62,667 bases of DNA, from positions 1 to 62,667 of the forward strand of contig JAAPAO010000146.1 in the NCBI GenBank assembly GCA_013115145.1, read 5' to 3'. A model generated the notes under the pieces. The model did not search any database and had not been told where the DNA came from. It saw only the letters and a list, made by a program, of their open reading frames with translations. The stretch comes from Perkinsus chesapeaki ATCC PRA-425. Lineage: Eukaryota > Protista > Perkinsozoa. Positions within the stretch are counted from its first letter, which is position 1. Each line of letters opens with the position of its first letter. Both the position numbers and the translations under genes were made by a program. Of the stretch, positions 1 through 62,667 are shown piece by piece.

Positions 1-131
1 TCGCAGAGAATGTAGGATTGAGCAGGTTGGCAAGTTTAGCAAGAAAGTCAGGTTGCTCAATTCGATTGCACCGTTCTACCGTGCTCAGTCTATATACCTA
101 CGTAGATATTTTCGTTATTGTTCAACTCAAT

Positions 132-1267
132 ATGTTCATCGGAAAGACCACTTGCTGTATTGTCACTGGTGGTGCCTCCGGACTCGGCGAAACAACTGCT
201 CGCATGCTCGCGGCAAAAGGCGCGAAAGTTGCTGTTTTGGATATCAACGAGGACAAAGGAGAGGCTGTTGCCAAGGCCATAGGTAGGGCCCTCTCAAGCC
301 TTCTGCTCTACTGTGTCCTCCCCACGAGGAAGTGCTCATACTGCAGCCCTCAGGTGGTCATTTTGTACAAGTCAACCTTCTGGATGAGTCATCGATCGAG
401 AAGGCGATGAACGATGCTATCAGCCTCCTAGGTGAGCACCTTGTCGTTGAAATATCACGCGGTTGTTATCGTAATAGTAGATCCGCGCTCTCATGTAGAA
501 AATAATGAAAGACATTCGAAGCTGAGTATTATACCTTGTCATATCTCAGGCTGCGTGCATGTGGTCGTCAACTCTGGCGGAGCGGCTATTGCCGAGCGTG
601 TCGTCAACCACGTTGCTAGGCCCCATAATATTCAGGTGGGTGCCCAACAATGTCGGCGTTGTGCGCTCTATTCAATTGTTCTAGGCGTTTGCTGCGAACG
701 TTAATCTCAATCTTGTCGGGACATTCTCAGTGTCTGTGAAAGCAGCGGCTGTGATGGCCAAACAGGTAACGTTAGTGTAAAGATCTATGTGTAGAACTCG
801 TTTGATCAGGACCCAGTTAACGATGATGGCGAACGCGGGGTCATTATCAACGTTGCCTCGATTGCTGCCTTCGAAGGTCAACAGGGACAATCCGCTTACT
901 CTGCGAGTAAGGCGGGCGTGGTAAGCTTCCCTCCTGCCAATGAAATTTCAATAAGAACTAGGTCGGTTTGGCTCTTCCCATGGCCAGGGATCTTGCCCCG
1001 TTCGGTATCAGAGTAAACACCATCGCCCCGGGCATCATCAGTAGCCCGATGGCCGATTCAATCCCATTGAAGGTAGCCTTCGTCCTAAGCAATGAATCCC
1101 GAAGGACTTTGTAGGTTCAAGAACGTCTTCTTAAAACTCAATGCTTCCCTGCCCGTTTTGGCAAATCCGAAGAGTTCGGCATGCTCGTAATTCACATGAT
1201 CGAAAACTCGTACATGAACGCGGAGGTTGTCAGAATGGATGCCGGGCAGAGAATGGCCAAACTATAA
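132..1267 (+). CDS. HSD17B10: Short-chain dehydrogenase/reductase, 3-hydroxyacyl-CoA dehydrogenase type-2 (HSD17B10-like), copy 1, multi-exon
   Basis: TGGASGLG Rossmann motif, [28 protein letters not shown] (YxxxK), [18 protein letters not shown]-terminal [16 protein letters not shown]; GT-AG introns. Confidence 0.88.
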
Positions 1268-1610
1268 GCTAAAAGCTGAGTGGCGTAAGTGGAGCTGCGC
1301 GACTAAGTTTTGACTAAATTGTAGATGCTAGATAGTCTTATATTCAGTTTTTATTTGGCTGAAGCATTGAGTTCAGTATATCATTAGAACAGAATTAGGA
1401 CAGGTAACGACTTAGGACCTTCAAAACCGAGAATAATTCGGTATCAGCTCAGAGACTGTTCCACAAAAGCATCAGTAAAGAAAGATACATCAGTTCGTCG
1501 GCGCGGGAATAGGTTTACAGTAAACTCTCATATCCAGCCCAACTGATATTCCAGTGTTTTGCCCTTTTCGATGCGTCAGAGAACAGCGCTCGACATGTAA
1601 GGTTTTGCAT

Positions 1611-1683
1611 GGGGGACTAGCTCAAATGGTAGAGCGCTCGCTTAGCAAGCGAGAGGCACCGGGATCGATGCCCGGGTTCTCCA
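1611..1683 (+). tRNA. tRNA-Ala(AGC)
   Basis: 73-nt cloverleaf, GGGGGAC/GTTCTCC acceptor with G3:U70, anticodon loop TTAGCAA, eukaryotic Ala T-loop ATCGATG, followed by TTTT. Confidence 0.97.
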
Positions 1684-2046
1684 TTTTATTTCTGTTGAGT
1701 CTTGGTACCGCACTTCCAACGGGTTTCCTGATTTCGTCTGACTGTCCTGATTCACTAAAGACTCCGAATTTCATAGAGACCTGAGGCTGGTTCTAGATCC
1801 TCCACCTTCTGTTCCTCGACTATCACTTATCCGTGTCGCATTGTGCACTTGGACATAAAACCGTCAGTGTTTCTGCGCGATCGGTCGCTTTACTGCATTA
1901 AACTTCGCCCGGAGCTCCGAGAATCTTACGTGTTGTCCCCCAATACCTCGCGAACGGCATTCGACGAGAACTGGCTATCGATGAGATGTTCGTCTGGCAG
2001 CCTAATTCATGTGCATATTAGTCATAGTTGTTTCCGTCGAATCAAT

Positions 2047-3153
2047 ATGCTCATCGGTACGACCACTTGCTGTATTGTCACTGGTGGTGCCTCCGGACTC
2101 GGCGAAACCGCTGCACGCATGCTCGCGGCAAAAGGCGCGAAAGTTGCTGTTTTGGATATCAACGAGGACAAAGGAGAGGATGTTGCCAAGGCCATAGGTA
2201 GGGTCCTCTCAAGGGTTCTGCTCCACTGTATCGCCCCCACGAGGAATTGGTCATACTGCAGCTCAGGTGGCCATTTTGTACACATCGACCTTCTGGATGA
2301 GTCATCGATCGAGAAGGCGATGAACGAAGCTATTCGCTGCTTAGGTGAGCCTTCCGCACTGGCCTGTTAGAAGAGACTCGTTCAGTAGCGAGGCGCGCGG
2401 CGGAAGGTGGATATGACAATTCGTTCCCTTTTCAGGTGCGGTGCACGTGGTTGTGAACTCTGGCGGGGGAGGCATAGCTGATCAAGTTGTCAACCGTGCT
2501 GGCAAGCCCCATGACATCCAGGTGGTCAGCCATCGGTCACCTGCTTGCGAGATACGATTGTTTTGTGTCAGTCGTTTGCTGCGAACGTTAATCTCAATCT
2601 TGTCGGGACATTCTCAGTGTCTGTGAAAGCAGCGGCTGTGATGGCCAAACAGGTAACGTAAACGTAAAGATCTATGTAGAACTCGTTTGATCAGGACCCA
2701 GTTAATGATGATGGTGAACGCGGGGTCATTATCAACGTTGCCTCTATTGCTGCCTTTGATGGCCAGCAAGGGCTATCTGCCTATTCCGCGAGTAAGGCCG
2801 GCGTGGTAAGACATTATCGTTCGTAACTATTTCAATGATAATTCCAGGTCGGCTTGGCGCTTCCAATGGCTCGGGATCTTGCCCCGTTCGGCATCAGAGT
2901 CAACACCCTCGCGCCCGGCACCATCAGGAGCCCGATGTCTGATAAAATCTTACCGAAAGTAAGTCCAGGTTTGCGATCCCCGGTTGGACGGGTGTGGTAG
3001 GTTCAGAAGCGGCTACTCCAGACTCTTTCCTTCCCTGCCCGTTTTGGCAAATCCGAAGAATTCGGCATGCTCGTGATTCACATGATCGAAAACTCGTACA
3101 TGAACGCAGAAGTAGTCAGAATGGATGCCGGGCAGAGAATGGCCAAACTGTAA
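2047..3153 (+). CDS. HSD17B10: SDR, HSD17B10-like, tandem copy 2
   Basis: Same exon layout as copy 1; [16 protein letters not shown], ends [10 protein letters not shown]. Confidence 0.88.
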
Positions 3154-3485
3154 CCCAGCGTAGCTTCTTGTTTACAGCTTTTTTGACTTAAACCGGAAGC
3201 TAAATGTTACTTTTCCGCGCATATCGAGTCGAGTTCAAAGCAAGCCGTATACAGCGGTATGTAGCCCACCTGATGGTGTACTATCTCGCTCTAGCTACTA
3301 TCAAGCGAAACCACACAAAAGCCCCTTCAGTTACTTAGATTGATAACCACTTCTAACTAGTAACTAGTTTAACTAATACATGACTATTAACACAACACAG
3401 AGAAAAGAATTCAAACCTGAAGCCTTGTCCAACCCACAAGAGGCCTACGCCTAATGTGTCCGATACTTAGCAACTATCGAGCAGT

Positions 3486-4134
3486 TTACTCCTCATCCTC
3501 ACCCTTAATAAGGTAAGTCATGGAGCACTTGCCGCAGTAGTAACGGTTGAAGTGGTTGGCCATGAAGACACCGGCACCACAAGAGGAGTTGGGGCACTGC
3601 TTGCGGAGGCGCTGGACCTTGTTGTCGGCATCGACCTTGTAGAACTTCAAGGTGGCGAGCTTGACGTTCTTATGCTTATGCTTGTTCTTCTTGGGGGCGG
3701 TGTAAGTCTTCTTCTTACGCTTCTTGCCACCTCCCAAAAGATCCAAGTTGAGAGCAAGGACGGAATCCTGAAAAGAACGAGCTTGAAGCATGCACGAAAG
3801 AGAGGAAGAAGATCCACCAAACACGACCTCCACCATCCAAACCCTTATTATTACATCAGTGATTCCGGCATGAGCGAGCAGAACCTCGTCTTCGAGAGCG
3901 GCACCGGCGAAGAGAATGCGCTGGTCCTCAACAGGGATGCCTTCAGCGGCCTACGCAACGAAACAATAACGATGCGATCCTCGACAACCGATGGCAAGCC
4001 AAATCAGAGCAGCAAGCGTTTAGTTATCAACCAGTTTCTATTATCACCTGCACGCGGGCCTTCACATCGGCGACAGTGGTGGCACCGTTAACGGCAACGG
4101 TGTTGCCAGTAAGTGAGCGGACGAAAACTTGCAT
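3486..4134 (-). CDS. RPS27A: Ubiquitin-like (FUBI-like) domain fused to 40S ribosomal protein eS31/S27a, 3 exons
   Basis: Spliced [10 protein letters not shown]...[26 protein letters not shown]...[30 protein letters not shown], the eS31 zinc ribbon. Confidence 0.95.
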
Positions 4135-4329
4135 GGTTGTCGAGGGCTTCTTCATCCGATAGGTATCGATCGGGCCATAGCGGATGAGGCGAGCGCGTTT
4201 AACAAAACTTTGCACGACAAGTGCAAGAATCATACCAACTCGCCCTGAAAAAAAGATGAAACGGCTGAAAGATATTTTGTGATTGCGCACGTTTTTTAAA
4301 TTTTACATTCGGTAGTACTACCGTAAACA

Positions 4330-5044
4330 ATGATTACAACTGCTGAACGATTCGTTCTACTTGTGGTAACCTCTTCGAGGTGGATGGCAATGGGTGAGCG
4401 CCTATCCTCAATGGATGGGCGAGTTCTGTACAGGACTGCTCAGATTGTTAATATCAGTAACAACACTCAGGAATACTGGGATCCCAATGGAGAATGGACT
4501 AACACTACTCTGCAAGATTGGAGCAACTCGTCTTGGGAAGAATGGATGGCTCCCTTCGAGTATCCGGCCGAGATACCTCTAAAAACACCGGCGCCTAAAA
4601 AGGTAACGCTTAGCAGCAGCTCCTTATCTCGATAAAGTGCTATATTACTTTCTTTCAGACCGACACTTTCTTGTCAAGATTTGCCCAGTGGGGTTCGACC
4701 AAGAATCCGCCAAGAGCTAAAGCCGAGTCTCCCCTTCCGTATTCGTACAGGTCCTTCGGTCTCCTCGTCTACCTTGTGACCCCCCAGTCTGACATCTTCC
4801 CTGATCTATCCTATTGGGTAGTCGTCGTGATCCTCTGCCTAGTGATAACGGCAACCCTTATTTGCATGTAAGCCTCTTCAGGTTCGGTCCCTCGCCTGTC
4901 TATTATCGGATGCTTTTCAGATTTGCCAGCTGTGCTCGCCGCATCGCCGCCCCTGAGTCCGAAACGCCACTGGTGGAGCCTAAAGTGCTGGGAAGATGCT
5001 CCGAGGACCTGGATGAGATCGAGACATATACGGATGCCATATGA
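4330..5044 (+). CDS. Hypothetical single-pass membrane protein, multi-exon
   Basis: Exons joinable by GT-AG introns; hydrophobic YWVVVVILCLVITATLICM; no family recognised. Confidence 0.45.
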
Positions 5045-5219
5045 ATTAATGACGCCGTGATACTGTATATACATGCAAGGCTGTTGATCGCACATCTCTT
5101 TGTTTAACCTTTGTTGCGTTTGTTCCGGTGGCGGTGTCAACTTGGCTACACTAGAACTTGCAGCCCACTTGGAAATGACTTTCGGTGACTGGAGGTTTGT
5201 GCGATTGTTTTAGTTCACC

Positions 5220-5734
5220 ATGTATGACCCTTCTACAAGGGCACTGTTACAAACCCATGATCCACTGGAACAGGCAGGGACATTTGGCGGCCCATCGATA
5301 GCCCAGAGGACATTCCTCCGGACCAGAGAGGCACAGGCAGCAGGGGCTGCAGGGTACCACCAGACACCGGCGCTAGTTGTACCTCACAAAGGCCAATTTC
5401 AGAGGTCCCCTTGAGCTTTTACAGCAGTTGGGCGAGGATCCCAGTGGGGCAGCCCGGAAACGGAAGTCGAGGATGCGGGTTAGATACCCTGAACCGTACT
5501 AGTGGCAGTGGAAGGCGTGGAGACAGCTTGGTGGATGTTAGGGGATACTCCGACGCACGCGCATTGATGATACAGCGAAGTCTTGTGAAGCAAATACAAA
5601 CAGAGCGGGTGGAGGTTGGCCTTCGAAAGGAACGCCGGAAGGAAGAGCGAGCCAACTTGGCTCGGCAGAAGCTTAGAGAGATCGAGGAGAGAGAAGGAAA
5701 GTCTGAAGCAACGCTAAAGTCTCCTCCTCGGTGA
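5220..5734 (+). CDS. Hypothetical basic/coiled-coil protein
   Basis: Two adjacent ORFs (5220-5414, 5411-5734) probably joined by one intron; charged helical C-terminus. Confidence 0.4.
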
Positions 5735-6399
5735 CCGTCTTGAGTGATGTTGAGTTTTAGTGCTCTGTATGGGTGAAGGAGTGTTCGTAACGATGACTGT
5801 CGATAACCGTCTGCAGTTGCTTGGGGTCCACGAGAGTCCAGTGGGCAGTCCTGTATTTGGGGAGAGTGGAGACCTCTATGTCATGGAAGAGGGCTCTGGT
5901 GAGGTTTACAGGTAATTCCAGGGCCATGAGAGTTGTCGAAGTCACTGGGTGTGGCCGAAGGTATATGGGGATCGATGAGTGGCAGCATCCTGATGCAGCC
6001 GGGGAGCCGGACCCCTCCACGGAGATACGAGTTGTAGGCTCTTGGGGATTTACACAGCATTTGCAGTTCCTATGGTAGGCGGCGTGCGGGTCTTTTGCGG
6101 GAAGTCCAGAAGGGTTCGCCGGCGGTTGTCAGGGGTTTGCCTTTTATAGGGCGGAAAAGGAAGATGAGGTAGTTTGTAGTGGAATGGAGATGATGTGTCA
6201 AAGTAGCCCGCAGGGTTAAAGTCTTCGGGCTGGGCAAAGTCTACAAAGTTATTGATAAAGCATAGGCCTCGTTTTAATAGGGCCTGTCATAAACCATTCC
6301 CTACTGTGTCCAGGTATCCCACCCAACTGTGTCAATAGTAGCATGTGATACAGCCCAAGGAGCTCTGATAAAGGTGACTAGGACTATTCGTGATAATAA

Positions 6400-7572
6400 G
6401 AATGGTAGTATGGCGGGCAGAGGGGAACGGTGCGGACACTGGAGACGTGCACACGAACTTGGTTACTGGTCATGCTTATGGATTGAAGCATGACAAACTT
6501 GCTCATATTTTTGCTCGTGATCGCCCAGTAAAACTGAGGGTGCATCCGCCACAGGCTCAGCGCTGCGCGAGAAATGTGTTATGGGTTATAGTTCGGGTTA
6601 CTAAGAGCTCGACGGAGCGCTTTGATAATAGGCGCTTCGAAGCTGAAAGGAGAGAGATTGATGGTGCCGACAGATCTGGGATCGGAGGTCGAGAAATCTA
6701 TGGAACAGTCTACCGAAGTGTACGAATCCGTTTCGCGGTGTATGTGTGATGAGTAGCAGGCTCGTTAAAGGGTTCGAGGGCCTGCCTCTGTTGGGCCCAC
6801 ACAGTGTGACCAAGTGTACTGCGACTGGCTTCACCTACTTCACAGATTCTGGTAGGGATTTTGGCAGGAATTGCCATGCACTGGTCTAGGCCCTCTCGGA
6901 GAGTCGGGTCTTGGTCGACCATTGGGCTCCCTCTTCGCTATCGATCCAGTCACCAGCATGCTAATTCCGCTCATCACCAGATCGCTGGCGTACCCCGCAG
7001 GTAGTTGGCAGGCCCAACTGTGCTTGAGGTGTGGTGATGGCAGGTGTGGCTGTGACACAAAGGGAAGGGTGTCAAGCCATGGTGTCTGTGGTGTACGTGG
7101 CCGAAACCATGAAGAACAGGTGAACTCGCTGCCCGTCATCTCTGCGGTACACCCTTTCTATTCGTAGAGTCCTACGCTTCATCGAATATCCAGCAGGCAG
7201 TGGATCCTACCAGCCCTCCGTTTTCCACCAGCTCTCAGGGAGGCTCGGCCCGACTGCCTTGGCAGTGTCGGGCGCTGGTCACCTGTTCGTCGCCCATAAT
7301 GATATCGAAGGCCTCAGCGGTAAAACGCGGGCCGAATGCGTGAAGTTGATACCACTCTATTCCCTAATGTCAGGCACTGGGCGCATCTTGGCTCTGAGCG
7401 AAGAGGGGGAGGTTATTTCTACTATCACTCTTCCGCACGCCGACGTAACCGGTCTTGCAGTCTCTCCCGATCAGAAGTATCCCTGTACACGGTCGAGGGT
7501 GCTCGATGCCTGCTTAGGTTCCTCATTATCACGGAGAGCTCCTCATGTGGGGTGTATCGTTACAAGCTCTGA
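6400..7572 (+). CDS. SMP-30/gluconolactonase/LRE family beta-propeller protein (start approximate)
   Basis: Exons KGFEGLPLLGPHSV, YFTDSG|PLGESGLGRPLGSLFAIDP, VYVAETMKNR, GRILALSEEGEVISTITLPHADVTGLAVSPDQ, ITESSSCGVYRYKL*. Confidence 0.7.
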
Positions 7573-7698
7573 AAGGCAACTGCCATGTCTGTGTGAAATC
7601 CATGCGAACAGTGTTGGCTCCGTCACCGCGTTCTTTTGTTGTGTTAAGTGCACGGGTCGACCTTGAAAGCTCGGGCGTTCTCTGAGCTACTATACTGT

Positions 7699-8740
7699 AT
7701 GTTCCAGACAACACGGCATCTTCTCGGTCCCCCGAAGGCCCCTCGTAACGTCTTCTTTCCTTGGTTCAATTTCGTAAGTTCCCTCACCCGAACAACTGTG
7801 AGCACGTCCTCAGGTCGTCCATCGATCTGGAATGTACTTGGAACCAAATCGTATCGCATTCCGAGTTCCCGTGCATCTTACCAAGTTCGAGATCCGAGAG
7901 TATCTTCGAAAGGTGGCACTCCATCGAGGGACCGCCGCCGGGCGACGCCGTTGGTCAGATATACGGTGTGAAAGCGATTCGATGCACCGCAGTGGTGCGG
8001 TTCCCGAGGGTCATGAAGAACCGAGCCCGAGCCTATTACAAAAATGGGGCACAGTTCAAAAAAGTGGGGAGCTTGGTACCCCCCGGGGCGCGCATGGAGC
8101 GCTCAGGCGATCGTAACTTGTGAGGAGACCATACCGAACACGGTGAAAATGCTGTCGAGTTCTTCGTCGCCCCATTTGAACCCAGCAATTCATCGCAATA
8201 AGCTGAGTATGCAGTACGATTACATACCCTACAGGTGGGGGCATGGGAAGGGAAGCAAGGGAATGTAAGGCTCACGGTGGTCAGGTTTGGGCAGGATCGA
8301 AAGAACGATTGGAAGCCTCGCCACCGGCATGCATGGCGAGAGCCGATTCCTCTTCTGCTGAGGTGAGCTGCACTGTCGGCCTCGGTCAGGAATTGAGCTT
8401 GGTTGGTGTAGAGGTGAGCATGGCCATCCAACGATAACTAAGAGGGAGGAGATGGCATTGCGAATGGACACGACTCTGCCTCATCAGGACGTCATGAATA
8501 CAAAGAAGGCCATGCTTGACGGTGACGATCGCAGGCTGGTCTGATTGGAGGAAAACCGCTTGATCAGGTACACCGAGGCAGGCTTACCCCAGGATAGACC
8601 TTGCCGAGATACGTCGGCGAAAGTACGCATTCCAGCATCAGTTCGATCACTTGAAGGGGTCCGAGAACGTCCACATCGATGAATCTGAAGAAAGTGGTGG
8701 TCCCGAGCAAGAACCTCTTTTCCGTCTGTGATGTTGGCAT
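7699..8740 (+). CDS. MRPL23: Mitochondrial-type ribosomal protein uL23 with C-terminal extension (end approximate)
   Basis: NRIAFRVPVHLTKFEIREYLRK|IYGVKAIRCTAVVR...GAQFKK matches the uL23 core; N-terminus MFQTTRHLL resembles a presequence. Confidence 0.7.
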
Positions 8741-8920
8741 GTTTATGATGAGCTGCAGTTTCCGCTACTTGACATATTGTTCATCTTTTTACACGATAGT
8801 CATGTTGTAGAGATCATATGTGAGGATTCTAAGTACTCCGGTTGGAAGTCTTCGGGCATTCTATCGTCGCATGTTGACTTCGGTCACACCAGCTTTCTTT
8901 CTCAATCCTAAGGGTCACCC

Positions 8921-10694
8921 ATGGGCGACGAGGACAGTGATAGAGATCTTCTTGGCCTTGAAGCATTTGATGAGCCCCCCACGGATGACGAGCTCTTGGC
9001 CATGGCCAAGGGTGAACTGGGCGCGTGGCCCCACGCCCTCTATGTCAACCCGAATGTTGGGGTGAAGAAGACAGAGGAGTTTGGCGGCGGCCGCGGGCTC
9101 TATAACGTATCACAACAGGTGCTGAGGTTTGCAACTACTAATACGCCCACGATGCGCAGTGTATCAACGACGCTCCTGTCGTTCGTTTAGTCGGCGGGGG
9201 TTTTCAATGTTTTTCCCGACGAGACGTGCTGATAGTGAATCACTTTTAGTGATGGACAATATCCTTCCTTATACTTACCCGTGATCTGAAAGCCCTCATC
9301 CTTCAGCCCTGGATATCGTCGGTGTTGGTCAGGTGATCCCTGTTGGATCCCTCATAGCATTTGAGACACCACTTCTGATAGAAGACTCGTACGAGAAGCT
9401 GTTGAGCGCTCTGAAAAAGGCAGCTGCCGATCCCAAGAAGAAGGCTGTTATATCAAAGGCAAGGCCCTTTGTGACCTGAAGAGTGGAGTGTTGAGTATCT
9501 CAGCTATTCTCCGGGTCGGCAGAGGACGGCAACGATCTCGACTTGGAGGGAATTCTGTCCCACAATTACATGGCCGAGGAACTACTGCCTGTCAACGGCC
9601 GACGTGACGTTTCTGGTGATAGGCTTTTTAACAGAGTAATCGCGCCGTGTACGGCTAAGTGTAATTTTGGCTCCCTCAGGTTGGTCTGTGGCCATTCCTT
9701 TCAATGGCAAATCACTACTACTTGCCCAACGTCACGCGTTCTCATATCGGCAAGGAAGGCTATCTTGCCTCTAGAGCGATAAAAGATATAGCACCAGGTA
9801 AGCCGGAGCTGGAATGCCTGCTTGTAGCTCCCCCTATTTAGGTGAGCAAATCCTTGACAACTACTGTCCAACTTTGATGCCGTGGGTTGAGAGAAATAAA
9901 GTGACGCATTCTCAGCACGGCTTCAATGAGCCATTCGACCCTAAGTAACCACGACGCAGGTGGCGGTTGGTGTAGCCACTCACCTCAGATTCGACATGGC
10001 GCCGCCTGAGGAGCTCACTGCTCTCATGCAGGCAGTACGAGAAATCAAGGTGGGTGGGCTTAACTTCCTGTTCGGACTGGCGTATTCGTCTCAGCAAGCT
10101 CTCAAGGCTGGTCCGCCGACTGCTGAGCAGTACGCTCTCGCGGGAGAGGAGGGCGACTCCGATGGCTCGATTGAACCACCCACGGTGAAAGAGCACTCTG
10201 AGATGTGCTTCCAGGTGAGTGTGAAGTGCTTCCCCCTTCCCGTTAACCTTCCCGCTGTTTAGTCATTAATCGGCACACTCGAGGAAATAGATGGTACCTT
10301 GAAGGATCCCTCCTTAGCTGTGGCCTACTCCACGCTCGCCTACGCTGGTATGAGGCTTATTAATGCACTGCATCATCACCTCTCCTTTCAGCCAAGCTTG
10401 CTGAGGCGTATGAGCTGGAGGTGCACGCGTTATCGGAAGCTCTGGCTTTGGCGATGTCAAGAGAGCCATACAGCTTCGTTTCCTCCACTCTGAGCACTCG
10501 GCTGGCGCTTGCCGCCCGGCGGGTCCTGGACGACGATAAATGCAGCAAATTGGAACAGGTATATGGCCTTTACTTTCCGTAACAGCAGACAAGTCTCTCA
10601 GATGGCCAGGAAGCATTTCCGGACGGTGTTTGGCGGTGGAGACGCTCTCTTCGACTACTGCAATGATGCCCTCGTGGAGCCACACGCTCACTGA
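8921..10694 (+). CDS. SET-domain protein-lysine methyltransferase (SMYD-like layout)
   Basis: GGGRGLY (motif I), GLWPFLSMANHYLPNV (motif III), RAIKDIAPG|EQILDNY (motif IV), helical C-terminal region. Confidence 0.75.
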
Positions 10695-10801
10695 CAATCA
10701 CGTCTCTCAAATACAGGTCTTCTGTAAAGCGTTAGCATTTGCTTGTCAATAAATTCCTTGACTAATTGGTGGGAGCAAATCCGTTTGCGATCGCCCTCGA
10801 G

Positions 10802-12357
10802 ATGCAATCGGCCACCGCGGGTGCCGGACAATATTTCTACGGTCCTCCACGGGGATCATACAACATTCAACTAGCGCCACCGAACTCACTCAATACCTTC
10901 CGACCACCTACTTTCCCATCAATGCATGGTGGAGTCGTCAATATTACAGGTTTACCGAGTGAGTGGAAACCAGTCGATTTACCTTGCGGCTCCACCCACT
11001 ACTCTTCAGCTATCGAGGAGCTCTCCTCGTCATCATCTGACATCTCCGAAGAGGACGACTCGCCAAGCCTGGTGTCCAATGTCCTCTCTAAATTAAGCTG
11101 GAGACGCGATGAAGTAAAAATGCTTATTGATGCCCTTGCCAGGCTTTGGACCCGCCATGCGGCCTTGCCATTCGTGGCTTTTAGGATGACTCCCCCTCCT
11201 GGGCCGAGAGACTACCATCGCCTTCGGACGTCAGTGACTCATGTGCTGCAGTTAGAGGGGTGCATAATCATGAGTTTAGATCCAAGAGGCGATTTCAAGC
11301 GGCATGGCTAGATTCGAGGAGGGCGTGGATTCTGCATGGAGATGGATAACTCAGCCAGTGAGTCTCACAGTGTCTGGCTGCCTCATATCATTCACGCCAC
11401 GGTGGATGTTGTAATAGCATTACTGATCCTGTGAACTTCGAGAGATTGTTAATGACCAAAAGTGTTAGCATTCTTAATGCTGCTGTACTTGCCCAGATTC
11501 TCTTCTGTGGTGGAGGAGGCCCTATCAAGGAATATGATCCCACCACTGAGGTGCCCACGTGCTCTCTTCCGTGCCTATGTCTAGTTGTGTCAGGAAGTTA
11601 TATATGAGTGGGCGCCGGTCCTAGGCTATGATGCAGCTCCCCTCTTGGGAGCATCCGTTCCAGGTAGCATCGCGGAATGATTTCTGTTGACTCGTCGCGT
11701 CAGGGGAGGATCAGATGTATAGTGCTTTGGAGACGGTTTCATCCTCAGCAGCAGCAGCCTGCAGCCAAGGGAGTATTCTTCAAATCGACCGGCAGCCTTA
11801 TTCGATTTCGGATTCAGGTATATCAGCGAGCAGCTCGCAGGGCGGAGTATCCACCAGTGGTCGGTCACAGGCATCCACGGCGCAATCTTCCAACCCGGCT
11901 CCGGCATCTACAGCTCAGAAGGTGCTCGAGGACACTAGCAACATAGCCACACTTTTAGAATGATCCTCATTCGAACCTTTAATGCTCTGCCGTCTTCGTA
12001 GGTTATTGAAAATATGAGGATGCGGAGACGAGAAGAGCGCACGGCTTTGTTATCGACTCATATCTCCGCCATCCCCCCTCCGTGCGATGTTATCCCTGAT
12101 GAGGTCGAGAGCTCCCTGGATTCATTCAGAACAGCTGCTCAGCGCATCAGGTATGCATCAGTGCTCAGTTCACGCTAGTGGCCTCAGTTCTCCCCAGGTA
12201 GCCTGACGATCGCGCTGTCATTTGGTTCTCTACAAAGTTGCTTGGTCATGAACAACTCATGAGTGGCTCGATCTCTCTGTTGAGTTTACTTGCCGATTTC
12301 CCCTGCCTATCGGATGGCCACTCATTAGCTATTGAGGGCTCTGACAGGTGTAGCTAA
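10802..12357 (+). CDS. Hypothetical protein, multi-exon (end approximate)
   Basis: Long first exon and several GT-AG-bounded open segments; no family recognised. Confidence 0.4.
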
Positions 12358-12980
12358 GTGAGCTGGTATTGTAATCTTTCCATGCAGCCGTGCTTATACC
12401 GACCCCAAATAGCCGGCCCAGTTTTGAGAATCGGATTACGTTTATTTTGTATGGTGGATTTATATCCAGCAATCATTTTCTGGCTTTCACGCCAAGCCGA
12501 CAACGCGGAGTGCGAAGGGTGGATAAAATGTATCTCCAACTCACATCAGTGTACGGAGGCTTAGTGACAGAGTTTGCTTTCGATGTGGGAAAATGGAGAA
12601 TTTTGAGCTATTTCACAGACCACGCAGTATTCCAGAGTTGATATTCGAATACTAAGAGTCAAATTCAGTATTAAGTTCATTATTGACCATCTTCTTCTAT
12701 CGTCACATAACGCGACATGTTTACACAGAAAACGGGCTACTTAATAGCCAACTGATAACAGGGGAGAATCAGTCCGAATGAATGCGAGTGGAAGAATGAA
12801 TCAAATCCACCGGTTAAAAGGCTCAATAAATGTCGGACTCGTTATTCTCGCATGATAGGATGGGATGGTAGTTCGCTGATGCTCCCATAAATAATGGGAT
12901 AATTATGATACTCGGCATGAACCTAGCAGTAACGGAATTCACCACGGCTTCTTCCACTAGGGTGAGCTCGCTACCGACGT

Positions 12981-15378
12981 TTAGCTGCGAGTCCCCGACT
13001 CGCTAAGATGGGAAGTAGGCAGCTCGTTATCAAGGAACTGATTAACCATCTGAAGGGCTACCGCTGGTTGATCCATGGGTACCGTATGACCCGCCTGATA
13101 GACCTGAAAGTATCAGTCAGAAAATGTCGACTAGAACTAAATCGGCGAACTGCTTACCTGCATAAATGCGAACTGACCTCCATTATCCAAAGTGACGCTC
13201 CTCAGTTTACCGACGGCGGTGCCGGAAGGGTCCTAAAATATATAAAGTTTAGGCACCTATTCTGGACCCACGCATGTCCCATTGTCCTACGAACCTTATA
13301 CTCTTTATCTTCCTCGTTCTTGAACTTCTCCTGCCCCTTCCACTCGAGCTCCAATGCCCAGTGCTTGTTACCAATCCAGTTGCAAATATAGTCGACATCC
13401 CCAGCATAAATCAAGACCTGAAGAAGAGCTAATTCAACTGTGCAATATCTCTAAGCTTCCAGTACGGGCGATATATAGACACGAAACTCAGCGAATGGGG
13501 AATCCACAGGGTATGCTAGAATAGGTAATTTCATACCCGCAAACCTCCTTCGATTTGGTCAGTGAGCAGAGTGTGGAAGTTGTGCATCCAATCCTGGTTG
13601 AACAGCAAGTTGACCTAAGGGGGCATCCGCTTCAGCCATTAAGGAGACGCACTGACTATTTTATTGCACTGCTGCCACTCCGTATTCACTCCCAGCTGCT
13701 CCTGGACCGATTTGTTATTGAGGAATTTATCGACCTGAGAAATCAAAACTCAGAACCAATTCCTTGAGGGCAGACTCACATTAGAAAAATCGTAACAGAG
13801 TGGTGGATGGTCGCATTTCTTGCGCATATCGTATCTGTGAAAGAAGGTTAGTAAGCAGCGAGAGTTCATTCCAAGGACTCACGGATTGAGCCCTTTGAGC
13901 TGGTAGGGGGTGAGCAAGGGAAGGTTGCATCTCAAGAATGCTACGCTGCATCTCCACCCTAAATCACAGTACTCACACGGCGTCACTGGCAGGGCCGACG
14001 GCTGATTGGAAACTTCCGTCCTTTTGGTCATGAGAAATAATGTGTGATCGGTGGATGAAAATGAGTGAAAAGGCAGGCTATGGTCTGCAGCCTAGAGAAA
14101 AACAGAGCAATTTGTAGCATAATAGATCATTGTAGTTTTCGGAGATTTAATGTCTGCATGCGCAATATGACCTGGATCGATTGTTGTAACTCCTTACCTC
14201 CATTCTTGTTGCAGCTTTTAATAGCATCCACGCAACCTGGTACAGTAGCCTTCATTATCCAATACCTGCAGCAGGGATAGAGAATATGAATATCATGGCA
14301 CCCAGCTCACTCTAACTTCGAGACTCGGCTTGGGGCAGTAGTGCTATTATACGCCATGTCCGGGTACCACTTGTATCTGTTATACAACAATACTGCATGG
14401 TACCGACTAACCAATACTCACTGTTCTTCCGGGTCAGTCATACCATTGCCAATAGCCACCCCTTCTAGCTTGATGGTCAATGTGTTAGCTTTCTGGTTCT
14501 CAATGAATATCTTGTGTGAGATGGCGGGTATATAATGACCTGAAGTGAATAGTTCACTGTGAACTATTTAACCTATCCAATAACACAACCAACTAATAGC
14601 TCACCAGCGTAAGATTCTCCGGTTATGTAAAATTTTCTGTTATATTCAGGATGCTTGTCAAATAAGTGAACGAGGAAAGCATACCTGTCGGGTATGGGAA
14701 CAAATTCGAAAACCAAAAGAGATTCTCACATATCCTCGGCAACACCGGTTTCGTCGTGATCGTACGTTCCACTACTGAAACCTGTTCCTGGAGGTTGGTC
14801 AACCCAAAAGATATTTGATCGATTATTCCACGAATACCTGAGAGAGGTACCCTCACAGCGGGTGTGTACAAGATCGGCCCTGCTCATTAGGAATCGTATC
14901 AGTGCCGTCCTTGTTGACCGTGCAAGGTCCATTCTCGCCGAGCAAAGCCAACTGGCTGCTGCAGCCAGGCCCGCCGGTTAGCCACATAACCGTTGGATCA
15001 TTTTTGGGATCGGTACGGGATTCAAAGAACCAGAAGAAGTAACTGAAGTGACTATGTATGGGAAACCCCGCGAAACTGGAGCTAACCTCTTCCCCGGTCG
15101 AGCATCAAAATAACCGGAAAGTTGAGCTACCGAAGGGTCGCAGAGACCCCCATTTTGTTTCATGGACGTGATAGTTAACTTGGGCTTGAAGAATTCCTCA
15201 GCCCCAGGGACACTCACCGGTTGCTTTTTCGGGCCGCCGAGGAAATCTGAAACGAGAGCAGCTATCACCGCACATCGGGCAGCGTATAATGACCATCAGG
15301 CGCAAACATGCCATTCATAAGCATCTGCCCCACTGCGGGGACGGATAGCAGAAGGATTTGCACGACGGGAGTGAACAT
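12981..15378 (-). CDS. Serine carboxypeptidase S10 (CPY/CPVL-like), secreted, copy 1
   Basis: Signal peptide [17 protein letters not shown]; [26 protein letters not shown]|HY (Ser), [10 protein letters not shown] (Asp), [13 protein letters not shown] (His). Confidence 0.92.
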
Positions 15379-15538
15379 GAGCCGAGCCTGGGTTTAAAAC
15401 CTGGTCAATCGGAAACTTGGAAAGATGGTTTGGATTTTACTGTCTGACGAGCTTGGTCTCCCATAACAATTTGCTCGACGGTGGATATTGTGTGGGTCAA
15501 GAAATACAAGCACAGGATACCGGCTCAATCGCCGACGC

Positions 15539-16200
15539 TTATTCGTAGTACTGTAGTAAAGAGGTCACTGAACCCGGTGCACCTGCGTGCATAACGTAAC
15601 ACGCATGTACGTAAGTTGTACCAGAGAGGTCGCCACAATTGTGAGCTTCTTTCACAAGCAACTTCATATCCCGTGCGCCAGTCTGGACTTGATACGCGGA
15701 GTTGATCTGCTCTTCTGTGCTTTCCTACTCTGTGCCTGTCCTTGTTACGCGGAAGTTTTGTTGATGGTAATGAGCGCCCGCCCGTGACCTTGGATGGAAG
15801 AAATCGCATAAAAACGATATTTTGCTCAAGTAGTATTTCTCTCAGATCAGGAGCTACAATTTTCCGGTACCCGATGTGATCCCTCCTTTTTCTGACATTG
15901 TCTGATGGTTTATCTTTCTTTATCTGACACCCTGACCACTGGGTCTGTATCATGAAACAAGTAGCTTGATCCCACTACAACTACAGGGTATGAAGGTTAA
16001 CGGTACGAGGCGAGTAAGAGAAAACATGTTAAGCTTTTGAGGTCGGCTGAAGTGTTCAACCGGTAAGTCGAGCGCGTCGGCAAGAACTCAGGTTCGGGGA
16101 CAGATTGCCAACTTTCTCGTATTTCTTAAGATCTTACTCGCCGTCATCCTACGTTCGGCTCTTCTCTGAGCACGTCGGCGTTTGCTGGGTGTTATAAGCG
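15539..16200 (-). CDS. Hypothetical protein, multi-exon (start approximate)
   Basis: Exons ...HIGYRKIVAPDLREILLEQNIVFMRFLPSK|ESTEEQINSAYQVQTGARDMKLLVKEAHNCGDLS|GAPGSVTSLLQYYE*. Confidence 0.45.
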
Positions 16201-16417
16201 TTACTAGCTCTGTGAGAGATCAAAGTCTGGAGCCAATTTGGACTTGGGTTGTGATACTGGTCCACGGGAGTCATGCTGCGACCAGAGGTTTATCGGTTAT
16301 TAGCCGTTCAGCATTTTGCCGGAGAAGATTTGACCATAGAATTCGACATCAAGTCCCCTGGTGGTGGCTCTTCTTCCTGGAAAATGCCAATTTCTACTTT
16401 TGCGATCGTCCTAAGAG

Positions 16418-16978
16418 ATGGCACTGACGAACTTGTCGGATGTACGTAGCTCCAGGAAGGAATTGGTATTCACCCTTAACCTCATGTCGGAAGAAGCGCG
16501 CACGAGCCGACCAGCCGAACCCTCGCCAGGGAACATCATGAATCATCAGGTGCCATCTCGGATCGAGTGTGCCTTACTTGATGGACCGTGTCTCCTTTTG
16601 GGCAGGTGCATGTCGACCACCACAGCTGTGATATTTCGGACGAACTACTCGAATTTATGATAAAAGAGGCAAAGTCTTGTAAGGTCTTCATATCTGGCCT
16701 TTCTAACTACTCATGATGACTTCGTCCCAGGCGAGACCGGTCGATTAAAGATTTCTTCAACGTCTTACAGCGATGTGGCTAGGGAAATGAAAAAGGCAAT
16801 TGAAGAACACTGTGGCGGTGGAAACAACGGAGGCTCGTCTTTTAGTTGATCTGGCACTTCAGGCACTTGGCATGTGATCGTTGGAAAGGGCTTTGGTGCA
16901 CACGTTTCCGCCGAAGTGAATCATTTGGCCCATTTCAACGTCGGTGCTACCGCCTTCATGATGTATAAGCATGGTTAA
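16418..16978 (+). CDS. Dynein light chain type 1 (LC8) family protein with N-terminal extension
   Basis: DVAREMKKAIEEHCGG|TWHVIVGKGFGAHVSAEVNHLAHFNVGATAFMMYKHG*. Confidence 0.85.
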
Positions 16979-17230
16979 TGCTGAGCTCAAGGTGGCATTG
17001 TCGCGTTAAGTTAGAGTTGCGATTTGGAAGTTCCCGATCTGTTAGTTGTTAGCAGTCGAGTTAGGACGTATTGCCGTTAACATCCGCAGACAGCCTCGAG
17101 TTTTGATCTTCCTATTCTTGCAAAACACGACACTTACCATATAAAAACTCAAACTCTGACACAAATCGATACGAACTGATTCAAGAAATCTAGATAGCCA
17201 TGCACCGCGCTCCTGGTATGACACATAAGT

Positions 17231-19651
17231 TTACAAAACTATATCGATCTCAATAGGAGCGTTATCGAACAAGTCATATTCCTCGTAGGCCATCATGTTG
17301 GCAAATTCAACCTTTTTAGGCCTTTCCAGAGTCGAGGTCGGGAATTCGTTATCAATAAATTCATTCAACATCGTAAGAGCTACAGCCGGTTGGTCCATTG
17401 GCACCATATGTCCCGCCTGATAGACCTGCAAACATCACGGAGTCAATGACAACTGGGGTTTAGTCTTTATTCGACCCACCTGCAAGAATGTGAACTGACC
17501 TCCGTTGTCCAACGACACGCTCCTGAGTTTGCCAACGCCCGTGCCCGATGGATCCTAAAGACACGCAGAACCCGTAAGTGCTAAGCTGAGTGCAGAACAG
17601 TCGTGTTTACCTTATACTCTTTATCTTCCTCATTCTTGAACTTCTCCTGCCCCTTCCACTCGAGCTCCAATGCCCAGTGCTTGTTACCAATCCAGTTGCA
17701 AATATAGTCGACATCCCCAGCATAAATCAATACCTGAACACCAAGTGTCCGCAGCAATATGGTACTCGAGGGCGGCCGATAGCCGGGAGGTTATCCATAT
17801 CTTACACGCAGACCTCCTTCGATTTGGTCAACAAGGAGAGAGTGGAAGTTGTGCATAAAGTCCCAGTTGAACATCAAGTTGACCTAAGGAGCAGCCTGTC
17901 TGCGACATCGCGGAGCTTCTTACGATGGTGTTGCACTCCTGCCACTTCGTGTTCACTCCCAGTTGTTCTTGAACAGACTTCGTATTGAGGAATTTATCGA
18001 CCTGGGAAATTCGGTAACATCGACGCATTGGAGAAGAAACTAACATTTGAGAAATCGTAACAGAGTGGTGGATGCTCGCATTTCTGACGCATATCGTATC
18101 TATAAAAGGCTTGAGTTAACATCCGGTGACACTCTGAGATCACTCACGGGTTGAGCCCCTTGCTCTGATATGGGCCAAATAGTGCACGGTTGCACTGCAT
18201 AAATGCCAAGGAGCATGGGAATCCTACACACAAATGATCACAGGTTACCAGGTGCGCCGAGCGAGTTAGCAAAATGCTCCCAACTATTTTGTAGGAGATT
18301 CGCGGTGTTCAGAAGGCCTCGAAACCCGCCAGAGCCCACTAATTGCACCAAAGTGCTCATGAGGTACTAAGTGGGAAGATAACTTGTGTAATGTACGAGA
18401 TTCCCGCTCTTGCCTGATGGAACTATGTTAATATGGGTAGTGCACGCACCAGTCCAGCTGAAAGGGTTAAAACGTGCTTACCTCCACCTTTGTTGCATTT
18501 CTGAATAGCTTGCACGCAGCCCGGTACAGCCGCCTTCATGTCTTCGTACCTAAAATGGTATACCAATCTAATCTTATCATATCTGTCTTACTCTTTTTCA
18601 GAGACTCGGCTTGGGGCGGTAGTGCTATTATACGCCATGTCCGGGTACCACTTGTATCTGTTATACAAGAATACTGCATGGTACCGACTAACCAATACTC
18701 ACTGTTCTTCCGGGTCAGTCATACCATTGCCAATAGCCACCCCTTCTAGCTTGATGGTCAATGTGTTAGCTTTCTGGTTCTCAATGAATATCTTGTGTGA
18801 GATGGCGGGTATATAATGACCTGAAGTGAATAGTTCACTGTGAACTATTTAACCTATCCAATAACACAACCAACTAATAGCTCACCAGCGTAAGATTCTC
18901 CGGTTATGTAAAATTTTCTGTTATATTCAGGATGCTTGTCAAATAAGTGGACGAGGAAAGCATACCTGTCGGGTATGGGAACAAATTCGAAAACCAAAAG
19001 AGTTTCTCACATATCCTCGGCAACACCGGTTTCGTCGTGATCGTACGTTCCGTTACTGAAACCTGTTCCTGGAGGTTGGTCAACCCAAAAGATATTTGAT
19101 CGATTATTCCACGAATACCTGAGAGAGGTACCCTCACAGCGGGTTTGTACAAGATCGGCCCTGCTCATTAGGAATCGTATCAGTGCCGTCCTTGTTGACC
19201 GTGCAAGGTCCATTCTCGCCGAGCAAAGCCAACTGGCTGCTGCAGCCGGGCCCACCAGTTAGCCACATAACCGTCGGATCGTTTTTCGGATCGGTACGGG
19301 ATTCAAAAAACCAGAAGAAGTAACTGAAGTGACTGTGTAGGGCAGACCAGCATAACTAGAGCTAACCTCTTCCCCGGTCCCGCATCAAAATATCCGGCAA
19401 ACTGGGCAACCGAGGGGTCGCAAAGACCGTCCTTTTCTCGCATTGACGTGATTGTTAACTTGGGTTCGAACCATTCCTCAGGGGGATTAACAGGCCGTTC
19501 TCTCATACGGTCCAGGTAATCTATAATAGTAATGTAATTGGATGGAAAATCAGCTATCACCATTAGCCATCAACATGTCACTCATGAGTAACTGTCCCAT
19601 AACAGGGGCGGCGCACAGTATGAGTATGACTGGGAAGACGGCGATGAGCAT
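17231..19651 (-). CDS. Serine carboxypeptidase S10, secreted, copy 2
   Basis: Signal peptide [19 protein letters not shown]; same catalytic motifs GESYAG|[18 protein letters not shown]. Confidence 0.92.
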
Positions 19652-20308
19652 AATGAAGCTTGAAAGCTGCTTATTACAAATATGACAACGTTTCGATCAA
19701 ATGTCTAAAGAGGCAATCGTGTTCATGGTAGGGTACAGCAAACCTCACAGTGCTCATTAGCCACGACATCAGTTTCTTAAGGAGCTATTGTACGCTACCG
19801 AGCAATTACAGGCGACACCTCAGCGCAATGAACTCTGACTCGCAGCGTTTAAGTGCGTGAGACGAGCACGGACGTTCATGCCATTCGAGGCGCCGCTACG
19901 TGAAAGCTTTCCAGTTCAGGCCGAAACATCGAGACTACGAAAGAGAACTCCTTAATTCGAGTTGAGTAATCCAACGGCTGGAATCAGAGGTGGTTCAAAG
20001 CACTGCTTGTTAAGCCACCCTAACGCATTATTCAGGTCACCAAAGTACCCAATAATTCAGCGATAGGGTGGCCAATCCTGGCATAAGGATTACATAACAA
20101 ACCCTCGGGAGCTCACAGGCAGAATTTACACTACACACTGATAAATTATGGTTCATTGTTGTCGTCGCAGCAGGAGAGAACGCCTTCAGTCTGCTAGTAA
20201 GATTTCCACATCCAAACTGGACAAAATACAATCTGAAACGCTCACCGATTATCATTCCCAAGACCATCATGAAAACACACTGATAACAGGCGAAAAATGA
20301 ACAACCGA

Positions 20309-20381
20309 GGGGGACTAGCTCAAATGGTAGAGCGCTCGCTTAGCAAGCGAGAGGCACCGGGATCGATGCCCGGGTTCTCCA
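20309..20381 (+). tRNA. tRNA-Ala(AGC)
   Basis: Identical to the 73-nt gene at 1611; followed by TTTT. Confidence 0.97.
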
Positions 20382-20622
20382 TTTTGGCGAACTCCCATCG
20401 ATTCGCATCCCACCGACGTTGGCATATAAGATGCTTGTATCGTATCACACATGAAACTAGTGACTAATAGTTACTGGAAGTCACTGAAACTCGGAGACGG
20501 AAGCGAAAACCGAATTTACTGGAGCCAGTCAATTCTTTTTCTGTCTCGAATGCAGTGTACGGTGCAGGAGTCGAGAATAAAGCGTCCGGACACAATCAGT
20601 GTCTACCAAAGTTCATAACAAC

Positions 20623-20696
20623 TGGTCGATGCAGGGCTCGAACCTGCGACCCTCGCGTTATTAGCACGATGCTCTAACCGACTGAGCTAAACGACC
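20623..20696 (-). tRNA. tRNA-Ile(AAT)
   Basis: Reverse complement GGTCGTTTAGCTCAGTCGGTTAGAGCATCGTGCTAATAACGCGAGGGTCGCAGGTTCGAGCCCTGCATCGACCA; anticodon loop CTAATAA. Confidence 0.97.
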
Positions 20697-21109
20697 ACTG
20701 AAAACAATTGTACAAGAAGCATGTCCACCAATCCTATACAGAGACACATACAGTGCGAAAATTGCTAAAAGTGAATACTGCTAAAAACACAAGCGCTAGA
20801 GATTCAGCCAGCTGGATGGCAAGCTAGACAGTCCTAACAAATGAGCGCACATGTTACAGCGCCGTATATACCACTGAATTGCTCTCCGGTGCTGACGATT
20901 GTAGTCATCGATAAAACAGCTGCGCTCGCCTTGGCACGCACGCACGCCCAAAGCGCGCAGGGTGCGCATCGACCGGCACATGATGTGCCGCACATCCCTA
21001 GCATGTTGTGGTAGATTCTTTTCTCCTCACACTGATTACCAGTTAAATAAAAAGTATTAAAATTGAAGGATCCTTGACGGAAGGTGCCGGGTAAGGAAAA
21101 CCTAACAAC

Positions 21110-21182
21110 GGGGGACTAGCTCAAATGGTAGAGCGCTCGCTTAGCAAGCGAGAGGCACCGGGATCGATGCCCGGGTTCTCCA
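21110..21182 (+). tRNA. tRNA-Ala(AGC)
   Basis: Third identical copy. Confidence 0.97.
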
Positions 21183-21330
21183 TTTCTACCCCGGTAATAG
21201 TTTTAGTTAAAGCTAAATTGTAAGAACTTAAAGGCGGCGTCCATTGTCTCACTCAGCACAAGACTTCACAAGACTGTTCTTAAATAAAACAGAATTTCAT
21301 ACGCAATGCAACAATCTAAAATATTCAGAA

Positions 21331-23090
21331 CTACTCACGTGGTGTACTCTGCTCACCCCGACCTGAGCCAGAGCTTTTGCTATGGACATCGCTTCGAGCT
21401 AGGCTGCTACCGCTGACATTCCCATCCTCACAGCTTGCCACTGTATGCCCATCCTCCATATTAGCTCTGCATTCCTCAATGCTGGTTACGTCGGCTTGTG
21501 TGAGGAGAGGGAGCGTCTCTACACCATCTAACTCCACGTCGAAGTCAATAGTGGCTTGCGGGGCTGGACGGCCGATAAGTTGATCAGCCAAGCCTGCAGG
21601 CAGGTGCCGACCCACCGTAGTGGCGAACTCGTGCCTAGCTATCATCTCGGCCTTCGTAGCGGAAGCTATTTTAGCCTCCGCAATGTGAACTAGTTTCACA
21701 AAGTCATCATGTGCCTTTCGGCGACGGACCACTTCGGCGACATAACCCTTGTAGGCGTCGGCAGTTCTTTCAACATGTGCCACGTTTGAAGATGCTCTGC
21801 GCTCCAGCTGAGCTACAACCTCTATAAGCATTCGACCCTCGGCCTCAACCGAGCGAGCGATCCCCGCCGACCGGCCAGCTTCACTGCAGGCACCCAGCAC
21901 CTCCTTTTGGCGTGACTCCCATGCAACCAAACATGCATGGTAGGACTCCTCTCCCCGGGCCACCGCTGACAGCTCGAGGTCATCCGATAAGATGCGCCGG
22001 ATTTCCTTCTCCCGCTCGAGGACCTCTGGACCGCTGGTAGTCGGTAGCGGCATATTAGTTAACAGAGCGGGCCTTATCTCGTCCGCAACACGCTCGACAA
22101 GCCCTTTAAGGATCGCCAGCTCGGCTGTAAGAGTACCCGTTGCTGATTGGGTGAACTCTGCTTTAAGTGCTCGAGAACCGCAGAGTGTCTTCACTTGCTT
22201 GGACCATGCCTCGATGCTCGACCGAGTCCGCGAAATGCGACCGAGTGTGTCGGAAAGGAAAGCCTTAACCTTATCGTGTGGGAGAAGATCCGACTGAAAT
22301 GGTAAGATGTTCCCACCGAACCCGGCCTACATCACTCACTTACCAGCGTGCCTGGTGATCCTGGCAGTGATGCCGAAACGGCTAGGTGGAGTTCGATTCC
22401 TGGCAGCTCCTCCTCAAGTATGGCCATCGCCTTCTTCACACGGAGCTCCAAGTTGTGAAGCCTCTCTTTAGCTCCAGCAGCATCAACCTCCACTAACCTC
22501 TGGCTGCACCGCTTAACCCACTCACCGAGGGCAGAGAGAGCCTTCTCCTGGAGGGCAAGGCACGCCACAAGGCCTTTCACTTTATCGTAAGACTTCACTA
22601 AACTCGTCCATTTGTTCTTGGTCAGCTCGAGCCAGGTCTTCGCTTGTGCCCTGAATGCGGCGTCCACAGAATCGGGCACTGTCCATTTCCTCTCATCAAC
22701 AGCCTCATCAGTGGCTGTCTTCGCTCCGCTTAAAATAGAATGCAAATCCGGCAGCAACAGCCTCGAGTTGTCCACCAGCTCTGGGTTAGGCATCAAGGCA
22801 GACCACGGATAAACGAAGACGGCAGCTTCGTCGCAGACAGAGTTGCCAGCTGTCACGTCCTCTCCAGTGGCGCTGACTGCCAAGAAGGTCTGCCGGGGTT
22901 TCTGATAAGACCGCGGGCCTCCTCTGGTGGGCGTGGAGCTAGAGCCATCATCAGGCCACTGCTGCGCTGCGAACTGTTCTATGTCACCCACGGGCAATGG
23001 ACGCGAAGTGCCAAAGACACCGTGTATACATAGCTTGGGTGTGATCTCTAGTGCAGAAGGAGGGCCACGAGTTACGTGAGTGCGGGCCAT
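21331..23090 (-). CDS. Atg11/Atg17/RB1CC1-like autophagy scaffold (APG17 domain; start approximate)
   Basis: YKGYVAEVVRRRK...EMIARHEFATTVGRHLPAGL...IDFDVEL resembles the APG17 consensus; upstream LQEKALSAL and LPGIELHLAV resemble the Atg11 N-terminal region. Confidence 0.62.
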
Positions 23091-23239
23091 GAGAAGACCT
23101 AGGTACACAGACCCTACCAACGGAAGTGGCATAGCCCAGGGCAAACACGACAAATAGGGCGAGAACAACTTAAAAAGGTTCATGATGGCGACACTGTGGA
23201 GATATAGAGGCCAGACAGGACTATCATGGCTGAAGTGAT

Positions 23240-23809
23240 CTTCACTCCGATATCGGATGCCTAAGCAGCGGCAAGATGAACTGCGTGCCTGCCCTAGATG
23301 GACCTACCGGTCGACCGACTCTTGCGGTAGACCAGAGCAGTACGGCAAGAAGGAGATTGCACACCTGTTGGAGGCCTGCCTCTGCTGCATTCACCAACGC
23401 GGCGGACGGGCAGCGGGAATAGGCAAAGGGCGCTGAAATTGAGGAAGACTGGAGGCCATTGCGGCACCGGCGAGGCTGCTACCAAGGGAAACCCCCAACA
23501 GAGAGAGGCCCTGCGATACGAACGCTCCGAATAAATCTATCGTTCGAACACGTATGCGAACCCAGCGGAGAACTGGGGACTTGACCTGATCGAGGGACCG
23601 GCTGCAAGGCAATTGGCTTCGATGGTTACCTCCCCCGCTGAATGGTTCACTAATATGAGCCTTCTCTCTCGCCTGGGCTGAACTACAGCCTGGCGGAGGG
23701 AGGGTACTATAACGACAAGTGACAGGGCACAAAGACCGTTGCCGCAACGACTGTAGGCGGCAAAGGCAGATGACAAAAGGGTATCATCAACCAATGGATA
23801 CGTTGTCAT
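23240..23809 (-). CDS. Hypothetical protein (structure uncertain)
   Basis: Chain of short open segments starting MTTYPLVDDTLLSSAFAAY. Confidence 0.3.
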
Positions 23810-23899
23810 AGCGGTAGTGTGAGTGCCTGAACTGTGGGATTAGAGGAAGGAGCGGTATGAGAAGTACTAACAGAAGTGCATTAGCATATTATAGGCCAC

Positions 23900-25043
23900 G
23901 GAGAGTGCCTCACTAAGGACGCAGAGTCCGACGCCAATCCCACGATCACCGTGCCAGAAGCTGAGAAGGGCATCGCTAATCTGACCCAGATGCGGAGCCT
24001 ACCTCGATTGAAGCATGAGGGTAATCTCCCCTCGTACGGCCGGGAGCAGCCCTCCTATTGTAGTGATGACCGTAGCAAGTACAGTGAGAAGACCTGAAAG
24101 CCAGCAAGGAAGAACAGGCGGCCGCAGTGATAGTAGTTACCAATGGGCCTGGTGCCTGTCATGGCATGAAGAGGAAGCATTAAAAGTGCAGAGAGCTGCA
24201 ACAGTGGCGTTATAACGGTGGAGGGAATCTTGCAATAAGCCCTGATCGAAGAGGGTTTACACTGGCCGAGGTCAAGCAAGGGCAGAACCTCAGAAGGCAG
24301 TAGTATGACAGGAAATGGAGTACCCCTGCTAGAGTAGCCAAGGACTCTAGACCCTGCACTTCATTCAATGGTAGGACCGACAGGCCGACCAGACCGAGTA
24401 CGAGGGAGAGACCAGCTCCTACCAGAGCCACGAACTCCGGTGAGAGTGATGGCTTGGCGAGGGAGGAAGCCGATACCTGAGGGACAGTTGGGCAATAGAA
24501 AAGTGCAGAGCGTGTGGTATTGCTTGGGATATAGGAAGCTGGATCCTCTATTTGAACTACGACATTTATTCATATTGGAGCAAAGTGCGTAGGGTACAAA
24601 GCTCAAAGATCTACGATAGAAGTAAGGCACGCAAACGTAGCTGTGTGAAGACTCTTAGTGCTCAATTGTGGATGAATGGCGTATGGGGGACATTGAGAGC
24701 ATCCCCGGGTAGCCGAGCTTATCCAGCATGTACACCAATCACCTTAGATTCTGCTCCTCCTTCCGCAGAGGGAGTTGAGGTAGCTATAATATGATCACAA
24801 CAGATATCCGATAAAGCCCAACAGGACGTAGCCACTACAACGGGCCCCAACCAAGATGATGTGGAGGACATAAGCCACCACCACTAAGCCCCCAAAGCTC
24901 CCTCTTGACAAGAACAACACCACAAGTCGAGATAACAGAATGTTAGATGGAAACGTCTGGTATTTAGTGGCTTCCCTTGTCAGTAGTAGGAAGGGAGCCG
25001 AGACGGTGTTAATCAACTGGACAGTGATGGTGGTAGACGGCAT
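23900..25043 (-). CDS. Hypothetical polytopic membrane protein (boundaries approximate)
   Basis: Multiple hydrophobic exons: FGGLVVVAYVLHIILVG, VALVGAGLSLVLGLVGLSVL, LATLAGVLHFLSYYCLL, LFFLAGFQVFSLYLL. Confidence 0.4.
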
Positions 25044-25045
25044 GT

Positions 25046-26174
25046 CTAGTGCTCCGTAGCATCAGCAGCAGCATGGTCGGCGGCGGTTTGGTGCTCCTCC
25101 TCTTCGTTCTCCTCAGTAATAGTATCCAGATCGAGGTATTCAACCTTAACATCATCATCCGGCTTGAAGCAGCTCCGGCCGCTGGGATCGTGCACCTACA
25201 CAGCGCTACTGTATCGCCAAGAGGAATAATAAAGGTATTACAATCCAAGTGAAGGGCTCGTCGACATCCAATAGCTTATTCAGCTCCGATACCGCATCAC
25301 ACATCTTCTCCAGCTGGTCCTCGGACATGGTCTCTGAAAATAGCAGTAAGTCATTTCCCTTTCGCCAGCTTGACAAAGTCGATCCAGCAATCGAACAATG
25401 TTGCTATACCCAAGGCAAGAGAGGTATTCATGCTCCAGTGCTCATCCGTTCCCTTACTATTATTACTCTGATTGGCCTTTATGTAGTCCCCTAGGTTGAG
25501 TACAGCAGCCCCGATGAAATTATAGATGGTATCAACTTGTCTTGTCATATCAGCCCCTATCTCAAATTCAATCTCAGGTATCTCAACGTGGGCATGAGAG
25601 CTCTTCAAGAACACAGTCCAGAGTTGCTTCCTATCCGTAATATGAAGAGTCATCTTCATCGGCCGGCCCCAAGTGGACTTGTCCAAACTGATAGAAAAAC
25701 CGTAAAACGCCTCTCCCCCACCAACATGATTACTCCTCTTTTAGAGCGATAGGCTTGAAGTACCACTTGCCATCCTGCTCCTTCATCTCGAATTGGGGCA
25801 GCTTGGCCAGGAAGTCCTTGAAGCTACCTGACCACCGTCAGCTGCCACCACTCGACCCGGAGAGCTCAACCAACCTTTGATGGCATCTTCAAACTCGTCT
25901 TTGTCCTCGTATCCCAAATTCGTGCACAACCACTGCATTCCATCATCCAGGGAGATCCACGTGTCCTAAACCAAGAACAGCTCGTCCAGTCACCGCGCCA
26001 CAAAACTACCTCGGGACATGTGGCACAGAACTTCTCCATTTCCAACATGATCATGGACATCTCCTGATGGGACACATCAATTCGGAAGGCGTCCAGCTCG
26101 TTGTGCTTCGGGGCGCCTCCTTCACTTTTGGTGGCGTTGGCGACTTGGGGATTCTCAGATGCGCTATCAGACAT
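25046..26174 (-). CDS. ZPR1 A/B-domain protein lacking the canonical ZPR1 zinc finger
   Basis: KMTLHITDRKQLWTVFLKSSHAHVEIPEIEFEIG...VDTIYNFI...DEPFTWI|VHDPSGRS matches the ZPR1 A/B domain; acidic tail. Confidence 0.7.
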
Positions 26175-26399
26175 TATAGTGAAACAGTAACAACCTGTTA
26201 GATCTCCCTATCATGCATTCCCGAGAGGCATGGATCTATCTCACGACATGCTTGGCGAACTGAGATTTTATACCACATTTCCTTCGCAAACCAGGCTGTG
26301 AAGGCTCATCACAAGCCTAAGAGACAATGTGGCTTAGAGCACAACGCACAGACCCTAACGGTGGTGGAAACGTTATGGTGGTAGAATACAAGTAACGAT

Positions 26400-27880
26400 A
26401 TGTCTGCTTGCCAGTAGTGGCAGGTGAAATGTGCTATACGTAAAGGGAGGGCGGTAGCCGTCGGGTTCACCGAGTCTTCGTCCCAGAGAGATTGCCGTGT
26501 TGCTCCAGCTTGCCTCGGCGATACCTGACATGGAACTCAAGACCGCCGCCAGCCCTAACCAAGCAGACTTACTGTGCCATGGCTCGCTCAGTGATAGCAC
26601 TGCCCTGAGGCACCACACGACGAAGTGAGTCCTGACTGTGGCCACCCATCTCGGGGCCCCTCTCCATAAATACATGGCGACCGGTCTTCAGCCGTCTAGT
26701 TCGGATACCTGCCCCCATCACAGACCCTACCCTTACCATTCCAACACCTCCGCCTACCCTTGGCTTCGTTGGCTAGACTAGCGGCCTTAAGCTTGTTGAT
26801 GTACTCTCGGCGCACACGCAGCCTCTCCGCCTCTGCTTTCAACTGAACCACCAGGCATCATCCCTGGTCACCGTCTCTGCCAGCATTACCTTCTTAGCAT
26901 CGGCATTAGGGTGCTGCTTCAGATGCTGCCTCATCCTAGCCTCCTTACGACGCTGGTGCTCCAACATGAGAGCCTGGTGCCGAGCTTCCCTATTAGATCA
27001 ATCCCCCCAGCGAAGGCCCAACTCCGTCCTACTTGTTCTTTTGCTTTTTAGTCTTCCTCTCAGGTTGGCCACCATCAGCCTTAAATCCCTCCTCCTCGAC
27101 TGTGCTTCCTTCCTTCCCCTCGGACTTGGGCGTCGTGACCAGTGGCCCCTCTACAGACTCATCCCACATCGGTGTGCGACGGCCTATGATCGTCAATGGC
27201 CCTTGCCAGACTGTATAATGACTACCTCGTTGCTCTTGCTCTTGCTGAGCAGCAGCAGCTGTGAAGAGGAGCTCCTTCGCATCATCCTCATCAGGATTTA
27301 CACTCTGCCCTGGCATCGCCACCGTGACCGCTGGGGCCAGGTTAGCCGAATGACGGATGGACTTAGGTACCCTATGGCCGCGCTGAATACACATGCATTA
27401 GCTCCCACCCGCCACGGGAGGCACACCTGAGCCGGTCCGTTATTGATGACCTTGGTCTCCTTAGCATCGTCATCCCAGAGATCAGCCAGCTTTTCCTGGT
27501 TAGGGTTGCGCTTTTGACCCTTCTTCTGTTGAACGCACTTCATCTTCCTCTCAAGCAGGCGGCTCTCGCTCGGCACCTGTCCCCAACCAGTCTAGCTCTC
27601 CCCGTATCCCCATCATTACCGTAGCTGTCTTGCCTTCCTTTGTACTGTTCTTTACAATATAGCGAAGGGCCTTAGGAACGCCTACAGAACAACGTTTCCA
27701 TTACCCTGGCCAGACCGCCACCGCCCCCCAAGTACCTTTGAAGCTTCCCTGCGTATCCACCATGAAGAGCTCGTCCGCGCTCTTGCTCATCATCTGCTTG
27801 GCATCGGCCGCCTCCTCAACTGCTTGTAGCTCAGCAGAGACATCGATCTTCCGTCCAGTCTTACGGACTCGCTTCACCAT
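26400..27880 (-). CDS. NOP53: Ribosome biogenesis factor NOP53/GLTSCR2 (end approximate)
   Basis: MVKRVRKTGRKIDVS, ELFMVDT, PAVTVAMPGQSVNP, SLRRVVPQGSAITER. Confidence 0.75.
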
Positions 27881-28039
27881 TAATAATAGCCAAACTGAAA
27901 TAGCTCCCCCCCTACCCACCAATACCCAACGCAGCATACGCATTAGTTCACGTGGTAAACGTAGGTATAGGGGTGGCAACGACTATAGTAACGATAATTC
28001 ATTCAATATATAAAGGTACAAGTCAACTTAGGCTGTCTG

Positions 28040-29434
28040 CTACTGCTGGCTATCGCTGTATCTGCTGGCAGCTGGTGAACTGGTGGACTCCATAAGAGAA
28101 TCGTTATAGGTGGAGTTAGGCTCGTTCATCATGCGTAGGCCCTTGCCGGTCAGACGATACCTATGTGAGAGCCTACCAACTACCTGGTACCCTTTAAGAT
28201 AGTACCTCCTAGATGGGCCCTCCTCTCCAAGGGCCTCCACTAGGCCCATCGGGGCCATCTCGGCCTCCAACCACCACATGGGCACCCATCCGGCCACGAG
28301 CTTCCATTCAGCCTGGGTAACTGGTTTCGCATTGCACAGTGTCGCCTAGTATACAGGAACGTACGCGCAAGTGGAGATCGAGCAGCAGACCTACCTCGAA
28401 AAGGCTGCGAAGGACCTGTCGGTAGTCGCGACGTTTCCCAGGCTTCAGCACACGCTTGTCCCATCGCTCCATGAGACAGTTCTGGCAGTTACTAGTCATT
28501 TCCGGGTTAATGGTATGGCATGTGTCACACTGCCAGCGGCCCAAATCTGACAGCACCACCACCGTCCAAGCCAAACCCTAGTAGAGTCTCACCTGCTGGG
28601 GTGAACCTGTGGTCAACAACTGTATGGGTCATGAAGAGGAAGCGCTCATAGATGACATTCATTTCCACACTATCAAAGGCCAAGACACGAAAGTTAGGCA
28701 CGGACTCTTGGATCTGATCACGGCAATCTATAGATCACTCTATGGAGGACAAGAAAGACATACCTTCTTAAGCCACTCCGAGCAGGCCCCACATGGCCAA
28801 AGCGGATTGTCGGTATGCCCATCGTTCATTTTGGTTGGGACATCAATTACAGCTATGCCCATGAACATACCCCTGTTGATCCTGGGATGGACCGAGCGAG
28901 CATGGGCAATGGCTGCCCTCTCGCTACAAAGGGATCCAGTTGGGAGGGAGACTTCACCGTTGATCCCCTCGAAGAACTCGTCACTGCCGTCCTCCATACG
29001 AACGTGTAGCATAGACAATACTAATTTACCGCTCTTTCTGTGGAAGAAAGGATCTGGCTGAAACCCATCAGCGATGGTCCTCTCCATGTACTCCCGTAAT
29101 TTATTAGCCAAGACAGCTGTTGGATCGGTGTCCGGTATGTCCTGGTACTGACGCATTCGAACGTACCTATTACGCTCTAAACGGTACCAAGTCCCGGGTT
29201 GCAAAGTCTGGCATTACTCTTTGGTAACTGTCCACATATCGTGGAGATCCGGAGCCTCCCTATCCCCGCTCATTGTAGAGGTTTGCTTCTGAGAAGGGTA
29301 CTATAGATTAAACGCCTGTCCGGTATGGCAGGACTTACCCGTAATAGAACCTCATCAGTTCCTCTACTGGGGCTGAATGAGGATGAGGAGGAAGCAGCAG
29401 TTGACTCCGACACAGGCGTCTCAGGAGCTCTCAT
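28040..29434 (-). CDS. Cytidine deaminase-RanBP2 zinc finger-winged-helix-like fusion, about 376 aa, 7 exons
   Basis: GSLCSERAAI and PCGACSEWL zinc motifs; WQCDTCHTINPEMTSNCQNC; GLVEALGEEGPSRRYY...YRLTGKG; joined in frame by GT-AG introns of 46-51 nt in the core. Confidence 0.8.
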
Positions 29435-29821
29435 TCAAAACGTGATCTGCTTAGACTTTAAACAGGCATGAGCAGTGATTCACAGGTTTTGAGCGTTTTT
29501 ACACGCGTTACAACGGTAAAGATGTGCGCTATTTGGACCTCAATTATTAGGAAACTGCCCAAGATACCAAGATGAAACGCGTTCATTATCGCTGCGATGA
29601 ACCAATTGTGTGCGATGGTAAAGTGGTGCAAGAAGCACTTACTAGTAGTCTTCTACCGTTCCGCAGTTCGTTCGCGTCGCAGTAAGCGGGGAATCATCTC
29701 TTCCGCAACGAAGTAAATATTCTTATTCTGTAATTTCGGCGCGCGTCACTCCGCTATGTGGTGTCTGTCTCGTTCTGATTCGTTCCCCACTGACCTATTA
29801 TTTTAGTTAGCATCTTTCTCC

Positions 29822-31990
29822 ATGTCCGACTCAGTATTAACCGATATCTTTGCCGTGGTACCGCCGGTACTCGGTATGCTCTGGGCGGTCAAGGAGCTCA
29901 TGGTGCTGAAAAGAGTTCACCTTACTGGTCCTGCTCAAGGATCCGAACTTAAAACCAGGCTTATGGCTGATGGTTCGACCGATATCCAAAAGACGCTCGA
30001 CCTGATGCAAGAGATCTCTAAAAATATTGCTGATGGTGCTACTGCCTTCCTCGTCCAAGAGTACAAGTACATGTTGGTCTACGTTGTTATCTTCAGTGCT
30101 ATTATCGGGCCATGTGTTAATGTTGGTACAATGGTTGCCTTTATTGTTGGTTCCCTTACCTCCATTGCCTGTGGCTACATTGGCATGAAAACAGCTGTAT
30201 TCAGCAATGTCCGTACAGCTCACGAGGCTTGGAAGGATCTTGCGTCTGGCTACGATGTTGCCATTAGAGGTGGTTCTGTCATGGGTTTCATGTTGGTTTC
30301 GCTCGGTGTACTGAATCTCTTCATTCTGGTTTCCATTTACAATCTCGATGTGTTCTATGGGGAAGATCACCCTACCCTTTATGAAGCCATCGCTGGCTAT
30401 GGTCTCGGTGGTTCGTCTATCGCCCTCTTCGGTCGTGTAGGTGGTGGCATCTACACTAAGGCCGCTGATGTCGGTGCTGATTTATCTGGAAAGAACGAGT
30501 ATGGTATGGACGAGGACGATCCGAGGAACCCCGCTTGCATTGCCGATAACGTTGGTGATAATGTCGGTGATGTTGCTGGTATGGGTGCCGATCTTTTCGG
30601 TTCCTTTGCCGAGTCTACCTGCGCTGCTATGGTCATCTCAGCCAATGCTCCTCACTATATGGCCTGGAAGAGTATGATGTTCCCTTTGCTGTTGTCTTCT
30701 GGAGGTATTGTAGTTGGACTTATCACTATGTTGGTCGTCAATATCTTCTATAAGGTGAAGGAACTGCCAGATATCGAGAAGGCTCTGAAGGGTGTACTTG
30801 TCATTTCCACCATTCTGGAGACTCCATTGGTAATTGTTCTCTGCTGGTGGGCTCTTCCATCAGGTCACTTCGCTATTGATCCTGAACGTCTTAACTGCAC
30901 TTGGCTCAACTGCTGCTGCTCTGTACTCCTTGGTCTGTGGTCCGGTCTTATCATTGGCTACAGCACTGAGTACTACACTTCCCATTCCTTCTCCCCTGTC
31001 CGTGAAATCTCCGAGACTCAGAAGGTTTCCGCCGCTACCGGTATCATCTATGGTCTGGCTCTGGGTTACCTCTCCTGCATCATCCCTGTAATATGCCTCG
31101 CTGTCACCGTCTGCATTGCTCATACTATCGCTGGTATGTACGGTGTTGCCCTCGGTGCTTTGGGTATGCTTGGTACATTGACAATGGGTTTGACAATTGA
31201 TGCTTATGGCCCTATCTCTGATAACGCTGGTGGTATTGCTGAGATGTCTGAGCTTGGTCCTGAGGTGCGCGCTCGTACTGATGCGTTGGACGCTGCCGGA
31301 AACACCACTGCTGCTATTGGCAAGGGTTTCGCCATCGGCTCTGCCGCTTTGGTCTCCTTAGCCTTGTTCGGTGCTTACTGCGTCCGTGCTAAAGTCGACA
31401 CTGTCAATATCCTCGACCCTTGGACTTTCACTGGTCTACTCTTCGGTGCTATGATGCCTTATGCTTTCTCTGCTATGACCATGAAGTCTGTCGGCAAGGC
31501 CGCTAACGATATGGTTACTGAGTGCATGAGACAATTCCCGAAGATCATATCAGGAGAGATGCGCCCTCAGTACACCAGGTGCATTGCTATCTCCACTGAA
31601 GCATCGTTGCGCGAGATGATCGCCCCCGGTTGTCTTGTTATTCTTTCACCGCTCATTGCGGGCTTAATATTTGGTAAAAATTGCACTGCTGGTTTGCTGT
31701 CGGGGGCTTTGGTGTCTGGTGTCCAGATGGCAATCTCCATGTCTAACACTGGTGGCGCCTGGGACAACGCTAAGAAGTACATCGAGGCCGGTGGTCTTGG
31801 TCCTAACCATCAGAAGGGATCCGCTGCACACAAGAACGCTGTTACTGGTGACACTGTCGGTGACCCGCTCAAGGATACCTCTGGCCCGTCTATCAACATT
31901 CTCATGAAACTGTCTGCTATCATGTCTCTGGTGTTCGGTGGAGTTATCAGAAGGTTCTCTAACGATGAGGGTGGTCCTTTCTGGCTGTAA
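29822..31990 (+). CDS. VP1: Vacuolar-type H+-translocating pyrophosphatase (type I, K+-dependent), single exon, 722 aa
   Basis: DVGADLSGK, DNVGDNVGD, EYYT, GNTTAAIGKGF (Ala form), GDTVGDPLKDTSGP. Confidence 0.97.
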   Translation: MSDSVLTDIFAVVPPVLGMLWAVKELMVLKRVHLTGPAQGSELKTRLMADGSTDIQKTLDLMQEISKNIADGATAFLVQEYKYMLVYVVIFSAIIGPCVNVGTMVAFIVGSLTSIACGYIGMKTAVFSNVRTAHEAWKDLASGYDVAIRGGSVMGFMLVSLGVLNLFILVSIYNLDVFYGEDHPTLYEAIAGYGLGGSSIALFGRVGGGIYTKAADVGADLSGKNEYGMDEDDPRNPACIADNVGDNVGDVAGMGADLFGSFAESTCAAMVISANAPHYMAWKSMMFPLLLSSGGIVVGLITMLVVNIFYKVKELPDIEKALKGVLVISTILETPLVIVLCWWALPSGHFAIDPERLNCTWLNCCCSVLLGLWSGLIIGYSTEYYTSHSFSPVREISETQKVSAATGIIYGLALGYLSCIIPVICLAVTVCIAHTIAGMYGVALGALGMLGTLTMGLTIDAYGPISDNAGGIAEMSELGPEVRARTDALDAAGNTTAAIGKGFAIGSAALVSLALFGAYCVRAKVDTVNILDPWTFTGLLFGAMMPYAFSAMTMKSVGKAANDMVTECMRQFPKIISGEMRPQYTRCIAISTEASLREMIAPGCLVILSPLIAGLIFGKNCTAGLLSGALVSGVQMAISMSNTGGAWDNAKKYIEAGGLGPNHQKGSAAHKNAVTGDTVGDPLKDTSGPSINILMKLSAIMSLVFGGVIRRFSNDEGGPFWL

Positions 31991-32446
31991 GTAGGAAGGG
32001 TATGCTTAACTAACATGGCTATACTGAGATAATTACGGCGAAGTAGTTCTATAATCTATAGTTGGTATAATCTCAAGGATATCGACTTTTCTTATTATAT
32101 ATACCTGTGGTCTTGAGTTTCTCAGTTTGGAGTGGATGTTTGACAACTGTCTTTTAGCCGGAATGCCCATCCGGGGAGTGCATTGTTTCGGGATAGAATG
32201 TTTCCACAGTAAACACTAAGCTAATTACAGTGCTCTATTACACTGAACTACCATGAATGGTAGCAATCTGTGTCGTGCATTGATACTCATAGAAATACCG
32301 GTAGCGATTATTTAATGATTAAGTTTATCGAATCACCGCTGTTTCGCTGCTAGTGATAAATTTATTTATCATAGCTGTTTGGTGATAAATAAACTTTTAA
32401 GCTCCTCTCTTATTACACAATACCATCAATAACTATGAAACAATCG

Positions 32447-34332
32447 TTACGCATCATCATCGTCGGCATCGCCACGGCCGGCAACAAACTTGGCTGCCGA
32501 CTTGCTATCAACAGCGGCTGCCTCAAGCGCCTTCTTTCGGGCTTCAGCTTGGGCGACGTGCGTATAGTACCTAACACTGATAATATGGAAAAAGAAAGCG
32601 GTGGAAGACTGACATTCTCCCTTTCGGAATCTGTTCTTGCGGATCTGGGTCTCCAGGCCGCGGACGCGCCCAGAACTTTGTGCAATTGTCATGGCTCCCT
32701 GAGACCATCAAGTGACCAAGGGGATGGTACGCTAATGCCCAAATGGACCTGCCATTAAACCAGTAGTGAAAAACTGTACCAAGGCAAGAGGCAATATTGC
32801 AGAGTAGACAGGGTAGAGCCTCACCCATCATGAGCGCCAATTAATGACTCTATTGGTTTTGCATCCTGTGCAACATCCCAGTGACATATCTGACCATCAT
32901 AGCTACCAGAGGAAAAGATACCAACTGCTGTAGGATGCCACGATAGACCTGAGAGCCGGGAGTGACTAGTATTAGCGAGAGGCGATTCCTACTTGTAATC
33001 TCACGCGTATGACCCTTGAAGACTTTGTCAATGCTCATCTTCCGTACGTCCATCATTTTAATCAATTGGTCTCGGCTACCCGAGATCAACCACTGGCCAT
33101 TGGGACTCCACCGTACTCGCCCCACCACAGACTGCAACAAACAATTTCTGCTGTCGTTCGCGGGCTGTGTAAGATCACCTTATGAGCGTATATAGTCGTT
33201 ATCGCCTCACTCTGGCGAGGGTCCCACAATTTAATGTTGAAGTCTTTGGAACCGGTAGCGACTAAACTCATCGATGGATGCCAGTCTATCGTCTTCACTT
33301 CCCAACCGTGACCATTAAACGTTCCTAAAGAGAATGCCTGTAGCCACGCCGATGAGTGCCACTTACGCTCCTCCTTGAAGGTTGGGAAGTCCCAAAGCTT
33401 CGCGGCATTCTCATCAGCACAGGATACAAACTTAGCTCCGGATGGTGAAACGCCTAAAGATTCCCAGCATGTTCGCATGGACAAGTATGGTTCCATACTT
33501 AAATCACGCACAGTTTCTTGATGAGCCTCAATCTGCTTGAAACAGAAATAGTTCGAGTTCCACACCTGTGAAAGTGTAGCACGTATTAATTAGTATTAGT
33601 TTAGTCGCTACTTTTATCAAACCACTTGAATCTCCAGAGAGAAGGTTAGCGCCATCAGGAGTCCACTTCATTGCTCGGATGGACGCTGTGTGTGCCTGGG
33701 AGACTCCGTCATCTCGATCGATAAACTGACGCCAAAGCCTCACCTGCATCAAGTTCTCGAAGTTGAAGTGAACTCCATTCCACAATGTAAACTCCCCTGT
33801 CTGCGAGCCCGTCAAGACTCGCTGACCTGAACACCCGCGTGCAGCGACGATTCCGATGCTTCTCGCGCTACCGTTAGGCTGCCACTCTACACAGTTAATG
33901 GCACAACGCATCTTATTGATGGCTGTATGGATGTACTTGCACAGTATCGGTGACTCGTAACCGAGATAGCCTGGGCCCATCTGACAGCGGTCAGTCGTCT
34001 TCCCCGAATCTCCACCAGCTCAGTCCGTACGTCTTTCATATAAGAGAGATGCGCCTTTTGATTCCCTCGCTTGTAGAGTGGGCGATGCTGTGTAAGCAGC
34101 ATGTCCGTCTTGTACTTGATTAACGTCGGGTTGTAGTCTATCATCCGTCGAAGGTACTTCCTACGAAACAGACAATCGGCGTCCCCGTTGCAATGCAGCG
34201 ATCTTCTTACTTCTTGGGCTGCCCTCGCTCATCCCTATCAAAGGCATCATCGAACAGGAAGTGTGGATGCCCTCCACCTAGACCACCGCCCATCCCGGCA
34301 CCGCCTTGATGCGGCATACCGAGATTCTGCAT
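32447..34332 (-). CDS. WDR33: WD40 polyadenylation factor WDR33/Pfs2
   Basis: [42 protein letters not shown]|[39 protein letters not shown]. Confidence 0.92.
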
Positions 34333-34333
34333 C

Positions 34334-36140
34334 TTAGCTAGGCCAAGGATACCAAAAAACGGCAGCAACAACCCTGCAGGTCCAAACCACTAAACGGCAA
34401 ACCCAAGTGAAATAAACATCAGAAACACATCCCCTCATGCAAAGTGAAGCAGCATCACCAATAACCCCTCGGGGCGGGCATCGTACTAGAGTAGCCATTC
34501 TTCCAAGTCCTCCTGTTAGTGTAGCTCTTATGGGGACCTGAAGAGTGTGTTGGAGTGGAATCTATTGACGGGCTTTACCTCCACTACACCAGATACCATT
34601 CGGCCATCGCATTGCATAGCCGCCCTTGAAGCTCGGGAGGAGACGAACCTGACGGATCGTGGAGAAGAATGACACATGCGATGCTGAAACGCACACCTCA
34701 GCCGGTAGCAAGCAAATTACGTAAGGGCGTGTGGTGTAGTGGTATCACGTCTGCTTTGCATGCAGAAGGCCCCGGGTTCAAACCCCGGCACGTCCATTTA
34801 TTCCTATTCCTTTCCCATTCGTTACCTTCATAAAGAGTGTATCCTCCTTGTCTATCATATATCGTAACTTGTACAGCGTGTCATGGAGCAGGTCCGGGAA
34901 TCTCTCCCAATCCAAGTCTTGCAAGAATGCTATGAGAATCTCCCGTTCCGGCTGAAACCAAAGGAATCAACTGGCCCGAATCCGCCGCTGCGAAACTTCT
35001 ACAACTTGCTGGCTCTCATACTCCTCCATGTTCAGTATTCTCACTGGGCTTTGCGTACAGAACCAAGCAGCATACTCCCTAAGGAATGTATCCGCACATC
35101 CCGCTAACACTTCCTCGTCTTGAGGTGCTGCAAGGTACGCTTCTAAGGAGTGTTCAATCCTTTAGTCTACTCCAATGAGCCCAGGGTAATACATTACCTA
35201 CTGCCCGCTTCAACTTCTCACTTACTCCATCACGCCCAGCATACAGCCGTAATCTGCCACGCGCAGCCAACTGATGATCATCAAGGTCCGCAAAGCCTGT
35301 GATCTTCTTGAACGACAACATTGACTCGAACTCCATCAGCGCCTGATAATGTATTCCCCTCCTCCATAAATTATATTACTCCCTCATCGCCCTCCAACTC
35401 CTCCAGTTGCCCTCGTTCAACCGCCTCCCCTAATCTGCCCTTCGCTTCTTTATACGGGGTTGATGACATAAAGTCCTGCTTGAACCATCTGCCGAGATGC
35501 TCTAGCGTCATCGCCGGATCTCCCCCAGTTATCTGAACACCAGTCATCCTGACCCCAGAGGGGTCTAAACACCTCTGTTGATCGTCAGCGACGGGAGGTA
35601 TACACATTTTACCGTACAGTGTATGGCATCTAGTCAAGTGCCATTATGCTACCAATGAAGCGAATTCCAGAAAATGATGTATCGAATCAAGGACTGCCCG
35701 ATCTAGTGTCGACGCGAGGAAGAGAGTCTACTAAAAAAGTCAATACTACCACTCTTTGCATCATTCCACCATGCCACAGCTGCACAGTTGGGACATTCAT
35801 TACGAATATGGATGCAGCATGCTCTGGTTGCTTCAATATATCAACCGTCATAATGCCTAGCTTCGGATACTCCTTCTCAACGGCCTACAACGACCTCTGT
35901 GTATCGAAGAGGGCAAGAAAGAGACCCCATCAAATCTTCGGTACATAAACAGGAGAATGGTATAACCTGTATAAGATGCCGCGTCCTATCCTCCACATGC
36001 TCCGCTGTCGCCACAACCATCAGCAGATCACTCGCCCCCCGTGTGCCCCGAGGATGCCTTAGCAGCTGGCGGAATCTGCTGGGGGAGGCAGGCGCGGCCT
36101 GCACGGCGGCGGCCTCCATCCGTAAGACGCTCTGCAACAT
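34334..36140 (-). CDS. Thioredoxin-fold plus helical/TPR-like protein (YbbN/CnoX-like); boundaries approximate
   Basis: KEYPKLGIMTVDILKQPEHAASIFVMNVPTVQLWHGG (Trx fold, no CxxC seen); helical C-terminal exons PEREILIAFLQDLDWERFPDLLHDTLYKLRYMI. Confidence 0.55.
34725..34796 (+). tRNA. tRNA-Ala(TGC)
   Basis: GGGCGTG/CACGTCC acceptor with G3:U70, anticodon loop TTTGCAT, T-loop TTCAAAC. Confidence 0.96.
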
Positions 36141-36282
36141 CATAAGCCCTACAAAACAACTGGCATGCCCATGGTCGGAATTAGCTGCACTTGAACGACA
36201 AGACACGGACAAGTGAAAAAAGTTGGTGCTCTGAAGAAACAGTGTCATGTATAGTCGTCGTCCTCCCCTAAATATCAAACTA

Positions 36283-37430
36283 CTAAATTTCATCATCATC
36301 GTCGGCATCATCGGGAAGGATCTCTTCATCATCATCGGAGTTACTGCCGTACGTCTCATCTACAACAAGTACAGATAGGCCATAAATACTACGGCCATAA
36401 TTCAGCGATTTGCCACTTATAATGTGCTATTTTGCACCCCGCCTTGCGAGATATACACGTACAGGCTTATCCTGTGCGCCCTATCGAGCTCTCGATCCCT
36501 GCATGATGATGCACGCCACCATGTTCACTACCATCATCGTCCATGTCATCATCATCATCATCATCATCCTCTTCCTTCTCATCATTAGTCTTATCGGTTG
36601 CTTCCTCATCCTCATTATCATTATCCATGTCTTCCAAATCCCCTTCCGCTGCTTCACGTAACTCCCTTACTTTCTCAACAAGCAGCGCCTTCTCTTGTTC
36701 CACCTGACCAACATCTCCCAGTCAGGTGCCCATTACAGCTCACCGCCGCCGCATCCTGTAGCACCTCCACAATCGCCTCGTAGTCACAGTTATCATCTGA
36801 AACTCTACAATGCGGATCTACTCACCGCAATACTGGCCGCCCTACCAGCTCGGCATAGGGCGGGAGCGCTACTCCCTGTGGCGTCCTTCACATCTTCATT
36901 GAAAACATCAACCTTGCTTGCTGTCAGAGTCAGTAAGGCCTGAACATACCCAACTGTAGACGGCAGTGCTGTATCATCCCAGACATCGGAGCTAGCTCCA
37001 TCACCCATCCCTCACAGCAACAGCCGTTGGACATTATTTAAGCGTATGTTATGCCCATAGAAGTATCCAATGTAGGGGGACAGTTGCGATAACGATGAAC
37101 CACAACTCACCTGAGTGTTGCCGAATTCCCATGCCCAGAAGATAGCACCGCGTCCATCACCAGACCTCTCAAAAATGGCCTTTGGGTTGGTTATAAGCTA
37201 CAACACTCCTCTTATAGACAACTCATCAAACTAATCCTTATTACAAAGGTCCTGAAGGTATCGGCCGCTTCTTCTCCCATCGACATCATCTGCCATATCC
37301 TGACAGTGATGCCTGTCTGAGCAATACACTGTAAATGCATTCCTTACTGAGTGGTAGTAGGAGTGTCCTGCCACTCCACACTCGCCATAGCGGCTCCGAT
37401 AGCGACGGCAGCGATAAGAGTGAAACGCAT
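36283..37430 (-). CDS. Signal-peptide protein with ankyrin-like repeat and acidic C-terminal tail
   Basis: MRFTLIAAVAIGAAMA; RSGDGRGAIFWAWEFGN...DVKDATGSSA; Asp/Glu-rich tail ending DDADDDEI*. Confidence 0.55.
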
Positions 37431-37574
37431 TTGACTGGAATAAAAAATAGGCTGCCCCACTATTGCCCGAAGTAGAACGCAGATCGAGCGGGTGGTAGTG
37501 TCAAATTGAACTGAATCCTCCCCAACTGGATGAAGTGGTACAATTATTGGGTACAGTGTTATACACAGGAGTGG

Positions 37575-40047
37575 TCAGTGAGCCGGGGGAGGAGGAGGAG
37601 GCACTGCTGCTGCTGGTGAGCGATGAGATGGGCCATTCCTCAGCGAACGCTGGACATTATCCTTGCAGATGGGACAGTCAGTATTCCGTCTCAGCCACTC
37701 ATCAATACACGATGTGTGGAAGACATGGCTGCATGGTAGCACTCGAAGCGGAGGATCAGTTGCTGAATAGGATTGGAGCTGGAGATATCCTGGGCAGTGT
37801 GGCTTACGTTCAAAGTCATTGAGGCAAATCATACATTGATCCTGATTATGCTCCCTAGGCGCCGTGGCTCTGAAGAAACAACACACACTGTCGCAGCTAC
37901 TGTGGGCTCGGCAGCACAATACAGTCACATTATCGAGGGACAACCAAGGGACTTCTCATAGGTGCGGTGAGGAACAAAAATTGATTCAAAAGAGGATTCC
38001 GTATCAAAGATATAATGTAAGTATAGGAAAAGCCCTTGAAGTTCCTACATAACAGTCCAGAAGGGGTTTACCACTCTGTATCTCTACAAGGTAAGTGTGA
38101 CTCTCCACCGCCCCCCCCGCCCATTAGTACGGTTGTGTAGGTATGCTATTGATAGTAGCCTGGTCCAATCCAGAGCGACTTGAAAGCGTCTCTTGCAAGT
38201 CCATTAGCCTCTCATATACATCCCCACTAGCCTGTCCATTAACAATAAGCCCTCAACATCTCCCACACCCACTACCATCATGTCCGTATTCAATAACAAC
38301 ATCTGAAGTCCTGGGGGGAGGTGCTGCAACTGCTGAGCCATCTCCGGCGATAGCAGATTACGCAGAGTAGGAGGGACACTGCCTTCACAAAAGATAGTCG
38401 TTGACCTATCCTCCAGCTTACAACAACACCGCCATTCTTAATACTACCGCCCGACTCTCCTCCTCTCAAACCCACTAGCCGAGTTGAACGGCTCAGCAGC
38501 CACCACTTTAAACTGAACCTAATCGCCACCTGGCTGTAGTAATGCTGACCTTCCCAAGCCTACCCCATGGAAATCAAAGATATCATTAACTGCATATGTT
38601 CGCAATGGATGAGCCTTGAAATAGGGCTTCAGATAGTCGTTCCACAAATCATACTGGTATACTCTAGAGGGAGGTAATATTCCCTGGCCGGTCCTTTCTC
38701 TTTATCCTTACCTCGATAAAGTGTCTTGAAATGGCACAACATGTATCCTAGTGAACTCCTGACTATTATCAATATTTACATACATAGTAGTGTCCGATGT
38801 AACAACACCATGGGGACAGGGAGGCTCTGAAGAATAAGAAGAAGAAGCATGAACGATGCCAACGCGACCAGGCGGAAACGGGGGCAGCTAACTGACTTTT
38901 ATCCTCAGTTATTAATAAAATTTACCATGGTGACACGCACTAGCAGCGTGCCCCAGCAAGCTTACTAAGATCACACCTTGAACTATTGGGGACGACGGAG
39001 CGAGACTGACTCCAGACATATCCAAATAGTGTAGGTATCCTGCCTATCCCCACATTACCTGTAGCAGCCACCACAAACTTCAAACCAAAGATGTCTATAG
39101 TATGGTTAACATCTAGTATTTGGGTTATCCGTTGAGGATGGTTACTGAATTGTGACTGGAAATAAGGTGCCACATAATTACCTATCAAAAACCACACTAC
39201 TACTATCACCACCACCGATCCGCCGCCCTCTACTACTGAATAAAGCCTCTTCAGAGTTAATCTCGCCATGCTGGTCTGTACATACCAACTGAAGCTTTGT
39301 TAGCTTCTCAACAGGCGGCCCCTCTATAAAAAACTCAGTATCCTTCACTATAATACCTCCTTCCTTTGGCAGCACCGATGCCACTATATACCTTATCAAG
39401 ACCAATGCTCCACAAGCGTTACCACCTACTCCCTTACTGTTCACCATTATCCCCCATAAACACATCATCCTCACTAACTGGTGTCCTCTCTGACCGCAGC
39501 GCCTTCAATGCACCGTTTAGTTGGTCTGATATAATCCACAATCCCCCACACCAAGCTCTCTCATCACTACCAAGAGCGTCCATGTTATTAACTTCACCCC
39601 CCAGCGGTAGTATATGGCATTTCTGCAAGGGCTGGTCCTCCACCGAAGCCTTTGGTGTTTTACGCTCTGCTGGTGGCGGTGGTGATGCTGATGACATCCG
39701 GTGGTGACTCGGGACCGATTCCTGGTGCACCCATAATTCCCATGCATGCCCGCCATCACACGTACACTCGTTACGGTCGACCCGCTTCCCTGCGGCCCCA
39801 CCGGTTCACTAGCCTTAGTCGTTACCGACGCAACTCTCACTAAAGGTGGTGATGCTGGTGCTGCTGCTGCCCCCATAGCAGAGGACTCTGCCCCTCCTGT
39901 AGCTGGTCCATCTAAGACCTCCGAGATATCCTCATTACTGCTGCTATAAATAACACTACCTGATGCGGTAGTGTTTGGGCCTGGATTGCTCTGTAACCAA
40001 CGACGCCTCTGCTCCTCCCTATAGGCAGCTAAATCATTATCAGCCAT
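37575..40047 (-). CDS. RING-H2 E3 ubiquitin ligase with three Cdc48/p97 N2-subdomain-like repeats
   Basis: CMICLNDFE..LPCSHVFHTSCIDEWLRRNTDCPICK; repeat 3 RIHVVPFQDTL..DLWNDYLKPYFKAHP..NDIFDFHG|VQFKVVAAEP..STTIFCEG. Confidence 0.8.
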
Positions 40048-40780
40048 TCCTCAAAACAAACAGAAACAACAAACTATCCTGACACCCATGTTAAATCACC
40101 TTCGCTGTACCAATCAGCAGTTACACTCTACCGCGAGCGCCAGTAAGCATTTGTCAATTGACTCTGGTGATAGTACGAATACGATAACACTGTCTACCAT
40201 GGCAGTGTCGGAATACCCGACAGTTAACCTTCGAGTCCTCGACTTCACCGAAATTGTATTCTGAACGGTTGCAGGCTTGAACGGTAGAACTCCTGACTAA
40301 AGCTAGTTCTTGAAGGTTGGTTGCTCCGGTGATTAAGCGACAATGTATATATGCTCATTGCCATGTCCTTTCTCGTACTGCTCCCAAGTGGAGATATAAC
40401 AGTAAAAACAATCCGCAATATGGCTTACACTGTGGAGGACACCTATCACTGCTACTCTTGCCGAATGCGACGCGATATAACACACTTGAGGAGACGAAGA
40501 TCAATTATCAGTAACTACTACTGAACGGTGATATCATTGTAAGACAGTAAACTATCCAGACTACAAGTAACAATATAGATGACAGTGAGGCGGCATCACA
40601 TAGTCACTCGTTACAAAGTATCGTTATCCTTTATAATCCGACAACCCCAGTTTATGTTAAGTTGAAAACACAACACTATATAGTATCCACATTGATCTCC
40701 AGATCACCGGAATCTCGAGTGCGGTGGTAGCAGTAGCAAGTACTCCCAACGACAGCAGCAACTTTCCATCATTACACTGC

Positions 40781-41236
40781 TTAAGAAACGACGGCAGCGG
40801 CCTGGAGGGGGCTGTACTTCCAGGAGGCGGGGAGACGCTTCTCACGACGGTAATAACGGGCCAATCTGTAGATCCTGGATTCAACCAAAATAAGACGGAA
40901 CTTGGCGTCCTTGTCCTTGCGGTTGTGCTCCATATGCTTGCGGATAGAGACGGCCTTCTTCATAAGATGGTAGAGATCCTCGGGCAATTCAGGGGCCAAA
41001 CCTCTGAGCTTGAGGATACGGAGGATCTTGTTACCGGTGAGGAAACGGACCTGGGGGACGCCGTAGGAATCACGAAGAGTGACACCAATCTGGGAAGGAG
41101 TGAGACCCTTCTTGGCGAGCTTGCAGATGTTCTCAGCGCAATCCTCAGGGGTCATCTTGACCCAAGCGGGAGTCCTACGACGATAGGGAAGGGCACTGGA
41201 CGAGATGCCCTTACCTCTTCCATACATTCGACCCAT
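40781..41236 (-). CDS. RPS13: 40S ribosomal protein S13 (uS15), intronless, 151 aa
   Basis: [18 protein letters not shown]...[13 protein letters not shown]...[22 protein letters not shown]. Confidence 0.98.
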
Positions 41237-41736
41237 GGTGGCGGAGAGGTGGAGAAATTCGTGGACGATATCGGCCTAATCGATCACCGTGCGATTTAGC
41301 TATTTCTTGCATTTAGGCCAAATCTGCAGTGTTGCACGAAAACTTCATCCGCGGCGCAAAAGCAGCCGACCGACTAGTGCTGCCTAAATCTATAAACCTA
41401 TCAAGGCATATCGTGCCCATCAAATGACCAATAGCACTCTATATCACACTGCTCTCTATCTGCGATATTTTTCTGCACTCTTATAGTTTCTTTTCACCAA
41501 CCCTACCATTCGTTAGTTTCGCTATCTCTCACAGCTTTCGTGCGAGTCCTTATCACAGTATCTCGTAACCTTGTTTACCCTTTAATTGCCACTTAACAAC
41601 CTTTACCATCTTGATACGCCTCTCGGCATCAATGCTTGGGTTGTGACCCCTCAAATGCGGCGACCCCTTTCCGCTCTATACTTACAACACAACAGCAGCA
41701 CAGCAATCACCGAGTCTGAGACAGCCTTTACCACCA

Positions 41737-41918
41737 AAAGGTGAGACCCTTCCCAGCTCGGGACCGTTTGACCATCAAGCAGCCCTTGAAGGGAACTGCT
41801 ACTCGAACCATTGGTGTACACCTTCACCCCCGCACTTCACTTTCAACACAAAATCATTCAAAAATCCCGAGACTAGGGGAGCCTTGATCACCTTAAAGGT
41901 GAGACCCTTCCCAGCTCG
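41737..41918. repeat. Perfect 24-bp direct repeat AAAGGTGAGACCCTTCCCAGCTCG (41737-41760 and 41895-41918)
   Basis: Two exact copies 158 bp apart, just downstream of the peroxiredoxin stop. Confidence 0.85.
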
Positions 41919-41953
41919 TTTATAAGTTGAAAACTGATAACAGCTGCTGCTGC

Positions 41954-42877
41954 TTAGGTATGCTTGGTGAGGTATTCGGCCACGCCTTCAGTGCTGGCCT
42001 TCATAGCCTCTTGCCCACGATGCCACGCCACCGGGCAAACTTGATCACCGTGACTGTCGGTGAACTCTAACGCATCCAAAATCTGAAATAGCACAACATA
42101 TGCAATTAAATTCAGCCCTACTACAACAAACAAGGATGCAGGTTGTTACTGAGCCATGATACTCACCCTAAGGACTTCATCAACATTCCTTCCCAATGGT
42201 AAATCATTCTTCAACTCAGATCGCACTTTACCCTCCTTATCAATGATGAACACACCACGGCAAGCAACACCAGGCTCGTCCAACAAGACCTGAAGTGCCC
42301 AACTAGCCCGACCAACAACAGCTTCATTAAACCTACTTGATAAGCCTTGGAAATCTCGTGCTTATTGTCGCTAATCATAGGATGGTTGATCTGCGTACCA
42401 AGGCCCCCCGCCGTTTTGGCGGTGTTCTTCCAAGCCTTATGGACATCAGCCGAGTCCACAGAGCATCCAAGAACCTGACAACGATAATATAACCTTTCGA
42501 ATGCATACAGTCCAAAGCCTACCTCAGCACCTCTCTTTTTGAACTCTTCCAGCTTGTTATGGAATTCGATAGTCTCCGTGGCGCATACAAAGGTGAAATC
42601 GCCCGGATAGAAGTAGAGTACTACGTACCTTACACACTCAAGATGCAATAACCAGCCTTACTGATTGAATGCCTTACTTTCCCTTGTAATCGGATGTGTT
42701 AATAGTCTTAAAGGTATTGTCAGGCATGCATGCCTTAGCCTCGAATGAGGGTGCTTGCTTACCAATAAGCGTGCCGAATGATCGGAATGCTAAAGGTGCC
42801 GCAAATCTGGCCATTGCAGGAGAGGCCAGACGAGCTGCCATCGGGGCGGCCATGCGAGCTGACAACGCGCCAAACAT
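41954..42877 (-). CDS. Typical 2-Cys peroxiredoxin (Prx1/AhpC), probably mitochondrial
   Basis: Arg/Ala-rich acid-free leader; [34 protein letters not shown]. Confidence 0.93.
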
Positions 42878-43183
42878 TTTAAACCGGACAAAAACTTCTG
42901 ACAAGTCAAAAATTTGTACCAAAAACCGAAAAAAGGTTCGTCCTTCGAATGGGCGCTTCACCGTGACAAATCATCTGTTTGAGAGCGAGAAGGGCGGTGA
43001 ACCACTAGCAGGGCTAAACAAGTCCATCAAAGCGGACAAGCCACACAAAAAATTCATTGGCAAAGAAAGGCGGGCGCGGATTAAACTAGCGGAGCGAAGC
43101 GACTCATGTTTGGCCATTTTCATTGGCCGATTATGTCCACACAAGATACCTGCTGCCTGAAACAGTTACAGAAACACGTCATG

Positions 43184-44858
43184 CTACAGTGGCTTGCTCT
43201 TCAGTGCATTTTTAGCCTCATAAGTTGCATATCTGACACAACGAAAAGCTCATTTCTCTGCAATCTGCACACAAAGCTTACAGCTGACCACATGCCGCGT
43301 CGATGGACCGGCCGAATGAATTTCTGAAGGAGGTCGTAATGCCCTCATTAGTTAGAATGGACTGAAACTGGTTCCAGTCCTCGCAGCGTTTGAATGCTGT
43401 CGACACATCTCGTGCCTCGTTATATCTACCAGAGCATCGAGCCAAAGATGCCACCAGCAACTTACGGCAATAAATTAACGTGATAAAGGTAACTTGTTTG
43501 TTTCGGTCTCTCCTTAATAAGCTGGGCCAACGCTCGGGCGTGCCTATCATTGAGGAACGCTTGCGGGAAACGCCACTGTACGGTGATCACCTTTCCGTGT
43601 CATTAATCCCCTTCAACAGCAAATATGATATCCATATCCGCCTTCCAGTCCGCTTAATACGATCATCCAGCACATCGAACACCTGCCGCCCGGCTCAGTC
43701 AGCGCAGCCAGAGCATGCCAGCCTTGCCTTAGCGAAAGGATAAACCTTTTGGATCGGCATTATCTTCTCCCGTTCCTCTGGAAAGGGACTGTGCAGCGAG
43801 TACGCCACATTAGCCTGAATGAACGAGCGGGAAGAACCGAGCGCAGTATGGGCCTGCTGCTGCTGAAGGAGCCTCGCGGCTGAGACCTGACATACCTGCG
43901 GATGCAGCTCGGTGAGTTTGACTAAACCAGGGATGATCCCAATCGTGGAAATACTCATGCGCCTCGCCGATAGCCCAACAAGCTGAGGATCAGTCAGGAC
44001 CGATATAGCATTGAATATCTTCGGATTTGCCAATGGCTCCCCCATACCCATGAACGACACCGAATCCACCACGTTACCTGGTAACAAGCCCTATCTTAAA
44101 GTAGACCGCCACAAGTGTAGCTACCTGTAGCGCGGAAAGTGAGAACTTGCCCGACAATCTCATCGACGCTCAACTGCCTCTTCAATCCTAGCTTACCGGT
44201 AGCACAGAAACTACAGTTGAACGCGCAACCTGGAAATCGACCAGAGAATCTTCAGTAGTATTCTTCACTTCGAAAAGCGGCGCAGAGAGCCTTCCATACA
44301 TTGCCAGCCCATGTACTCACCGATCTGGCTGGAGACGCAGAGGCTCGTATGGGAACGGAAGTCCAAGCCAACGGCCTCAAACTTCCCACCGTCCTGCCGA
44401 CTTTCGAGCAGGAATTTATGAGCGAAATCGGCCGATCCCCTACAAAGCGGAAGATTCTAATACACTAGCAGTGACGCCCCTTTGGATTGACAAGCGTTCT
44501 CTAGAGCTTCCAGCACCTACTGCTCGAGGACTCGCAATGGCGAAAGGCTGTCGCCAAAACTAGCCTTCAGTTTGTCCCTAACCCGTTGTGGAACTCTATT
44601 GATAGCATCCGGTGAGCTGACCCCCTTCTTATAAATATCTTGTATCACCAGCCCGATTTGCCACTCTGGTGTATTCCTGCCAAACACAAAACATGCCAAG
44701 GCGTTCCGGTCTCCCAACACATCCCGCAAGCCTCTCGTGCCCCACAGGGAAAATTCATCGACTTTTCTGGTGCACGCGTCAAGCTTGGATTCCCTTTCCC
44801 CACCTTACTCCTTCTCCAGGCACTCTACAATATCCGTTAGTCGTTTTGACAACGCCAT
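43184..44858 (-). CDS. Cfr/RlmN-family radical SAM RNA methyltransferase, Cfr-like
   Basis: CVSSQIG|[64 protein letters not shown]|YATY. Confidence 0.9.
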
Positions 44859-45405
44859 TGCATGTCTCGGAATATGTTTACTCTGCTGGACTGTCGCAGC
44901 TATCGGCCGAGACAAGGCTTGCTGTGATTTGGCGCTCACAGCATTCATGGAATTCGTTAACTACAGCAGGAGTCCTCGGATATTGGTCGCCGTCCACTGT
45001 GAAGTTGAGCCCATCGAAGTTACGGTCCCTAGAATTCGTGAAAATCTAGGAATCTGCAACTCAGCCTCCACAATACAACGAAAGCATGCAGCACTCTCTG
45101 GCGGTTGAAAAATCTGCACGTATGCGCACGCGCACGCGTCAAAAAATAGAGGCGCGGATTCGAACCGGCGCAATTCACCACAAGGCTTGTCAGTAATGAC
45201 CAAATTGGTCCGCAGGCTGCCGACTAGCATACATGCCTAACTCGGCTCACGATACGTCCATCAGTGAAAATGGGTCACATAAAATCGTTAATTCCCGGTA
45301 TATTCGAAAAGTTCAGCATAGGTGCCGGAAATCCGTCCTCCTGTTTAAATTGAACATCATCATCTCAACAACATCATTGGTAGTTAATATCGATACCCTA
45401 CACCA

Positions 45406-48400
45406 TCAGTTGTTAGGCTCGCTTCGTGGTGCCTCAAGCAGCACGTTCTCATGAGCAATCACACAAGTCTGCTCCAGAGTGTAGTGGTGTAGCACTCTCG
45501 GAGTAGTGCCTAACACAAATCACAACGCCGACCAGCAAGAGTCACGCTGCACCCGCTCACCTTCAATTTCAATGTGTCTCTTCATAACCTTACCAAACTC
45601 ATAGACTGTATCCGACTCTGCATGCCTAATGCGGACCCGTAGCGCCTTGCCGACCGTGAGCCATGTACCCTACTCTCGAAGATTTATCCAGTCCTCGGTA
45701 AGGGCAAAGACACCCTCAAGCTCCTCGTTCGCTGATGCCATCGTCCTCTTCGCCCACTTCTCAAGGACAACCAACTTCTTTGCCAGCAACACCTGTATGA
45801 GTAGTAACGAAGAACCGCTTCCGGCATAGCGAATCTGTTTCTGTTACTGATCGGTGGAAATTATCGATGAGTGCAGTAAGCGAAAAGCCATGATATCTCA
45901 AGGGTTATCCGCGGCTATTTTCACCTTCTCTTGAAGCAAAGCCTTCTGATAGTCCACAAACGCATCCGGTGGCGGCTGGACATCAACTGGTTCCGGCGGA
46001 GGCTCCGATTTCCCTTTTTTCCCTCCCTTAGTTGTTGCTGCGGCCTTCGGGTCTGTCACGGGCTCCGGCGGTTTGCTGGGGTCCTGGAAGCATAGCCTCC
46101 ACACTCCACTTACAAGCGACTCTCAGCGCACGAAGATTGCCTGGCTCATAGATAAAGCGCCTACCTTCCATTGGGTAAGTCGACCAGGCGGCGACTCTGA
46201 GGCAGCACGGACCGTCTCAATTAGGTTGTCGATGAACGGGAAGATCCACTCCCCTTCCACCGGAGGGTCCGCTTCCCTATCAGGCTCTATGAACCTGAAC
46301 CCTCCTGCCCTGTACCTCCGTCATCATGCCTAGCATCAAGATCCTTCGACCTACTTGCGAATTTGGCTGGCAGACCAAACTAGTTCCGGTGCCTCGACCT
46401 TCTCATCATTTGCCTCCGCCGTGGCAGCCATGTAGGCTTCATATTTCTCTCTATTAGCATCTACCTAAAGTCATAATGAAGACATGGGCTCACGGGGGGC
46501 TTCATTTGGAGCCCCTAAACCTCTCAGTGAACACTCCCGAATCTCACTGGATCTACAAACCCGCTAGCCTTAGTCCTGGCTGTCGACGAAAGAAGGCTCG
46601 ATGTTCATTTCCAAAGCTCATCGACAAGGTTCGAAGAGCGTCGTGAAGCGTACTTACTGTCTCCTGGTCCACACTCAATACGTCAATCTTCTGGATCAGC
46701 TCTTCGGGCACTTCTTCATGCAAGACTGGCCCACCATGTTCAGACGGCAACAGGAGTGAATAGGCGTCGCGGAGCAGCCTGCAGGCACTGTAGAACCGGG
46801 TGTACCTGAAGACAGTGAGGTACTTCACATATCGAAGTGTCCGAACCTACGAAAGTGAAGCCACCCTACTTACTCGGCTCGGAATAGGGACTGTATAGCA
46901 GCTGCAAGTGCTAGTAGTATCGTCTCTGCCACATTTGATGCGATAATCTGCCAAGTTAGAGCCTTCTTAGGATAGCAACAGCAGCAAACTGCGGAGCCCA
47001 CCTGTTGTCGGAGATCCCGAGTCGCCTGAATCTTCTTCTGAATGAACTCGGTCACCAATTTCTGGCAGAGCTCGTCCACCTGACGGCACACGCTCGTTTA
47101 GGAACGAGCGGAAGTGCCTGTTGGGAAAGATACCCTTAGGTGAAGCTCATCCTTGGTCTCCTCGTTCTCTCGGCACATATCGCTGTACTCATCCGTGAAA
47201 GCATTAAATTCAGCAATGAAGGTCTCAACATGACTCTGTCGACAGTCGGGCAGTTGGAGACTCTTGACAATCAAAGACCTATCGGTGGTGGGCTCACGTC
47301 CCCAGTGAGCCCACAGGTCACCTGCCTTATATCGGAGACGGTACGCTGAATACTTTGCCGGCACCGGCGGAACCATCGGAAGGTCTAAGTTGTAATCGAG
47401 AGATTGACACATAGCCGTTAGTCGGCGCTTACCTGACGGTATTGTTCATCCATACCACCCATGCCTGTGACTGCTAGTTCCCACTGTTCCGCTAAGAACA
47501 GGATACTGCAGACATCACAATGCTTCAAAGATTCCACCATGCTAAATGATACAGGAGCCTGATAGGAAGAGTCACATTAAGCCTGGAATATGTACCGAAC
47601 GCCTTAAGCCACTCACACTCTCAGCAACCTCCGAATTGTCATTTGACGTGGTTGCCTCTTCAAGCCGCTCCTCAGGTAGATCCTAAAGGCCGCCACCTCG
47701 TAAAGGTTGAAGAAGCCGACTTGCCTCCAGAGCCAACAGCAAAGAGCTAAGGGCTTCATCGGGAGTTCTGCATGCTATCCTTAAAGTCGGACAGCCCAGA
47801 TCATCGAACGTCCGCGATAACTGTTCCTCTCTCTCATCAAAAGCGTGATACCTACGCAGCAAAATCACAAGCAATTGATAAACTGAAATGCTCACAGATG
47901 GGGCAGCATGCTGGTCGGGTATGCTGGGTCCTCATACTCTACCGTACGCCCAAGGGAGATGTGGCACTTCTGCAGAAGGAGGTCTCCCACGTATATGATG
48001 TCAGCACCACTACTGTTTTTCTGGGAGAGCTGTTGGAGTCCTTACTGCTCACTGTCGCTATGAAGTTTTCCTGCACTACATGTAAGTTGCTTACTGAAGA
48101 TGGAACAGCTACCTGTGTTGCTTCCAACGGTAGACGCGGCTGTCCGAGGGGTGACGCTGGTGACCCTCCCAGTGATTCAATCACCGCAGTCGCTTCGGGC
48201 GAGGCCTTACGGACGATCTCAGAAACGATAGGCGGTGGATCGGTCTGAGCAATGGCAATGGCAAGACCCTCGCCGACCGAATGAAGCTGGGACTTCACAA
48301 GCAGAGAGGAAGAAGATTCTTAATCAAGCAAACACAAAACGGCCTAAATGAGCATTGGGAAGGTAGAACAATATTGATAGAGCTAACTGACCCCTTAGGA

Positions 48401-51400
48401 CGCACCTGTATATGGAAGACCACCCCGCTCTCTTTATCCTGTAATCGGCCCAGTGCCCTCCTGCTAAGCTCTTCGTTGGGGACATCAAGAACCTGGATTC
48501 ATTACCATTCTCACCCGGGACTAATTCTAGCAGCGAGAGAGCCCACAACTCGCAAGTCGAAACCGCAATCAGTCTTGGTATCTGAGCTACTCCCATACGC
48601 CCAAGTGCAGCCCGCGAATGAAAGAACTGAAGAACGTACATAGAGGATTCTGCTGCAGGCTCACACCTACCACGGTCAAGTATCGGGTCACCAAGGTCAA
48701 GGTGATCAGATGGGACCACACCAGCAAGCCGGCGAGACAACATTGCCAATTGGCATTCTGAGGGAATCAGGAATATTATTAATGGCCATTCCCACACAAG
48801 GGCTACCATCGTTCGGAAAGCCTACAATGACCCAACCTGGCCTCCCAGTCCCTGCACCACACTCCTAACAACAACACCAGGAATACTGACGACTGCGATC
48901 ACGGAGATACTCCACTATATGCTTTACTGTGCCTTACCTCTTCAACAGAGCCTCCACCGAGCTGCTGATCCAGTTTAGCTACAATCATAGCGATGTATGT
49001 GTCATCACTGATGGCCCCTAATGGTGAACCCAATTTGCAGCTCCTTACCTACGCTAACCTACCTCCCCCGGCCAGCTCCTCCAGTGCCTTCTGTCCACAC
49101 CCCCTCAATGCCGTTGGTGAAGCATCCCCAACCTTGTTAGCCAATGCCATGCACTCTGATACCACAGCGTCCATATCGATGATGGTTACTCCCGGGTATC
49201 TGATCAGGAGGAGACGATACCTTACAAAGCACAATGCACCAAACCTCTCCTTTAGCCCACTCAACAGGGTCTTTTTGCCAGCCAAATACTTGCCACTAAG
49301 GAGGAGTCGGAAGCCAGATGTCGGCGTGGACTGAAGACCCGCGTTATTTCCAACAGTGCAGACTTTTAGGCTCACCTTTGCGTTCTCTCTCCTGAGCTTG
49401 GCTGGTCTGGCAACCTTGCACACGTACTCCACAATCTCAGATACCCATGGATTAGTGTAGCAACCGATACCCTCTTCATCAATGGAGTTGGACAATACCG
49501 CATTCAGCGAGGTATCACCATCAGTAACCTCTCCGAAGCGCTCCACTAGCATACCCTTCGCACCCTAATTCGATTCACCCTGTTCCATGCCGCACACCTC
49601 TTCACACCTCAATCACAGCGGCTTCATCCTCTTCTGGCATTGTCCACTCCCCGCTAGCTTGCAAGTACTCCTCCACTTCCACACGGTCGATGAGATCATC
49701 ACAGTCCTCCGTCTCCCTACCCCAAGCCTAGCCCTCAACAATAAGCCTGTTGCCCTAATCCAAAGCACTAACCTTCATCCTATCCGAGGCTGCAACCAAC
49801 ACCTCTCCATGCTCCTTCAGTTGCCGAAACTTGAAGGGATCTGCCTCCCCGATCTCTGGGGGTTTCACTATCGAACCCAATGGCATGAAAGAGCCCTAAC
49901 AGTGTCCGGTATCCCAGAGTCATCAACAGACGGCCACCCAATCATCGCTGCGCCTTTCCTCCAGACAGAGCCCCTCCACGAATGCAAGCTGCCATCCCTT
50001 CCACGTTTCATCCTCTACTAGCGGTTCTCTACTATCAGTGATACCTAAACGGCCACTAATACCCCAACATCGATTAGGGCCGCCTTACGCCGATGGTCGA
50101 CAGCGCAGCACGCCAGACACAGCATTTGCTCCAGCAGCCTCTCTGCTACATCACACGCATCATTATTCCTGGCAGCTCGAGACTGCCGATGTAGTATACG
50201 ATACTGCTTTTTATGCTCCTAAAGGGGCCGATGCCCACGGAGGGGGGAAGCCATGTTGCACCGAGATCCCTTTTACACATACGTAGCCTCACAAAGCTGT
50301 CAGCTGGCTTGCGGATATTTTTGCCTTCCTTTGGAGATGTTGAAATTCATTCGCGAACCCAAACGGGTGCAAATCTGCTTCCAATTAGTTACAGGATTTC
50401 CAAGGCCATCCTTATAAATATCATGCACATTGGCCCAGCAATATCATCCAAAACCCCCCAATCGCCCCCACCTCTATCCCAAGCTTAAGCCTCCTCAAAG
50501 CTTCCACTGCCATCGCCTCCTCCCTCCTCTGCAGCACCTCTTCGCGCTCATTTTCATGTAGGTCGATCCTAGCCCGACGGAGCGATGCATTGTCGACTAC
50601 ATAATGCTCATAAGCTGCCATCTTATCAAAGACCTGTCAACAGTACTATGGAACATGACGCCCTTCCAAACACCTCACCGTCTTTTCGAGCCTTTCCTCA
50701 GCCTCGCAGTTCCGATTCACAGCGCACTCCTCCATGCGACGGCGCCAATGGGCAGTCATACGGTCGGCTTCATCCTCTCCTATCTAACCACACAACCTTG
50801 CCCATTTATCCTCCACAAGCATCGCCTACTGCCACTATAATGCGTCGCCTCCATTTGTCACTTCTTTCACGGGCAGCGTTCCCCGCCACTTTGCTGTTCC
50901 TCATCTCGTCCACGAACTTCTCCCCAGCTGCCGAGCTGCCTACATACTTCAGCCTCGCCCGCCATCAACACCTCGACCCTACCAACTCCACTTTCCTCTC
51001 GCAGTCTGTCAGCTCTCCGCGCCAATTGTCGAACAAACTCTGCGGCTGTGGCAGGCCTTGTGGCATCCTCGCTGATATCGCGTTCCTTCCCTCCCACCCC
51101 CGCCACGAGTCCCTATACTGCTCCAATGCAGCTGGCGAAGAGCCCTATGCCCGAGGAGCTCACCCTTGTTCCAGGCGCTGCAACAAGGTTGTCCTCGAAC
51201 TCCTGGATACCCTCAGACACTTCACGAGCGGCACTCATTCTCTCCTTCAGAGCAGAATTCCTCGCTGCCGTTAATCGGGACTATGAGCCAGAGGAAATCG
51301 CAGTGTGCAGAGATATGCGTAATAGTGCAGAATTTACCTTTATGTACTTAGAATCATCCTGCTCTCTACGCTGCCTTCCTCGCAAGCTGTCCTGCCATCG

Positions 51401-51842
51401 TTCCTTGTGGGACTCTTCCCATTTCACACTCTAAAAGCACAGCAAAGTGCACTATCGTCTCCATTAAAAGGACAGTGAGTTATTGCTAGCCACTTTCCAC
51501 GTATGAAGCTATCCACAGCATAACCCGATAGTCCCCAAGCCTTTACAGAGACCAATGTCACCGAATAATCGACGCCGGCCCTATACAGAAGCCGTGGCTT
51601 ACTCTGTCCTTTTTTCCCCTTTCATGTCCCAATAGCATTTCACGGTTCACGAGCCGCTGTAACTCCGCCTCCTCTTCCTCCATCCTATCAAAGACAGCAG
51701 CTGCCCCACTGCAAGCAGCAGCAGTCTGTTCATTATTGTACATGTCGAGCTCCCTAGCGCGCCTCTCAAGGTCCCACCGATGCTGCTCGAACTTTTGCAG
51801 CTTCCGAGCCAAAAGGCGCGCAGCCTGCGTCGATTGCGACAT
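45406..51842 (-). CDS. SPEF2: Large SPEF2/CPC1-like axonemal central-pair protein (boundaries approximate; may be more than one gene)
   Basis: Adenylate-kinase-like LLLSGKYLAGKKT and GWVIVGFP; FNAFTDEYSDMCRENEETKDELHLRV|DELCQKL; KGGKKGK-PEP low-complexity segment; coiled coils. Confidence 0.55.
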
Positions 51843-51931
51843 TACACTGCTACTATGATCTGGGAACGTTCCCAGCTTAATTGACAGCACAACAGATTGA
51901 AAATGAAAAATAGACACCGACTCGCCGAGTC

Positions 51932-54780
51932 TCAATCGGACTTGATATTCCTGTATATCGCGAAAACGAACTTGCACGCACCCAAGTACCCCACAGTGCC
52001 GCAAAACAACGTCATACCCAGGCAGATGAATGTGGAGGTGCAAACGTAATAGAGCCATTGAGATATTCCCGACATGTGGGTCGAATGATGGTAATAGTAT
52101 ATTGAGTAAAGAGCAATGTAGATGCCAATACTGGAACTGCACAGGAAGCTCATCCACTGCCAACGGTAGTCCTCGCTGTTGAGTAGGAGATATACGCACG
52201 TTATCGAAACGCATATCAACACCAATGTAAGCAAGCCGAAGATGGCCAACATAAATCCATAAACGTAGTAGATCTTATTATAGGACCACAGGCTCGAGAA
52301 CACAAAGTACATCTCGATGAAGACGCACCCAAATGGTACTAGACCTGACGAATGTAACAATCACACTACAGACGACTTGGATGATACTCACCAGCGCCGA
52401 GGATGAGGCCGGGGACGAAGAAGCGATGCTTGAGAGGTATTGGCCGCTTTAAGTGATGGACTCTACAAGGGAAGCTGCGGTCCGCTGCAGATCGTCTGCC
52501 CCATAGTGTCCCGATAACATGTAGAGGTACGCACACCTACACAAACAGGTGGGGCAAAGGAGGCCCGGGGAAGCCCTTACCGCTAGGAAGGCCAATAAAA
52601 GGATGACGATAGTCTTGAAGGGTATGGCGTAGGTTAGGCCTTTAATCCATGCTGTTGTATTAACAATCATAAACATCAGGCAGAGCACAGCTGGTAGGAA
52701 GAATACTTGATAAATCATCGCCTTCTTCCAAGTCTTACCACCAAACTGACGGTATCTAATAATAAAGAAGGTTCACAGCACTTACTCCAATGATAACAAG
52801 TAAAAAATACAGAGCTAATGAGCCTCCACTAACTTACAGGCGTCCACCGGCATACCCAGCAAGTATCGTAGTGATAACGTACATGAACACTGCCGATGCC
52901 CTTGTTGTACCTCGCTCTCTATAATACCTACACAACAACGATACCACTACACACGAAAAGGTACATATGCCTACGTATTGGTTATGGCCAGTATAAGCAC
53001 ACCAGCTATAGTAGCCGCAATATGGACACCAGTACTAACCAACACAGAGAGCTGCATTAGATAAGGAGGTCGACGGAACACGTCCCCATGTATTTGCTTC
53101 CAGCCAGAATCGTCACCTGTCCAAACTACCACAGGTGGGTAACTCAATTCCCTACCGGCTCTATCAAAGTTCTCGAGCTCCTCTTGTTCGGTCATAGTGT
53201 ACTTTGTGAAATCCTTACGCAGAGTCTTCATAAGAATAATACTCACAACAGCGATCAGGAAAATACAAAGCATGAACGAATTCACAATCGAGAACCAGTG
53301 TACCTATCAAACCCGTAGCAGTCAGCTGTCGAACGTCCTCCCCGTCACTTTGTGTTCAAAAAAGTTGGTCTCGAGATACTTGTCGAATCTCGATGCATAT
53401 GGCTTGTCGGTATTCTCCCACTCGACAGAATACGTAAACTGTAGCAAAGTGCCTTCAACCACTGGCATTGGGTTACCAGGTATCATATCAACACTGATAA
53501 CCTACAAAGACAAGGAGGCTATCAAGGGGAAAAACAAAGGGCGGTAACAAAGCTGGATTATGAACGAAAAAATCTTCAGTGAGGACGGCTTATATATAAC
53601 GACAGTATAGCTGCTAGTGCCGCAGGCAGCAGGATTCAACTGGCGGGGACTAGGAAGATCTGCTTAGTAGTAGCATTACCAACGATCACTATAAAACACA
53701 TTTGCCGACAGCAACGAAAGGAAGAGTCAATTGATAGTCAGGATTGCACTAACCTGTCCATCGTTCTTTTTGAGGTGGAAATCTCGATGAGTGTAAATAA
53801 CCTCTGGGCGATGACTGCCTGGAATACGACAATCATCATACAGCACTTCACAGGCACCTTCTGTTTAACAGCATCACCTCCACTGCCTTCTATTAAAGCT
53901 TCTGCTCCACTGCCTGGTTGACCAAGGAATGCCCATATTGGTAGGTCATCGATGTACATCTCATACCTGCAGCCACAATATCCTGTCTACCTACTTTTAC
54001 CGTACACATGTCGACAACAGCTCACCACAGTAACGTGAGCACCGAATGGAGTGACACCAAAGCGATGAATGATATTATCAAATCGTGTATCACTCAGCAT
54101 CATCCGCCACTAAGATTCTTACATGTACAAATGCACCCACAAATGTATATGTACAAATCCCTGGTGATAATATAAGGCAAAGAACGTATTACCAAACTGT
54201 ATAATAAGCTGCCTTATAGGCACATTCAGTCAACAATTTCACTTGACCGTGGTAAGAGAATAATGATGAGCACCGAAGAGGCCCTTCTTACCCTACCGAT
54301 AGTTATCACTAATAGCTCTACTTAAAGCTGCTGCCTTCTCCCTCGTTAACACCATATTACACGTTGGTGTCTCCAATACGTTCCCTACCATTCACACTAC
54401 ACAGAGCCAAACTCCCACCCGGAGCACCCTACTTCCAAATTTAATCTCCAAAAATTGGTTCTCCATGAAGTCATGTCCCTCCAGTTCTTCCCCTATGCTC
54501 AAGTCACCCTTATTCCCACCCTTGTCCGCCTCCACCTCGCACAACCCCAGCTTAGTATACGGATATGTCTCGTGGGGATTATTATACGGTCCGACTGAAA
54601 CAGCAGCCTACCATAGCCCCCCTTGAAGCCCTATAGCCCCTCCCCACTACCCTTATCCATCCATACTATCACCTCTGCTCCATCAGTATACTCAGTCTCC
54701 TCTCCCAAGCTCATGACCGCTGTCATGGCTAGTAGCAGCCATACCAGGCTCACAGAGCAGTGGAGTCTTCTAGAGACCAT
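51932..54780 (-). CDS. Transmembrane 9 superfamily / endomembrane protein 70 (TM9SF1/3-like)
   Basis: Signal peptide; VGPYNNPHETYPY, YEMYIDDLPIW, IHWFSIVNS, GWKQIHGDVFR, GLVPFGCVFIEMYF, EDYRWQW, IYRNIKSD*. Confidence 0.93.
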
Positions 54781-54859
54781 AACGAGGATCAAAGTCTGTC
54801 TGGCATCCACCAGTCACCCTTTCCCTAATTAAACACTCCAACACAAATCCTTTACCCTA

Positions 54860-56208
54860 GTGTACATCTAAGCAAACGGTCAAAGCCGGCAGCAGCAAGT
54901 GAGCCATGAGTTACACATCCACAGGACCACCATTCGTGGTGAGTTCGGCGTAGTTGGCATAAGCCTCAATAGCCCAGCAGCTGTCTAAAGCAACTGCCGG
55001 CGCCTATACGGTCTCATTATCTTTTTGGTGCTGCCAATCAAGCTTGGTAATGACCTAAGACGAACAACACCTACTCCTCAGCTTAAGTGGTTATCGTACC
55101 CATTGCTCGCCTCACCACAGTCCCCAATCCCCAAAGCATCCTGCAACGCTTCCCGTCCCCTCCTTATCTGTTGCCTCGATCGTCGCTGGATATACATACT
55201 ACGGAGGCAGCCGTAGGCACCACAAGGCTTACATGCCGGTGCCTTCCTTCCAAGGAGGCCATCTCCATACAGTCCGTCATGCCTTTGCTCTTCCTCACAC
55301 TCTTACGCTTCAAACGGGTATCATTAAACACCATCGAGCCCAACTACGAATCGGCTCAAGATAGGATATCCACATCGTCCTCCTACCTGCCGCAACTGCA
55401 AGTCCAAAGCCTCTCTCAGACAGCTCAGTTGAGGGTCATCCACTAGGCCTACTACATCACTGGGGGCCTCAAAGAAGGTTGCTGAATGCGCTAGATCCTC
55501 CTGCCGCTGAGCTATGCGACGAAGCAATCGGTGCCCTTCCACAAACCGCCGAAAAAGCAGCCTGATTTAGCAATGAACACGAACCGACAGCTAGCCTACC
55601 CATCATCCGTAGCCAAGTCCCATGTGCCTTCCATGCCTTCTTCCTTTTCAGCTGGCTGGAGCCCTTTAGGTGACCAACTATAATTCTCGTAGTCGGTAGT
55701 GCCCAACATATCATCCATCTTACTAACATCCTGTACTCGCCTCCTAACACCATATCAACCATCTCGTCACCACAGCTCATCTCCACACATTTCACACACA
55801 AGTATATGAAGCTATCCCAGCAGAGCCTTTGTACACCCCCCATCCTCCGTACCGATTCTCCTGTATGACCCTCGCTATCTTGGCAGGCGTGCCCCTATAC
55901 GCCAACTTCTGATGCCTTAGCACCTGCAGCCCATCCCCTACACACTACCAAACATGCCCCACTATAACCTCCAGAATCTCCTCCCCCACTATGCTGCCTA
56001 TATCCGTCTGTAAATCTTCCAATCGTTGAGCTCTCTCCAAAGCATCCTGGTATAGTCTGCGGAATACTGCCCTAGTAACCTTGTTATCCTCTAAAGCCTC
56101 CTTCGCATACGAGCTCTGCGTAAGGGACCGTTTAAAGCATCTTTGAGCAGCAGCAGCAGCTCGAAGGCCTCCTGAGATTATCAAAAGTGCCGCTAGTATG
56201 CAAACCAA
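54860..56208 (-). CDS. Hypothetical protein (structure uncertain)
   Basis: Open segments such as AQRCFKRSLTQSSYAKEALEDNKVTRAVFRRLYQDALERAQRLEDLQ. Confidence 0.35.
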
Positions 56209-56289
56209 TTACTCTAATCAATGTATATATCTTTATATTGTTTATTACTAATTATATATAATAAATATATACCCCTTCAGTTAGCACAT

Positions 56290-58100
56290 ACACCGTACAA
56301 TAGTCATGATAGGTGGTCGGAGGCAGCACCGGAAAATCATGGAGAGGCCTCCCTCGAGCCATCCAGGGTGCCGCAACCTCCTTGTCAAACATCCTTCCCA
56401 GAGATTTGTATGAAGTAAAACCAATGCCGTGAAAGGTAAATCTATCGGCTCTCTAACCTTATTTCACAGTCTCGCACCTCATGCCGCCGACCACAAAGCC
56501 TCGAGTATTTATTACCACTATAACCCATAGGGCTCCCTCCTCCTCCTGTATGCCCCCATCCATGACCCTCTGCTGTCAGCCTGGTAACATAACCATTATA
56601 TCGGCAGCCGGTCTAAGCATACCCTACCTCATCGCGGCGGCATCCAAGGCGCTTGCTCCAAGAGCATCCTCAAGCTCCAAGATACGCCGTCTTAAAAGCT
56701 GCATCTACACCCCAGCCACGCCCTACCACCAAGCTACCACGAAGCAGCTCACCTCCTCCACACTGAAGCCCGCTATAGTCCCTCCACCATCCCTATCCAG
56801 TGGCCCTGGCGTCAAACAGTATTCCTTACCAAGATGCCCCACACCACCATCCCTCCCACGTAAGGAGTTTATCAGACTCGTGCTAACCTGTACAGGCCCA
56901 CTCACCACAGACCGCTGGAGACAACTCACATCCGTCTGTGTGGCTGCCGTCCTAGCAGCTCTGCTCCCCAACTTAGCCTTCTCCTAAGGCCGCATACAAG
57001 GGCAAGGGATTTCCCAGCTACTCGCATATCCTCCAATTCACCCTGGATTTCAATCAACGATGCCCTGGCGTTTGAGGCCTCCAAGCGCGCTGCAGCGACA
57101 TCAGCTTCGAGCTTGGATATTCTTTTATGGTCATCCTAATCCGCCCATCTACAATATGAAGTGCACCACCACAGCAGCAGCTTACATTCCTCCTGGTCAA
57201 TTTAGCAAGAACACCTTTAACTCTGTCATCAATAACTAGCTTGATAGTCTCCTTTACTCTATCACTCAAACCATTAGTTGCATCTGTCAAGCCAGCATCA
57301 TCCCTCCACTCCCACCAGTGCTCTATCCCTCCACTCGATTCTCAAGAGACTAACGCTTCAAGTTCGCCGTCCAGACACTAACAGCCCGCGCGAAGGGAAC
57401 TTGGAGAAGTGAGGCAAAACAGGAATAGACTACGTGGTAATTCCTGTTCAAAGACACGCTCATTAGTTCAGGCAGTACTTTGTCTATATCCACTCCATGA
57501 AGCCAATGATCCCTTACCAAAGAATATCGCATCTTCCGCCATTCCTCCCTCCGGTGTGTCATGAGCCTTCTCTAATGCCGCTATAACATCATCATCCAAA
57601 GCTCTATTTTGTTCCCGAAGGAAAGTGACCTCCTACACACCACCCACTGGTAACGCCCTCCAATGGTCATTTCGCCCTCTTTAAATATTTTAAACACACC
57701 TTCATATAGTTCATCCGTTGAACCTCTATTTTTTCATTGAGCTCTCGCATGGTTTGGCGGGCATGATACAACTCCTGCTCATCTTGTTGGAACTGCGCCT
57801 AAGACCCTTATTAATATTTTCTATTCTATCAATAAAGTGGTTGTGGATAGGACCACCCCTCAGAAGTACATAAACTCACCCAACAAGCCTGAAGCAATTG
57901 AGATTCCAATTCTGTCAAAACTGCTCGGATACGCGTTATCTGAGGAGACCACTACATCGCCAATGATGTTGCTGTGGGTAACCATTGCCCTATACTCGAG
58001 ATTGATACAACGTACTAACCTATTAACACCCTGGATACTTGGAGCAGCCAAATAAAAACATACTGCGAGATTCGTTATACAAAAAGGCACCACCACCCAA
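56290..58100 (-). CDS. Hypothetical protein(s), multi-exon (structure uncertain)
   Basis: Series of GT-AG-bounded open segments, e.g. RRILELEDALGASALDAAAMR, FDKEVAAPWMARGRPLHDFPVLPP. Confidence 0.35.
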
Positions 58101-58198
58101 CCATATCCTTACCATATCAGACGATTTCCCTTCGTCACAAGGATCACTCAACTCCGTCTTACCAGAGTTATCCTAACCAATCATGCTTCAGCTCAGCC

Positions 58199-58450
58199 TT
58201 ATACCAGCTGCATCACCTTTATTATCCTAAGTGCTTGGAACTGGGCCACTGACACAGCCTGAGTAACCGCCTCTCCCCCCCGCATAGACTTCATAAATGC
58301 ATCCCGCGCGTCATTCTCCTCATCCTGCCAGAGGACGCCTCCTGTACGGCTAGTGGGCTGCGACCTTACCCGGCGAGCCTGTGATAAGGTTGATCCATGC
58401 ACTGAATGCCTTCGATGGATAGCCTTTATCTTATTCCACTGGCTCGCTGC
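58199..58450 (-). CDS. Small hypothetical protein
   Basis: ORF MAASQWNKIKAIHRRHSVHG...; no family recognised. Confidence 0.35.
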   Translation of the reverse strand, partial: AASQWNKIKAIHRRHSVHGSTLSQARRVRSQPTSRTGGVLWQDEENDARDAFMKSMRGGEAVTQAVSVAQFQALRIIKVMQLV

Positions 58451-58564
58451 CATTTTCAAACAGCAACAACTGACCTTGATAAATTAACCCTCCTCAGAGC
58501 CCAACTCAAGCCCTGGTTTATGGTAAACGTTATTTGGCGGCGGCTCTATCAATCTACATAAGGG

Positions 58565-59106
58565 TTATACCTCATCATCCTGCAATAGCATATTTGGAAT
58601 GCCCTTCGTAATAGGGTACACCCTGTCGCACTTAGGGCACTTTAGATCAGCTTCCAGTATATGATAGTCCACAATGACATCATGGACGGCCTAAGAATGC
58701 ACCATTACACCGTAATTTACCCCTCTCTTTTATGACCTTTAGGAAGTTCTCATCATCCTTATCAGCCTGGGTATACGAGGGAGGCAACGTTTGTGTTAAT
58801 CCCTGGCACTGCGGTATACTAGCAATTAACGCATCCCATTCGAGCTTATCCAACATGTGTCGAATGAAATCAGGATTGAACTCCGACTCTTCCACCTTAA
58901 ATGCCGGACGCTCCTAAACGGTATCCAAGCTCGAAGCGTGCATATTTAACCCACACTACCTGCTGTACAGTCTCCTCCTCCGAAGATTCATCAGAGTCCC
59001 TCATCCCCACATCCTCCTTAGCCTCCTTAGGGCAGATACGTAGAGGGTATCCACCAGAGCACTGCTTCCTATTACACATCATAAGGTTATGTGTGAGCAG
59101 CCGCAT
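58565..59106 (-). CDS. TRM112: Methyltransferase activator Trm112
   Basis: MRLLTHNLMMCN, EFNPDFIRHMLDKLEWDAL, ILEADLKCPKCDRVYPITKGIPNMLL. Confidence 0.95.
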
Positions 59107-59619
59107 GATAATTAAGGTACTAACCCAACTGATACACGGCACATTCGGGTGAGAATTAGTTAGGATCTATTAAACGAGACAATACTAATAAACGGCTAAT
59201 AAGGAGCTTCCCCTCGACCACAGCCCGACTCGAGAGAGTCCTACGAATCTATCCGCTGCTGAAATGCAAGTGCCGAGATGATGATGCCACACACATGTCC
59301 GGTCCGAGTTACTGATTCGATTACAATGGCGTGCGCTACTAACGTCGATTGGGACGCAGCAGAATAGAACGGGTACGACTACTCACTAAAATTCATACTT
59401 TCAGAGACTTCGATCCTCTTTTGGAATATCGTTGTTCCATTGCGGGCTAAATAAAATTCTAACGGACGTAATTTGGAGGAAAAGCCATAATAAAACTCTA
59501 ATAAATAGTGGAAGGTGTGGACTGTTAATGAGCTGCTGGGAAGATACTTCTATCATTCAGCCATTGGAACTGTCATTCTCGACCAAATGACATCCTTTTT
59601 CATAAAACCCTTCCAAACG

Positions 59620-60633
59620 ATGGACCTAAAAACACTGCTTAAGATTTCCCGCCCTGGGCTCTGGCTCGTCTATATTTGGCTGTACCTATGGCCAGCTGGG
59701 GGACATCCTGAGCTACTTTGGAGCTTTAAGTTCTGGTTGGGGCTACTTTACTGTATCTTTCCCCTCAACGTTATGGTGTACGGTATGAACGATATGGCCG
59801 ATTTAGACGTGGATGCTATAAACGATCGAAAGAACAATTACATGTATGGCGCAAAGGCCACTAAGCAGCAGCTCTCGGAAATACCAAGCATCATCATGCT
59901 CACCAATGGTTTGCCTATTATCATTATGGGGGCCACAACTGGCGACTGGGCCTTCTATCTCGGATGGTTGTTCTTGGCTTTTATGGTTAATGTTGCGTAT
60001 AATAAAAGGCCTCTGATCCTATCTAGACGAGGCCCTTGGGAACTACCTTGTATGGCCACTGGCAACTTCCTGGTCCCTATCCTTAGCTGCAAGCTGAACA
60101 GCCTCCCCTTACCCCCTCTAGGTGGGTCCTCTTAACGCCTTTCTCAAAGTAATTATACTCTTAGGTTCATGGCTATTTCATTTATGTATGCTTTGGAGGA
60201 CTCATATATGGTTTGAAATAATGGATATGTATGACGATGCCAAGACAGATAAAAAGACTGTTGCAGTTAAAGTTGGCCATAAATGGGCATGTGCTATGGT
60301 TATTGGATTGACATTAGCCGAGGCAGCGGTAATATGGGACGGATCGTTCACAGGCTTTCGTGCAGTAGTTTGCAAGCAGCCCTCAAGCGTTGGCAGCTCT
60401 CTCTTATTAATGCTTTTCAGGTGGGGTACTACATGCTGCATTGCGTCCCTCTATCTCTATTCTCGCTATCGGGTGTTGCTATATTCCTCAGTGTTGAAGT
60501 CCTACCAATCCCCGAATCTCTAGTACCCCAGGACAAGACCTCCAAAAAGATGATGAGCAATGTTCAGAGCCTTGGCGGCATTCTGCTCCTCTTCTATGTT
60601 TGGAGCACTGGTGTTTTCGTTAACAGTAACTGA
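59620..60633 (+). CDS. UbiA-superfamily membrane prenyltransferase
   Basis: SRP near the N-terminus, YGMNDMADLDVDAINDRK (NDxxDxxxD), IMDMYDDAKTDKKTVAVKVG, multiple TM segments. Confidence 0.85.
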
Positions 60634-60684
60634 GTTTCAGTACCACAGCATCACCATTGTTTAGTTCAGCCAGTTCCGCAACCA

Positions 60685-61988
60685 ATGGAGAGCAACTCAC
60701 TCAGAGCGATCCGACGTCACCTAGTAATTAGAGTTCATGGCCTCCACTACTGTCAAGTCGAATGATGGGGAAGGGCTGGTCCTAAGCCGCCCACTTAAGA
60801 CCAGCGTGAGCTATCGTGTGGAAGTTGAGCGCGCCTTGAAGCTGGCCAGAGTCCTTATAACCATCCCATCTTGTTTCGATCCCAGCGAGGTGGACGTTAA
60901 GGTTCCGAGGAGATAACCGGGCATTGCGGCCATTGATTTGAGCAGGTTAAGTTTAGTTCTGGCGTGCTAAGAATCTCCCTTTCGCCGTCCATAGAGGAGC
61001 TTGTTATCGACTTCGGACGGAATAGCATCTTATCAGCAGTCAAAGGCATCGTTATAAGCTCAGGCTCAATCACTTTGCCGTTGGCTTTTAATAAACTGGA
61101 GCTACCCGAATCTTGCCAAAGTACATGTCTTAACTACTTCGCATGCAAAAGTTTATTAGGTGCCCTCGTAGAGGACTGGTCTAAGCCCCCGCTGACCACT
61201 GCCATCTTGACCTGTGGGCGTTGCGGAGCTGAGCTGGTGGATGTTGGTAGCCTACAGGTTTGTGCAGTTCCTAGTGTAGTATGGCAAGTAAGTGATAGAG
61301 CTTTGAGATCTACTGTAGCCTTCCTTTGTAGCTCGGGTCAGAGATTAAGGCCTGTGAGGAATGTGGCCCTCTGCTTGTTGAGTGCCATAAGGATGACCAT
61401 TGCTCGGGAATGCGGAAGTCCGTAACCGAAACAGAGATATGGACTCGGCTTCAAGGTCGCCTCTTTGTCTCTGAAACTACTGTAATGTTGCACGAATCGC
61501 ATATGCTGCTATCAGCGTGCTCTTGTTGCGGCAAGTCCATTATCCCTTCCACTCGCGAAGCTGCGGCCTCTATAGGGCTCTGCGCCGATAGTCTAAGTGA
61601 TCTTGATGATGACGGTGGGGCGTACGTGGTCATTCCCAAGATTGACCTCGAGGAGCCCATCTGTGGGTATTCTAGGGCCTCTATAGCATCTCAGCTGCTG
61701 CCAGAGCCAATGATATGGTTCCTGTTAGATGTAGCTGATGAGAGCCTGGGTCCTATGGTGATCCTGTCGAAAGACCTAGTAGTGATGGACTGCCTAGGAA
61801 TGGCTACCAGAGCAGCTAAGATAATGCTCAAAGGCGATCGACCAAGAGATAAAGGGAAACTCATGAGAATAACCTTGGACCCAGCCGAGGCTGTGGCCCT
61901 GCGGGATGCCTGGTTGCAAAGCAAGACGCTGGTCCAGGGCGACACCTGGGTAGGGACCATTCCTGTTACACCAAAACTTGTAGATTAA
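60685..61988 (+). CDS. UBE3D/Ipa1-like (HECT_2) protein
   Basis: ILTCGRCGAELV...VPSVVWQ and later CSCCGKSI cysteine pairs. Confidence 0.55.
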
Positions 61989-62016
61989 CGTACCTTCTTT
62001 AACTGTCTGAGTTTCA

Positions 62017-62594
62017 ATGAGTAAAACGCGGGTTTTGTCAACTACCGAATTCCCTCGGGAATGTTTCTCTTCAGTTTTATTATCAGCGGCCTCGGCAATG
62101 TCGAGTGCCGAGCGTCGAGTTACTTTCCTCATCAACGGCAACCCTCTGGTATCATCTGCCACATTATCCTTTACTTCCTCTCTCCCTCAAGAACCAACCA
62201 CATCCGCTCAACCGCAAGTCTCAGAGAGACTCGAGGAGATGCGACGTCGCCGTCGAACTCGAAAAAAAGAGCCGTTGTGTTGGCGCACTATGCCACCGAT
62301 TAGTGGGTATAGAAGAGCCATCATAGATTGCCTTAATGGAATAGTCTTCCTACTCTCTATTATCATGTTTTATGCGGCCATGAGTAATACACTTCCACAC
62401 CGGCAATCGGTTGATTGGTGCCTTTTCAGGTAGCCTGGCCCATATGGATATTGAAGATCTCAAAATTGATCCTTTTATGTATCTTGCTGTACTCGCTTCT
62501 CTAGTATCACTTTTTATATCTATCCTTGGCTGCCAAACTCCAAGGCTTCGTAGGCCAGCGAGGCTAACATCCTATCTCATCGTCATGGTCAGTG
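62017..62594 (+). CDS. Hypothetical membrane protein, probably incomplete at window end
   Basis: Hydrophobic IVFLLSIIMFYAAM and FMYLAVLASLVSLFISILG. Confidence 0.35.

Positions 62595-62667
<73 letters not shown>
62595..62667 (+). repeat. (CTA)n microsatellite, about 24 units, running off the window end
   Basis: Uninterrupted ctactactac... to the last base. Confidence 0.95.

Follow-up and report, generated by a model that had tools for sequence, protein, structure and literature searches.

A deaminase of the LmjF36.5940-like clade joined to a RanBP2-type zinc finger and a predicted winged helix in Perkinsus chesapeaki and related protists

The predicted deaminases of Pfam family PF14421 are widespread in protists. 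In 2011, Iyer, Zhang, Rogozin and Aravind listed the LmjF36.5940-like clade with a helix-2 C[H]-A-E motif and a helix-3 PCxxC (in their Table 1, “same as CDD/CDA”), and reported that its Perkinsus members carried a C-terminal Zn ribbon, which they called ubiquitin-binding (PMC3239186). Because the family repeatedly gains binding modules of the nucleic-acid type, it was put forward there as a possible editor or mutator, with mRNA editing or DNA mutagenesis proposed for the clade from its fusions. These modules were acquired independently, as CCCH fingers in kinetoplastids and as a finger with a winged helix in alveolates; in chlorophytes and stramenopiles the clade has an N-terminal Rossmann-like domain in their place. 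A phenotype has been reported for a kinetoplastid member, TbCDA-like (Tb927.10.8850) of Trypanosoma brucei, the orthologue of the prototype LmjF.36.5940 (Moro-Bulnes et al. 2025, PMC12064671), whereas the alveolate form is known from sequence and model. TbCDA-like shares with the protein described here the Pfam family, the intact C-x-E/PCxxC set and the fusion to a binding module of zinc-finger type, but it is a 585-aa protein with N-terminal CCCH fingers and a C2C2 insert, and has neither a RanBP2 finger nor a winged helix. It is cytosolic and relocates to stress granules; its overexpression lowered CTP and dCTP and raised UTP and dTTP, while RNAi led to the accumulation of CMP (PMC12064671). 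The PF14421 family splits into two structural clades.

The DNA analysed here (the window) was a contig of 62,667 nucleotides (JAAPAO010000146.1, assembly GCA_013115145.1) from P. chesapeaki ATCC PRA-425, a relative of the oyster parasite. On its minus strand, to which all coordinates below refer, positions 28040-29434 hold one seven-exon gene, whose one three-domain product combines an intact CDA-fold zinc deaminase with a single RanBP2-type zinc ribbon and, at the C-terminus, a domain predicted to be a winged helix. The initial annotation had joined three open reading frames into one spliced gene, and in this it was right; its exons, once joined, gave 1131 nt in one frame with zero internal stops by script count. 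Its splice sites were tested by DNA alignment of P. chesapeaki, P. marinus and P. olseni, and ten of the twelve held. The intron 1 acceptor and the intron 6 donor were wrong, each by an in-frame amount, so the product is 367 aa and not the ~376 aa originally given. This 367-aa product is identical to GenBank KAF4670825.1 (P. chesapeaki; locus FOL47_001835; “RanBP2-type domain-containing protein” in UniProt), a protein from the same contig that uses both corrected sites. The window sequence was searched exon by exon, and KAF4670825.1 was used for the full-length analyses (fold, families, searches).

Exon 1 (29339-29434; aa 1-32) starts at the ATG at 29434-29432, directly downstream of an in-frame TGA, and encodes a disordered Ser-rich N-terminus (residues 1-36 had pLDDT <50 in the AF2 model). 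Intron 1 (29289-29338; GTAAGT...TCAG) had been given as 38 nt, with exon 2 starting at 29300, but the three-species alignment placed its acceptor, which is conserved in all three Perkinsus species, at 29289/29288, where conservation restarts exactly at TTCAG/AAGCA. The CTATAG acceptor proposed earlier, by which the intron ended at 29301, 12 nt early, has no AG counterpart in P. marinus. The intron is therefore 50 nt long and exon 2 starts at 29288; among the three species, intron 1 is only 38-43% identical and has lengths of 50, 55 and 53 nt. Intron 6 (28161-28205; GTACTA...ATAG) was similarly revised from 30 to 45 nt, as the alignment showed its donor to be at 28206/28205, after a conserved AGGAG/G, and translation continued beyond that point meets an in-frame TAG in P. 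marinus or TAA in P. olseni; exon 6 thus ends at 28206 and not at 28191, which had made it 15 nt too long. In the 367-aa model, ...CTATTACGG is joined to AAGCAAACC across intron 1 (29339/29288) and ...CTAGGAG to GTATCGTCTG across intron 6 (28206/28160), and it follows from the corrected sites that the motif in the tail is ...GPSRRYRLTGKG... and not ...RRYYLKGYRLTGKG....

The deaminase begins in exon 2 (29218-29288; aa 33-55 plus 2 nt of codon 56) with the start of a family-specific N-terminal strand, has its core in exon 3 (28764-29166; aa 56/57-190), and ends in exon 4 (28593-28713; aa 191-230 plus 1 nt) with the last beta-hairpin of the CDA fold in the AF2 model, followed by a linker. The claim of a CDA-type zinc deaminase core was borne out: KAF4670825.1 scored 96.0 bits against PF14421 (LmjF365940-deam; gathering cutoff 27.1), and exon 3 alone, which is 100% identical to that protein, scored 78.7 bits (E 6.7e-22). 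Perkinsus has an LmjF36.5940-type CDA-like deaminase, and this gene is its P. chesapeaki orthologue. Its full zinc/catalytic set is in place in C136-S-E138-R and P180-C181-G-A-C184, with the codons of C136 at 28926-28928, E138 at 28920-28922, C181 at 28791-28793 and C184 at 28782-28784. These four residues, together with N125 (28959-28961) and E127 (28953-28955), were invariant in 70 homologues, and N125, E127, C136 and E138 were invariant in 150 representatives. N125-x-E127 aligns with the sugar-binding Asn and Glu of free-nucleoside cytidine deaminases, and in the family profile the GxNxE...CAER block aligns with the G-C-N-x-E of the tetrameric CDAs 2d30 and 1jtk. In a docked CDA model, Asn42 and Glu44 form hydrogen bonds with the ribose 3'/5' oxygens (PMC9897663). 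The alignment and this docking study favour N125-x-E127 as a putative ribose-binding pair.

The AF2 model of the full-length protein had a pLDDT of 80.7, exceeding 90 over most of residues 50-224, and included the terminal beta-hairpin (strands 199-203 and 210-224) with which a CDA-type fold ends. Over residues 68-219, this predicted model matched the B. pseudomallei CDA 3DMO (Z 12.7, rmsd 2.9, 124 aligned), and it matched blasticidin-S deaminase (3OJ6) at Z 11.6. With CDAs such as 3DMO, B. subtilis 1JTK and human 1MQ0, the protein shares, besides the fold, the zinc ligands, the catalytic Glu and the GxNxE sugar-binding block; compared with the tetrameric enzymes, it has an additional strand and helix at the N-terminus, in which an H-R-K-S motif is conserved, a stretch inserted between strand 3 and PCxxC, and two additional C-terminal domains, and it falls below the cutoff of the homotetrameric cytidine deaminase equivalog NCBIfam TIGR01354 (20.3 bits vs 113.65). 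A search of the PDB with the exon 3 sequence gave just a marginal CDA match (E 0.39), and the link to CDAs came via the family profile. In Pfam there was no match to the AID/APOBEC or DYW editor families, only to PF14421 and, below threshold, PF00383. An ESM Atlas shape search matched the deaminase domain alone, and when other fusions were sought by Pfam in ten long family members, only the deaminase domain was recognised.

The finger lies in exon 5 (28395-28546; aa 231/232-281), which encodes a RanBP2-type C4 zinc ribbon, then a basic linker and the first helix of the winged-helix domain. W235-C254 (28476-28535) is, as had been claimed, an exact match to W-x-C-x2-C-x3-N-x6-C-x2-C (PROSITE PS01358, W-x-C-x(2,4)-C-x3-N-x6-C-x2-C), a spacing shared with the RanBP2/NZF-type ribbons of Nup358, Nup153, TAB2/3, MDM2, ZRANB2 and Npl4, and the same pattern was found 49-51 residues after PCxxC in 31 homologous sequences. 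As a single-exon query, the finger exon scored 17.1 bits against Pfam PF00641 (gathering cutoff 27). The family profile matched RanBP2/NZF-type fingers at E 9e-6 to 9e-3, the best including the Ran-binding fingers of Nup358/RanBP2 (E 9e-6), the ubiquitin-binding NZFs of TAB3/TAB2 (E 1e-4 to 5e-3) and Nup153; Foldseek rows for the finger, at E >0.1, included Nup153 ZnF2 and the MDM2 C4 finger. A Thr-Phe directly after the second Cys is reportedly needed for an NZF to bind ubiquitin, and ubiquitin-binding NZFs have, besides this pair, a hydrophobic residue in the last CxxC. At these two positions Perkinsus has H-T and every homologue x-[T/H], so the NZF ubiquitin signature is lacking; the last Cys pair is C-Q-N-C in Perkinsus. 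The ssRNA fingers of the ZRANB2 type are said to have N-[F/W]-x-R-R from the conserved Asn onward, whereas Perkinsus has N-P-E-M-T there and its homologues N-x-P-hydrophobic-[S/T], a pattern of their own that does not conform to the ZRANB2 signature.

The tail had been described as a PadR/MarR-type wHTH, and the fold, though not the sequence membership, was supported. The domain, a winged helix by its AF2 topology and structure matches, spans aa 267-343 (28115-28439, with introns 5 and 6 inside): exon 5 contributes helix 1, exon 6 (28206-28345; aa 282-327 plus 2 nt) strand 1, helices 2-3 and the first wing strand, and exon 7 (28040-28160; aa 328/329-367 plus stop) the second wing strand (Y-R-L-T), helix 4 and a disordered, poorly conserved C-terminal end. 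AF2 predicted an H-b-H-H-b-b-H topology at pLDDT 83-90 (H272-284, b290-291, H292-299, H304-311, b317-320, b328-331, H333-340). When the model was compared with known structures, winged-helix proteins matched residues 267-353 in about 45 of the top 50 rows at Z 7.5-9.2, and MarR, DtxR and Rio2 winged helices matched at Z about 9 (VIA-align Z 9.2 to DNA-bound MarR, 5h3r, and to SSo2273, 2x4h; Z 9.1 to the Rio2 wHTH, 1tqi). No Pfam or NCBIfam match was obtained for the tail exons at E up to 1, nor for the tail of KAF4670825.1 at E up to 0.01. Weak rows appeared in the PDB profile search for Fur (E 0.006), BlaI (E 0.063) and YodB (overall E 0.006-0.13), and the neighbours in a language-model feature search, to be read as leads only, were all winged-helix families (scores 0.82-0.85). 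Folded alone, the C-terminal fragment gave a weaker model than the full-length protein (pLDDT 73.5, helix 2 absent), and Foldseek with this lone fragment returned only rows at E >0.1 (eS10, MarR, PadR, and the Nup153 and MDM2 fingers).

The tail shares the H1-b1-H2-H3-b2-wing-b3 topology of MarR, DtxR-MntR, PadR and Rio2-N winged helices and their “G-L-hydrophobic ... Y-x-L-T-x-x-G” wing pattern. Unlike these domains, it is eukaryotic, single-copy and at the end of an enzyme, lacks dimerisation helices of the MarR type and has a helix 3 that is both Trp-rich (W-V-P-M-W-W) and acidic (M-W-W-L-E-A-E-M); Arg and Lys are abundant in the linker and wing.

The P. marinus proteins Pmar_PMAR003613 and Pmar_PMAR005400 are orthologous (about 90% identity, same 90% cluster), with the gene order H+-PPase / deaminase / Nop53 shared between the species, and it is with P. 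marinus proteins of the clade that the deaminase and C-terminal Zn ribbon are held in common (PMC3239186). The initial annotation took the architecture to be unrecognised and the best candidate for an undescribed system, which is not supported, because Iyer et al. had already recorded the Perkinsus ribbon and proposed nucleic-acid editing. Neither “wHTH” nor “winged” occurs in the text of that paper, and a literature search found no paper on alveolate deaminase/finger/winged-helix proteins. What was known, then, is the enzyme family and its zinc-finger fusion in Perkinsus; what is new is that the tail is a winged helix and how far it extends among related protists. Deaminase, finger and winged helix are conserved together in perkinsids, dinoflagellates, chromerids and a gregarine, and transcript-derived homologues from Polykrikos and Crypthecodinium have the deaminase, finger and tail in one open reading frame. 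Across the three Perkinsus species, identity is 91-100% in each of the three domains even though synonymous sites have reached saturation; amino acid identity is 97-99% for exon 3, again at saturated synonymous sites, and 100% for exon 5. In Myzozoa the three-part form is of ancient origin and has been tightly conserved, and these comparisons indicate that it is under strong purifying selection.

As to function, we favour an enzyme that deaminates a cytidine nucleoside or nucleotide and is tethered through its binding modules, a reading to which we would give an even chance of being correct, because of the invariant N-x-E motif and the effect of the T. brucei homologue on CTP, dCTP, UTP and dTTP. 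Such an enzyme would convert cytosine to uracil by hydrolytic deamination in a cytidine-type substrate with the sugar hydroxyls held as in CDA; this would be a nucleoside or a CMP/dCMP-like nucleotide, and at the most a terminal residue. The finger and winged helix would not form the active site but would tether or regulate it at an RNA/RNP, DNA or protein partner, so that cytidine derivatives would be converted locally and the pyrimidine pool controlled, as was reported for TbCDA-like. Counting against this are the presence of the modules themselves, as to our knowledge metabolic nucleoside deaminases normally have none of the nucleic-acid type, a possible difference in function between the alveolate and kinetoplastid branches of the family, and the failure to obtain active recombinant TbCDA-like (PMC12064671). 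An alternative, raised in the initial annotation and in our view possible but doubtful, is a polynucleotide C-to-U editor in which the winged helix, basic linker and finger would hold RNA or DNA so that an internal cytosine reaches the CDA-fold site. The 2011 proposal for the clade points this way, as do the inclusion of true polynucleotide deaminases (DYW and toxin clades) in the CDA-like division with a C-terminal hairpin (Table 1, PMC3239186), the match to DNA-bound MarR, the Arg/Lys-rich linker and wing, the conservation of the binding modules as tightly as that of the enzyme, and, for TbCDA-like, gamma-H2A DNA-damage signalling upon overexpression and association with RNA granules (PMC12064671). 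The N-x-E motif of free-nucleoside CDAs is, however, hard to square with an internal residue, because the 3' oxygen of such a residue sits in a phosphodiester. In a base-editor screen of at least five members per deaminase clade as Cas9 fusions, PF14421 included, ssDNA activity (a heterologous assay, and on ssDNA rather than RNA) was listed for five other clades only. Helix 3, Trp-rich and acidic, is also unlike a typical dsDNA recognition helix, and the finger has no aromatic/Arg-Arg pattern of the ZRANB2 type. Moreover, the architecture is present in perkinsids, chromerids and a gregarine, for which we know of no reports of extensive organelle RNA editing as in core dinoflagellates.

ADAR1 has a Z-alpha winged helix, dsRBDs and an adenosine deaminase on one chain, and an editor of the kind proposed would be analogous to it or to PPR-DYW proteins. 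The likeness, a winged-helix nucleic-acid-binding module on a zinc deaminase chain, is an analogy only, as ADAR1 falls into another deaminase division (ADAR/Tad1, helix-4 type), targets another base and has its winged helix N-terminal, and Z-alpha was not in the top rows of the structure comparison. That the conserved alveolate protein is a targeted C-to-U editor of RNA or DNA, with the Trp-rich winged helix and finger selecting its target, would seem to us rather unlikely. Two more specific roles were set aside: an organelle RNA editor of dinoflagellates, as no transit peptide is obvious and lineages without known editing have the architecture too, and a tRNA-Trp-type editor, as TbCDA-like was among the genes screened for mitochondrial tRNA-Trp C34 editing but the editor gene turned out to be a different one, Tb927.3.4530 (PMC8677022). 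It is improbable, but consistent with the ubiquitin-binding label of Iyer et al. (PMC3239186) and with the best profile matches (Nup358/RanBP2, TAB3/TAB2 and Nup153), that the finger binds ubiquitin or Ran-GDP and the winged helix a protein partner, so that a ubiquitin- or Ran-dependent complex, and not nucleic acid, recruits or regulates the deaminase. Many eukaryotic winged helices (Rio2, cohesin and ORC/Cdc6 rows) are protein/RNP interaction modules, but the x-[T/H] in place of Thr-Phe speaks against ubiquitin. Very improbable is a metabolite-sensing transcription regulator, also suggested in the initial annotation, with the winged helix on promoter DNA and the CDA-like domain serving only as a cytidine/nucleotide sensor: the closest folds are indeed ligand-responsive bacterial repressors (MarR, DtxR/MntR and PadR types), with the weak profile matches to Fur, BlaI and YodB, but across 150 diverged representatives neither the catalytic Glu nor any zinc ligand varies, which argues for catalysis, and the protein belongs to no regulator family in Pfam or NCBIfam, has its acidic, Trp-rich helix 3 and has a characterised relative, TbCDA-like, that is cytosolic.

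To a family with a 2011 editing proposal, this analysis adds a corrected gene model, a previously unnoted winged helix and an ancient, conserved three-part form in Myzozoa, and the three-domain protein is a defined construct with which the two readings, an enzyme of the nucleotide pool and an editor of nucleic acids, could be told apart. As a pool enzyme, it would belong to ordinary metabolism, and only its tethering would be unusual. As an editor, it would give alveolates an editing enzyme whose type is not related to APOBEC, ADAR or PPR-DYW, and a new editing system would have been found in the group to which coral symbionts and shellfish parasites belong.

The minus-strand gene at 28040-29434 proved to be real: all seven exons proposed by the initial annotation had GT...AG borders and lay in one frame, and when joined, solely for the counting of length and stops, they came to 1131 nt free of internal stops. 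An in-frame TGA lies immediately 5' of the deaminase ATG. The window sequence was searched one exon at a time, and the translation of the largest exon (28764-29165) was 100% identical in a database search to residues 57-190 of P0001, the 367-aa record of the same gene (GenBank KAF4670825.1, FOL47_001835; UniProt A0A7J6MH52; "RanBP2-type domain-containing protein"), with which full-length analyses were done. The two models differed in the start of exon 2 (29288 in the database, 29300 initially) and the end of exon 6 (28206 and 28191, respectively), with the frame unaffected by either. An alignment of the gene with its genomic counterparts in P. marinus and P. olseni served as the splice-site test. 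Across the three species, exons 3-6 had equal lengths and 79-84% nucleotide identity, and all introns fell to 29-46% identity, with length differences that were not multiples of three. At intron 1, conservation restarted precisely at TTCAG/AAGCA, and P. marinus had no AG matching the CTATAG acceptor chosen initially. At intron 6, the codon past the conserved AGGAG/G donor is a stop in both sister species (TAG in P. marinus, TAA in P. olseni), so the five additional residues of the initial model cannot be coding there. Ten of its 12 splice sites were thus correct, and the intron 6 error arose because read-through from its donor stays open in P. chesapeaki (the intron, 28161-28205, is open in frame from that donor in this species, not in its sisters). 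The corrected introns 1 and 6, of 50 and 45 nt, are consistent with the other four (46-51 nt), and the protein becomes 367 aa rather than ~376 aa, with the wing motif G-P-S-R-R-Y-R-L-T-G-K-G.

The gene is flanked by a divergent, intronless plus-strand ORF for a 722-aa H+-translocating pyrophosphatase (29822-31990), 387 nt from the deaminase ATG, and by a minus-strand Nop53 ribosome-biogenesis gene (27701-28039 region; also 4590-6028 of L002, an orthologous Perkinsus locus) that begins ~160 nt beyond the stop codon of the deaminase, on its downstream side. This order was retained in P. marinus and P. olseni, the pyrophosphatase neighbour being PF03030 at both loci. In P0158, a 738-aa P. olseni record, the deaminase and Nop53 genes are fused, and as a result the Nop53-named records P0152 and P0157 fall in the deaminase's 90% cluster; the fusion and the shared cluster are artefacts of annotation and clustering. 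Further along, 34000-60000 has a prolonged negative GC skew (to -0.32 per 2-kb window, cumulative -2.3), which probably reflects a long series of genes on one strand.

The deaminase call was borne out: exon 3 alone matched PF14421, the LmjF365940 subfamily of CDD/CDA-like deaminases (E 6.7e-22), and the whole protein scored 96 bits (cutoff 27.1), with the canonical CDA equivalog at 20.3 bits, under its cutoff of 113.65. An exhaustive homologue search gave 483 representatives at E < 1e-3. Residues N125, E127, G133, C136 and E138 were invariant in 150/150 representatives, and these together with C181 and C184 in 70/70 aligned homologues. The AF2 model (mean pLDDT 80.7, >90 across most of residues 50-224) matched B. 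pseudomallei CDA (Z 12.7, rmsd 2.9, 124 residues) and blasticidin-S deaminase (Z 11.6). In the family profile, the G-x-N-x-E...C-A-E-R block aligned with two tetrameric CDAs, 2d30 and 1jtk, and in a docked model of a tetrameric CDA, Asn42 and Glu44 form hydrogen bonds to the 3' and 5' oxygens of the ribose (PMC9897663), from which it follows that the family would retain, besides the catalytic zinc site, the clamp by which free-nucleoside deaminases hold the sugar hydroxyls. As judged from these residues, the alignments show an intact CDA-type catalytic centre with a nucleoside sugar clamp. Unlike free-nucleoside CDAs, the family has an additional strand and helix at the N-terminus, in which an H-R-K-S motif is conserved. 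One homologue, P0008 (513 aa; JGI annotation "cytidine deaminase"), has two tandem C-x-E...PCxxC units, resembling two-domain forms noted in other CDA-derived clades.

The finger, too, was recognized correctly. W235-C254 fits W-x-C-x2-C-x3-N-x6-C-x2-C exactly, and the pattern occurs 49-51 residues past PCxxC in 31 related sequences. The finger exon alone scored 17.1 in Pfam, under the threshold of 27, and a profile built from the C-terminal halves of the family matched the fingers of Nup358/RanBP2 (E 9e-6), TAB3 (an NZF; 1e-4), Nup153 (7.5e-4), MDM2 (1.8e-3) and ZRANB2 (8.6e-3). By pattern and profile it is a genuine RanBP2-type ribbon.

For the tail, the proposed winged-helix fold stood, and the PadR/MarR membership did not, there being no match among Pfam or NCBIfam models. 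The tail could be aligned throughout the homologues, and in the full-length model residues 267-343 formed the order H-b-H-H-b-b-H (pLDDT 83-90). About 45 of the best 50 structural matches spanned precisely these residues, and all were winged-helix proteins, including SSo2273 (Z 9.2, rmsd 1.9, 66 residues), MarR on operator DNA (Z 9.2) and the N-terminal domain of Rio2 (Z 9.1), a Z of ~9 being middling on this tool's scale; others were winged helices of MarR, DtxR/MntR, PadR, TubR, cohesin and ORC. Because the fold class was uniform and domain coverage full, the predicted fold is sound. Weaker evidence agreed: Foldseek rows for a tail-fragment model (eS10, MarR, PadR), PDB profile rows (Fur, BlaI, YodB; E 0.006-0.13) and language-model neighbours that were winged-helix families throughout (scores 0.82-0.85). 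Finger-less dinoflagellate-like and environmental homologues (P0003, P0004, P0006, P0017, P0018, P0024) retain a winged helix in which a W-F-P-x-W-W motif and a Y-x-[L/V]-[T/S] wing are kept; the Perkinsus protein has the Trp-rich helix of this subgroup plus the finger.

The LmjF36.5940-like clade was defined by Iyer et al. in 2011, who put forward a role in editing mRNA or mutating DNA and made no mention of a winged helix (PMC3239186). TbCDA-like (Tb927.10.8850), the T. brucei orthologue of the family prototype, is cytosolic and enters stress granules; its overexpression lowered CTP and dCTP, raised UTP and dTTP and induced DNA-damage signalling, RNAi led to CMP accumulation, and no substrate was obtained in vitro (PMC12064671). 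It was also included in a 17-candidate screen for the mitochondrial tRNA-Trp editor, the gene identified as that editor being another one, Tb927.3.4530 (PMC8677022). A structure-guided base-editor screen, in which PF14421 was among the families clustered and at least five members were tested per deaminase clade, reported ssDNA activity solely for five other clades (bioRxiv 10.1101/2023.05.21.541555). Our literature search found no paper on alveolate members.

Two conserved modules, with a predicted binding role, accompany the catalytic centre. We put at about an even chance that the enzyme would deaminate cytidine in nucleoside or nucleotide form, or a terminal residue at the most, with the finger and winged helix positioning the enzyme, or regulating it, on RNA/RNP, DNA or a protein complex, which fits the pool phenotype and granule association of TbCDA-like. 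A true polynucleotide editor, for which the recurrent acquisition of binding modules argues, is rather doubtful given the sugar clamp, the negative outcome of the ssDNA screen and an atypical helix 3, which is Trp-rich and acidic (linker and wing are basic). Ubiquitin-binding NZFs have a Thr-Phe pair, and ssRNA-binding ZRANB2-type fingers an N-aromatic-x-R-R pattern; the Perkinsus finger differs from both, with H-T (x-[T/H] in homologues) and N-P-E-M-T (N-x-P-hydrophobic-[S/T] in homologues) at these positions, and a ubiquitin- or Ran-directed adaptor form is improbable. A sensing transcription factor is very improbable. These explanations partly overlap and are not fully exclusive.

The architecture, initially taken as undescribed, is largely already known: the gene product is an orthologue of a protein whose deaminase and finger fusion was published, with its possible editing role, in 2011 (PMC3239186). 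Compared across P. chesapeaki, P. marinus and P. olseni, the exons for deaminase, finger and winged helix had 91-100% protein identity with synonymous sites saturated, indicating strong purifying selection on all three parts. The same order was found in the dinoflagellates Effrenium voratum, Polykrikos kofoidii and Crypthecodinium cohnii (the latter two from transcriptomes, so that in relatives one mRNA carries the whole fusion), the chromerids Vitrella brassicaformis and Chromera velia, the gregarine Gregarina niphandrodes, where the second Cys pair deviates from the strict finger pattern, and numerous environmental sequences. Genuinely new are the predicted winged helix of the tail and a three-part form that, across these sequences, appears conserved throughout Myzozoa.

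Follow-up and report, generated by a model that had tools for sequence, protein, structure and literature searches.

A spliced RlmN/Cfr-family methyl synthase gene of Perkinsus chesapeaki from a myzozoan clade on the Cfr side of the family

The locus analyzed here raises the question of whether a nuclear, intron-containing gene resembling the bacterial multidrug-resistance methyltransferase Cfr serves antibiotic resistance or ordinary translation in a marine parasite, and where in the cell its product might act. The window, that is, the whole stretch of 62,667 nucleotides from contig JAAPAO010000146.1 of Perkinsus chesapeaki ATCC PRA-425, carries this gene on the minus strand at positions 43184–44858. 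A first-pass annotation had read it as an old "antibiotic-resistance-type" gene, closer to Cfr than to RlmN, that leaves no room for an organellar leader and possibly protects the parasite's ribosome.

Gene structure, expression, and catalytic residues

The gene consists of 10 exons and nine introns, with a start codon ATG at 44858–44856 and a stop codon TAG at 43186–43184. The coding sequence of 1062 nt encodes 353 aa, and its sole stop is the terminal one. Introns 1 to 9 are 132, 81, 91, 47, 81, 45, 47, 40, and 49 nt in length; eight of nine have GT-AG borders and one has GC-AG borders. All nine exon junctions are gap-free when aligned to orthologues, and the coordinates and peptides given by the first-pass annotation were correct, every quoted block being found in the exon translations. 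The joined 353-aa model was used for alignment, trees, and pairwise identity, whereas profile scores were obtained from single exons.

Exon 1 (44809–44858; all features are on the minus strand), read from the sequence, codes for 16 residues plus 2 nt. Exon 2 (44521–44676) encodes a putative N-terminal RlmN_N-type domain, as judged by a weak colinear match to positions 15–62 of the Cfr models and by its gap-free alignment with orthologues. Cys103, aligned with RlmN C118 and Cfr C105, lies in exon 3 (44321–44439), which matches the RlmN model TIGR00048 at positions 77–113. The radical-SAM cluster motif C110-x3-C114-x2-C117 (CAFNCSFC), a CxxxCxxC signature for the [4Fe-4S] cluster, is located in exon 4 (44125–44229) and is recognized by Pfam PF04055, the Cfr and RlmN models, and alignment columns. 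Exon 5 (43896–44077) contains the MGMGE motif (M153–E157) and is the block most like Cfr. Exons 6 (43728–43814), 7 (43591–43682), and 8 (43466–43543; ending in YLYHVNLL) match positions 203–229, 232–263, and 262–289 of the Cfr models, respectively. Exon 9 (43282–43425), also matched by the Cfr models, carries Cys335 in SIDAACGQ, the methyl-carrying cysteine aligned with RlmN C355 and Cfr C338. Exon 10 with the stop codon (43184–43232) encodes a tail that lacks a hydrophobic segment, based on orthologue comparison and Kyte–Doolittle values. Taken together, exons 2 and 4–9 match the NCBIfam Cfr models colinearly over profile positions 15–335 of 338, and exon 5 alone does so at E=1.7e-24, far beyond chance. 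Pfam returned nearly nothing on single exons except for a weak Radical_SAM match because the exons are too short. With Cys335, the resolving Cys103, and MGMGE all aligned to their RlmN/Cfr counterparts, the protein is, as judged from its residues, an RlmN/Cfr-family radical-SAM RNA methyl synthase that retains every catalytic residue.

Joined forms of three of the nine introns (4, 6, and 7) occur in contigs of a public run (X1), exactly as modelled and 100% identical to the window. This is the only run with the locus; it provides two short contigs that include neither the 5′ nor the 3′ end, and its labelling as RNA is a guess. At intron 4 (44078–44124; 47 nt, GT-AG), a contig reaches 44080 and its loose end continues into the letters of exon 4. 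At intron 6 (43683–43727), the joint 43681>43727 skips 45 nt, and although it has 3 nt of slack, its sole standard reading is GC-AG (GCAAGG...CAG). At intron 7 (43544–43590; GT-AG, or CT..AC on the plus strand), the joint skips 47 nt with the cut at +1. Intron 5 (43815–43895) is 81 nt long, in frame, and stop-free; it derives from the gene model and is crossed by no RNA contig. Because joined forms are present in these contigs, spliced copies exist, and the gene is spliced and expressed, a processed DNA copy being a remote alternative.

Intron 5 matches an intron of the Vitrella orthologue in position and phase, and intron 6 matches one of the Effrenium orthologue; chance alone would give approximately 0.1–0.2 such matches per pair, and splice borders in dinoflagellates are ambiguous. 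The 12-residue peptide spanning intron 9 recurs unchanged in Hematodinium (orthologue P0188, a GEMP01 accession; PMC6642578), and the YAxYEAK motif near the C-terminus is general across the myzozoan clade described below. ARAGORN and Rfam gave no match inside or beside the gene.

Position between RlmN and Cfr

The protein is 48–55% identical to myzozoan orthologues, 40–42% to Cfr enzymes, and 33–36% to RlmN, with whole-model values of 41.5% to Cfr versus 33% to Escherichia coli RlmN. For exon 5, the comparison with Cfr (PDB 9p0p) gives 68 bits and that with RlmN 30 bits, and the CfrAB model gives 86.8 bits versus 40.4 for that of RlmN; its identity is 60–65% to cfr, cfr(B), and cfr(C), 55–65% over the Cfr enzymes with Cfr(D) included, and approximately 42% to rlmN. 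These values uphold the earlier observation of greater similarity to Cfr, and the Cfr and RlmN blocks quoted for that comparison are present in the Staphylococcus aureus Cfr and E. coli RlmN sequences. The GEP triplet, previously regarded as RlmN-like, is not specific to RlmN because Pro occupies the same site in half of the bacterial Cfr-family rows.

In a careful maximum-likelihood tree, the protein falls within a 19-row, all-myzozoan clade (100/100) composed of dinoflagellates, Hematodinium, chromerids, Plasmodium, piroplasms, and Eimeria, in which the branching tracks the species tree; apicomplexans and chromerids separate from dinoflagellates, Hematodinium, and the window protein (92/90). 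A 103-row tree recovers the same myzozoan monophyly (SH-aLRT 100). The Cfr branch, comprising the verified Cfr enzymes and the myzozoan clade, is split from the RlmN rows (100/99), and the verified Cfr enzymes form a 25-row clade (97/94) without the myzozoan proteins. Forcing the myzozoan clade and verified Cfr together costs 52 lnL units (AU p=0.0003, for a group that was named only after the tree had been seen). A phylogeny with Cfr, Cfr-like, and RlmN sets, proposed earlier as a check, thus places the protein neither inside RlmN nor among verified Cfr. On this placement, the gene is inherited vertically within Myzozoa and is an orthologue of the myzozoan "RlmN-like" enzyme (TgRlmN family), which belongs to the Cfr side of the family within a subfamily of eukaryotes. 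The gene is old, as had been supposed, and the reading of an intron-containing nuclear gene on the Cfr side of the family agrees with the gene model, the spliced contigs, and the tree. The guess that eukaryotic homologues had already been catalogued was also right (PMC2836569, PMC5749711), eukaryotic members of the Cfr branch having been described in 2010 (PMC2836569).

A search with the open stretch of exons 5–6 among 50%-representative proteins found none above 66% identity and none from Perkinsus. Perkinsus and land-plant proteins were absent from the best 120 matches obtained with a dinoflagellate orthologue, a eukaryotic relative, and a profile of a second eukaryotic group; bacterial Cfr-family proteins at 44–49% identity were present among them. 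In bacterial and archaeal genomes, nothing exceeded 45% identity among the matches listed, and "bacterial-looking" metagenome relatives annotated as C8-methyltransferases sit on eukaryotic contigs, which leaves no nameable donor among bacteria. That the family occurs mainly in bacteria might point to contamination or a decaying pseudogene in place of a functional host gene. This possibility was rejected as virtually negligible, being contradicted by nine spliceosomal introns, three of them confirmed by joined contigs, by the intact frame and catalytic residues, and by a placement that follows the species tree.

The specificity residues set the protein apart from true Cfr. Six residues of S. 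aureus Cfr, Y97, W101, S103, S151, Q329, and F330, are needed for C8 activity; Q329T pushes the enzyme toward single methylation, and W101R and Y97E abolish activity (PMC12887959). The window protein has F, H, S, S, S, and F at these sites, respectively, so that W101 and Q329 are not kept. Across the myzozoan rows, His is found at W101 in 29 of 29 and Ser at Q329 in 24 of 29, and F97, H101, S103, N328, and F330 are present in all or nearly all. The substrate loop at Cfr position 99 is one residue shorter than in Cfr and equals the RlmN length. The NCBIfam Cfr equivalog models have cut-offs of 530 (NF000424), 550 (TIGR04432), and 468 (NF011024); five full-length orthologues scored 371–422 bits, below all of these, compared with 629–649 for a true Cfr control, and the window exons gave a rough sum of approximately 240 bits. 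With TIGR00048 (RlmN cut-off 290), the orthologues reached 253–276 bits and E. coli RlmN 594, the window exon sum being approximately 150. A true Cfr was therefore rejected on tree position, on the missing Q329 and W101, and on the orthologue scores, and nesting within RlmN was rejected on the split of the Cfr branch from RlmN rows and the TIGR00048 cut-off missed by the orthologues.

The same results bear on the resistance reading, in which a Cfr-type enzyme would modify the A2503-equivalent of cytosolic LSU rRNA to m8A, with or without m2A, and thereby shield the ribosome from peptidyl-transferase-centre inhibitors. The greater similarity to Cfr than to RlmN, the retained Cfr-type S103, S151, and F330, and the lack of a leader with an orthologue-type start are in its favor. 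The "antibiotic-resistance-type" label nevertheless finds no support, given the position outside verified Cfr, the absence of Q329 and W101, and the subthreshold orthologues, and related bacterial Cfr-like proteins do not methylate A2503 (PMC5062987). Protection of a parasite's ribosome fares no better: free-living photosynthetic chromerids and dinoflagellates keep the gene, which indicates that it is not a parasite adaptation. We consider this role very unlikely; there is no support for it, and by its sequence affinities the gene is a copy of a housekeeping gene known across its relatives.

Cellular location and probable function

With the start at 44858, residue 103 is the conserved Cys of C-x-SSQ-GC, which occupies positions 102–110 in approximately 40 orthologues; these begin 5–10 residues ahead of the conserved N-terminal helix. 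A start matching these orthologues would leave the protein without an N-terminal leader. The claim that no room exists for a leader stands with this start and falls with another: an in-frame ATG at 44948–44946, with no stop before 44858, would add 30 acid-free residues (MNAVSAKSQQALSRPIAATVQQSKHIPRHA; 44859–44948, minus strand, from the ORF list). An in-frame stop TAG lies just upstream at 44963–44961. The possible extension has no family match in Pfam or NCBIfam profiles and no coverage by RNA contigs.

If translation began at ATG 44948, the leader could import the protein into mitochondria, where it would methylate either imported tRNAs or the organelle's own fragmented LSU rRNA. In line with this, the frame is open, the leader contains K/R/H and many S/A/Q with no D/E, extensions of 15–30 aa occur in a few orthologues (P0163, beginning MAAAAVGRVARRAPAVARS..., P0191, and P0243), and 44948 is the first in-frame AUG if the transcript includes it. 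We regard a mitochondrial enzyme as unlikely, however, given the starts of the approximately 40 orthologues, the lack of any family match for the extension, two out-of-frame ATGs (44944 and 44863) between 44948 and 44858, which are common in leader sequences, and the orientation toward the cytosol of TgRlmN, which was localized in 2018 to the outer mitochondrial membrane (PMC5749711). TgRlmN has also been counted among the clients of cytosolic Fe-S assembly (PMC11481526, PMC12674569). In the window protein, Cys335 is followed by a hydrophilic tail of 19 residues (maximum Kyte–Doolittle −0.47) that forms no C-terminal anchor. A hydrophobic C-terminal segment was likewise found in none of approximately 45 orthologues with a locatable CGQL motif, coccidian rows (Besnoitia, Eimeria, and Cyclospora) left out, the maximum 19-residue Kyte–Doolittle mean being 1.09; the tail anchor looks like a trait of some members rather than of the myzozoan clade. 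Hematodinium has lost its plastid and keeps the gene, which argues against a plastid enzyme.

The reading that we favor, with some confidence, is a cytosolic enzyme whose most likely targets are A37-type adenines in tRNAs of the cytosol, with methylation at C2 likelier than at C8, and which would serve translation housekeeping and not drug resistance. By the chemistry established for this family, a first SAM would methylate Cys335, and a second SAM would be cleaved at the [4Fe-4S] cluster to yield a 5′-deoxyadenosyl radical that activates the Cys335 methyl. The methyl would then add to the adenine carbon of the RNA, and Cys103 would free the protein–RNA adduct. The tRNA analogy leans on Arabidopsis RLMNL3, probably a more distant relative than bacterial Cfr-family proteins since no land plant appears among the best 120 matches. 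Among bacteria, Cfr-like proteins that fall outside verified Cfr did not methylate A2503 and must have other targets, as yet unknown (PMC5062987); the window protein could likewise act on an unexpected RNA.

Two departures from the tRNA reading concern the substrate and the methylated carbon. A cytosolic enzyme acting on 28S rRNA (m2A at the A2503-equivalent) or on another RNA, and not on tRNA, is unlikely. A2503 is the founding substrate of the family, but we know of no precedent for m2A in cytosolic rRNA. The unknown targets of Cfr-like proteins (PMC5062987) leave some room for a 28S substrate, against which stands the sole characterized eukaryotic non-organellar RlmN relative, which acts on tRNA (PMC10838301). 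The greater similarity of the myzozoan clade to Cfr than to RlmN and its Cfr-type S103, S151, and F330 lend C8 chemistry some probability; we give only a small chance to C8 or mixed C2/C8 adenine methylation by the myzozoan Cfr-side enzymes on cytosolic tRNA or 28S rRNA. If true, m8A would for the first time be known apart from bacterial resistance, and Cfr-type chemistry would have a physiological role.

Significance and comparison with known systems

For this genome the annotation is settled: the locus holds an intact and expressed gene of the RlmN/Cfr family, and it ought not to be labelled as a resistance gene. What is new is this parasite's copy; the kind of gene is already known across its relatives. 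In its specificity residues the myzozoan clade lies between RlmN and Cfr, and its substrate and methylated carbon would bear on the origin of Cfr-type chemistry. TgRlmN is reported to be important for Toxoplasma growth (CRISPR score −1.82, quoted in PMC5749711), and an anchor-free orthologue could suit biochemistry better than the anchored 68-kDa protein.

The closest known counterparts are the myzozoan orthologues, annotated as "radical SAM protein, putative" in Plasmodium and "Cfr family domain-containing protein" in Theileria and also found in Chromera, Vitrella, dinoflagellates, and Hematodinium, which share clade, length, start, and clade-specific residues with the window protein. TgRlmN, known here by description with no T. 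gondii sequence in the set, differs in being a 68-kDa protein tail-anchored in the outer mitochondrial membrane (PMC5749711), whereas the window protein has 353 aa and no hydrophobic C-terminus. Cfr, Cfr(B), Cfr(C), and Cfr(D), the 23S A2503 C8-methyltransferases of PhLOPSA resistance, belong to the same branch (100/99) and share the catalytic cysteines, MGMGE, S103, S151, and F330. They differ at Q329 (Ser in the window), W101 (His), and Y97 (Phe) and in their longer loop, and their mobile genes contrast with a nuclear, spliced, and vertically inherited one. The clostridial "Cfr-like" proteins (ClCp, C. sporogenes) are similarly Cfr-branch members that are not resistance enzymes, but they sit with verified Cfr in the 25-row clade that leaves out the myzozoan proteins. 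E. coli RlmN, which forms m2A2503 of 23S rRNA and m2A37 of tRNA, resembles the window protein in fold family, presumed chemistry, loop length at Cfr position 99, and the Pro after MGMGE; the window protein, at 33% identity, falls outside the RlmN rows and lacks the RlmN-type E97, R101, N151, K328, and R330. Arabidopsis RLMNL3 (At3g19630), the cytosolic tRNA m2A37 methyltransferase, is likened by description only, as a eukaryotic, non-plastid member of the RlmN/Cfr family. It was placed with alveolates in the Cfr branch by Kaminska 2010 (PMC2836569), and slightly nearer RlmN than Cfr by Duan 2024, whose clade III was named without alveolates (PMC10838301).

Gene structure and splicing

The gene encoding the RlmN/Cfr-family protein lies on the minus strand, extends from the ATG at 44858-44856 to the TAG stop at 43186-43184, and comprises 10 exons separated by nine short introns (132, 81, 91, 47, 81, 45, 47, 40, and 49 nt for introns 1 to 9). 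Eight of nine introns have GT-AG borders and intron 6 is GC-AG (GCAAGG...CAG); splicing yields a CDS of 353 codons (1062 nt) with a single terminal stop. The first-pass annotation had given identical coordinates, and all of its quoted peptide blocks were recovered in the exon translations. In an exon-by-exon NCBIfam search, exons 2 and 4-9 match Cfr models colinearly (positions 15-335 of 338), exon 3 matches the RlmN model (positions 77-113), and exon 5 alone reaches E=1.7e-24.

The locus was identified at 100% identity in one public sequencing run (X1), the RNA label of which is a guess only and the contigs of which leave the 5′ and 3′ ends of the gene uncovered. One X1 contig joins 43542 to 43590, skipping the 47 nt of intron 7, and 43681 to 43727, skipping the 45 nt of intron 6; the latter joint has three bases of slack, with GC-AG as its sole standard reading. 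A second contig stops at 44080 with a loose end of exon 4 sequence, which indicates splicing of intron 4. Spliced copies of this gene clearly exist, and the gene model, profile matches, and X1 joints confirm the earlier observation of a Cfr-like, intron-containing gene.

The remaining six junctions are supported by homology. Alignment with the Vitrella and Effrenium orthologues is gap-free at every exon junction, and a 12-residue peptide across intron 9 is identical in the Hematodinium orthologue (P0188, assigned through accession GEMP01; PMC6642578), which indicates that the stop immediately after ...CGQL is removed by splicing. Two of nine introns coincide in position and phase with introns of orthologues, intron 5 in Vitrella and intron 6 in Effrenium, which is suggestive of the age of the gene, short of proof. 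In an exact-match reconstruction, the Effrenium voratum orthologue (L090) contains 21 introns with mostly GC or GA donors, one of which coincides in position with the lone GC-AG intron of P. chesapeaki.

Approximately 290 nt upstream of the ATG, a tRNA 3′-end-like stretch (45150-45185, minus strand) contains a T-loop/B-box (GGTTCGAATCC) and an acceptor-like tail, followed by TTTTTT; nothing was called there by ARAGORN or Rfam. Given the flanking GTGAGC at 45250 and ...TGCAG at 45113, it could lie within a 5′-UTR intron. The downstream neighbor (42211-42961, minus strand) looks like a peroxiredoxin gene, the first exon of which opens with a presequence-like leader. Five tRNA genes (1610-1684, 20309-20381, 20622-20697, 21110-21182, and 34725-34796) are present in the window, representing Ala-AGC (three copies), Ile-AAT, and Ala-TGC.

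Phylogenetic position

The closest full-length proteins are eukaryotic (48-55% identity). Relatives were identified in dinoflagellates (Effrenium, Alexandrium, Karlodinium, Prorocentrum, and Symbiodiniaceae), Hematodinium, Chromera, Vitrella, and apicomplexans (Plasmodium, Babesia, Theileria, Eimeria, and Besnoitia). In a careful maximum-likelihood tree of 66 rows, drawn from a comparison set without plant RLMNL3 and without other Perkinsus sequences, the protein falls within a 19-row all-myzozoan clade (support 100/100), in which apicomplexans and chromerids are separated from dinoflagellates, Hematodinium, the P. chesapeaki protein, and metagenome contigs (92/90). This internal branching follows the species tree, in agreement with a quick tree of 103 rows, and the position of the P. 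chesapeaki protein fits a dinozoan outside the dinoflagellate and Hematodinium group.

Green-plant, alveolate, and choanoflagellate proteins were assigned to the Cfr branch by Kaminska et al. (2010, PMC2836569). The myzozoan clade lies inside a Cfr branch whose separation from the RlmN rows has 100/99 support; nesting within RlmN is rejected. The clade is located outside a 25-row clade (97/94) containing the verified Cfr enzymes, which comprises Cfr, Cfr(B), Cfr(C), Cfr(D), Bacillus and Paenibacillus Cfr-family proteins, and a second eukaryotic group. A constrained tree that unites the myzozoan clade with four of these proteins (Cfr, Cfr(B), Cfr(D), and the one from Bacillus), a group named after the tree had been inspected, is worse by 52 log-likelihood units (AU p=0.0003).

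Several metagenome proteins labeled "adenine-C8 methyltransferase" by IMG sit on compact eukaryotic contigs, next to U-box, TAP42, proteasome chaperone, and V-ATPase genes. The closest full-length relatives (53-55% identity), P0200 (L086 and L087) and P0193 (L088), are encoded on compact eukaryotic contigs, apparently without introns, and represent a marine lineage that the tree places on the dinozoan side; under the IMG label, such proteins pass as a bacterial enzyme. The separate second eukaryotic group includes Heterolobosea sp. BB2, Planoprotostelium fungivorum (annotated as "chloramphenicol/florfenicol resistance protein"), the EukProt entry "Partr", and P0235, counted as eukaryotic solely by tree position (the group being P0244, P0291, P0295, and P0235). 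Its nesting among bacterial Cfr-family proteins suggests that the Cfr branch entered eukaryotes more than once.

Similarity to Cfr and RlmN and specificity residues

The earlier view that the protein is closer to Cfr than to RlmN holds as far as the comparison goes, with bit scores and identities in agreement. For exon 5, the Cfr crystal-structure chain 9p0p gives 68 bits and RlmN chains give 30 bits; identity of this exon is 60-65% with cfr (plasmid), cfr(B), and cfr(C), 55% with cfr(D), and ~42% with rlmN. Over the whole model, identity amounts to 41.5% with S. aureus Cfr, compared with 35-36% for Firmicute RlmN and 33% for E. coli RlmN. The blocks quoted for both enzymes in the first-pass annotation were found in the fetched sequences, but its reading of GEP as RlmN-like fails, as half of the bacterial Cfr-family rows also carry Pro there.

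Under NCBI criteria, the myzozoan clade is neither Cfr nor RlmN. The P. chesapeaki protein was scored exon by exon. Five full-length orthologues reach 371-422 bits on three Cfr models, for which the cut-offs are 468-550, and 253-276 bits on RlmN TIGR00048 (cut-off 290), and the controls exceed the cut-offs (true Cfr 629-649 bits, E. coli RlmN 594-810 bits). According to Fruci et al. (2026, PMC12887959), Cfr activity is abolished by Y97E and by W101R, and Q329T tips the enzyme away from double methylation. The equivalents in P. chesapeaki are Phe, His, and Ser, conserved in 29/29, 29/29, and 24/29 clade members, respectively. Cfr-type S103, S151, and F330 are retained, the loop is one residue shorter as in RlmN, and the catalytic set is complete (C110/C114/C117, MGMGE, C335, and C103). 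From these residues, the protein looks active, with specificity residues of mixed type.

Function and targeting

Of the earlier interpretation, a Cfr-side, old, intron-rich, and probably non-organellar gene stands, but the proposed role in antibiotic resistance is without support. This is a vertically inherited housekeeping gene, common to free-living photosynthetic relatives and to Hematodinium. Hematodinium has lost its plastid. Arabidopsis RLMNL3 produces m2A37 on two cytosolic tRNAs and m8A was not found in Arabidopsis (Duan et al., 2024, PMC10838301). For Cfr-like proteins of clostridia, Stojkovic et al. (2016, PMC5062987) found no methylation of A2503. Judging from relatives, the most likely function would be adenine methylation at an A37-type site of cytosolic tRNA, with C2 likelier than C8. 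We found no report in the literature measuring what a myzozoan enzyme produces; substrate and regiochemistry, where anything new would have to lie, are a matter for the whole clade.

Counted from the ATG at 44858, the Cys conserved in C-x-SSQ-GC falls at position 103, compared with 102-110 in ~40 orthologues, which identifies this ATG as the orthologue-type start. Such a start leaves no room for a leader, as previously claimed, but that claim overlooked an in-frame ATG at 44948. The frame is stop-free from there to 44858 and would add 30 residues without Asp or Glu (MNAVSAKSQQALSRPIAATVQQSKHIPRHA), and comparable N-terminal extensions occur in a few orthologues; the interval separating the two starts also contains two ATGs in other frames. 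A mitochondrial protein initiated at 44948 is conceivable, yet we regard it as unlikely, and favor the cytosolic protein starting at 44858.

The Toxoplasma gondii member, TgRlmN, is located at the outer mitochondrial membrane with its catalytic domain in the cytosol and a quoted CRISPR score of -1.82 (Padgett et al., 2018, PMC5749711), and in later Toxoplasma work it is counted among the cytosolic Fe-S clients (PMC11481526, PMC12674569). A hydrophobic C-terminal tail was found in none of ~45 myzozoan orthologues with a locatable C-terminal motif, which indicates that the TgRlmN anchor is not general in the present sample, in contrast to two papers that call it an early acquisition in myzozoan evolution. 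TgRlmN is reported to be tail-anchored (PMC5749711, PMC12674569), whereas the P. chesapeaki protein ends in a short, hydrophilic C-terminus.
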